A stretch of DNA of 56,435 bases, counting the filler, from Porpidia crustulata (taxonomy: Eukaryota): NCBI GenBank assembly GCA_964255105.1. It is 5 parts of 5 records of this genome, joined end to end, with 100 filler letters (N's around TTAATTAATTAA, not from the genome) between each part and the next. Parts side by side here need not be neighbours in the genome. Positions count along the whole stretch, not along the records: positions 33,975 to 45,163 come from CAXUWE010000688.1; 4 more parts are not named here. One strand, 5' to 3'. This document shows positions 1 to 56,435 of this stretch, piece by piece; positions within the stretch are counted from its first letter, which is position 1; every line of letters begins with the position of its first letter. Position numbers and translations under genes: made by a program. Under the pieces are notes generated by a model. The model did not search any database. It was not told the DNA's origin and was given only the letters and a program-made list of their open reading frames with translations.

Positions 1-600
1 GAAAGGAGGAGGAGAGGGAGGGAGAAAAGGCGAGGAAGAAGGGATAGTGAAAGGAAAAGGGGACGGGAAGGGAAAGAGAAGAAGCCAGGCAGGCGCGAAG
101 CAAGAGCCCCATCCATGTAAACCCCCCAAAATCCACAAAATCCACAAAAATCCCAAACACACAAAAACAAACCCATCTCACCTTCATCCATCTATCTCTC
201 ACCCACACCCATCCTACCTCCAAATACCTTCACCTACCTAAACGCCGGTTTCTCAAAGTTATTGCGTTGCCCCTTTTTCAAGACGGGAAGATGGGTTGGG
301 GTTTAGATTAGATAAATTGGTTTTTTTTTGGGTGATTGTGAAGCGAAATTAAGAAGAATGATTCTCATCCCCAGCGTAACGAACAATCGCTAGCAAAACA
401 AAAAGATTCAAACAAAATCGCAACCTCCAATCTTCCACAATCCACAATTTCACACTCCACATACTTCACCCTAAATACCCCCTTACCCCTTACCCCCAAA
501 GCACAATCAAGAACCAGAGACCGGAGCTTGTGACGGCAGTCCATATCTCACTTTTTTAAATTAATATCGTTGATAAGAATTTATAAAAATAATTGTATGT

Positions 601-740
601 TTTAAAAGAAAGGTAGGGTGTTAAAAATAAAGTTAGGGTTTAAAAGAAAGGTAGGGGGTTAAAAAGAAAGGTAGGGGATTAGAAAGAAAAGGTAGGGGTT
701 TAAAAAGAAGGGTAGGGGTTTAAAAAGAAGGGTAGGGGTT
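601..740. repeat. Tandem minisatellite, about 7 copies of a ~20-bp unit (TAAAAAGAAGGGTAGGGGTT-like)
   Basis: Directly visible; the last two units are identical and earlier ones diverge (e.g. ttaaaaataaagttagggtt). Confidence 0.85.
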
Positions 741-1234
741 TGATTTTCTGAAGTCTTGATACGTTGATATGTAGAGTAATTTTACGGGATTGTGTTCATA
801 TGTATTCCGATTGTCAAGCAAATTTTCATCAGAACATCTTTCAGAGATTTTTGAAGCCAAGCCGAAGTTTGGTTGTATATTTTGATGCAGTGGGAAGAGA
901 TTTGTCCTTAGCAAATCTTTGTGTGTAATCCGAGAACAGTTGTACGCCACAAGCGGGTTTGAATTATCTAGCAAAGATCATGCATGACCAATGAAAATTG
1001 ATTAAGATACAAGCTCGAATAATCTATCTATTTAATGAAAGACGCGATCTTTTTGGAAGACCACGCGGAATTGGTGAATCGGAATCCTGTAAGACTGGCA
1101 ACTGTCCGAACTCACTGACGTTTCCACCTGCTTACTTACTGACTTACCTGCGTGCTCGCTCGAGCTGGATGGACCACCTCCAAGTGGTTCCTCGCTTCTG
1201 GCTTTAAAACCTCGATCATGCACTCAGCCTTCCC

Positions 1235-3066
1235 TCAAAAGGCAGTCCCACCAGTGCCTTCACCTGTCAATTTCTCCAGATGCTCCTCCGCCAAATCACT
1301 CTTCAACCCCTCTCGCCGGCTCTCTCTCTCTGCCTTTTCCCACTCCCTCAAACCTTGCCTCTTAACTCTTTGTTTCTCCTCAATTTGTTCCAACAATTTC
1401 TTTTTGTCCTCCTCTATCTGTTGCAGACGCTTCTCGGCTGCTGGATCCAAACCACTAGGTGCGAGCTTCCCGCCGGGGATAATAGCGGGCACAGAGGCGA
1501 GATGCTGTGAGAAGCGTTGGGTACGGGGATAGGTAGTTGAAGAGCTATTGTTGGAGCGGAATGGTGGACGGCCAGAATCGAAAAATTCCCGCGAATCATG
1601 GTACGATGGTCGAGAGTCGTACGGTGGGCGCGAATCATGGTGAGGTCGAGAATTGAACGTTTCTGGACCATCCTGAGCATATGAGCCGCGAGGGCCTGCA
1701 GGCGGACCGTCACGACTGTCGTAATTGTGCTGGCGCGGTGGTGGACCGTTATGCTGCGGTGTTTGATATCCACCTCGTCGAGGAGGACCATAAGGCGCAT
1801 CCCTAGAGCCTCCTCTGCCGAACCCCGGGCCACCACGTGGGCGAGTCGGGGCCGAAAGAAGGGAGGTGCTACTTGGACGATTGTGGGCGGACATGGAAAT
1901 TGGAGCTGATGGTGGGCCAGCGGGTTGATCGCGAGGATAAGGTTCACTATAGTGAGAGCCCGGGCCATTCGGTGGGCCACGACTATCGCCATTACGATAG
2001 CCTTGCCCGTGAGGAGCACCTAACTGTTCGTTGGACCAAGCGCTAGGTGTGGTACCGTTGTGGAATTCTTCGTGCCTACGTGGTGGTGGCGGCGACTCGC
2101 GTCTCCGTGGAAGAGGAGAGCGTTGACGGTAAGTTAGCCCATCACGCGGTCGTGCACGTGGAACAGGAGAGTATGCTCTTCTAGGAGGTGATCTATCACG
2201 ATATGCTGGAGATCTTGGAACTTGCGGCCCACGGGAGGCAGGGTAGACCGGAGATCGCGTGTCAGATCCGGCAACTGCCATTCTTTCGGGATGCATATGA
2301 GGCGAGGAGCGGTGCGAAGATATAGGAGATGCAACACGAGAGACATGCTCGGAGCGACGGATCAAAGAGCGAGAACGCTCTCTTGGTGCTGGTCTGTAAT
2401 TGTTCTCCCTAGGAAATCTGGATTCTCTTGGAGGCGAATAGCCGCGTCTTTCATACATATCTCGTGGCAGCGGGGATGCGACCCTCTCTTTTACTGTTGG
2501 AGGTGAACGCAGACGACGGTCAACGATTGGCGATGGGTCTCTGCGTCTCTTTGGGGGTTGGGGTGACCTTCCGCGACCTTGCCCATTCATGGGAGACCTA
2601 GAATATCGACGTGCCCTTGGAGGTGATCTGACGTATGCGTCCCTTCGAGGGGAGAATGTACGTGGAGGCGATCTAGGTCGACCTCTGTAGCCGCCTCTGT
2701 CTCTCCCTCTGAAAGCAGGGCTTCGCGAGCGACGCCGATTTGAGCGGCTTTGAGGTCTATCAACACGATCGTCGGCTGGGGCGTAGGTATCCATGTATTG
2801 TTGAGGTGTGCGACCTCTGCGAGGAGGCGAACGCTCTACGCGATAGTTGTTTCCCCTAGGTGGAGAACGACCATTATGCTCGACTGGTCGATATGCTTCT
2901 CCGCCCAGAGCCCTATCATCATCATGGTATCTACGAGCACATAAATTAGCGATTGGGACGACTGTAAGATCTCGCAATATTTGCAATCTCGGAAACCAAG
3001 GCGATGCCTTCAGATGGGTCTGTATTCGAAAGGCTGGAGGTGAACTCACCTTCGACCTCTGTCCAT
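1235..3066 (-). CDS. Arg/Ser/Pro-rich (SR-repetitive-matrix-like) protein with C-terminal coiled coil
   Basis: ATG at 3066, 17-nt exon 1, intron 3049-2931 (GTGAGT...GCTAAT...TAG), giving MDRGRRYHDDDR in frame with the 604-aa ORF. Many RSP/RRSRSP repeats; C-terminal coiled coil AEKRLQQIEEDKKKLLEQIEEKQ. Confidence 0.85.
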
Positions 3067-3561
3067 CGTGCCGTAGATCTTTACGAAGTGAGGTCAGACC
3101 TTAGATCAGATGGAAGTTCCAAGCAGTGCTTGAATATGATGTAACTCGAGAGATTCACTATGAATCTCCCGATTGTATTGTTGGCTGTTGGGCAATGTAG
3201 TAGTATCTTATGCTGTGATGAAGCCTAGCTTCGCGTCTTAACAAATATTTCCAAAAATTTGGCGCGCTAAGCCGCTTTAGGGGCCAAAGGCTGGATTATC
3301 GCGACAAAACCCTAAAAGGCAGTGACAAGTTCCGCGAAAAGGCTAGCAAGATTCATATGTGTATGACTTAGCCTTTGGTATTGAGATCCATTGAATCATT
3401 CCAGTCATCATGATCTTGTCTCGATTTACACCGATACCTGGATCCGGACATGGGCTTCGACATTGAATAGGATTCACATTTATATACGTATTCACGATTT
3501 CTTCAATCTTGGACGGAGCATCTTTGAAGCCGCACGAGAAGAATCTTGTATTCGTTCCACG

Positions 3562-5309
3562 CTAGCGTTTTGCCCTCTTCTCTTCATCCCTCTTCTGCCT
3601 CTTACGCTGACTAGCTATCATGTCACTCAAATCTTCTTGGAAACCCCATTGACCCTGCTCTTCCTTCTTTTGTGCTTCATACAACCTCTTCATGTCCTCT
3701 TTGTCCATCCCATCTTTGGCTTGTAATGTATCAGGATCCATGGCTACTTCCACATCACCTGGCTTCTTACGCTTTCTACTATCTTCTTCCCCTAGAACCG
3801 GAAGACCACTTTGAGCAGCCTTCAGATCGTAGGTACGATCACCTCCAAAGAAACCTGTTACCTTGGCTTGCTGTTCGGGGATGACTTGATACGCCGTCCG
3901 CGGGTGTGTTGACTCCTCTGTATCTATACCGCGTCTTTGCTTCCGTAGATCAAACTCACCCGCTACACTTTCGGCACCACCATATTCTGATGGCACCGTA
4001 GATGCCATACCCCCGGGAGTTTCGGTCCCACTGGGTGTCTGTAAGCCTGTACCAGCCTCCTCTGCATTGTCATCTTCATCTTCTTCATCACTCTCCTCTT
4101 CCTCGGACTCTTCTTCAGGCTCTTGTAGCTCGCCCCACAAAGTCTTCTCTACCGGCTCGCCTAATTGGGCGTTCTGCTGAGGTTGGAGTACACCGAAGAT
4201 ATCACCTCCATAAAGGGGTCGATTGTATTCATCAACAGGTGGCTTACCATATCCGCCAGGGTGAAAACCCCATTGGCCTCCTGGTGGAGGGGGAGCATTA
4301 AGCCCTGGGATCTTAAGAGCAGGATATGACGGCGGAGGACCGAAACGCTGTTGATTAATCAGCCATGGCGGCGGGGCGCCGGGTGGGATGTTCAGAGCTT
4401 CTTTCAACTCTTCGCTGAGCTCACCAGGTCGGAGATGTTTGAGGTTTGTCTCGTATTCCTTACCCTCATAGTACACCTCCCCGTAACGCGTAAGCTCCGG
4501 TTTTGTCTGAAATCGAAAGAAAGCTTCATATAACTTTTGGTAATCGATATCAAGTTTGCCCATCTTAGGCTGGACTCTCTCACGCTGCTTCTGCTTTAGG
4601 CTCGCTTGATCTTGCTTTTCTAATACTGCGTCTCGCATCTCTGCGATCCCGGTTTCTTGGATGAATTTGGGTAATGCAAAAGGAGGTTTCTCTACACCAC
4701 GTTTCGAGGACAAATACTCCCGCTTGAGCGACCAATGTGTAGGTACCGGGACAACATTTCGATATGCTTTGATGTGTACTAATAGGCGAGGATCCGATGC
4801 AGAAGTATCTGTCCAGTCCACTGTTTCTGGCTTTTGGACTAAAGCCTTCAATTCTGCTACCGAGAGCTTATTTTGCTCTTTCCTCTTCTTTTTGGACATT
4901 TTTGGCACTCCCTGCTCCTCATCCTCGTCGGGTATCTCATCGTCTTCATCGAAATATATTTCAGGTTTTTCAAGCTCTTTCGTAGATACATCTTCTTTAT
5001 CGGCTTGCTCGAATCTTCCCATTACATCTTTGTACATCTCGTACAACGGATCGGTTTCATCCGTTCCATCGATCTCCTCATCTTGATCCTTCGTGTTGTT
5101 TCTGGTGACATCTTTTACTTCAGCCGAATGTGCAGTGGGTGCTAGGTCTTCAGGTTTGACAGTCGGCTCTGGGGTTGGTGAGCTCGTTTCCTGTGCGGTA
5201 CATTAGTAGGGTCAGTATTGCTAAGATAGGTACTAACTTCAACATGTTTGGCAGCCTTCTTCTTAGCCCTCCTGATCTGATTCTTTGAGGGCTTCACGGC
5301 CGACGGCAT
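3562..5309 (-). CDS. CUS1: U2 snRNP splicing factor 3B subunit 2 (SF3B2/SAP145/Cus1)
   Basis: Motifs VPVPTHWSLKREYLSSKRG, PKMGKLDIDYQKLYEAFF and the PSP region PPWLINQQRFGPPPSYP. ATG at 5309; intron 5237-5191 (GTTAGT...CTAAT...CAG) keeps frame. Confidence 0.95.
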
Positions 5310-5801
5310 CGTTGCTACTATATTTTAAGTCAAGTCCAACCTGACGGTCGCGATAATTTGTATTCAGAGCGTAGAAAATAGTAACACAATTATCATATAG
5401 TTGACGTCGCAGTTGTGAGTTTAGTCATGTACAAGACTTGAAATTAAGCAGCCCCCCATTAAATACCACGCTAGTCCAAGTCCAGCGCAAGTGTCATTAA
5501 GGCAGCTCAAGAGTAGGTAACGACTCACTTCTTTGACAAAATGAAGTTGTACATGACAGTTATACAGCATGTGAACAATTGTCGAAGAAACAGAGTAGCG
5601 CCGAAGCTTGGCGTTGGAAACAGAGCTTGTGTACTGCACATAATGTCTGACATTTTTGTTCTATCAAGTGACCCCGTAAGAATTTCATTTACAATATATC
5701 ACTAACTACTGAAATCTTAGAATAACATAAAATTCCGAATCGCTTGCGCCTTATCAAGTGGTCCGAGAACTCCAACGCTATGCAATGTAATATACTAAGT
5801 T

Positions 5802-6322
5802 TCAAGCCTTGGGTTTGGGCACAGGAGGAGCTACAGCCTTCTTCTTCCCCTTGAACTTCTTCGAATCTGTAAGGAAATGATTTAGCGTCTCAGTATTCAG
5901 CTTTGGGAAATACACAGCGCGTACCTGCCGCTGTCCTCCTTTTCTTAGGCGCGCCCTTGCCTCTTTGTTTTGCCCTGTTGGAGGTTATTAGCCTTTCGTA
6001 CACTGAAACCCGATGGGCCCTGTGCTCATACAGCTCGATATGTTCAAGTCGATCTTCTTCATCGTCATCCCAGGTGTCAAGATCCGGGTAAAGCTTTTTC
6101 AAGTCCTTGAACGTTGCCACTCGTCTTGGATAATATGCAGCCACCGAGGGGCCTTTCAACCTCTGGCGTAAGACTTTGGCTCCGGTTCGTAGGCGCTCTG
6201 GATTATAAGAGTGGGAGAATATGCGGCATTGTGTCTTTCGTTGTTAACAGAAATTATGCAAAGTACTGGAATTGGAAAATCACCTTCATTAGGTCGAGTA
6301 TGCGTGACCTTGCGACCGTCAT
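5802..6322 (-). CDS. RSM27: Mitochondrial small-subunit ribosomal protein mS33 (Rsm27)
   Basis: Spliced product MTVARSRILDLMK-TQCRIFSHSYNPERLRTGAKVLRQRLKGPSVAAYYPRR...DEEDRLEH...KQRGKGAPKK. Three short introns; an alternative in-frame ATG lies at 6340. Confidence 0.9.
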
Positions 6323-6494
6323 TGTGCCAGGTCCAGACATGTAGAAGGCACGTCTGAAATCACCAAGTTGGAATCGGGCAGGGCTAACGACACACGGTGC
6401 CACGCTAACCGCCTTATAGCCTTACAGCCCTACCTTCGAGTATGTACCTACTTCGTCAACTTTCAACGGCCTTGTCAATTACCAGTAACGAGCC

Positions 6495-7598
6495 ATGTCA
6501 AGAAAAAGGAGCCTTGACGATGGCTCCAATGGCATGATGGCGTCTCATAAAAAGTATAGAATCACAAATACGGTCTGATCCCATCAGTCAAATTAATCAC
6601 GAAGAATTGCTGATAAGAATCACCGAGAGCAGCTCATAAGTGCTGATGAGCCAAAATCCAACCAAAAGTTTCGAAAGTCATTGAATTTTCCAGCATCTAC
6701 ATCTTCAGTTGACGGAACATCGTCTGCGCATTCCCCCCAATATCCCAATGATATTCCACGAGAGACCCCGTCTAGCGGACTTCCTAGAACTTTACCCGTA
6801 TTACCTATTATCCTTAACAGATCCCTTGCAGATGTACCTTTCACTCATCAGGGTGTCCTTGGCGGTCGTGCAACATCCGACGTTAATATGAGCTATGATC
6901 GACTCGAGTTCCTTGGCGATGCCTACATTGAATTAATAGCGACGCGTCTCCTATTCCTTCGGTTTCCAGAATTACCTGCTGGTAGATTGTCACAGAAACG
7001 AGAATTTCTCGTTAAGAATGAGACCTTAGCGGAGTTCTCTCTGGCTTACGGATTTGACAGGAAAGCAAACATACCGAAATTTCAATCTGGAGAGCAGGAT
7101 AAAAGCAAAGTTTGGACTAAGATCATGGGTGATGTATTTGAAGCTTACGTTGCTGCCGTCATCCTCTCGGATCCCGCAGATGGTTTTACTGTGGCAGAGA
7201 CCTGGCTGACCGGACTATGGGAACCCAAGATTTCTCAGCCTGACAATATCGGGACGTGGGATCCAAATGCTAAAGTTCAGCTAGCCAACAGGATCATGGG
7301 CAAGGGCATCAAGATCCAGTATCGAGATGAGGCTCCACCCGATGTTATCAAGAAAGAAGGCAAAATAGTATTTCACGTCGGCGTGTATCTCACAGGTTGG
7401 GGTTGGGAAAATACGCACTTAGGATCTGGTTCAGGATTGAATAAGAACATTGCCGGGAGTCAGGCAGCAACCAAAGCGCTATCAAATTCCCTGACAGCAC
7501 AGATCGAGGCAATCAAGCGCAAATTTGATACCAAACGCTTGAGCGAGACATGCGATAAGATAGCCGGGCCTGTGAACCCTGAACTGCCAGTTGGGTAG
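6495..7598 (+). CDS. Ribonuclease III (Pac1/Rnt1-like) with C-terminal dsRNA-binding domain
   Basis: RNase III signature DRLEFLGDAYIEL and GDVFEAYVAAV with acidic catalytic residues intact; dsRBD-like AKVQLAN...GSGSGLNKNIAGSQAATKAL. ATG at 6495 with a probable short intron from 6573. Confidence 0.9.
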
Positions 7599-7827
7599 AG
7601 GACCTTTGTGACAGCAATCACTACTAGAACGTCTGACCATGCGAGTATATAAACATGGCGCCCATATGAGACTGATCACTAATCGCGCTCCGATTGGTTG
7701 TCATTTTACGAATGTTTTCTCGAGACACAATCTTTCCCTACTTCAAAAGAAAAAAATCCTAGGCAAGCCCACTAACTTGATGCTCCATCAATAGTATATA
7801 AAATCGCAGATGGCTGATCGGTATGTC

Positions 7828-10225
7828 TTATGGGTCGTTCATCCACGGAACTCGACCATACTTTGCCTCCCAAGTACGAATATTTTGATGATATTCCGTG
7901 TACTAATGATTGTCACAACTAGCTTCATAATTTGAGCACTGGAGGGAGCACAAACCTTGACAGGATCCGACAAGATTTCTGCAGCCTCGCCAACCGTCTT
8001 GGCCTGCTCGTCTATGGCAATCTTCTCCTCCATCGAAATGCCGGGCTTCTTTCGCTTTAGCATATCGGGGTGAACCTTGATGCGCATCTTCTTTGCCGCA
8101 CCCACAATTCTACACCTACAGTCAGCAAATTCCAATTCGATGGAAGAAGAACCACGAACTCTTGAGCGGAGGCATATTGGGGAATCTCCAGAGTTCTGTA
8201 ATGATTCGGAGGTGGGTCTTCAATAGGAGTCGCATCATTTGTCTGCCCCCATGGAGGGATACTCGATTGGAGAAATGGATTATCCGGTCTCTCTGGTTCG
8301 AATCCATGATTTCCGCGCTGATTTCTGATTTGTTTGAACCAATCAGGGCTCGGAGAGCGTTCAACCCTCATGCGGTCAAAAAGATAATATGGATCTGGCG
8401 TTCTTCCAAGTGGGCTATGCTTGAATGTCGAACCCCTGCCCCTGTCTATTGGGTTCTGGCCATGGCCTGAGCTCGCAGAGTTTCCTACACCAGGACAGTC
8501 CCTTTGGTAACTTTCCTGGTTCGCTTGACTAAATCGTGCGCTATGTCTTTCCGAGGCTCCAGCAGAATTGCTATTCCATTCTCGGTTGAGAAAGCTTGAA
8601 GGGCTTTGTTCAGTGAATGGTACACTCCTGGATGTACCGCCAGCATTATAGAATCCATCGAACAGCCCATACTCCCGATTACTACTTTGTGCAATGCCAT
8701 CCGATTCGCGTTTTTGGGCCTTTGCCCTGCCTTCCCTAGCAGCGTATGACAGCGGGCTTTGCTCTCCATGCTTGTTTCCAGAGAATCTTTGATGTATAGG
8801 ATATGCACCATAAGGATCTCGTATGTTAGCATCATCATTGTACTCTTTGTCAAAATCTTCCCTTTCATGATATCCTCCGAACCTACGTCAACGAGGGAAG
8901 TCGTCGCTTCCGCCTCCTCTCATATTCACACCATTGCCATCAGAATGACCATCTTCATCGTGTTTGCTATTATCGAAGTTACGGCTTTTATCTCCTTCCG
9001 ATACCCTATTAAATGAGCGCCGCCCACTACGCTGACTCCGCTGGTTGTGGTTGGTCAACACAGAAGACCGTCTCGATGTTGCTTCGGACTTGTCGCCTCG
9101 GTCAGAATCTTCGTATACAGTGCTGGGAATTGCCACGTTCCGGGATGATCTCCCGGCATTCGCAGACCTTGCAGAGTCTCTTTCTGATATTTTACCACCT
9201 GGTCTTGGCCATTGCTGCGAGGGACGCGCGTTGGTACCTTTTGACTGTGTTAGAGAATTGCTTCCAGGAGGAGACGCAATCTGGGATGGCTGTTGAGGTC
9301 GGGGACCTGGAACTTGGCCACGGGAACGGTTCTGAGAGGAGCCTCGATTTGGATCTCGGACTGGACCTCGGTTTGGATCTTGCGAGTAATTTTGGGATAC
9401 ATCTTGAGGCGGACCTCGGGCAGGGCCCGCTTGGGAAGAGCCTTGGGCGGGTCCGCCTTGAGAGGGGCCTTGTACTGATCCAGCTTGGGAAGGGCCTCGA
9501 GTAGATCTGGCTTGCGAAGAGCCCCGAGCAGGACCGCCTTCGGAAAAGCCTCGAGAAGCTGGTCCACTCGACCCTTGCGCCTGTTGCAACGGATGACCTT
9601 GGTAATAGCCGTCAGCCTCCCCATGTCCCGGAGGAGGTCCAGCAGGAGCGCTCGGCCGCGAGCCCTCATTCTCAGCGGGCACTTGCTCAGGGGCAATCGA
9701 TCGACGTCCAATGCGGCTACCACCGCGTTCCTCATCACTTCTCCCACCACCACCCATACGCGACCCTGAAATGCGTCGACTCCACCGCTCCTCCCGCTCC
9801 GCTCGAGCCTTTTCCTCCTCCGGCGACGACCCGCCGAGCATACTCTGCAGCGTCGTTCCCATAACATCAACAAGCACATCCCGAGTTCGTACGCGGCGAT
9901 GCGGCGCATTCGATATCTTGCCCTGGAATCGCCGTGCGCCTACCTCACCTACCTCATACACTGTGGTTCCGCTCAACCTTTCCCGGTCGCTCTCTTTGTT
10001 CGGACGTTCGCCGCCCCTGTGCGTACGTCTCCTGTGACCGTGCGTCGATCTGCGCATCCGTCGCTCCTCCTGCTGCTTCTTCAGCAGCGCTTCGTGCTCG
10101 TGCCACTTTTCCGTCTTACAGCCCCATTGGTCGCGCCGGCCAGCTTCTTTGTCGGACTCGTAGTCCTCGAGGGCGTCGCGGGCGTCTTCGACGCGGCGGG
10201 AGAGGCGGTCGTACAAGGTGGGCAT
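7828..10225 (-). pseudogene. Long low-complexity protein with C-terminal J-domain, interrupted by one in-frame TGA at 8888-8890
   Basis: The frame from ATG 10225 stays open past TGA 8888 into ORF 8057-8371. After two short introns it reads NHYRTLEIPQYASAQEIVGAAKKMRIKVHPD...AAEILSDPVK-YTEY, a J-domain with HPD motif. Confidence 0.65.
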
Positions 10226-11228
10226 GGTGTGCTTCTTTCTGGTTTTGAGGGTGTAAGGGGGCTTCGGGGCTGAAATCCAAAATACGATGTGCAAGATGAT
10301 AAGAGAAATAGTTTATTGATTGCCGAAAATTGTGGAATTCAAGATCCAGGAACAAAAGAAAAACCCGGGCAAAAGCTCAGGATTTTATACCCCCCACCCC
10401 CGCGGGACCTGAAGAAGACGGAGTCACAAATCGTCATGAAATGGCAGAAGTATGATACACACCATCCATCCATTTTCACCGACCTACCTACCCCCTACCT
10501 CACCCCTAATTCCTATGAGCCAAATCACCTTGATGAATATCCCATCCGTGACTACACAAGGCACGCAGTCCATCCGCACGTGCATCTTGCTCTGCTAGAG
10601 GTTTGCAAACTTTATTTCAATATGAGATTAGGATACTGGCAGGTAACCCTCGACTTATATAGAGCGCAGAAGGAGATGGAAATTCGATGGTTTTGATGAA
10701 TGAGATAGGAAGGGTGGTAGATGCTATCTCGATGATGCAGACAGATATACGAGTGTGCCATTCGATCGCAGGACTTTCTACACATATGAAGGAGAAAGAC
10801 ACGCTTGGAGAAATCGGGGTTTGGGTAGCGATGCTATAGTAGGGTAAAATAGATTCGGGGAATCACGAAATGGCGCAAAGACCGTCAACAAAAAATATGG
10901 ACGTGGAGCTGATATCGAAACTTCGCCGTCGTGATATCCTACGCCAGGATGCCGCTTTGCAGGCACTCAGGCCGGGGATTCCCGTCAGTCTTTCACGTCG
11001 GGGGTATCTATGGCAAACGTGTACGTTGAGTTTCTCCTGTTTATACAATCACATATTTCTCCTAATTTCAAATGGACGAGTCGCAGGATGTGAACACTTG
11101 CGATTCGTGCTGCGGTTACGAATGGGGTTTTAAATTATTTTCGAGGTGATGCGTAAAACGCCCCGTGCTGTTTCTTGCGGGTTAGGATACCGTCCGCGTA
11201 ATGCTGAATATACAAGCCCCTCCAAATC

Positions 11229-11328
11229 NNNNNNNNNNNNNNNNNNNNNNNNNNNNNNNNNNNNNNNNNNNNTTAATTAATTAANNNNNNNNNNNNNNNN
11301 NNNNNNNNNNNNNNNNNNNNNNNNNNNN
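11229..11328. other. Artificial contig spacer (N run containing TTAATTAATTAA)
   Basis: 100-nt N block with a six-frame stop linker. Confidence 0.97.
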
Positions 11329-12476
11329 GGGGTTTTGAGATGGGGGGTTTTTGAGAGGAGGCTGTGGGATGCTTAATGCTTGCCACTTTAGCGGGCAAGA
11401 AGATCGAGGATGATGCTTTTATTCTACGGCCTGAATGGAGAGTCAGAATGTTGAAATACAGAATTCTTACAAGTAGAAAAGGGCTTGATCCAGAAATAGT
11501 AGCTGACTACTAAAAAAAGACAAGAAATATCGAGACGATGAAATATCTTCTAATAGATCGAGTGACTACTGCTTGAGTGAATTTGACTGGTCATCTGTCG
11601 TCGTTGAACTTGGGCGCACAGACGGTGTCATCTCCCGTAAGACGCTTCGTGAATGATAGAAATCTTATGATGAAAGAAGGTTAACGAGTTATACGCGACA
11701 AGAGGGATCATAAAGGGGACTGCGACTGAGATATCGAATTCTCTTGCACGACTGAAGAGCTTGTCCATACTGAAACTTTCTGTAGTTTAAAGTCTAGAAC
11801 TTTTTTCTGATTGATGAGGTCCTTGCCTACCTAGCTCTTTTACTCGTAGATATTCCCTCTCTTCCGCTCTAAAGAATCTCATAGTCGGTAGACTGTTTCG
11901 AATAGACTGTTCTTGTGATCATATTCTTTAATTCTGAGAGTTAAGTCAGCATCGGCCGGGAGGGGGCTTTTTCTTTAGAATTCACATTTTCTGATGTATC
12001 TTGAGGTTACGGTTTTTGGTATTGGATGTGTTTCCCCGCGAAGAAGCTTTTTCGTTATCCCGACGTGGATACTATTTCTGTTGAATAGGAGAAACGGTCT
12101 GGATTGATAGACATCTACTGGTATACTGAGGTTTGGAGCTCGCTCATTCTATAATGTGCAACGCTTGCTGTTCTGTGGGGATAGGAAGCTGGGTGTATAG
12201 CAGGTAAAGGAGTCTAGTGAGGCAAATTACTAACATGAGGTTTTAGGGCTTTCCAAGAATCCTCTTTTTACCCTCTTCCACTCGTCCAGTCCATCTGGCT
12301 GGTGCAGAAAATCAACTTCTTGCGTACACCAAATTATCCCCGGGGCGGACTAAGCAGTACCGAAGACCCAGGAATCGTGGATGCTCCAAAGATTCAGGCA
12401 GCTCAGCGAACAATAGATGGATCGTATTTTTTTCTCGATATTAAGTTGTCATAATCAAGGTGCAACATTTTATCCC

Positions 12477-14684
12477 TCAACAGATTATCAAAGAATAGCC
12501 AGTCCGTTGGCAAAGATCAATGCAGCATGTCAAACACGCGTCTTTCCGTATGACACAAGGTGCTGGATATGAATATGTAAGGCATAGCATCCTCAGACCG
12601 TCATTGCCCTCCACAGCAGCGGCACTGATCATATGAGGATGGATCCGGTTGTCACAAAGGTCAATTTTATAGGGGCTAAGAGGCCCGGTATACTGCAACC
12701 GGTAAGACTTTGCGAGCGGGCTATCTGAAGGATGAGGGCAGATTTTCAATATGAATGAATGTGCGAGATTCAACAGTACCCAAAGGGGGTTTTTACTCAT
12801 ATGTCTTAACCCATTAATGGTATCCTGGATGCCCATGTTTACGTAGAGGATGTTGTCACCACGGCTGACCTTCCAAACTAGTTTTTGGTCCGGGACTAGA
12901 TTCCTGAGTATATTCACTGTCTCGCTGTCGTGATGAATGAGCGTATCCGGTATGAGGGTGCTCGATCTCTCACTCACCCCTTGCGAGTAGCTTTCACCTT
13001 CGTATCGAAGTAGTCCAGCTGCCCAGGAGATCATCAGGTATCCCCTTTTCTCGAAGCACTGGGTCTCAAAAATTTTGGGATACACGACTTGACCTTTGAA
13101 CGAAGAGATGACCCACTGCTGGGAACTGATGCCGTCCTCAACGTTATGTCCAACTAGACTGAGTGCAACTTGGAGTATGTCCATGGCGGGACAAACGACT
13201 GGTTCGCTCCGACCTTGCGTGAGGATCGAGGTGATAGCATTTTTGAAGTTCGGGAATTCACAGTGCTCGCTTGATAGATGTATCAAAAGCGCCTCTAGAA
13301 AGTCGAAAAGGGACAAAGCAAGGGTATGAGCTATGAAGTGAGATATGACACCGACAAATAAAGCCCTATGGTCTTTCTCGCATTTCGAAAGACGATTGTA
13401 GTAGCAAGATGTACACCTACAATTTCTCCTGAGATCTTTGATACAGCTTTCAACAACTGGTAGGTCTGTTCTTAGCAGGCCGTCTTTCAGGGAGAGCAAT
13501 TCAATTCATTGGCTAGAGCCTAGCATTCGTGAAAGCATAGCTGATATGACACTATCCTTTGGGAAGGGACACGGGACCGCCTCAAGTATCTCATTATCCT
13601 TAACGAATCAAGGAAGTGACTCCCTGTCGGTGCCCCACTGGGTGCCCCTATTTGACCGATCGAACTCTCGAAATCTAGATATCCGGAGAAATCGTATGAC
13701 TTGCTTCACACAGTATGGAAGGGCCTGAATGGCTGCCCTGCGGAACATTCCGGAGTCCACATCAAGGGACTGAAGCAGCCACTGGCCGTATCGCTCAATA
13801 GCGACCATGCGCGATCCGCGTTCCGGGATTTCACCCGCAGAGATGAGCTCGGCAGGGCTGCCCAGGCTGTCTTGTATAGTAATTTTCAGACCAGAAAATT
13901 TTTGATTTTTGCTCTTAGCGATGAGGGTGATTCTGCTGGTCGGCTGTTCTATGATCGATCTCCCATTTTCCGAGTAGATGGACGGCGCGAGACCAATACA
14001 CCATTGGATGAAGGCGGCCACCCAAGGGATACAGGAACCGGCTTCTAGTTTCAAGCTCGAAGCGTTCCCGATTTGACTCAATTGCCCCAACGCCTCAATC
14101 AGTTTCCTCAATCCATCTGAATCCGGGACGTGACTGTCGTTGTTCACTTGTGTTTTCACAGAGAATAATTCGGACTGATTGCGAAGCATCTGGCACCAAC
14201 CGAGAAACAGGTCACTAAATTCCATTTGTACACATCGATGTTCCAAACTCATCAAGAGATCTTTCAAATGCCTCGCAGGCGGCAGCAACATCTTGTCCCG
14301 CGCCGAGCTTCGCAGCATCCCCTCAAGAGCCATAGCACCATTGAAAGGGCTATAACTTGGGACCAATGCTGCTGCAAGCGCTATGAATTGTATACCAGCT
14401 AAGCTTTGCGCGAGCTGTGAGGCGCAGTTACCAGGAGAATAACCCACTTTGGCGCTGAGGAATGTGATGACCCTAGTAGTAGGTGTCTGCAACCTGATGA
14501 CTAGGGATTCCACCTTCCTGCATGTCTCCGGACATATTGTCAGTGTGGCACCGAAACGTTCACAAGCCAAAAGAGTAAGAATCTGGATGTTGTCACTCGT
14601 GGAAGCATGAATGATGCCTTTTGTCACGGACAAGGTCAAGTCCGTTGTACGTGCTAACTCCCACTGGAATTGCGGGACTGGCAT
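12477..14684 (-). pseudogene. Fungal hypothetical protein of about 735 codons with Cys-rich motifs, interrupted by two in-frame TGA codons
   Basis: ORFs 13608-14684 and 12477-13499 share a frame. The linker reads *FVKDNEILEAVPCPFPKDSVISAMLSRMLGSSQ*IE, with stops at 13608-13610 and 13506-13508. Contains CRCTSC and C-terminal CVIRKDACLTCCIDLC. Confidence 0.7.
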
Positions 14685-15540
14685 GTCGATAACCTATAGG
14701 CCACGTCCAGGAAGGTATAATAAGGGGTGAGGCTATCATATGAAGAAGATTGAAACGTGCTCGAATATATACGAAAAGACACATTCCCCGAGCTAGTCTT
14801 AGGCTGATGCCCTGGGATAGCGGCGTTGACATACCCGGGCGTATCTTCAGTGGATGGGGAAGATTCTCGGCTAAAGCTGAACAAGCCAACTACATCACAA
14901 GCTATACACGGCTTGTTGATTAATACTAGAGCTACCCCTAAGCCTGGTCAGTGCGGCGCTTTTCACTATTCAATCTCTGGAAGATCCGCGGTGGAAAGTT
15001 CTGTTATTTTCCCAATCAGAAACGTCGTCATCTAGACGTAGAACTTTCTAGTGTCTGTTTTTTCACTCGAAGATTTTCTGATTAGCCCTGTTTTCGATGA
15101 ACTTTCGATGAAGTATTGAAGGTCAATATGCTTCTGCTTGAACTGGTGAGGTGACTGTGTAATGTGTAATGTGTCTTGATTAGTAGGATCATATGCCTGT
15201 CATACCTAGTATTTCATTTTTCTCCTGTTGAAACACAGTGCTCAGATTTGCGGTCTCGCTTTTTTTGTCTGGCGCATGGGTCTGTCGTAGTGTAATATAT
15301 GTATCTCCTTTCTCTGTGCTCTTTTAAAGCTCTTCTGAGAATTCTTCTTGCTTTGTAGATGCTCTTTTACGACGCTTTCTTGCTCTTTTACTTACTGCTT
15401 TCTTTAAAACGACTCTTTTACTCTTTTGGAATTAAAACGATAATCGTTCATTCTAAGGTTGGAATATACATGACAAATATGTCTCTTATATGCATCTCAA
15501 GTTAGAATCGAAAGTTGTCGTTCTCGATTAGGAAAGAGAG

Positions 15541-15671
15541 TACTCGTTTTCACCCCTCAACGGAACACACCCTTCGAAGGAACAGCAGGCCTAGGGTTAG
15601 GGTTTTTCTCCCTAATTTGAACCTAGCTGTTCCTTTGAGGGGTGTGTTCCGTTGAGGGGTGAAAACGAGTA
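15541..15671. mobile_element. MITE / internally deleted Tc1-mariner (pogo/Fot1-like) element
   Basis: 46-bp inverted repeats including the terminal TA (15541-15586 vs 15626-15671, 2 mismatches). TA on both sides fits a TA target-site duplication. Each TIR holds two copies of a CACCCCTCAAnGGAACA-like sub-repeat. Confidence 0.85.
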
Positions 15672-16353
15672 TGGTTGCTTTGAATGGAGCAGCACGGGAG
15701 CGTTAGGGAAGTAAGAGAGAGCACCGAGGGAGCCAGGGGGCGCATCAAAGCACCAAAGATTCTGACTTGTGGTACTACGAGGAGCGCGGCACAATCGATT
15801 CCTGGTTTGGCTACTCTCTGACTTCATTACAGCATGCTCATATTGTTGACGAGAATACTTGGACAGTTGTTGCTGAGCTCGACCTACGGCTCAAACCTCT
15901 TCTAATTTACCAGCTTTCAAACGAGAGGCCACTTGCAGAGATTATTGGTCGGAGGTTCCCGAAGGCTTTTTATCTCACTAACTCGTAAAGCAAAAAGTTG
16001 TCATTGATATCGTTGCATGCAGTGGCCCGTTTTTCCGTTGATTCATCATATCTTGGGACCTTTCCAGTCGCAGACCTCGGAAATCACGGATCACTTACCA
16101 CCCCTCCGGAGGCAACCAGCCGCTACACAAAAGCCTTTGCAAACTTTGTCCGTATTCTCTGGATCAGGCAGCGGGAGGGAGGACTGAGGTAGTTCTAGGG
16201 TTCGGGGCCCTTGGCTCAACAGTAATCTGAGTTGGCGCTCCGGTCGTTTGAGTGAAATATTAGGGAAGGAAGGGGCACCCAGCTAGGACTATTTACCCCA
16301 TTCCCCGTTCTCCACGCACAAACCAGCAAAAAGGATTCGATCATCTGGTCGCT

Positions 16354-18719
16354 TCAATTCATCTTACCATACTTCGCTCCAGCTTGCACCATCCCGAATA
16401 AAGTCCCATTATGCATACTGTCCACAAAAACCATTTGCACCTCCTCTTCTTCCCTGACAAAGTTTGTTCTCCCTACCTCGCCAATTTCGTCATCTTCATC
16501 ATCGGACGTTTCCACCATTCCACCCCGTCTTACAATAATCCTCACGTTCTTGGCTCTGGTATGCGGATTTTCAATACCGGCACAGGTGTTGAAGAGCACT
16601 TCGGGATCAGGATGGGAGCTGTGAGCTAGTGCGAGGAGGTCCGAGAGCTTCTCCCACGCTCGGGAGCTGCGCCGTCGAATAAGGTCGTACAGGAGATGCG
16701 CGGTGGCAATGCAAACGTATACGGAGAGTATGCCAATAGAAACAAAATCCGTCGTTGCTGAAGCATGATATCCATAGACTGTGTTGTGATAGAAAGAAAT
16801 AAGTCAGTCGACTGCGACCGGGTAATGCGAAGAAGATACAAAGTATTGAATTGGGCGAACTCACCGCCTGTAACCTTGCCTTGAAGAAAGAAACTGGTTA
16901 GATTAATTCCTTTCGGCCGGTCCTCAGGATATATGTCCAAGCTGTGCCATGCGGGGGGGATGAAGATAATGCACTGATCTGTGCCTGGATTTGATCCGTT
17001 GACGAAGTGGACAGCCGATTCCAGTTGTTGGGAATACCCCACACGTGCGACACCCTCTGCAAAGTAGGTTGCGATAACGAATTCCCAGAACTGATACGGA
17101 TTGGCATCATAGCGGTCTTCAACACGGTCGATCGGTGGAAAATACGTGTGATTAGTGCTCATTAAGAGATTGGCGATAGTTGAGGCAGGCCTGGTCATAT
17201 GGAGCGTTGGAGAAAGATAGGGAACGGTTGGCGTCAAGGCCTAAAGCCAGTCCATAGTAGCTTTGATGTGCTTCCAGTCGGTATTATTGGCTGGAAGAAA
17301 TGGACCCCCTACGCCCGCTAAGATCGCTATATCTAACGGACCGTCAGACTGCACGTGGTGACTTTCGTCTCATCGAGCATCGATCGAGCATCCCAGAGCA
17401 GACCGAGTCGTGCCATTAGGTTTAATCAGCGGGGCGAGGATTACGAGACCGGCCGTAACGGCATTTATATCTTGTGCCCCGTCGATCCATACAGTCCTGA
17501 CTATGTCAGGACTAATGAAAGACACGTTATCGTGACTCCACGTATCTGGCTGGATCGCCACAGATGTATTGGAATCGTAACGAAAGGTTTCGTAGGATTC
17601 TAGCTTGGGGAATTGGATCTCGCTTGTGTTGGTCTTAATGGTTTGCCATAAACAAGCGGTTCTGACATTGGGGGCTTTTGACTTGACGGTAGACACACGC
17701 CCACCAGCACTCTCTTTATACTTCAGAACCAAGTAGTGTCCCACCAAAGTATATTTTGAACATACCCGGTGGCGACATGAGGAGTTCTCGCCCATGTTTC
17801 GACATGTTCATGTACATACAGTAGTCTCGTAAAAGTCTTCTCTCGTGCCATAAAGCTCCATTCCCAATGGGAAGTATTTGGTGCACTATCAAGTAGAGCT
17901 TGCATCTTTTGATAGGCGTTGGAGATGCAATGATCGTTTGTAAAACTATTGGGCTGCGTGCATGGAGTAGGGTCGGAGCTGTTGAAAGATTTTGGGCCGC
18001 CAACATTGGCGGCAGTCAGTGTCGCGGGAAATAAATCGATTGAACTCCCATTCAGCCAAAAGTGAGGTTTATAAACGACTCGGTCCTAGGGGGAAAGACT
18101 TAGTAAATGCCTCTGTTTTAGCCGTGAAGTGGAACGTACGGCTAACCGTGGTAGTATGAGGACAGCACTAGCGGGCCTATAACGAGAGCGAGGAGAGCAA
18201 TAATGATCATACAAACTACGATCAAAGCTCGTCTGCCTTTGGCTGGCGTGTTCAAAAGCCAGATCCATGTTGCCCTTGAGCAGAAGAAATCAAGCCGTGA
18301 GAAGGTAAAACCTGAGCTCACCAGACCCAATGGCAAGCCTTCGCCTTGCAATAATTGGTCTCGGATGATATCAAATACGATTTTCGTCATACTGGCTACT
18401 GTTAGAAGATCCTGTCACATCTATTTAGTTCCCTCAAGTAGACATGGTTACGAGTTCGCCGAACCTGTACTTTTGCAGCGACCTGAAATGCTGCGAGGGA
18501 GATAGTGGTGGTCCATAACCTAAAATCTAATGTAGGACCTATATATACACCTTTCAAGTTCAGAATTATCAACAGGATACAATTCGAAACTGGGAGAATG
18601 TGTATCAGGCCACGAGAAAACGCCAGTCGGAAAGAAACGTCGATGATGGTTTTCCTTTTCTCCTTGTGCAGGTCGGACTTGGAGGGTTTAAGACGTTCTG
18701 TTGAGTTAGAACGAGCCAT
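16354..18719 (-). pseudogene. Disrupted fungal integral-membrane hypothetical protein
   Basis: Coherent fragments in several frames: LIHILPVS...FQVAAKVQ, IIRDQLLQGEGLPLGLVSSGF, PASAVLILPR, FWLNGSSIDLFP, AWEKLSDLLALAHSS...LFNTCAGI. Frameshift near 18175; stops at 18086, 17723 and 17241. Confidence 0.7.
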
Positions 18720-18990
18720 TATCTCACTTGTGAGAGAACGAGATCATAAGGCTGCCACAAGAGTGTGAGGTAAGTTGACTGAGAAAAGGAGTGCTTTGGA
18801 AAAACGATACGATCAACGGAGCTGCTACTCATGGAGCTTTTATAGAGGTATGGAGGCTCTCATTTTTTGCGCCTCCTGACGCCGTTGTTAAGGCTACCTT
18901 TTACACTTATTGGGCAGATCAATACGAGGTCTCCCGCAGCGTAAGTACGGCAAGGTTGTGTTTGCCCTTTTTCAAAAATCTTAATAGGTT

Positions 18991-19993
18991 CGATTCCTAT
19001 TGGCGATGTTTCAATCGTGTAGTGGTTTTATTATTCCGGCTGCCCAACTAGGAACTGGGAGAACAAGGGTTCAGTAAGCCGTGCAGTGAGCGCCATCTGC
19101 GAACATTATCGCATGAAAAGCGCAATCGACCACGTTGAGGATCTTCCTTCGCCCGTCAGAAAAGTAGATTTGACCTCGTAGAGAGTGCTCTCGACGAACG
19201 CAGAGCGAAGCGTTCGGGCCAGATTGAAGGAGTATGGAAGTAGGAAGGACTGCAATACCCCGGCTTTGTGTTGCGGTAGCATCTGACCTGGAGATGCATC
19301 ACAATCCAGGTACCCGATCATTATCTAGCTAATCGAAGCGTATACATCGACTATCTGATTAGATATACCGTTATCAGGAATTGCTCCTGCTCGGACTGGC
19401 CCGAGGAGGGTGGTGTGTTTCAGGAGTGTGAGCACTTGCAGACGTGGGCACCCCCAATTTTTTGTTTGAGGCTGAAAGAATCTGTTGGAAGATGACAAAG
19501 TCTTACAAAAATACAATAGTAGCCCGAGGCGAGGACTGGGGATGTTTGCCGTATGATATTTAATCATAACCGGTGTTGAGATATATGATGGGCTGACTTA
19601 GGGTGAAAAGGGTTGTGGATTGAGTCGGTCTAGCTACGTGTCTATATATCGGAGGTCAGGTGATCTTACTAGCGTAAGCACCCCGAACACCTAGTCGTAG
19701 GACCTAGATGCTCTGTTTTCAACAACCGGGTCGATTCCTATTGACCCTGGTTCAATGGTGGTGGGGTTTAATTATTGTTCTGGCAGCGCCAATATCCATG
19801 TTCAATTCAAGCCATCTGCAGGGAGAGATTCGGAATTTGAATCTCAGCTACGGCGTTGACGACTTATGAATAGGAATTTATGGCACTCCGTTCGCGGCTT
19901 GCTGACGTGTGATAGAGAGTCGTGTTTGTCGTTTAATATCTAAGATCCGATTTCTATTGACGATGGTTCAATGATGGTGTGGTTATATTGTTC
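18991..19993. repeat. Three dispersed copies of a ~50-bp non-coding motif
   Basis: Copies start at about 18991, 19732 and 19948; consensus CGATTYCTATTGRCSMTGKTTCAAT followed by a GT-rich stretch and TATT. Confidence 0.7.
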
Positions 19994-20628
19994 ATAGGGA
20001 CTCAATTCAGACTCCTGCTTATTACGTTCCTGCACTGCCCCACAATGCCCTTTCTTTTTGCTTCCCATTGGTCCCTTTCAAACGATCTTACCCGATTTTT
20101 GAATTGATACCTCCAATCCTAATCCTAAGCGCTGGTTGCAATATCTCACAGATTCCAATAGTTTTCCCGAACTGAGCGCAACACGTGATCTGTCGCTGAC
20201 TTCGGTGCCGCCGCTCTGCTCTCCCGCTTTTGTTGGCGTATCAGGTCAGGGATGGCATTGATATTCCACTCCGCTAGGAAAAAAGGAAAGTTTCTGCTAG
20301 CGTCCTCAGCCCCACGTGGCGGAGAGTGCCAAACCCAATCCGTATATATAAAAGTACACATGAGCATAAGGTAGCAAGCAACAGCTTCCACGAGCTGGAG
20401 TTTCAGAACTTCACTGCCTCTTCCTACCTTTCAAACTGCATCATCTTGCGGAGCTGCGCTCATGAACTCTGCTTGGCAATACTTCGTCCCAGTGGCACGA
20501 TGGCTTTCGCTTGAGATGTCTGACTGAGCTACTCTTCGCATTCGTTACCAGATGTAAACCCGTGATCACAGTCCCATATCCCCATGACCAACTTGGTATC
20601 GGCAGCCTAAAAAGGACCGATAATCACG

Positions 20629-21375
20629 ATGTCCATTATAGACCTCCCACCAGAGATACTTTGCCAGATCTTCCAATCCACAGCCGACTTCTCCGCCGTC
20701 AATGCTCTGACCCGAACATCCCGAGCCTTCCACTCCATTTGGCTCGCCAACTCCCCTGCTATCTTCCACGACGTCGCTCTCCGAGCCCTCCCCAACTTCA
20801 GCGACGCTGAGCGTCTGATTGCTGCGCAAGAAGAGGCCCACACCGCAGCCCATCCACATTCCCCTGAGCCCTCCTTCTCTCGCCATGAGCGCTTTCTTTT
20901 CGACGCGCGTTGCGCCTCCGCCGCCTGCAAACACTGGGACGAAGTTTGCCAGGTGCACCATCGCGCGCACCTCCGCGGCGACAACCCAGCACTGAGACCT
21001 TCCGAACGCGCACGCTTCAAAAGATCGTTCTACCATCTCTGGACTCTATGTATCCTTTGCAACACGCCAAGCTTGCGACCTCAAGCCCTCAACTTCCTAG
21101 TCGCCTGCAATCTTGTCGAGCTGGCCGGGCTTGACGAGATTGCTACCTGGGCTGATGGCTATAATGAAAATGAATTTGGAGACTCCGGCTTGAATTTCAT
21201 GGACGGGACGTGGAATGCAGGATTTCAGATGATTGATCAATATTGCGCTTGGGATAAGAAGGAAAATAGTGGGCATAGAAGAATAAGTGTTGCTGGGGAC
21301 GACGCGCCCATAGGTTTCTGGGTCTTCTTTGACCACACGCAGCATTATCTTGAGCGGATAAGTGCGCATTGGTGA
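20629..21375 (+). CDS. F-box-like domain protein
   Basis: N-terminus IIDLPPEILCQIFQS...AVNALTRTSRAFHSIW is F-box-like; intact 248-aa ORF; TATA-like TATATATAAAAG at about 20343. Confidence 0.75.
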   Translation: MSIIDLPPEILCQIFQSTADFSAVNALTRTSRAFHSIWLANSPAIFHDVALRALPNFSDAERLIAAQEEAHTAAHPHSPEPSFSRHERFLFDARCASAACKHWDEVCQVHHRAHLRGDNPALRPSERARFKRSFYHLWTLCILCNTPSLRPQALNFLVACNLVELAGLDEIATWADGYNENEFGDSGLNFMDGTWNAGFQMIDQYCAWDKKENSGHRRISVAGDDAPIGFWVFFDHTQHYLERISAHW

Positions 21376-21559
21376 CTCGAGCAACTTCGAGTGGGGTCCG
21401 CCGAATTTATGAGCGAAATGTGAAGTGCTGTGTGTCATACACGCCATATCACCCGCCGGAACTCTCTACGCTCTCTCTTAACTTTTCCTTTTAGAATAAC
21501 CAGAGTCCACACACTGCTCAGAGACCCCCGTCAATCCGTTTCCGCCCACTCTCTCTAGT

Positions 21560-22280
21560 ACTGATCAATACGTCGAATTTCACCCGCAGATCTCGATATA
21601 TCCTGAGATATCGCCATATAGACCTTACTGTAAGCTCCCCGTCTAGAAAAGCGCATTGCTGCAAAGTACAAAAGTTCGTTGCGAACGATTCTTTTCTGAT
21701 TGAAAAGACACGATTGTAAGTTCTGACAATCGAATGATCGATCTATATTCTTCTACCTTAGAATATCAGATCATGAACAAATGCTGACAAATGTCCTTGG
21801 AACAGAAGTTGATGAAAAGACGTCCATGAGATGAATATGTCTTAGATCAAGAACATCATTTTCATGCGTCGTTTCTTGTTGTGTCTCCGCCACTAATAGG
21901 GGCATAGTAGGGCACTACTACCACGGCCCATGGATGACAGCATCGTCTCAGAGACTGAAGTCATAGTGATGAATCCTTAACACGGCTCATCTAACATGTT
22001 TCTTCGACCGTGAATAAACTCACAGCACAAGAAAATATATTGATCTCAAGAAACATTATAAGATCAGCTTCTATATTCATTTATTCTTTTTTTGCTTGTA
22101 ACTTTGAGCACTTTCACGTCTTATCCGCGATCTCACGAATCTGTATCGTCGCCTCTCGATCATCCAGCCACGACAATGAAACAGATTTTGAGACGACTGA
22201 GGAACTCAGAGCCAGCCTACGTTCACCTAGCATGATCAAGTTCATCTCTGTGCTATTTGCATTCATGAAAATTTGAAGCG
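21560..22280. mobile_element. Possible heavily mutated (RIP-like) transposon or gene relic
   Basis: AT-shifted, stop-rich sequence with no coherent ORF; no family can be assigned by eye. Confidence 0.25.
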
Positions 22281-22555
22281 GTTATATTTTTTTTTGGCTT
22301 TTTTAAAAGGGAACTAACCGTACACCTCCTTTGCTTACTCGTAACTCCTTTTGGCTTATCCGTACCCCCCTCTCCTCAAATACGAGGTTTAGCTTTAGGG
22401 TTATAAACCCATTCTTCATCAATCGCTCCAATATCGGGCATTTGCACCCTGTGCTAATTCGATCAAAATCACCCTGTTTACTATTGGAGTGTCATCCAAA
22501 GGCCTTCCGTCCACCTAGGCGGTGGAATTGCCCTCCCATGACCCCAAAGCTGGCG

Positions 22556-22655
22556 NNNNNNNNNNNNNNNNNNNNNNNNNNNNNNNNNNNNNNNNNNNNT
22601 TAATTAATTAANNNNNNNNNNNNNNNNNNNNNNNNNNNNNNNNNNNNNNNNNNNN
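22556..22655. other. Artificial contig spacer
   Basis: N run with TTAATTAATTAA linker. Confidence 0.97.
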
Positions 22656-22737
22656 GAAAAGAGGAAGGAAGAATAAGCAGGAGCAAAAGGGGTATACGGT
22701 CACTGAATCCCTCCTTCCTCAATAACTATTCTTATTC

Positions 22738-22772
22738 AAAAAGAAAAAGAAAAAGAAAAAGAAAAAGAAAAA
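22738..22772. repeat. (AAAAAG)n microsatellite
   Basis: aaaaagaaaaagaaaaagaaaaagaaaaagaaaaa, downstream of the DUF4419 gene. Confidence 0.8.
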
Positions 22773-22900
22773 TCCGAATTACAAAAACTAATGCATTTGT
22801 TTTATAAACATTTCGCACGACGAACATCAATACAAGAACAAGCAGGCAAGAAGAACACCGGCGCCAGCCAAAAATCGCCGCGGCTCTATTACTACTCCGC

Positions 22901-24211
22901 TTAAGAACGTACGAATCCCCTTCGACCGCCTTTCCCAAATAAAGAAGCCATGCTGTTCTTGACGCCACCGGTGGCTTGAGGATCCGCTCCGCCCGCCGCC
23001 TGGGAACCCTCGTCGTCCACCTCCGCCTTCTTTTCAAACATGAACCACCCAGACTCCGGCTGCAAGGAGTCAAACCCCGGCGGACCAGTCGGATTCCCGG
23101 GGCGGTGCTCGACCGGAACCCATTCCCCGGAAGCATTGGTACCGTACCTGTGGCCAACATGCGTGGACGTCTCGTCCAGGGCCATGCCCGAGCTACTGAG
23201 ACGAATGCCCATGGATCCCGCAACCGTGATGGTGTCGTATAAGACTCCATTGTCATTTACTTTCACTGGCACGGACGAGTGGCCCGAGGGAATCTTGTTC
23301 ATGTTGACGCGATGGTAGTTGATGCCGTCGAGGCAGCATCCAAAGCCCCGAGTGGGCGCATACAGAGACTTGCCGTCTTCGTCCCAGAAGCAGAATGCGG
23401 TGATCCAGCCGGACAAATAAACAGGCCCACTGCCGTTGCTGATGCGATCCGCAATCTTCTGCCAGAAGTCTTTGGTCTCGGACGAATCAGGGGCGTCAAA
23501 GGAGCGTACGAAGCGCGTTAGGACGGGTTTCAGAAGGTCGTGGAACTGGGACGCCTCGGGGCCGAGATTGGGGAGCTTCTCCAGGCGCTGCAGGATTTCT
23601 TGCCAGTCGGCCTGGACGCCGAGAAGAGTAACCGAGGGGATCCCACATGCGAGCTCGAATGTGTAGGCAAAGTACTTCTGCAGCGCGCCCATCATGATGA
23701 CGGAGGCAACGACTTGGTCTGTCTCCGTTGTTGTGGAAAAGGCCGGCATGATCCACGGCCGGAGTTCCGGATCGACGACATTTTCGCCCATGAGTTCGGT
23801 CATGCGTCTCGCCATGGCTCCGAAATCGGCGGTGTAGATGTTTCCGACGTCTTTGATCACAAGCTCCTTCTGTCCTTCATGGGCTACGAAAAAGGATCGC
23901 AACTCTTCTGCGTGCGCATTGACGTAGAGGTTCAATTGCGTAAGAATGGCGAACCAAATATCCTCGGGGCGCAGTGTGAGATGGTGATGGTTGCAGTAGG
24001 CGGCAATCGCACCCCGAACGAATCCGTTCGCGGACGCTTGAGGAGGCGCTTGCGGTGAGAATTTATCAAAGGACGCTCGGATCATGGCCTTATACTTTTG
24101 AAATTGGGCGGGACAGGATTTTTTCAACAGAATCTCGGCGGAACCTGCTGCTTCGGAATGTGATGTCCATTTTCTGGCAGGATGATTGGTGGCTTCAATG
24201 ATTACCGGCAT
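22901..24211 (-). CDS. DUF4419 family protein
   Basis: NGFVRGAIAAYCNHHHLTLRPEDIWFAILTQLNLYVNAHAEELRSFFVAHEGQKEL, CGIPSVTLLG and LSGWITAFCFW. A longer start at 24477 via an intron is possible (see findings). Confidence 0.85.
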   Translation of the reverse strand: MPVIIEATNHPARKWTSHSEAAGSAEILLKKSCPAQFQKYKAMIRASFDKFSPQAPPQASANGFVRGAIAAYCNHHHLTLRPEDIWFAILTQLNLYVNAHAEELRSFFVAHEGQKELVIKDVGNIYTADFGAMARRMTELMGENVVDPELRPWIMPAFSTTTETDQVVASVIMMGALQKYFAYTFELACGIPSVTLLGVQADWQEILQRLEKLPNLGPEASQFHDLLKPVLTRFVRSFDAPDSSETKDFWQKIADRISNGSGPVYLSGWITAFCFWDEDGKSLYAPTRGFGCCLDGINYHRVNMNKIPSGHSSVPVKVNDNGVLYDTITVAGSMGIRLSSSGMALDETSTHVGHRYGTNASGEWVPVEHRPGNPTGPPGFDSLQPESGWFMFEKKAEVDDEGSQAAGGADPQATGGVKNSMASLFGKGGRRGFVRS

Positions 24212-26286
24212 CTTTGGTGGAGAGGAAGTCAAGGAGTTTCCGAAGACTAAATGAGATTGACGGTTGGTAATGAAGATGATGGAAACTGAAAGCAAAATCG
24301 CTATCAGGAGACGAGTTATATCGTTTCTTTGCAAGCAGGAACAATGCCGGGACTCAGCTGTCTTTTGCTTATTAGATACTCGTCAATGTTTTATCCCGTC
24401 TCTTCTTCTGCAGTCCAACTCATAATCTGAAATCCAGATTAGAGAATAAAGTACGAAATTGATATGCTTACCGGCATCCAAAAGTGCTGCCTTGCTCTGA
24501 CACGAGCGATGGGTCGGCGTTGTTGCTTGAGATAAGGCAAATTTGGGTTGTCACAACCATCCTATGCATGACTCATTTTCCCCTCCCTCGATCGGCTTAT
24601 ATTTTGGAAAGCTTTCGCCAAAGGCCTGGGGGCCTGCAGTCCAGAACGGGAGAAGAAACGGAATCTCCTGTTGCGCAGCATGGTTGGATATATTTCGTCG
24701 TGTTTTCGCGACGAGTGCCGCACTGTGGCTTCGTATGTTTTTGAAAGACCAGGCGATCTTCGCCAACCCAAAACCCCCTCTTTACCGCATGCCGGCAAAC
24801 GCCTCGTAATTCCCACTTCCCATCCCTCAATCGCCTCGTCCTCAACAAATAGCAAGCTCCTCCGACCCACCCTTCCGTCTGGCCCATACGACCATCGCAG
24901 CCTAAGTCGTATGCAAACCACGGCCGCGGACGCACTCATCTTATGGCATTCTGGCACATGGAAACCGATACCTAGGTTACTTACGAATTCCTGCCTTGCA
25001 GCAAAAGACGTGGAGACCAGCTATATTTTCAACCACACGTATTGGAACTTCTGTACGAGATATACTCGACCCTTTCCTCCAATATCGGTACTGATCCATC
25101 AAATGCACGCCATCAACTGACACTGAGCGATGTAATCGTGCCAATTAGGCTCTCGAGAGTCTCCCTCCTGTAGAACTGTGCTGCAAGCCCATACGCAGCT
25201 GCTCTAGCCTACAGCCAATACTTGTCTTGACAGAAAAAGCGATTGGTTCATACGCCAGATAAGACAACGTTATGGTATCAACCGTTCGTCGGTAACACCG
25301 CCCTCGATTTCGGGCGTTGTGAGGTTACACAGAAAGCCTAAACTGCGCACCGTCTGCAAATAATATCGCCGGCCGCACTTGATTGCGAGCACCATCCTCG
25401 ACGATCATGCGACTAACGTAGCAGCGAAGTGCGGTTGACATAGACTTTGTCTCGGCTGAGACCGTCAATACTGTGAGAACATGAATTCCAGAGAACGTAA
25501 GTTTGTATCTAGGATTGCTGGGCTGCCAACAATCATTAGACACACTAAATATCTTTCAAGTTGCAAAGTAACACAAGAATTTCCCTACCAAGAAGGGAGC
25601 GAATATTAAGCTTATGGATGCCATGCACTCCTTGGGCGTTGGAAATCGCTCATGGAAACCACATCCTAGTTGCAGGGGATATAAACATAGCTGAAGCACA
25701 GCTATATTCAAGTCCATAGAATATGAGCATACCAAGAATCGTGTCGAGGAAGTACGGTTGACATCAAGACTCCGCGTCAAGAAGGCAAATATGTCTCGAA
25801 ACGTCTGAAGTAGTCCGGTAGACTATGAAGCTTGCGGCGAACATCATTCTGGAAGCTGAGTTGATGCGTGCGGGTGCTGGCCTTGTACCACGGTCATCGA
25901 TGATCGTCTGCTTCGCAGGCGGTAAGTATAGGTAGATGAGGTGTAGTAATGACGATCCTGTAGACAGTTGATCCAAAGAACCAAGCATCCGCGTCGTTGA
26001 AATCTTTGCAGGATCGCCTGGGATAAAGTTGTACGAAATGAAAAATCCTGGGATCTGACTGAACGGTTCCGCTTTGGCTCTTCAGGTGTTACACTTGTGG
26101 AGCGATACGCTGTCCTTTCCCAAATCTCGACTATCGCTGAGCTGAGGCTGTCAGGCCATCACGCCGAGCGCAAGATTTCCTGAGAATATAAGATACAGAT
26201 CCCCGTCTGATAAGATGATCCTGAAAACTAAGTATAGTATGATATTAGAAGCACATCAACACCTTTTACTTTCTTGTACTTCCTAT

Positions 26287-27441
26287 TTAGCTACTGCTAG
26301 TATTTCTCGGCGGCCATTCCGGAGCCGGCGCCGATAGTAAAGCACATATTTCCTGCATAACCTGCTTAGCATAACACGTTATCAACGAATTATCCAAACA
26401 AACCTTTCGCCTCTTTCTGAAATCATTATAGAGCCCCAGCCATGCTCTTCTGTCTCTACAATCCCATTCTTCTCCATCCATCCCCTTTTTACATTTGGGC
26501 GTCATCTCTCCGATCAAGTTGTGTGGCCACATGATCCAGGGCTTCGGAAGCGGCCAATCTGAAAAATGCACCAGACTTGCCTCCTTGAGCACTTCCTCTG
26601 GGTCCCACAAGTCATAGTCGTTGCCTAAGTAATTCTTATGATTTTCAGCCCGGAATTCTCCGCTCAGTAAGCCGTACGTCCGATGCGGCAGCACCATTGC
26701 AGACTGTCCGTAAAGTTGATTCATAATGTCCATGTCGTAAATTTGTCTCCCCTTGTTCTCGATTGTCGCAGCCATGAGGCGTTTAAATTCCACCTCGGAC
26801 GGCTTAAGCAGTATAAATAACGATGTTAATTCCTTTATATCCGACAGTCCCCAATACGCCCTTGTCATGGCAACCGGAGCCTTTGGTAGTAGAAACAAGT
26901 CGTCTAAATGCTGCAGCACCGTCACATCCGAGTCCAAATGTATAATGCGCTCATACGCGCTTTGGCCCCAAGCCAAGAATTTGGTAAAACTCGAATTCCA
27001 CGACTCATCGTTGACTAGCCTCATCTCCATCGGTATCAACTTGACATTATACCAATCTCTCGCTTTGACAAGTAATTGGCTATCCCTATCCTTTGTGCCC
27101 GCAATCTCTGTATCCCACTCCTCTGGGTAAAACAATACGCGATCGGCTCGGCTACCTAAACGTGACAACGCCTCAAAGATCATAACCGAGTTACAGAGAT
27201 AGGCACTGTTGGTGGCATACTGGCTGTAGGCGTAGCGAGACCAGTCCACGGATTTATAGCGAATGGAAGGGGCATGAACCGTATCGCCGAAGTGGATTGG
27301 AGAAATTGGCAAGCACCAATAAAGGATTAGAACAATGGGTAGGAATAACAGCCATCGGGAACGGCGGGGAAGCCATGATCGAGTGGAGCGGTAAGAAGGC
27401 GGTTGGGCGGCCTTGGGCGAGACGGAAAAGATTGCTGGCAT
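26287..27441 (-). CDS. Glycosyltransferase family 8, Gnt1-like, type II membrane protein
   Basis: N-terminal TM segment; YAYSQYATNSAYLCNSVMIFEAL; DxD motif HLDSD; VHFSDWPLPKPW. Probable in-frame intron at about 26353-26403. Confidence 0.88.
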   Translation of the reverse strand: MPAIFSVSPKAAQPPSYRSTRSWLPRRSRWLLFLPIVLILYWCLPISPIHFGDTVHAPSIRYKSVDWSRYAYSQYATNSAYLCNSVMIFEALSRLGSRADRVLFYPEEWDTEIAGTKDRDSQLLVKARDWYNVKLIPMEMRLVNDESWNSSFTKFLAWGQSAYERIIHLDSDVTVLQHLDDLFLLPKAPVAMTRAYWGLSDIKELTSLFILLKPSEVEFKRLMAATIENKGRQIYDMDIMNQLYGQSAMVLPHRTYGLLSGEFRAENHKNYLGNDYDLWDPEEVLKEASLVHFSDWPLPKPWIMWPHNLIGEMTPKCKKGMDGEEWDCRDRRAWLGLYNDFRKRRKVCLDNSLITCYAKQVMQEICALLSAPAPEWPPRNTSSS

Positions 27442-28485
27442 GATGAATGGCGAGGGTCTATCATATTAGCGACTGCAGCTTGCACCTGCACAAAAAGTCC
27501 TTCGGAGCCCCTTCGGAGCCTTTTCGAAGATGGACATAGCTCCCAGAACCGTGGACAAGACCCTTGGCGGAGCTTACAAGAGACGATCGGGTTGTTGTCG
27601 TAATACCTACTATAGATGTGCCAAGGGCCGCTAGTGTAGGCCCCGTATCGCTGACACCGTTCGTGTCTTCGAATCAGTGGTCTGCGACAAAACATTTGAT
27701 CGTGAATTTATAGAGTGACGTTTGGATGTGTTGCACATTACTGCAATTGTAGTGTCTTTGGGATATAATTTTATTCCCCGTTATCAATTTGAGTGAGTCG
27801 AATGCATAGATTACGTCGATTAAAATGAAGAATGGACATAGACTTAGCTCCATAGATCCTGATAGGCTAACCAAAAACAGGGTAGCACAAGATCCCCACA
27901 TTTCAGATCCGCCGTTTCTCAGCCTCCAACTTCCATAACGCCGATCAACGAGCTCATCATACGACCCGTCCCCCCCTCCACGCGATACAGAAGAACATAA
28001 CGATAACTCACAGGACGAAGTCGACATAAGTTCGTCTCTTTGAGTTTCGACACCTCAGCCACACGTCGCCGAGCTCACTCTCTCCTTACTATGGTTGGTC
28101 GACAGCTGAGGCAGGACCTGGTGTACGAGCCAGTGGAACGTGCCGTTCTTGTGGCTTGCGTTTGACTTTATTGTCATTCCTGCCAAGCCTCGTATTACGT
28201 ACAAAACCACCACGTCGTCTCACGCCCTAGAGTCCGATGTTTCCAGCACGTGGAGCTGGAAGGCTGGAAGGACGTTGGAGGCTTGGAGCGTGTACGTGCA
28301 ACCGGAGTAAGCTGATGTTCGCTTTTTCAGCTTGACCTGATGATGGGCTTGGCGGCATGCTCTATATAAGTCAGTAGCAGCCGTTGGGGTTTGGATTTCG
28401 TGTCATTTGATCATTTCGTGCGCAACATTAAGCGCTTGCTTCATCTCACCTGTGACTGAAACTAGAATCTGATTTCCTTTGCGCT

Positions 28486-29111
28486 ATGAAGGTCATTTAT
28501 CTCTTGTGGGCGTTGCTCCCCTTGATTCTCGCAACATCCGAAAAGTGCGAATGTGCACTCGTCAAATGCCCTGGAGAGAAATCAGCGGTATGTTGCCCCA
28601 GAATCCCATGTCCCTCGTCCCCAGCCCGTGAAAATATCAGCTAACGTCTCATTCCCGCTACTTAGCAATGTAAATGCGAGAATAACGCCGCCATCGAGTG
28701 TGCGAAGCGCTGCGGCAAAAAGCCATCGATCAAGGTCCGCAGATCCCCTCGACCACTATTACCAAGTATATCTCACTAATCCACCACAACGGACAGATCT
28801 GCCCCACATCCACGTCAACCCCGCCGCCCAAACCAACTTCCACCCCCTGCGGCAGCCGAGGGCTCCCGCAATGCGCCGCGAGCCAGACCTGCGTTGCCGA
28901 CCCAGCGAACCCGGGTTGCAGCTTGATCGCGGATTGCCCGGGCCTTTGTGTGTACTTGGATGGTCCTTTCTGTGGCGGCTTCGCAGGGTTGCCGTGTCCC
29001 GACCCCAGTCAAGTGTGCATTGATGACCCACGGGATAGCTGTGCGCCTCCTACCGGCGCTGATTGCGCTGGTATCTGTGTGTTCTTGGACGGGCGGGCGG
29101 CGACTTATTGA
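28486..29111 (+). CDS. Small secreted cysteine-rich protein
   Basis: Signal peptide MKVIYLLWALLPLILA. Introns 28588-28665 (GTATGT...GCTAAC...TAG) and about 28735-28796. C-terminal duplicated Cys modules (CGSRGLPQC...DCPGLC; CGGFAGLPC...DDPRDSC...GADCAGIC). TATATAA at about 28363. Confidence 0.85.
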
Positions 29112-29611
29112 GTGCTTGAGGCACGAGTAGGCTCTCCGGGCTTCATGCTTCGTCCCTTTCGACTTCCTGGCTCTGTCAAATGCTCAAGAAAAGTAAAGCA
29201 AAGCTAAGGGGTTCTGTTCAGCGTTTTTGTAGTTTAGGGATGATTAGATGTAAGCGTGACGCCCAACTTTACGTTCGCGACCTATGAGGAAGGTATCAAT
29301 CGAGACCTTGGCTGCTCGCAGACTTCTCGTTGTCGTGAAGAAGTACATGCGAAATAAATTGAGCAAATCATGATTATCCTGTAATCATGCCCTATCGTGA
29401 CCATTGCACAAGTTAAGATGTCCACATTGCAACAGGATATATTCAATCCGAGCCATGTCATTTATATAGTTTAACAGGTCCCCAGGACTACGCACAAAGA
29501 TGATTAAGAAATATAAAGCTAACTCAATCCACTCCGACTCACAAAGAATTTATAGGGGTAATTACAGTATAAACGGAATTCGCGTCAAGAAGCGGGCCCA
29601 AAGTACCCGGC

Positions 29612-32430
29612 TCACTTCTTCCTCTTCCCGCCTGGGGGTTGCATAGTTCCAAGAATATCGTCGAAGCTTTTACCTGGGTCATATATGGACAATGGTCGTG
29701 CCCCGCTCGGTGCTACATTTGCTGGTAGTGGTAGTGCTTCTAGTCCCAAGCTCACCGAGTCTCTCTGGCTTCGTCGGCTTGGTGAGCTATTCCGTGAGCC
29801 GGGGGCACTCTCATAGGCGGCTTGCAGGTGAGGAGGTTCAAGGCCGTCGTAAAGGTCTTCCCGTTCGATAGGCGCAGCCGCATCGTATTGGTTACCAGCC
29901 CATTGCTCTGCAGCCTGCCAGGCATGGCTTCGGCGATAGATACCATCGACACCATGATCGACGACATCTGCAGGTAGACTCACAACCCCGGCTCCTCCAG
30001 CCACGCCATACCAGCTTTGTTTGATGCTGGACTTCTCATGGATCCAAGGGGCGACTCCTTTTGGAACTTCGCAAAGAAAATACTCTACACCGTCTGTCCA
30101 CTTCAGACCCGGCGCATCTACAACTACCAAAGGCAAAGCTTGTAGAACAGCATAGAGAAAAATCCACTGCCCATGTCGAAGATCAAATATTTCGTCCATT
30201 GAACACCCATGTGAAGATTTTCGCTCGAACGACATGAAGGATTCTAAGAAAGGCGTAGATTTGATGGAGTCACGGTTGTAGGAGTGCATGAGCGCTTGGT
30301 TTATTTCGTCGTCCCTCAGCCTTTTGGCATTCTCCCTTTTCTGCCTCCCCATATCGAGGGTTTGAAAATTCCTTCGCGTGGCTGAGAGAGATGGCAGGAG
30401 AGGGGTATCCAATGGCATCGGTGGCTGTACAGGAGGCGTACTTCGATCATATTCACTCATTACACGTCTAAGGGCACTGGATGCAGGTCGTTGTCCATCT
30501 TCTGGAATGGAGCTCACATGAGATGGCACATCAATAGAACGAGTTGTTATAGAGCTGCGATCGACGAGGACGTCGTAGAGATCAGAGAAATCTTGATACA
30601 GCTCTTGAAGCAAAATTCGGTTTAGCCCACTTTCCTCAAAGTCATTTTTCTTTGATCTGGCCTTTGGCGGCCATGCTCCGTACTTTTCTCGATAGAATGT
30701 CAAAATATGTTTTCGCATCGCCACGAACGAAGTTTTCCAGGCTTTGAAGCGAATGACTTTACTTTCGGAGCTGGTCGATGAGTTTGCGATTCCTGCGAAG
30801 AGTGACGGAAAGTCAAAGGTCTCTAAACGAGAATGAATATTCTTGAGTCGAGTATTAAGGTCGAGGGTGGATCTCTCTAGTCGTTTTCGGGTACTTGACG
30901 AAATGAGTGCAAATTTCGTGCTTCGGAGACTTGCTATATCCTCGTATTTACCGACTGCGTGGACAAAACCCTCATTGTATAATGGCCAATACCGCATGCG
31001 TTCCCCAAGCACAATGGCCTGTATTGTCTTTTCGCGACTTCCTCGTACATCCCCAAGCTTAAAATCTTCCACGAAGCGAGCAAAGTACCCAGCAACTTCT
31101 TCGCCAAGCGTCGATCCATCCATGTTACTGAACGTATATCTTTGTAGCACGTCCGCCAACTTCAATATGGTGGAAAAGACTGTTGGCGTATGCGTGGTTG
31201 CAACCAGAGGTTGACCTGTCAGGAAAGCAAATAGATTCCGGATGGCCATCAAGGTCTCAATGTCATCTTGATCAAGGGTCGAACTTGCCGTTGGGCTATC
31301 GGCATGGAGTGGTAGTGGAAGGTACAGGTGAACATCTCTGAATGACTCATCGTAGGGATCGTTGAGCGCCCGAAGTTCATTAGAATCGCCATTTCCCGAG
31401 TTACCATATTGCGGCGACCTAGGACGGGAAGCTGGGTGATTCAGAGAAAGCTGCTCTGCGTCCTCCTCGAACGAGCGGTAAGATGAGTCGTGTGCGCTTT
31501 GCCGGGAACTATTTACAGTTGCTTCGTGAGCTAATGTTGAAAGTTTTGCTGATGAAGCGAAGAGGCTCGAGTCTAATCGAAACGACGGGCCGCTTCCTGG
31601 GGCAGGGGAGCAAAGATAGATAAAGGTATCACCGCGTTCATGCCAGATTTCTGGTACCTGAACATTGTCAGCGTTCGATTATCGTGGATAGTGAATGCTC
31701 TATCACTGACCTTCTGGAATGTTAAAAGTGAGGAGGCATTGTACGGCCTCTGCTGGTCAGGAAGAAGAGACCATGTATGTGGAGCTTGGTGGCCACTTTT
31801 CACCGTTTCACTTGAGTCCTCTTTAGACCTACTAGGCAGCCAGCTCCTCCGGTTGGAAAGCCTCTTATCTGGAATGGGTGTCGGAGACGGCTGTAAAGCT
31901 TTCACTGGCGAAATTGGTCGGTTACTAGCAGAATACCCCGCGATACTGGCGGGTCTTCTAGGTCTGCTAGCCTCCGTGGAAGATGCTGTTGATCGAAGCG
32001 AGCTTGTCGATGGTGATGTTGGTGTATTCCCTGCGCTGCTCATGGGTCTGCTGAAGTTTTTCGAAGGCGAAGTCGGCCGATTACTGGCCACACTTGCTGG
32101 TCTGGTTGCACGAATCGAGCCGGGAGGTAACGGTAGAGGCTTGAGGACACCTGGGGTAAGAGCATCATGGCGATTCCTAGACGAAGGATGTGTAGTATCA
32201 GAAGAAAGACTCAACCGCGGCGATGGCCCATTGGTCGGCAACCGCAAGTTTGGGGACGAAGCCGAAGGCTGCAATGTGGAGTTGGAGGTTTGAAGGTGTC
32301 CCGAAGGACTGGTAGTCCTGGAGTTGTGGGTGCTTACAGCCGTATGGTGATTGCGGTTGTTGTTGCTTTTATCCGACGAAGAAGTCCCAAGAGAGAAGAT
32401 GGACGATAGCCGTTTAGCAGATTTCTCCAT
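29612..32430 (-). CDS. Conserved fungal protein with Ser/Pro-rich N-terminus (DUF8004-like)
   Basis: ORFs 31573-32430 and 29612-31252 are joined through an intron at about 31710-31658 (GTCAGT...GCTGAC...CAG). Conserved-looking core AIRNLFAFL...LGERMRYWPLYNEGFVHAVGKY. Domain name is from recollection. Confidence 0.8.
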
Positions 32431-33062
32431 TGCGATTCGTCTTCATGAAAGCTGAGGGGTACCAGGGAGACCAGCTCTTATGGAGGAGCTTACAATATGC
32501 GAAGGGCGAAAGGAGCAGGATTGGAGAACGCGCGGAAAGCTGCGTTGCAGAAGATTCCGGAGATTCCGATTGGACTCAATATGTCCATCAATATTCATGA
32601 TATATCATAAATTGAGATATATAGGGTATTAAAAATAGGTTTGTCGCATGGAATTATGGAGAAAGCAATCATGAGGAATTGAATGGAGTTTTGACAATTT
32701 ACTTAATGTATACCTATTTCTTGTATCAATAGTGTGCCTGGTAGGGCTGCCTTCGGCGTGGAGGGGTAGAGTACCGACAACGTCATTGGCCCTTCATCGC
32801 CCACAGGGGGTACCAAAAGTCATTAGAGCATCTTGCCAGACTTATACAGGTTAAGAACTCCAACGACTTTCAGTCTCCCATGTGACCCTTCCCCACAACC
32901 TGTCACCCTGCTTGTATATTTCAAGTCTCTGAATGACGATAGGTACACAGAACCATCCCGTCTTCTCACCTCGCTCCTACGTGCCAAACTATCGTGTACA
33001 GTACTGTGTTCTAATGTCACTATAATCGCTATTTGTGACTGCTTACCCGAGACTACTCTACA

Positions 33063-33874
33063 ATGAATGATTCCTCCAAGCCCCGCATCAACCTCCTACG
33101 GGGATGGCCAAGCCCTTCTTTACTCCCAGCAGCCCGACTCAAGCAAGCATCATCAATTGCCCTCTCGGATCCGAGCATCTACATCCCAGGTCTTCAATAT
33201 GGCCCAGACCCTGGCTACGAGCCTCTGCGATACCAGATCGCTCAATGGCTCACAGACTTTTACCATATACCCACCGGTATACCGCCTGAGAGGATTTGCA
33301 TCACGGGCGGCGCCAGCCAGAATCTTGCTTGTCTTTTGCAAGGCTATTCTGATCCTCTGTTCACAGTAAATATCTGGATGGTTTCGCCAACTTACTTCCT
33401 AGCTTGCCGCATTTTCGAAGATAGCGGTTTCCGTGGCCGACTGCGTTCTGTGCCCGAGGATGAAGAAGGCATCGACATCCAACTTCTGACGCGCGAAATA
33501 CATCGTAGCGAGGAGAAGGCAAGGGCTGAAGGGAATGTCAGGCTGGTATGAGAGGCAGGCGGTGTTGGTAGTCTAGATCTGCTGCCAACGACTTCACGAA
33601 TATTAATTAAAAGCCTTGCATAGACTCTGAAGCCTCCACATCCATGGAACAAGCGATATCGACACATCATCTACGCGGTCCCAACGTTCGCAAATCCATC
33701 GTCGAGAACCATGACCCTTAGACGGCGCCGACAGCTTGTCGAGCTCGCCCGCAAATACGACGCGCTGATCATTACGGACGACGTTTATGACCAATTGCAA
33801 TGGATACAACAGAAACCATCCATAAGGACCAGCTTGGAACACGCGTTGTTGCCCCGTGTAGTAGACATCGATCG
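33063..33874 (+). CDS. PLP-dependent class I/II aminotransferase (YER152C-like), 3' truncated at contig end
   Basis: INLLRGWPSPSLLP, LQYGPDPG, ICITGGASQNL, YAVPTFANPS, IITDDVYD. Confidence 0.88.
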
Positions 33875-33974
33875 NNNNNNNNNNNNNNNNNNNNNNNNNN
33901 NNNNNNNNNNNNNNNNNNTTAATTAATTAANNNNNNNNNNNNNNNNNNNNNNNNNNNNNNNNNNNNNNNNNNNN
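33875..33974. other. Artificial contig spacer
   Basis: N run with TTAATTAATTAA linker. Confidence 0.97.
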
Positions 33975-34686
33975 GATGCCGACGACTACGCGCTGGAGGT
34001 CGCCCAACGGCTGCGCGCGGCGGGGCTGGGGGGGGGCGGGGCCCCACCCCCCCGGAACCTCACCAAAGATCAGCAACTCCTCCCTCAAATTCCCTACTCA
34101 AGTCCCCCATATCGCCCATTGAATCTCTACCGCCTTCAACTCCCATCGCAACCATGACTTCTTATACCTCTCAATTACTCCCAGCATCACGCAAATCTCA
34201 CTCGCGCTATCTCACTAATGCTGTCTCACTTCCATCATCATCACGCATATGCAACAGCGGCTGACCGTCTACCCGTCTGTGGCACAGTCCGGTAGTCACA
34301 AAGATCATCGCAGGAAACAGACATATCATTGGTGACCCACGCCGGAGTTCCCACGTTGGCTGACGGGTATTCTCCGGTAGAGATCCAACTTTTGCCGGTT
34401 CGGGCATGAAGTTGACGTGAGGCGTTGGAGCTACGACTCCATGGCGTTGAAGGTCCCCGAAGGTACCGCCGTCCTCTGGGGGAAGCCTGCGATGAGGGTG
34501 GGGGGGAGGTCGAGACGAGGATTTGCTTCTTTGTACTTTATCCCAATTTCTCAAACCGTTCATTGCCAGAAGCACCTGATTCTTGTCGCGCAATCAGTCT
34601 GCTTTCTTTGAACGTTTCGCAATATCTCGTACTCTCCATCTTTAAAATAGCGGAGCTCCTACACCATCCGCTGCTGATGCCCAAGC

Positions 34687-35887
34687 ATGGACACAATCAG
34701 CCATCCCAATGGAAGCCGCCAGCACCAAATCATCGGCGTGGCCAGCATGTTACTATTCCTCTCCACCGCGGCTGTTGCCTTTCGCCTGCTTATTCGCCGT
34801 ACAACGGGTCTGGGCTTGTGGTGGGATGATTACACGATAGTCTTTGCCTTGGTACGACAATGCCCGAATGCATTTCACTGTGATATGATGGCTGATTTGT
34901 CCGGTATCACAGATCCTGTCATGGGCGTCTCCAATCTGCAACCTCGTTGGTGAGTGCGAACCAGTGAGACTTTGCGATGGCAATCGCTGATCACATTAGG
35001 GCTACGATACGGCCTTGGAAAACACGCCGAGGTCGTCGGACCAGAGAAAATAACCCAATACCTAAAAGTAAACCCCCTTTCATCTCCACTCATCCATACC
35101 ACTTAACCCTCTCAACCAGGTCCTCTACACCTTCGAAGTCCTCTGGACCCTCACCATCCCCGTCATCAAAACCTCCATCCTCCTTCTCTACAACCGCATC
35201 TTCCCCGTCCCCCGCGTCCGCCTCGCCACCTCCGTCGTCGCCTTCTTCGTCCTCACCTGGCTCCTCTGGGCCGGCGTCTCCACCATCGCCCAATGCGCCC
35301 CCGTCCCGTATTTCTGGGACCGCGCCATCCCCGGCGGCCACTGCATCAACAACGACGCCTTCTATATCGCCGCGGGCGCGGTGAATGTCTTCACCGACTT
35401 TGCCATCATCGTCATCCCGGTGCCGATCATCTGGAATCTGCAGAAGATCAGCCTGGCGCAGAAGGTCGGCTTCGTGGCTGTGTTTTCCCTCGGCGGCTTC
35501 GTCTGCGTGGTCAGCATCATCCGGCTCGTCTACCTCGGCCGCATCTCCGCCGACGACATCACCTGGACCGACGCCTGGGGCGGCCTGTGGTCGTCAATGG
35601 AAGTGAGCCTCGACGTCGTGGCGGCGTGCTTGCCGGTCATTGCGCCGGGGATTTTGAAACTGGTGAGGCAAGGAAATCTACCGTGGTCGGGATTGCGGTC
35701 ATCTGGAGCGAGACAAACGCACGAGTCGAAGCCCGAGGGCAATCGCAACGTGGATGGGAGGCATCGAGACCCGGGGTTGGAGAGGGTGGGGTTTGAGAAC
35801 AAGGTTAATAGCAGCTGGTTGACGGATTCGTCGTATAATCGGGAACACAATGAAGCGACTCGAGCGGTTGCGCTCGAGCATGTTTGA
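34687..35887 (+). CDS. PTH11-like (fungal rhodopsin-domain) integral membrane protein
   Basis: AVAFRLLIRR...LWWDDYTIVFAL; YGLGKH; IKTSILLFYNRIF; QCAPVPYFWD...GGHC; NVFTDFAIIVIPVPIIWNLQ; WSSMEVSLDVVAACLP. Three introns in the 5' half. Confidence 0.9.
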
Positions 35888-36290
35888 ATGGGATGGGTTA
35901 TGGTTTCAACGTCTAGTGATGAGATTCAGTGAGGCGATAGGGATTGGGGATCGAGAAGTGGGAAGTGAAGAAATTTTCCACTGGCTTTGGGTGAATGATG
36001 TTCTTTTGAGATAGTAGGATGTTATGAAGGAGTGGGATGAGTAGCGATATCGGGATGTATTGAAGGACTGGGCGTCGATGAATTGATGAGTATACACATA
36101 TATAGGAGAGTCATGCGATATCATGTCTCATAGTGTATAAAACTGGAAACCACATTTTTAAGATTCCACGATGGTTTTTAGATCCTAGAAACCATAAACA
36201 CGACAACCGTTGCTTCATTCAACCTGTTGATATATCAACACCGGCCGGCAAGAGCGTCGAGTCTGTCCATAGAATCCGCTCATCAAGGCT

Positions 36291-37481
36291 TCATGCTGCA
36301 ACCGTATCATTTCCATTATTGCCCCGCCGATCCTCATACAACGACAGAGTCAGTGCATGATCCGTTCCTACACCAAATTTACATCAATACCCATCGACCC
36401 TACTTGCTCGGTCAAAAAAACGCAGTAAGGATGAAATGACTAACCTAGATTGCTAATCGTACCAGCCTTGCCGAACCGGCAACACATGGCATTAACCGCC
36501 ACGGCCGCGGTCCAGAAATTATACCAACTGTACCGGTCTACGTCGCCGGTGGTGTCGATTTTGATCTTGCATTTTCTGTCCGCTACGTTGATGTGAGTTA
36601 GCGGGGGCTGAGATCGGTCTCCTGTCTTCTCTCCGAAAGCAGAAAGGAAAGATGAGGGGTGCTAGCTCACATGCGATGAAATAATGCGGAAGGTCGTTCA
36701 TTAGACCGGGAACACTGTAGGGTCCGAATCGCTGCGTGCCGGTGTCCACGGGCATCTTACCCAAGATCTCTTCCACAGATCCGACTGCCGGAGCTGATCC
36801 GTAGATGTCGCATGTCACGGTCGCAGGACTATACCGACGGATGGTGACCTCAAGGCGTTCGTATTTGCCTGTGTCGGAATTGCTTTAGTTTGAAGAGCGG
36901 GATCATTTTGCAGACACTTACCAATTCCAAACGCGACACCCCCGGAGCGGGGAATGGGTTCGTGCGGGGAGTTTCCCCGGACGCAGGCGTTGTAGACGCC
37001 AGTTGCAGCCAAATGGATTTCGTGGTCGCTTATAAGGTCGGCTTGGCGCGATTCTATGGATGTTATGTCGATGGCGCAAAGGCCGTCTCCTGTTGCGTGT
37101 TAGTCCGAGCGTGCGAATTGTTATTCATCTTCTGGCTGACGTACTGCTGAGATATCGGTATGGCATCTTGACGTCCCAGTCCCCGGTTGTTCGATGGCCG
37201 AATTCTTTTTGGGTCTCGTCCATGGATATCAAGCTGATTGCGTCGGAACAGCTTTCGATACTTAGACCGACGTCATAGCCTTTTTCGTTGCATATGATCC
37301 TAGGGCCATTGCCGGTGGAAATATTAGATGCTGAGGTCGGCGACGGGGTTATTGTGAGGCTTGAGGTATTGGATGCGGAGGTTGTATCTGAAGGGAACAA
37401 TTTGTATGCCTGATCTAGGACAGCTGCTGAGCTGCAGCAAACTAGATACGTAACGATCGTAGAAAGGTGGAGCAAAGACAT
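36291..37481 (-). CDS. Secreted protein with two tandem Cys-containing domains (effector-like)
   Basis: Signal peptide MSLLHLSTIVTYLVCCSSA. Exons joined across four GT-AG introns give two similar repeats (C...FG...P...D..C.I.I...AA..V...C...G...G). Stop TGA at 36291. Confidence 0.75.
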
Positions 37482-39691
37482 GGTTGTAATTTATGCGGAT
37501 GCTTGAATTCAACACATCGGTGACAAAATCATCGAAGGAGCGGAGGAAATTCTCTCTGGGACCGAGCTGGTCGACTCAAATATCTTTCATCATGGGCACG
37601 CAAGGAACTTTTTATACATGGACTTCAACATCAGCCTTGACAAGTAGCGAAGATTGATTCGAAGCGCCGAAGCGACTCGGAAAGTATCCGATCATTAATA
37701 AAAAGCTAGGAAATGCCATGAGTTTACATAATGAGAAAAAGCTCAGGCACAGAAATGACTGCTTGCGACGTCGCATTGTTCAGGAAGCGATAGGCGCGTC
37801 GTATCCACAATGCTCACGGTCATCAACTCCATTGAACACATTCAAGCTCTTTTTCTCTTGGTAGGGTATGCTGGCATGGCCGAAATATGTTCGAAGTCTA
37901 GTCATTGGGGTTCACTGTGATGGGGAGATGTTACCTAGAGTATCGAGGCGAGAACGTATAAATCAAGCGTCTAGACCGAATTAGGCAATACAAATCGCGC
38001 TCCTCGATATGCTTCTCCTCTTTACGGAAGCACCAATCCAAGAAGGCGTCAACTTATCTACCAAAAGCATGCTCTTGAAAGATCAATATTTATCCTAGAT
38101 GTCCTAGAACTCTCTGACCTAGCTCAAATCAAGGGCAAAGGGCGCAATGCAGTCAGCTTCGAAGTCGAAGATCACTCTTTGTTAAAGACATCCAACCCTC
38201 AGGCGATTACGTTTAGCAATGTATGAGAATGAGCTTCTTCCTTATAAATAAGACTGGGTTGCCCCTTCCGCTGGCAGGTTCGTAGCCTGCCCAATCAGCT
38301 CTCGGTTACTTGACCTCTGTGTAAACGGAGAGCGTAGCATCCATTACGAAAAAAACGTCGCCTTGTCCCCTGTTTGTTACTGTTTTCACTCTGCTCCGTT
38401 TTCGCAGCGTTGTCGCCTGCTATCCTCCTGCACTGCTGAATCTTCGTTGCTTGCTCCGTCCACTTCTCCTGGCCAGAACGACACTGATACATATGTAAGC
38501 CAACAGCGTATGGGCGACGGCGCAGTCAAGATCAGAATCCAAGATTTGGGGGACAGCGGGATCGTTGAGGCATGCAACGGAGGTCCACGCGCACTTGGTA
38601 TTCTCGCGGGTGACTGTCAAGGTCACACACTTAGCGTCTTGTGGGAGCAAATTAATGATGAAGGGGCCTAGCCTTAGCCACACGTTGCCTACTGTATTCA
38701 TGAACAAGATAGATTTAAAGTCACGTGTGCACGAACGATCCTGGAACAAAAATGCAATTACGACCTAGCTACCAGGCTGCCACACTATTCCTAGCTGTTT
38801 CGCTATCGTCTCCTTATGTTCAATAGACCCCCATCGCATCACGTTGTCAACCGCTTCACCATCTAAGCAAAATGCCAGTGATGTTCGTCCGTTTACTGCG
38901 CTATCTAAATTTCTGTTCTAACAAAAGTTTGCAAGTCTTCTTTAATCTATAGACTGAGCATCGACGCTTTGTCAAAATTGCAAAATTTCTTGCGAGATTC
39001 TTCATTGCGCAGCATGTAGTTTGATATGGTAAACCCTTTTGCCCTTGTCAGGGGCAGGCAGCCTTTCATTTCCAGCAGAGAATATAGAGGAAAATGAAAA
39101 CAGAGCCAGGATGTGTGGTTCCAGCAACCATAGTCATTGATACGAATCCGGTTCAGAAATTCCGATTCAGAAGATGATCATGCTCCCAGAATCCACATGC
39201 CAAACCGGATCGGGGCTTCCAACATATCCCCTGTCACGAATCCTCAACAACAATCAGACAAATCACAATCCCGATCCCAAATCAAACAGCAGTCATGGCT
39301 GTACTGAGGGGTCCTCAGGAAAGGTTAGGTCTGGCGATTCACAATTATTATCACGTAGCTGCTGTTTGTAATCCTTGGATCACTAGCACGCAGTTACGCC
39401 TTCTTATTTTGGAACGAGAAAACACTCGGGTTTCAACTTTACACCTTACATCATCGTGGTGTAATCTGACTCATCTCTTACTCTCTTCAAAGGAATTGAG
39501 AATTGGATATGGAGCAGAATCAATTGTAGTAATATAGTCATTAGTACGCTAGTCTTTGCAAGCTATCTGGCTATAATCTGATTCGTATAATGGGGAGATG
39601 TATATCCGTTGATACCCTCTGGACAGTCTGTAGCCTACCCAGAATCAACCCTACTCATGGTGGTTCTTTAACCAAACCTGACCCCTCGAAT

Positions 39692-40836
39692 CTAGCATCC
39701 AAGATTGATCGCGTTCGAATATAAAGCATATGTATCCGCATTCAGCACAGCCAACCTGGTCGACAACGCTGTCGAGGCCGCATACCCGTACGCGTTATCT
39801 GCTGTTCCCGGGCTATAGGTTGCCGGCGCATGCGTAAACTCATGAATACTCGTCGTTACTTGATCCTGGGCATGGCAAGTGCTCGTCAAGTGCGGGAGAT
39901 AGGAGTAGTAGATCTTGCAGTTGGCGATGATGTTCTGCGAGGGGATCGTGTAGGCGAGAACGTTGGGGGAGCAGTAGTTCGAGACGTCATCGCAGTAGTA
40001 GGTTGTCCCCCCGCCGGTGGTGCCCCTGGCTTGGGCTGCAACGCCAGCTAGGCGGTTGCTCACAGTTTGACGGGTTTGGGAGTCGGTGGCCCTGAAGTAT
40101 TCGTTGAATTTGGCGGCATTTCCATATAGGGCGGCGTTGGCGGCAGCGCTAGCTAAATTTGCTGCATCGCTAAGGGCTCGATCCAGAGCAGATAGCTCAG
40201 TACCACTACATCTAGATACGGTAGTTCTCTTGTTGATGATCTTGATGGCTGGAGCAACATTTGCAACTTTAGTGGCATCCACATTAATCGACAACTTGTT
40301 GCTTTGGTAGAAGATTTTGGCTCCGGACAGGGTAGCAGTGCCCGCAGTGGCGACAGGAAAGGCGCCTTCAGTGATGACCTCGAAGTTGCCGCCGGCCTTC
40401 ATGTCGGTGACGGCGGCAAGGTCAAACGTCGAGTCGACGGATTTGCCAGCGCCGATTGTTGTGAAGGCATCCATTTCTAAATCCGTCGTTTTGATACGTA
40501 ACAGAATGCCTGTGTGAGCGAGAGCGACGCCTACTATGGCATTAGAAATCTCTATCCTTGGTATATATCTACCTACAGAGAAAGTCGGCTGGAGAAGGAC
40601 TTCGTACCGTCCTTGTAGACAGTAGCTTTATAAACAGGTGCAGCATCCAAGAAGCTTCCTGCCTTGAGCACAGAAATATCATCCGCGGCATTATTCTTGA
40701 TTGTGACTTTGACAACGCTCTCTTGTACAGAGGAGATGGTGACAGTCACGTCATCGGCCCGCTTCTCAATAGCAAGAGAAGATACGAAGGGGGAAACAAT
40801 TGCTGCTGCAAGCAAGATGGAGTTGAAAAATTGCAT
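39692..40836 (-). CDS. Secreted neutral protease 2 / deuterolysin (peptidase M35)
   Basis: Signal peptide MQFFNSILLAAAIVSPFVSS, prodomain, KR processing site (INKR|TTVSRC), zinc motif HEFTH, downstream GTAD and NADTYALY. Intron 40607-40531. Confidence 0.95.
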
Positions 40837-42271
40837 GGTGACTGGAATCGCAATACGACTGGGATGGGTGCTGAGAAAACTGTTCACATTCCAGCCAAAA
40901 CCTTCATCCTTCTCCCAGTCTCTTATAGCTATGATGATAAATTGAAATAGGAAGTTGCACGTTCATCGTGGGCAACACACCTCTTTGAGCTTTCAATGCC
41001 GATACTACTCTTGTGACCTTGGATATGATGCCAGCCTGTCAAATATCGTAACAAATATGAGCAGGCAACCAACGAGATTGTCGTTGCGATAGCAAAATCG
41101 ACGCTGATTTGCTGAGCATTCAACCTCATTCAGAAGGTTACCTTGACGCCAAGGGGATTAAAACATATTCAGCGAGCTGCTGCTGCAGATCTTCAAAACT
41201 GAGGGTTGGAAATGTCAGTCATGATTGCCAGGATGATGATAAGTCGGGAACGTGCATAAGTCAAGCAGCAATAGTGTCAACAGCGGAAGAACGGAATGCA
41301 TGCCATTCTGAGTAAGAAGATTGGAAACCTAAGGTAGACGAGGAAAGTTCAAGGTCTTGACTAAAGTAATGTCCTGGAAACGCAGTGCATTGGGCATATT
41401 TTGTTATTCTTTTATAGGTCTCTAACATGATTTGGCCCACAGTAGAATTCGAGATTTGGAATTCAGAGGTCGTAAACCGTCGAGTCAACAGCTTTAGGGT
41501 CGAAAAGAAGCAGTCCCATCGATAGAATCACATCGAAATTGCTCGTAGAGTTTAGTCATCTCAGGAGATTTGAGGTTCCACTTGAGATTTGGAGTGCTGA
41601 TGGAAGTACCATTCGTCCACCCACATGGTAGGCTGTGAGCCACGGAGACAGATGAATCAACTTTCCGGAGTCGCGTGAACGACATGGCCTGGAGCGGCGT
41701 GCCATCGGAGAAGTCGTGCAGATTCGGAAGACTTTCGCCTACGAAGCAGCTGTGGATGCAATTTATCAAGGGACAGTCCACCAGACTTAACGACTGAAAT
41801 GGACAAAACACTGATTATACAAGACGTGAATGGACTGTAGAAGGTTCCATCAGTACTTGGCGATGAAACATCGACATGCATCGATGCAGGAAATAATGTG
41901 CGAAAACGGAGAATTTCCAAACATAGTTGGTGACTTCGGGGAAAAACAACCAAACACATGAGGGGTAAAGCCCTAAAGAAGAGAGAAGGTGAAGAGAAGT
42001 CTGCAGGTGAATACTAGTGTTGTCCTCCTTGACCAATCGCCATCTCAATTCATGAGCCTGAGATGCTTAATCCAACGTCTTGAAGCCCAACCCTTATTCT
42101 ATACGCGGGGAGGATGCTGGAAAGGCAGGTAACACTGGCCGAATGGGTTGTTCATGTTGCAGCATGGGAGTAGAATAACCCCTGAACGTCACCAATGCGG
42201 AATGAGGGGACGGGAGAGAGATAAGGCGCGCTAACAGAAGAAAGCAGGTGGTTTAGTCCAGGTGCGACGTG

Positions 42272-42303
42272 TTGGAGGTTGGAGGTTGGAGGTTGGAGGT
42301 TGG
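42272..42303. repeat. (TTGGAGG)n heptamer repeat in the divergent intergenic region
   Basis: ttggaggttggaggttggaggttggaggttgg. Confidence 0.75.
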
Positions 42304-42604
42304 GAGTTGGCGGATCTGACGATTTGCAACCTCCGAGATCTCGCTATTTTGGTTCATGTCCGCTGACTAAGACCGTCTTGTCCAATCATGTGATCTCATC
42401 TGCCTCGCTTCTCTGCCCCGGCGTCAGGCCGGTGGACTGAGGCACAATTAGTCGGAAAGCATACTTGGAAGCTTACCTTATTATTTCTCATCCAATAGTG
42501 CATTGGGCAATTAAAGCACAAACAAATACTCTGGTATCCCCACCGCTCTTGAAGTGCACCGTTTCTAGATTTACCTCAATCCCATCCTACGCCTTTCCAT
42601 CCCC

Positions 42605-43126
42605 ATGTCGTCGAGCGGTCAGTTGTCAATGGTGGATCTCTCCTGGGCACTGCAGACCTGGATCTGCCCAGTGGCCTCATCTCTTCGGCCAGGAGCACCC
42701 TTTACAATCGATGTAATCGTTCGGAATAATCTTGATCATCCGTTGACTGTGCTCACCTGGGACTCCCCTCTTGACCAGAAGGCAGGCATCCTAGGCATCT
42801 TTCAAGCTCGAGATGTCGAAGAGGACGAGTTAATCCAAGGAGACTTCCTCAGATTTCGACGGAAGATGCCTCCCCCCAAAGACAGCTTTCGCGAGATTGG
42901 TGGCAAGGAGCAGATCACACAACGTATCACACTTCCTGGATTGCGGTTGTCCACTGGTACAGAATTCATCATCGAAGGGAGAGGGCGATGGCAAGCTGTC
43001 TGGAATTGTCCGATGGCTGATGTCGACGAGTCTTTGCTAGTATCTCTAGCCGACGCACATTGTGGGGACGTCTTTTGCGTGAGTGACAGCTTCGAGATCA
43101 ACGACGAAAGCTCGAGTACAGAATAG
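42605..43126 (+). CDS. Stand-alone M35-prodomain-like protein with no signal peptide and no catalytic domain
   Basis: Intact 173-aa ORF. VIVRNNLDHPLTVLTWDSPLD aligns by eye with VTIKNNAADDISVLKAGSFLD in the adjacent protease prodomain. Confidence 0.75.
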   Translation: MSSSGQLSMVDLSWALQTWICPVASSLRPGAPFTIDVIVRNNLDHPLTVLTWDSPLDQKAGILGIFQARDVEEDELIQGDFLRFRRKMPPPKDSFREIGGKEQITQRITLPGLRLSTGTEFIIEGRGRWQAVWNCPMADVDESLLVSLADAHCGDVFCVSDSFEINDESSSTE

Positions 43127-44585
43127 AAGATCAACTACCAATGAGCGTGTATCTTCTTCCAAAACATATACACGGTAAGCTGTGTGTTCTGGCAAGAGGC
43201 AATGCAAAGCGCCTGAAAATTAGAGATCACTACAATTCTGAGATACATATGGAAGAGGTCAATAGGATGTAACAATTTTGATGCACGAGTATCGACAATC
43301 ACTGGCCTGGGATAGATTGCGAGCCATTCATGATGGGGTGAGCGATTTTAAATATGGCAGCACAGGCGAATATGTCTTGGACTTTCCCAGGCCAAAAAGA
43401 TTTTACATACCTTGTACACTAGCGGGGCGACGGATTTAAAGGAAAAGGCTCTAGTCTCGAGTCCAGATCGATAGGGATCCGGCCGGACTTCAAAGGAAAT
43501 GAGTTGGCGATTGGACAGTATTATCAAGTGCATGCGGAACCAGACGTTATCTTTGAACGAGGAGTACCTGACAAAGGCTTGGACTACTGTTGAGGAAGCA
43601 GCATTCATTTCTGGACACGTGCTAGAACTCTAGACATAGCGAGACATTCGTATATGCAAAGCTCCGGACTTGATCGTCAAGGCTAAAGTAACATTGGACC
43701 TAGTCTTGTTCGTAATGTTCGCTCCTCTAATGCTTGAATTTTAGGTGGGCGACTCTGGGAAACGGCCAAGAGGCGGATTATCAGGGGAAAGACTCACAAG
43801 AACGGACTTGCATGGGGAACAAGGAACATAGGAATCCACCAAATTTGTCATGTATAGGACCCGGACAAGACGGCTAATACACATCGCGTCTTGAAAGATG
43901 CTCCAGGACTCTTCCCGAATCGCTCCTCAGGTTTCGGTTTGTTATCCAACTCGCTGGCCACAGTGTCGCAAAAAAAATCCAGGAGGTAGGCCAGAAGATG
44001 CCTACTTCTGAATTCTGTTCGAGCTTCGCGTTGCAACGCTTGAGATCGCAGGATCTATAGGATCTAACATCGGAAACGCACGTACACCAGCAGGGTCACA
44101 TGGTCTTTTAGGACAAACCTCACAAAAAATAGTTCTTCTGATAGCATCGACTATCCTTTATATAAATAGGAGCAGGGTGGCGCGTTCGCGAGCTTCCGAA
44201 TTCACATCTTCCGCGACGAGAACCAAGGCATCACCCAAAAGCGCCATAGAGGCATGTTTAGCAATAGTATACCTAATTGCGATGTTTGAAGCGTTGAGCG
44301 TTGAGCGGCTGAAATAAAATAGGAAGCCCATTCATCGGGGAAAGGCCGGCAACAGGTATGGGTGAAGCCATAGGCGGTGCCTTTTATTTTATATTATTGT
44401 AGTCCTTGTGGTTGCAACATGACAATTTCAACCGGACTAGACGTAGATGGCGATAGAGTTGGAATGTTGAATCTGTGATTGACGATCATGCGTGTGAGGA
44501 ACTTGGATTGTCTCAAATACGCATCATCCCAGCTGTACAGCCTCAAGAGCCTCTAATCCATAAGTCTTAGCACCTCCCACGACCA

Positions 44586-45163
44586 ATGGATCCCGCCACT
44601 CTCATCGTCGCCGAACAGGCAGTCTCAACCACCGTCGAAGGAGCAGCTATCGCGGGCATTGGTCTAGCCCAAGCTACACAACCCTTGAGCGCCACCTTCA
44701 CCCGCATCACCAGTGAAGCATTCCTTCCTCGATTCAACCACACTCTGACAGTCGTCGCGGGGAAAGCTTATATATTTGGTGGAGAAGTCTCACCCGGCGA
44801 AGTCGCTGACGATGAGGTGCACATCGTGCGTATACCATCGAAGAATTCTCGAGGAGATGGAGAGCCGGAATACAAGTGTGTGCCTTCACTTGGAGAGGGC
44901 GACAATGGGAAAGTGCCCGGCTCAAGATCGGGGCATACAGCGTGTGCGATTGGGAACAAGATGTATGTCTGTGGTGGAAGGGGAAAGGATATGAAGGTAC
45001 TAGAAGAGAAGGGCCGCGTCTGGGTTTTCGACACAGGCACCTTGCACTGGAGTCATCTCAACCCCCTCTCCGAAATCTGTCCTCCGGATCGTTACCACCA
45101 CGGCTGCGTTTCAAGCGAGCTTCCCTTTTCTAGCACCCACGCCCTTCCCACGTCAACCTATAC
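44586..45163 (+). CDS. Kelch-repeat protein, 3' truncated at contig end
   Basis: PRFNHTLTVVAGKAYIFGGE; SRSGHTACAIGNKMYVCGG; VWVFDTGTLHW; RYHHGC. Confidence 0.85.
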
Positions 45164-45263
45164 NNNNNNNNNNNNNNNNNNNNNNNNNNNNNNNNNNNNN
45201 NNNNNNNTTAATTAATTAANNNNNNNNNNNNNNNNNNNNNNNNNNNNNNNNNNNNNNNNNNNN
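45164..45263. other. Artificial contig spacer
   Basis: N run with TTAATTAATTAA linker. Confidence 0.97.
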
Positions 45264-45930
45264 CCCCAACACCCCCCCACACAACGAAAAAAACTCGCAT
45301 TACAAGCCCAGCACTGACAAGAGGGATGGACCTATCTCTAGTCTCGAAACTGCCGTTGCCGCAGAGCCAGAACGTACATTTTGTTCCGCCCCCTCGGACC
45401 AACAACATGCTCGGAACCTTTGAGAGAGTGCTGCTCGCGACGACTGCTCTGCTCGTTGTCACCCGAGGGCTCTCCTGCAGGGATCACGGCGCTACATGCG
45501 TGCGCTGGGGTGATTGTGAGCTCGTTCTTCCTCCCGTTGATGAACCAGTACCGGGGGAGGCTAATCAGCAGCCAGACGTGTGCTTTTTTAATATTGTAAG
45601 CTTTGCTGGATGAGGTATACTGGCGTTCTGCAGATGCTCATGGAAGGCATTTACAGCTGGGATTTGGGCTGCTGAAATTGTTTCGTGGAAGGCTGCTGCT
45701 GGAGGGAGGTGTGGCGAAACAGGTCAAGTATATTTAAGGTGTCACGAGTCAATGCGATTGAAGTGGCTTTCCTAAAAAAATTTTGGTCTGCAGGAAGCAG
45801 TACGTCCTTCGCCTGCAGAGCAAATCAAGCTATAGAACGCTTTGTGTTTATTTCCGCAATCGAGGAGGACAAATGAGGATAGTCCGATTTCGAGAGCTAG
45901 AGATACGCTGCGAAAGCCTCCTCCAATGGA

Positions 45931-47937
45931 CTAGCCTGCAGAGATTGCCTTGCTCTCTTCTAAATCCCTATCATCGAGCCTTGCTCTCCTCTCATCCGCG
46001 ACCTTCTTCGCATTCAACCATTCGATGCAGAGCGTGCAAGGTATAGCCATACATGCCATGGCGAGTGCCAGGAACATGGTGCGAACGACGGCCGTGTTCC
46101 AGATTGAGCGCATCATGTCAAGATCGTTCGGTGCCATTGCCGCCTCTGATAGTCTTGTCGGGTCCGCGGCTACGATGGTGGAAGCCATGCTCTCGGGGAA
46201 TACGCGACGAGCTGCATTCTTAATCGTGCTGAGTGTCACGGTCTGACCAACAACGATTGATATCGCGCTTATCAACAATGTCAGCGCTACCATCTCCAAC
46301 AATTGATAGGAACTCACCCGCCCAGCTGCGAAGAAAAGACAGCAATTGCTGCGAAATTAGCATACGTCGGGGGGTATGGTTGGAGGCTTACCATTGCCTG
46401 TTGAAACATCGTCTTGGCTGTGATGAGGTGAGAGATCAGGGTCAGAAAGCTGGCAATGAGTATCTAGATTCGGGTCTGCTTACTTTAAGGCGATTTGGAC
46501 AGCTGTGCAGGGAAGCTGCATAGCCATACCCATGCCGATACCAGTCACGACTAATGAAGACGCCCAAAAGAGTGTTGACGACGTAGGTACCAAAAGAGTG
46601 AGAAGTGAAATGCCTCCGACACAAACGAGCTCACCTATGAGCATATAAGGGATCTAGTGATGGCGTTCAGTACAATGCAGATAATGCTTGATCTTGATAT
46701 TTTGGATCATACGTAGTAACCCCACTTTGACACCACGGCGCCGGTCACGATTAAGGCTAATATTTGGGGTACCAGAAGCGGAATAAACCGAACACCGCTT
46801 GTGATTGCGTCGACGCCTTTAACTGTTTGGAACCAGAAGGGAAGATAGAAGGAGATCTAGATGAGTTTATGAACAATGAGGTCAAATATCACGGGTGTTG
46901 TGACCTACCACATAGAGTGTAGCACCCAGGAAAAATAGAACTCCAGACCCAGCGAGAATTGAGCGACTGCGCAAAACGCGAAGGGGAATCGTGGCCTTTT
47001 CTCCCAGCTTTCTTTGAATATGAAAGAAAACAAGGATTAGGAGGCCAAAGTCGACGAACAAACCTATAACTGTTGCGGACCCCCAGGACTCGGATTGCCC
47101 GCCTCGTTGCAAAGCTATCAGGAGGCAACATATAGCTGCGATGAATACAGTACAGCCGAGCGGGTCCATATGGCCAAGCTTCACCCTCAACGGCAGCTTT
47201 CGGATTTGGTTGTCGGCGTCGTTGATTCGAAGGAAGAAATACAATAGTATGAGAACAATGGTGCCCAACGGGACGTTGCTGCAGAAAAATTCGTCATCCC
47301 AAGAAAGTATCAATGGAGCGGAACATTCAACTTACACCTATAAGCACCATCTCCACGTCGAATGAGTGGTGAATGCACCTCCAAGGACTGGCCCAATACA
47401 AACGGTCACAACGTAGACGCTGATAACGATGCTCTGGTACAGTGGTCGCTTTTCCATTTCTACGACCTCCCCAATGACTGCCAGAGCGCCTTGAAGAATA
47501 CCAGCAGCACCAAGGCCAGCCACGGCTCTGCCGTAAATGAACATCGCAGAGTTCCTGGCTGCCGCGCAAAGGATGGAGCCAACTAGCGAGGGCACCTATC
47601 AGTGCTAGCAGATCAGCGAAAGCGAGGGAAACAAACCCTCGAAAGTGACAAGGCACCCCTTGTACGTATTCTCAATGTTGAAAAATTTATACAATGTACC
47701 AAATGCTGGCTGAAAGGATGTTGCGGTGAGGAGATAGGCGGAGCCATACCACGCCACATCCTCCAATGCGTGGAAGTCCGAGGTTATCTTGGGCACAGCG
47801 ACGTTGATTATATTGGTATCGAGAGCCATTACGAAGGCTCCTAGGTAAAGTGAAAGAATTACTGTAGCCAAACGCCATCCTTTGAGGTACTGGGACTTCG
47901 AAGGCTGCAATCGTTCGGCGCTTTCTATCTGTTTCAT
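45931..47937 (-). pseudogene. MFS 14-TM drug/toxin efflux transporter (DHA2 family) with premature TAG at 47338-47340
   Basis: LDTNIINVAVPKITSDFHALEDVAWYGSAYLL, GRAVAGLGAAG, GPVLGGAFT...WRWCL*, WFQTVKGVDA. The TAG sits where WRWCF[W/Y]IN has an aromatic residue. Multi-intron structure otherwise appears intact. Confidence 0.8.
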
Positions 47938-49644
47938 GGTAGAGACCAAGAAAGACGTGTATAGGTCAACAGTTCAAAAGGAACAGCTTTGCGAGCTGTC
48001 AGGTACCGAAATCCTCCCCAAAAAAGATGACTATGCCCGATGGAAACAAGGGCTCCTTGTGATGAAATTTCCACTGAATTCATACGTAAAAGTCACCGTA
48101 TAAAGTATGGATGAGTGGATCTTTGAGAGGCAGGTAAAATCGGCTCTTCAGATGAGCTGGCTCGTGCTGTCGTGGCAGCTGAAGATGGTGTCCACGGCTG
48201 TCATAGAAGGGAGTACAGCGGGCACAGGCGGTGCGTCCAGCTGAAGCGCAGTGACAAGCCAAGCCCACTGCGCCGTCCTCGAGGTAAGAAGATACACTCG
48301 TCCGTGAGCTAAGTTTCCCGTCGCTCTGTTTGGTAATGCATATTGATCGTAATTTAATACCGTTAAGAGGTTACTCAAAGTCAGGGAACGGTAAATTAAC
48401 TCCTGGAGCCTACTTGATACTTGCAGCGACTCCACATGTGGACGTTCAGCTCCGAATTATCCTGCGGGTTTATCAGCGACTATTGCATGTATTCCCACAA
48501 TGTTGCCTGCAATTGCGGTGGTATTCTGTGCCAAAGGCGGATCTGCCAATAGTAAGCTATTTGCATAGGTAGTCCTGCCGCGCACAGGTCCTGTCTCATC
48601 ATCATATGCAGCTGCACGGCGAAAAGCCAAGAGGTGCATCATTTGTTGTCCTCCATCCTGAGACTCCTTGTACACTCCCAAACACTCCCAACAGGGGGCA
48701 GTCAAGCCGATCAACGACGTCAGGCTACCAGAGGAAGTAGATGGCGTGAGCCTCAGCTGGTCATAAGGAGTGGTCGTACAAACAAGGCGTTCGCGCTAGT
48801 AGAAGCGCTGGGCGCAATGTGTCCGGAAACACGTTTGTCCACCACTGCGGTGCGACCCCCACTGACACAAGGTCTTGATTTCCCACGCACTCGCCATCTT
48901 TTTTTGGTAGGGTACGACGACAGCGACAGAACAGGCTTCCCACCATACAGCATGACAGCATCCGGCGCAATGCCGATTCTAGCCCACCAATCAACCTTCG
49001 TCTAGAAGGGGGTCTGATGTGGACACAAAATTCCCGTGTGTGCTCCAGCCTTATCACGCGCAGGTCGACTGACCCAGCGTTTCCTCCGCTACCTCAACAC
49101 CGCTCTTTGCATACGCAGACCGCCTCACTTGTGCATCACCTTGCCTTTTACACCTTAGATGTGAGAGCCCTCAAAGCATTAAGACGTGTTTCCCAAATTT
49201 CGATAAAGTATTTGGGTTCTATTGGAACAGCCTCATCGGCTAGGCATACCTCTGGCTTTGCACAGGATTTTGGCTCTAGTATGCAGATGAGCTTTCTTGA
49301 GGTAGTCTGACATGCATTGCAAGGTTTGATTTTGCGCACCTATGTTGCACAAAAGGTCAAGAGAAAGAAGATCCACCATCCACTTCGTTTGCTGCCAATA
49401 AACGTCGAAATTCCGCATAGGATCTGCATCATGCATGGCGGGGGCAGAGACGTTCACCTAAGGGAAGGCAGATTTCTAGATGTCCGTGGAGCTGATTTTC
49501 GCGAGGATATGAAGGATCGAATCCAAGAAATTCTTTCGTTTCGTGCAAGTCTGATAAGATCACAAGCTTGTCTGTTTTGACTCGTCTGTTGTTTCTGAGC
49601 AAAGCGGACCGCACCTACAGATTGACACAAGTGAGCTCGCCGTC

Positions 49645-50977
49645 ATGGCTTCAACATCACCACTCACCCCCAAAGTTAGCCAAATATCCTTCATGGTAAG
49701 CTTGGACTGGCGTAAAGCTGATGACTGGACTGACAAGACTTTAGGGCACCTTGTGGGGCGCCACTGCTGTTTCGGCGCTATTCGTCGTGTTCCGCATCTT
49801 TGTTCGCATCAGAGTCTTCCGCAGACTTTGGGTGGATGACGGCTTGGTCATATTAGCTTGGTTGTTGCTTTTGGTTTCCGCAGTGTTATGGCAAACACAA
49901 GTTGATGCATTGTACACCCAATTTCAATTACTTTCTCAATCTGTGCTTCCGACGCCGGAGATCTATCGCAAACAAAGGACGTATTTCCGGTCACTGGCCG
50001 CCATGATTGTTGCCTTTTACACGTGTCTCTTCGCTGTCAAGCTCTCATTCCTCTTTTTCTTCCGGAGATTGGGGGCCAAAGTCCAAGGCCAGCGCACCTG
50101 GTGGTGGGTTGTTCTGGTCTTCAACACCGCAGCCTGGATTACCCTCATTGGATCGATGGGATGGCCGTGTATGCTTAAACCCCTAGAATACATCTTCAGT
50201 AAGGCAGACTTCACGTCCTCGCAATTTCCATGACTGACTGACCTACAGCGCATTGTGACAAGAAGCCATCGCTGGCATTTCAACATGCGACTTTTATCTA
50301 CAATTGCACCATCGATGTTGTCACAGACGCCATGAGTAAGTCAACTTGCGGGACACTCATGTGCAGGGCTGACCGATAGAAGTCATGACAATACCCGCGC
50401 TGTTGCTCTGGAAAGTCAAGATGCCGCTGAGACAGAAGCTCGCCTTAATAGGTATCTTTTCTCTCACAGTCATAGTCATGGCAATTTCGATAGTCCGCGT
50501 TGCTGTGGTACAGACCTCGGACCGTCGCAACGCAGACCAAACTTGGCTCTTTGTATGGGCCAATTTGGAGATGGGTGTTGGTAAGGTAAAAGACTTCTAG
50601 ACATAGTCATCAGCTAATTGGTATTAGCAATCATCATTGCTTGTATTGCCTCGTTTCGTCAGCTGTTCACGAAGCAGGAGAAAGCACGCTACGTACCACC
50701 CGCGGCCGAGACGAATCGCATCCGTCAGAGGCTATGGTCAAATTTTCGTTCTAAATTCTCCTTGCCCTCGATCATTCCTTCTACCTTTAGAGTCTCCTTT
50801 GCTCGGAAAACCCGACTCAGTGGAAGCTTTTCTTTGAGTTCGAAGGACTGTATCGTACCACTGAATAATGTATACGTGAGCCATGGCGTGGGCATTTCCG
50901 CCGAAGCTAAGGAAGCAGGCAATGGTCATGGTGACCAAGATACGTACGGCAACAGTTTTCGGGTCCTTAATCCCTAG
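49645..50977 (+). CDS. PTH11-like (fungal rhodopsin-domain) integral membrane protein
   Basis: FVVFRIFVRIRVFRRLWVDD; AVKLSFLFFFRRL; DVVTDAM; IPALLLWKVKMPLRQKLALIGIFSL; WANLEMGV-AIIIACIASFRQLF. Four introns. Confidence 0.9.
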
Positions 50978-52159
50978 GTGAGAAAATCATTAGTACCACC
51001 TGGCGAAAGTCAGTTGAATCGCGGACCGCCAGGAAGCATGACATTATGGAATGGTGGATCACCCTGCCGTGAAGGATGAGCTTCGGCTTCGTTGAACGGG
51101 GGTTGATGATGTCAAACGCTTTGTATATTTGGTCAACATGGTAGTCACATGATCTGACAACAAACTCGAAACCCATGCTCAACGGTGATAATGATCTTTC
51201 TAAGCGTACCTCTACGATCGCTAGACTCTCGAATCTTTCCGTTGCGATGCCAACACAATCGCGTACTGCTATTCGTAGATTTGACTCATGGCATCTAATT
51301 GGTGCGCCTCAGACCTCTCCTATCGATGTGCTACCAAGCACTATGCGCCCTTTTTCCAAGGACCATCGAGGACACGTAAGGCCAAAGTTCTTGCTCATGC
51401 ATATGTTGTGTACCCGAGAAGCTGGACCGTTCAGGCGCAGCCGTAGAATTTGCATGCTGATGAGCTGATCATCCACCCATAGGCTGAGATCTCATTGATT
51501 GGAGATGAGAGTCTCGGAGCAAGGCGGAGCTGCATTGAACATTGATGCACCTTAGGAACTAGAAACCGGGGCACTGCATAAATATGGGGGTGGTAGTTCG
51601 TGATCTGCAAAATTAAATCGTACGGTACGTGCGGCAAGACGTGGATGGGTGATACCTTCCCGGCACTAGCCGGGACGCCCCGAGGAGACAGTACACTAAC
51701 CTAATTCAGATTAGCTCCGAATCAGTGTTGTTTCACTCCTTCCAAGATGTCTGCTTTTCCGACTTCCCAATTCCAACTATCAGTTTGAATCATCACTGGA
51801 ACTTGAGCATCATCGTCTGAGCTCATCTTCAACTTCTCTTCATGTGAACATCTTGTACGTCTCTGAAATGCTGAAATGTCCGAAGTAAATCGCGATCCCC
51901 AGCAAACCATCCATGAAGACTATGGAACGTTGTTTGCTACCGACTATGTTCTTCTCATGTGCTATGTCGTATGGATGATCTGTATGCACCACGCAAACAT
52001 CCACGCATATCTAGTAACACCTCCAAGTCTTCGAATTACCGAGATTCCTTCTCAGTCGTCTATCGCGGCCTTCACATTCCTCGGAACCATCGTTTGGAGT
52101 CTCTCTCAAGAACTTTCTGATCAGAACGTACGATCTTCCTCAATTTCCGACTTCTGTAT

Positions 52160-53182
52160 ATGAGTCACCGCACTGTCTCTGACTTCGCCCGTTACAGAAC
52201 AAACCGGCTCTTCACCCACCGTCAGATACGCCTCCTCATCCGTCCCTCAGCATCCGACATCCTGAGTTCTCGCCGCTACGGCCCCTTTCGCCAAAATCTC
52301 TACCATCGCATCTGTCTCCCTAGCTTCACAGGCTATTGGATAATCCAATATTCCTTCACTGATCCCCAGCCGCCACGACACTCAGATGTCACGATCTTGT
52401 TTCTCCATGGAGGGGGTTACTTCGCCTCACAGCCAGATACCTATCTCCTATTTTTACTCCGCTTAGCAGAAGCACTCACAACGCAAGGTATCAAAGTATC
52501 AATCTTCGCGCTGGACTACCATCTGGCACCCGAATTCCCATTTCCCACGCAACTAGATGAAGCACGAGCCGCGTACGATTACCTTCTCCGAGACATGGCT
52601 ATCCCCGCCGATCGGGTCGTGGTAGCAGGTGATTCGGCTGGAGGGCATCTGGTGCTATCACTGCTTGTGGATCTTCATCAACGCTCTTCACGGCCTCAGC
52701 CAGGAGGAGCAATGCTGTTTTCACCGTGGGTCTCGCTGCATCATACCCCAAGCACAAATGCAGATACGGATGTCCTCTCCGCTTCCTTCCTGAAAGCCAC
52801 AGCACGACGCTTCCTTGGCCCGGCGCGCTTAGATCGGAAGGAGACGAGGACGGATCCGTTACTTGAGTTCTTGAATCCGCACCCGGAGATAGAATGGGAT
52901 GCCGTACTTCCGCCATGGCTGTGGGTGTCAGCGGGCACGAATGAGATCATGTTTGATGATCTCGTGACGTGGACGCAGGCGCTGGAGAAGAGGCTAGGCA
53001 GGCAGAGAGTGGGTTGGGAGTGGGGTGAAGGGGAGGTGCATGATTGGCAGTGGTTGGAGACCATGGATCATGGGGCGAAGAAGAGTTTTTTGGCAAAAGA
53101 AGGTAAGTGTGAAGATTTTGAGGCGGTGACAAGGATCGGAAGGGTTCTTATGGAGAGAACATCGAGAGGGAAGGGGTTCTGA
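52160..53182 (+). CDS. Alpha/beta hydrolase fold-3 esterase/lipase (Say1-like)
   Basis: Oxyanion motif LHGGGY, LDYHLAPE, nucleophile GDSAGG, FSPWV, EVHD. The true N-terminus may lie further upstream. Confidence 0.88.
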   Translation: MSHRTVSDFARYRTNRLFTHRQIRLLIRPSASDILSSRRYGPFRQNLYHRICLPSFTGYWIIQYSFTDPQPPRHSDVTILFLHGGGYFASQPDTYLLFLLRLAEALTTQGIKVSIFALDYHLAPEFPFPTQLDEARAAYDYLLRDMAIPADRVVVAGDSAGGHLVLSLLVDLHQRSSRPQPGGAMLFSPWVSLHHTPSTNADTDVLSASFLKATARRFLGPARLDRKETRTDPLLEFLNPHPEIEWDAVLPPWLWVSAGTNEIMFDDLVTWTQALEKRLGRQRVGWEWGEGEVHDWQWLETMDHGAKKSFLAKEGKCEDFEAVTRIGRVLMERTSRGKGF

Positions 53183-55369
53183 GCTATCCCATATCCTGGC
53201 ACACGGGTAACAGAAAAGCCCGCAGCCCCATTGATATTCCATGAAAGTACAAGGCTTAATAATTTCATAACAAGCTGCTTTGAAAAAATCTTCTGGTACA
53301 TAACCCATCCGATGTCTAGGCGGGTTCCTCCACATCCAGGGGCTCAGCCCTATAGGGCATGCGCCCCCTGAAAATGAGTAACCGCCTTGCCCAATATATG
53401 GGATAGAGAACCGTCTTCTCCATATATCCTGACGCCATACCTTTTCTGCTACGTTTAAAAACAATTGAGCTGGAGCCGATTGGAAAGATCTACTCAAGTA
53501 GCTTTTTTTTATTATCCGCGTGCCTGGCAAAATTGTAGATAGTTGGTTCTTCGAGGCGCGGGCCCTATGTGGCTGAACCCCCTGAAAAACGAATTACCTT
53601 CCCAGGATATGGGGTAGAGCTGCTTTATGCTCAGTGTAGACATCTTTAAAATTGAGAACAGAGGGTTCGGGACCCGGGCTTGTCAAGGTCTTGAGGTTGG
53701 GTATCGAGCTCCTCGCGCGCGGTTGCGGCGCGGTTGCGGGACTAAGGGCGCGCACTCGCTAAGTATATGGACCGCTAGCATTTCCAGCCAGGGGCTTCTG
53801 GCCATGTGAACTGTTCACAGGGGGGAGCTCGGCATGGGGTTTGCAGATATGTCGATGGCCTCCCCCCGGTCCCCAGAAGGGTAGGTCAGCGATTCTACTT
53901 AGGTTGAATAGAGCATGCGCTCTCAGAACTCTCTTCCAGGCCGTAGCAACCCCGTGGCCTAACAAAAGGCCAGGAGGCCTTCAACGGGAAAGGTATCTTC
54001 TTCGATAATAACACCGCCTCGCTCGATAGGAGCGTGGTCGAAGTCCGGTAGGTGATGGTCGAGGTTCGAGGATGAGTACTAATTGATTTGGACCGCCTAC
54101 CCCATCACTACGAGACAATCATCCTGTCTTCTTGTTGCGTTTGTTTGCATTCAGCCGAAGAATATCAACTCCTGGCTGTAGCCAGCCTGCGTTGCGGCAG
54201 GACAGGAAGTCTCGTGGGATTCACCTTGGTATACTTTGTTGGGTGGACCACTCATAAGCCCGGGCACATTCATCTGTCAACTCAAAGGAAAAGGCCTCTG
54301 ATTTCAGCAGGTAATCTCTCGTGGTTGACTTCATCAAACCTTGCGGCTTGAACACTACGCACCTGCACCTATGCTCAAACCACTTCGAAATTGCGGCCAA
54401 AGGTGCTTGATATTCCAGTTTGTGACGAACACAGGAGTTTGCCTGATCAGGAATGGATGTGATACGTTCAGCACGGCCTTCTTTTTCCCGGCAAGGCCCA
54501 TCCTCTTCGGTACAGACTTGGAATACGAAGAAATGCATTGTCAAACCCTTCAATTCTGCGGATCTGGGACTTAGTGCGCCTGCCAGATCTGTAGTCTACT
54601 GATAGAACAATTTGCTGGATCGACGTTCAGTAGTTTGGGCGCTCTTGACGGCAGAGCAACTAATTGTTTCAGGAATTTAAGTGCTTGCCACTGTAGCCTT
54701 GGGTGTAAAGTCGTATTTAAGACCGTGCAACAGTCAAAGATTCTAACGATTTCGTGGCGAAATTGAAGTACTTCTGAGGATTACCCAAGGCGGCGCTCAC
54801 GCCTTGTCGTCAAGTTGGAATCTAAGGTTGGTAGTGTACAGCTTCTAGGAAAGTTGATATCGAACTTCGAATATATGCCTATCGTGGACCTACAGTGGAC
54901 CTAGCAAAGACTGGAACAAATTTTGATGGCTTCCTAGTTCCTGGAAAAGCTTTCTACTCTTGTATGAATTCTTCCCACTTCTCTTTATTCGCCGTAGGCT
55001 ATCGAAGGGCCCTTTCCTGAAACCTTCCATCCTTCTCTGGACCCGCTTGTGGTTGAAGTATGAATTTTTGTGGTCTAAGAATCGATCAAGCCAAGCGTAG
55101 TAACGTGTAAAGCTTCTCATATGCATATCTCTGTGGTAAGAATGACACGGAGTAAGGTTCAGCTTTCTCGGTATCGTGAAATTACATGAGTAGTATCGAG
55201 ATAGTCATGATTGTGTTCCAACGCTGTTTCTAACCTGAGCTTTCCTCTCTGTCTGAAAGTATCAAATATCGATTCAATTGCACATACGGATGTTTCACTT
55301 TCACCTCCGAGTTGTAAAAAAGCTCGTCGTTGGCAGCAGTAAAAGAAACACAAAACTTCTTCGAGTATC

Positions 55370-56435
55370 ATGACGACACAGCCACTACTCGAGGAGCCTC
55401 ACCTCCATACCATTTCAGCGAGTATCGACTCCACACCAGCAAATCACACCAACAAAGATCCAACCTCCTCAAACGCCAATCCATCCCATCTCCCTCCACG
55501 AAGAAGAGATGCGGACACCGCCACCATCATCAAAATTGAAAAGACAATCGAATCCATCGTCGACGGCCTGCTCCGCAACAGCGACGAGCTCTCGATCCCC
55601 ATCAAGATCAAGAAATCGTGTGCTGCTTCAAAATCGCTCATTGAGAGTGGCAGCGAGCTGATGACGGAGATCCGCAAGGTGACATTTCCAGGCCGTACCG
55701 CTCATGAGGCCTGGAGGTTTAGTATGTGGTTTTTGTTTGGCCGTGGCGGACTTCTGGTCTGGCTGATGTAGAAAACAGCGGTGCTGTTCCGGATCTTGGA
55801 GCTGATACATGAGGCGCTGACGAGTAATGTTGTTGTTTCCAAAAGGTAGCTTATTTCCGTGTTGTTGGGGGTTTCTTGTCTGTTTGCATGGTTAGTCTGG
55901 ATGGTACTAACGACGGATATATGCAGGAACATTTACTACAAAGATCCCTCACTGTTCAAATCGCAGCGTATTGTTGACCGATGCGTCGACGCTTTGGCTT
56001 TCACGTATGACGTCCCCCGAGCATGCCTCAACGTCGTAAGTGCTTCATTCATCCTTGTCAATCCCTCAAGCAGGCAGTCTAAATGACTTGCTCTTGTGCA
56101 GACGGCCGCGGCAAAAGGTCTTGTGGCCGGAACCTTTACTTTTACCTTGAAAGATCCACATGGCACAAGAAAGCAGCATGACGGCACAGCGGTTCGCAGC
56201 CCCTCTGCGGGTGCACAATGAGTCTGCTAATCCTAGTAGGCAACCCTCATCGACGACGTCCAGTCGATCCAATCCATAGACACATCAGGGGTTTCTTGGA
56301 TCCTCGTTGTTGAAAAAGAGGTCCTTTCCCCCCACCCTCCACACCTCCTCTCCACTATCATCATCATTGACATCCCCCTCTACAGTCAACCTTCCGAACC
56401 CTAGCATCCAGCCAATACCACCAAACATCCAAAGC
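55370..56435 (+). CDS. SPO11: Meiotic recombination protein Spo11 (topoisomerase VI-A-like), 3' truncated
   Basis: Spliced exons: VTFPGRTAHEAWRF / VLFRILELIHEAL...SKR / NIYYKDPSLFKSQRIVDRCVD (catalytic Tyr region) / AAAKGLVAG / WILVVEKE / TFRTL (Toprim start). Confidence 0.93.

Follow-up and report, generated by a model that had tools for sequence, protein, structure and literature searches.

The window, i.e., the whole stretch of DNA analyzed (56,435 nucleotides from Porpidia crustulata), consists of five contigs joined at positions 11229–11328, 22556–22655, 33875–33974, and 45164–45263. Each of the four joints is made up of 44 N, 12 nt, and another 44 N. Because the contigs were joined, gene neighborhood across a joint is no evidence. 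The two genes of interest, one for an M35 deuterolysin and one for a free-standing protein resembling an M35 prodomain, both lie on contig CAXUWE010000688.1 (window 33975–45163). One sequencing run, probably the source of this DNA itself, has a single contig spanning both genes, a result with no bearing on their expression. A single M35 gene and a single copy of the free-prodomain ORF were found in this fragmented genome. The features are as follows.

39692..40530, minus strand: M35 exon 2, with the rest of the propeptide, the KR processing site, the mature domain, and the stop codon (PF02102, E 1.6e-96; PF14521, E 4.5e-36)
39830..39844, minus strand: HEFTH zinc motif, mature residues 128–132, with the zinc ligand Asp143 and Tyr146 downstream
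40531..40607, minus strand: putative M35 intron, with a GT donor at 40607, a branch-like CTAAT, and two in-frame AG acceptors
40608..40836, minus strand: M35 exon 1, with the signal peptide and the start of the propeptide (PF02102, E 1.2e-07)
40837..42604, no strand: divergent intergenic region, 1,768 bp
42270..42475, plus strand: conserved non-coding block upstream of the free-prodomain ATG, 64–67% identical to loci L005–L014
42605..43126, plus strand: gene of one exon, encoding the 173-aa free M35-prodomain-like protein, which has no leader
42839..42868, plus strand: codons for residues 79–88, a strand predicted by the complex model to lie in the protease cleft
44586..45163, plus strand: gene with kelch repeats, truncated at the contig end; a synteny marker, also present in nine of the ten loci L005–L014

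The kelch-gene position lies beyond the end of locus L011. The preliminary description placed the protease gene and the ORF head-to-head, and this layout holds: both genes are present, on opposite strands, with 1,768 bp between them. The same contig carries a gene for a fungal rhodopsin-domain (PF20684) membrane protein at 35072–35884.

The M35 gene runs on the minus strand from an ATG at 40836 to a stop codon at 39692. The predicted GT-AG intron is 74 or 77 nt long, giving a protein of 356 or 355 aa. The product is an M35 deuterolysin, as judged by a PF02102 match above cut-off, the HExxH and GTxDxxYG aspzincin motifs, a signal peptide, and a propeptide. That is, it has a hydrophobic N-terminus, a complete propeptide of its own, and a mature domain of 177 aa (39695–40225). 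PMC11985622 identifies the Tyr three residues past the zinc Asp as the proton donor. Among the best 120 of 155 matches, the named sequences closest to it are M35s from lichen-forming Lecanoromycetes, with 66% identity to that of Lecanora helva.

The product of the 173-aa ORF is acidic (26 D/E vs 15 K/R). As the preliminary description stated, it has no HExxH catalytic domain; nor does it match PF02102 or PF14521, so that the marks of an M35 peptidase are absent from 42605–43126. Single-sequence searches of PDB and Pfam with the ORF returned nothing, and no Pfam family was matched by the 134 aligned family members, apart from four single weak matches. A phmmer search without length limit found 172 clusters of similar length at E ≤ 0.001; the large-database search covered lengths up to 1.75 times. 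Named members come from Lecanoromycetes, Eurotiomycetes, Dothideomycetes, Sordariomycetes, and Pezizomycetes. HExxH was found in none of the 155 family proteins checked, and none of the eight longer members scanned showed a fusion to a catalytic domain. One protein, P0091, joins the family domain to a Sua5/YrdC domain in a single prediction, probably a gene-model artifact of read-through. None of 12 prokaryotic pattern matches was confirmed as a family member, which is no proof of absence because the pattern was narrow. The invariant residues specific to the family are W129, W133, P89, and P90, which define its W-x-A-V-W and PP motifs. Compared with the ten orthologous loci L005–L014 (70–72% identity), the ORF has a dN of ~0.18 with saturated dS. 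To judge from these comparisons, the 173-aa ORF is a real and conserved gene, a member of an ascomycete family as yet without a name.

The kinship of this family to M35 prodomains is clear, and it is seen at the profile and structure level only. The preliminary description had aligned the ORF with the propeptide of the neighboring protease through paired motifs. The quoted pairs do fall in the same register in a local alignment (residues 34–125), but the pairwise score is no better than chance: it is reached by 303 of 2000 shuffles, and the BLASTP E is 1.5. That alignment alone thus proves nothing, and it was set aside as proof of homology. Profiles give a different result. With hhalign, the family profile matches that of 66 fungal M35s with a probability of 97.3% (E 2.6e-11) over 139 columns, in the prodomain part only; the real score was 81.0, whereas all 40 column-shuffled controls scored 17.9 or less. 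The family profile is matched at E < 1e-3 by 58 of 67 full-length M35s, and in PDB the profile matches the AsaP1 zymogen best, in its propeptide (residues 27–125, E 0.004). Structure comparison agrees, as follows. The AlphaFold2 model of the ORF has a pLDDT of 93. Foldseek places AsaP1 at ranks 1–4 (best E 5e-05), and VIA places AsaP1 residues 23–158 first (Z 10.2, rmsd 4.4, 123 aligned) and BsuPI second (Z 9.2, rmsd 3.5, 114 aligned). The match to M35 prodomains is therefore borne out by both routes, with the AsaP1 propeptide first by Foldseek and VIA alike.

The preliminary description also called the ORF a copy of its neighbor's prodomain. A homologue of M35 prodomains it is; a copy of that propeptide it is not. 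In a tree, a branch with 100/100 support separates 25 free domains from 24 propeptides, and the window propeptide is among the latter. The rows of this tree were hand-picked from ~190 family and ~120 M35 proteins, leaving out bacterial and basidiomycete propeptides. Against the fungal M35 prodomain profile, the ORF ranks 129th of 134 family members (E 4.3). The chance-level pairwise score, this rank, and the separate clade rule out a recent copy. By these sequence comparisons, the free-prodomain family is old and separate from the M35 propeptides.

The term signal-less, also used in the preliminary description, fits the window ORF, which has no hydrophobic leader: the best 11-residue hydropathy in the first 25 residues is 1.0 for the ORF vs 2.4 for the M35. 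It does not describe the family, since an N-terminal extension is found in 84 of 134 members, 76 of which have a hydrophobic 15-mer in it, and the leaderless form seen in the window is in the minority. In 67 of the 76 leader-bearing members, an internal Met is kept 34–56 residues before the conserved Trp (22–31% expected, P 4e-25). This Met corresponds to the start site of the 50 short forms, the residue after it is usually A, S, or T, and long and short predictions coexist inside single 90% clusters. These gene predictions suggest that most members make two products per gene, one secretory or membrane-anchored and one cytosolic. The window copy itself makes only the short form, because an in-frame stop lies 12 codons upstream and there are frame-breaking indels relative to relatives; the same stop and indels exclude a conserved coding extension, and an upstream exon or leader for this copy was rejected on these grounds. 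P0002–P0004 also lack a leader. The window and three loci have a YAG at a corresponding position, but at 36 vs 38 nt from the ATG.

Between the two genes, the conserved block at 42270–42475 includes CCAAT at 42382 and TCATGTGA at 42386, and it is probably the promoter of the free-prodomain gene. Within it, at 42382–42393, CCAAT stands directly 5′ of ATCATGTGAT, which is E-box-like, can also be read as a start-stop ATG TGA, and is conserved. A short tandem run of GGAGGTT units was noted at 42277–42308, upstream of the conserved block. Motifs for PrtT, ZafA, and PacC, known from Aspergillus, were also counted in the intergenic region and set aside, as the counts had no chance model.

The ten loci L005–L014 represent one lineage, with long shared blocks 92–98% identical. 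No M35 catalytic domain is found within up to 10 kb of the partner gene in these loci. Instead, a relic of M35 exon 1, in divergent orientation, lies ~1.4 kb upstream of the partner gene in each of the ten and is split over two frames every time; in the two loci translated, it has no start codon. The relic lies at L005:8459–8645 and at the same place in L006–L014. Beyond the relic, sequence kinship with the window ends, as if a rearrangement had cut the protease gene. The divergent relic in all ten loci means that head-to-head linkage is ancestral in the group formed by the window and L005–L014. The partner ORF is intact in every one of these loci. Its seven distinct alleles differ by 17 synonymous and 14 non-synonymous changes, a pattern with a P of 2e-4 against neutrality, by which measure the partner gene is under purifying selection beside a dead protease. 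The idea of an obligate two-gene unit does not survive this finding, as the gene persists under selection next to a broken M35. Flanking genes other than M35 differ between the window and L005–L014. In L005 (13355–13978) and also in L009, a 208-codon open frame without a Pfam match lies between the partner and kelch genes, and it has no counterpart in the window. L015 and L016 have upstream sequence too short to inform on linkage.

Linkage could be assessed in six of 25 named species, all Eurotiomycetes, from the M35 list (the best 120 of 155 matches) or from a paper. A family gene is linked to an M35 gene in five of the six, three of them by adjacent locus tags: VTN02DRAFT_1372/1373 in Thermoascus thermophilus, FE257_002480/002481 in Aspergillus nanangensis, and ATEG_04942, the family gene, beside ATEG_04941 in A. 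terreus. PMC4102723 groups ATEG_04941 with AN7962, AO090001000135, NFIA_102630, and Afu4g13750; of these, NFIA_102630 appears under the name neutral protease 2 in the M35 list (best 120 of 155). For T. aurantiacus and A. egyptiacus, linkage is read only from the equal sizes of the contigs carrying the family gene and the M35. The exception is A. alliaceus: the best 120 of 155 include two M35s from this species, and its family gene has a match with neither. Two short contigs, of 13,505 and 16,335 bp, are common by size to a family member and an M35, where 0.09 would be expected. No matching close M35 was found for P0002, a 78%-identical orthologue, the best non-self match being 66% among the best 120 of 155. 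Microsporum canis C5FR80, which we take to lie beside a neutral protease 2 gene, was left out of the count. Gene orientation is established only for the window and L005–L014. The recurrence expected of homologues linked to M35 genes is thus found in five of six testable named species, by that M35 list or a paper. As to co-regulation, which the preliminary description had also proposed, a search of papers under guessed neighbor locus tags gave nothing usable on co-expression. A table in PMC3210457, which may bear on the point, names AFLA_065460, a gene without established family membership, and deuterolysin.

Conserved linkage, one mark of a protease/immunity pair, is found here (five of six testable named species by the M35 list or a paper, two contigs, and the relic in ten of ten loci). 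Another mark, loss of the partner together with its linked protease, is not seen in L005–L014.

A model of the ORF product with the mature window protease was built with ESMFold2. The score was 0.92 in three runs, vs 0.28 for the best of three controls; contacts agreed 100% between runs, and the partner pLDDT was at least 86. The score mark is reached by 51 of 78 solved vs 2 of 108 mismatched pairs and, among eukaryotes, by 39 of 65 vs 2 of 126. In the model, the ORF product blocks the active site, but the score may reflect memory of AsaP1: because the AsaP1 zymogen has been solved, it may show likeness and not binding of the window copy. In the modeled complex, ORF residues 79–88 lie along protease residues 86–97. 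Arg85 (42857–42859) is predicted to contact Leu90, Ala91, His128, Glu129, Tyr146, and Asp164, i.e., the zinc helix and pocket. Arg85 aligns with the Lys of the AsaP1 IKR motif, and a Lys of the AsaP1 propeptide reportedly fills the S1′ pocket of that enzyme. Of the 134 family members, 131 have Arg at the next position, 86, as have 49 of the 66 fungal M35 propeptides. Position 85 is variable (N in 48, R in 36, S in 30, and K in 6 of 134). The conserved residues 52 and 85–88 map onto the modeled protease interface.

A mechanism can be proposed along these lines. Once cleavage at the KR site has removed the protease's own propeptide, the free prodomain would re-block any enzyme active at a wrong site or time, its strand 79–88 pairing with the edge strand of the protease and Arg85 entering the active-site pocket, much as the propeptide of a zymogen does. 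It would act as a safety catch still in place after the propeptide is gone, and its target need not be limited to the neighboring protease. The weak step is where a leaderless inhibitor and a secreted protease would meet. The two could meet if the enzyme were mis-targeted or re-entered the cell, or upon cell lysis; alternatively, the inhibitor could face foreign M35s.

We consider it probable, taking all these results together, that the ORF product is a trans-acting inhibitor of mature deuterolysin-type proteases, from an old ascomycete family of free-standing prodomains that are often dual-targeted. The preliminary description also allowed for folding in trans, i.e., a helper that would bind M35, either nascent or already processed, within the secretory pathway and serve its folding, stability, or delivery without lasting inhibition. 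Propeptides are established intramolecular chaperones, that of AsaP1 reportedly included, and a helper would share the propeptide-like fold, the modeled interface, and the hydrophobic leader of 76 of 134 members. Yet the linked protease carries a complete propeptide of its own, and the window form and P0002–P0004 are leaderless, upstream indels excluding a conserved in-frame extension; for these reasons a folding helper fits poorly, folding in trans is left unsupported, and with the gene kept even where the linked protease is dead we regard this reading as quite unlikely. Selection beside a dead M35 would suit a prodomain-derived protein with another job, directed at proteases of another class or at a ligand that is not a protease, with the M35 neighborhood a leftover of its origin by duplication. 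The long branch separating the family from fungal M35 prodomains, its invariants W129, W133, P89, and P90, and a fold near that of the serine-protease inhibitor BsuPI (Z 9.2; Atlas lead 0.86–0.87) point the same way. Such a protein would not be expected to stay adjacent to M35 genes in both Lecanoromycetes-like and Eurotiomycetes genomes, though the other flanks of the window and L005–L014 differ, or to keep residues 52 and 85–88 on the modeled protease interface, and we hold this reading to be unlikely.

Finally, the ORF might be a truncated duplicate of the neighboring protease gene in decay, or spurious, as the lack of a signal peptide and a catalytic domain could suggest. This reading is largely refuted and has next to no probability left, given 172 clusters of similar length, HExxH in 0 of 155 proteins, a dN of ~0.18 with saturated dS against L005–L014, the conserved upstream block, and the separate clade at 100/100. 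The inhibitor reading can be extended, tentatively and with the odds against it, to a Pezizomycotina-wide set of immunity-like inhibitors of M35 aspzincins. These would have two-start secretory and cytosolic forms, travel with deuterolysin genes, have position 85 tuned to the specificity pocket of the target, and be kept as an orphan defense against the M35s of other organisms once the linked protease dies.

The free prodomains may well make up a family of protease inhibitors not described before. No description of it or of its M35 linkage was found in the open-access literature; PMC12924839, PMC3938660, and PMC11241649 were searched by term only, and the first two contain none of the synteny or prodomain terms searched for. 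Nor was a natural protein inhibitor or linked regulator of M35 deuterolysins found in that literature. Koji molds secrete M35 deuterolysins as major enzymes, and in fungal pathogens these proteases are reported to be virulence factors. With a candidate that is small, folds well, is linked to the protease gene, and has a predicted contact residue, M35 control becomes directly testable in Aspergillus nidulans or A. oryzae. The candidate also proposes an identity for hundreds of "hypothetical" proteins and may offer a tool to suppress M35 proteases in fermentation or infection models.

The closest known relatives are the M35 aspzincin zymogen propeptides (AsaP1, PDB 2x3a/2x3b/2x3c; fungal PF02102), which the family resembles in profile, in its β-sandwich fold, and, in the model, in a protease-cleft strand bearing a K/R-R motif. 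Unlike these propeptides, the family is a separate gene and clade without a catalytic domain or KR linker, has W-x-A-V-W and PP motifs, and often has a leader plus an internal Met. BsuPI has been described as a serine-protease inhibitor. BsuPI (PF12690, PDB 3isy) has a similar β-sandwich and is the nearest named Atlas cluster, but it is bacterial, the identity is 8%, and there is no PF12690 match. The arrangement of the locus recalls protealysin and emfourin, an M4 metalloprotease gene beside an inhibitor gene, proposed in PMC9505478 to be an effector/immunity pair. In both cases a metalloprotease gene adjoins an inhibitor gene, here a candidate one. No similarity to emfourin was found in the PDB profile search, Foldseek, VIA, or Pfam; protealysin–emfourin is a bacterial M4 operon, whereas the two window genes are transcribed divergently and the partner derives from a prodomain. 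In logic, the nearest parallels would be the I9 (yeast Pbi2, T. reesei TrI9) and I29 (CTLA-2, crammer) inhibitors, in which a separately encoded propeptide homologue inhibits the mature enzyme. POIA1 is another stand-alone I9 propeptide-like inhibitor. Inhibitor_I9 and Inhibitor_I29 Pfam models match none of the 134 family members at E ≤ 0.01. Free propeptide homologues such as TrI9 inhibit subtilisins (bioRxiv 10.64898/2026.05.05.722857), and stand-alone propeptide-like inhibitors are also reported in PMC4089206. The free-prodomain family differs from both in its unrelated fold, in facing a zinc aspzincin rather than a subtilisin or papain, and in having linkage to the target gene as a feature of its own.
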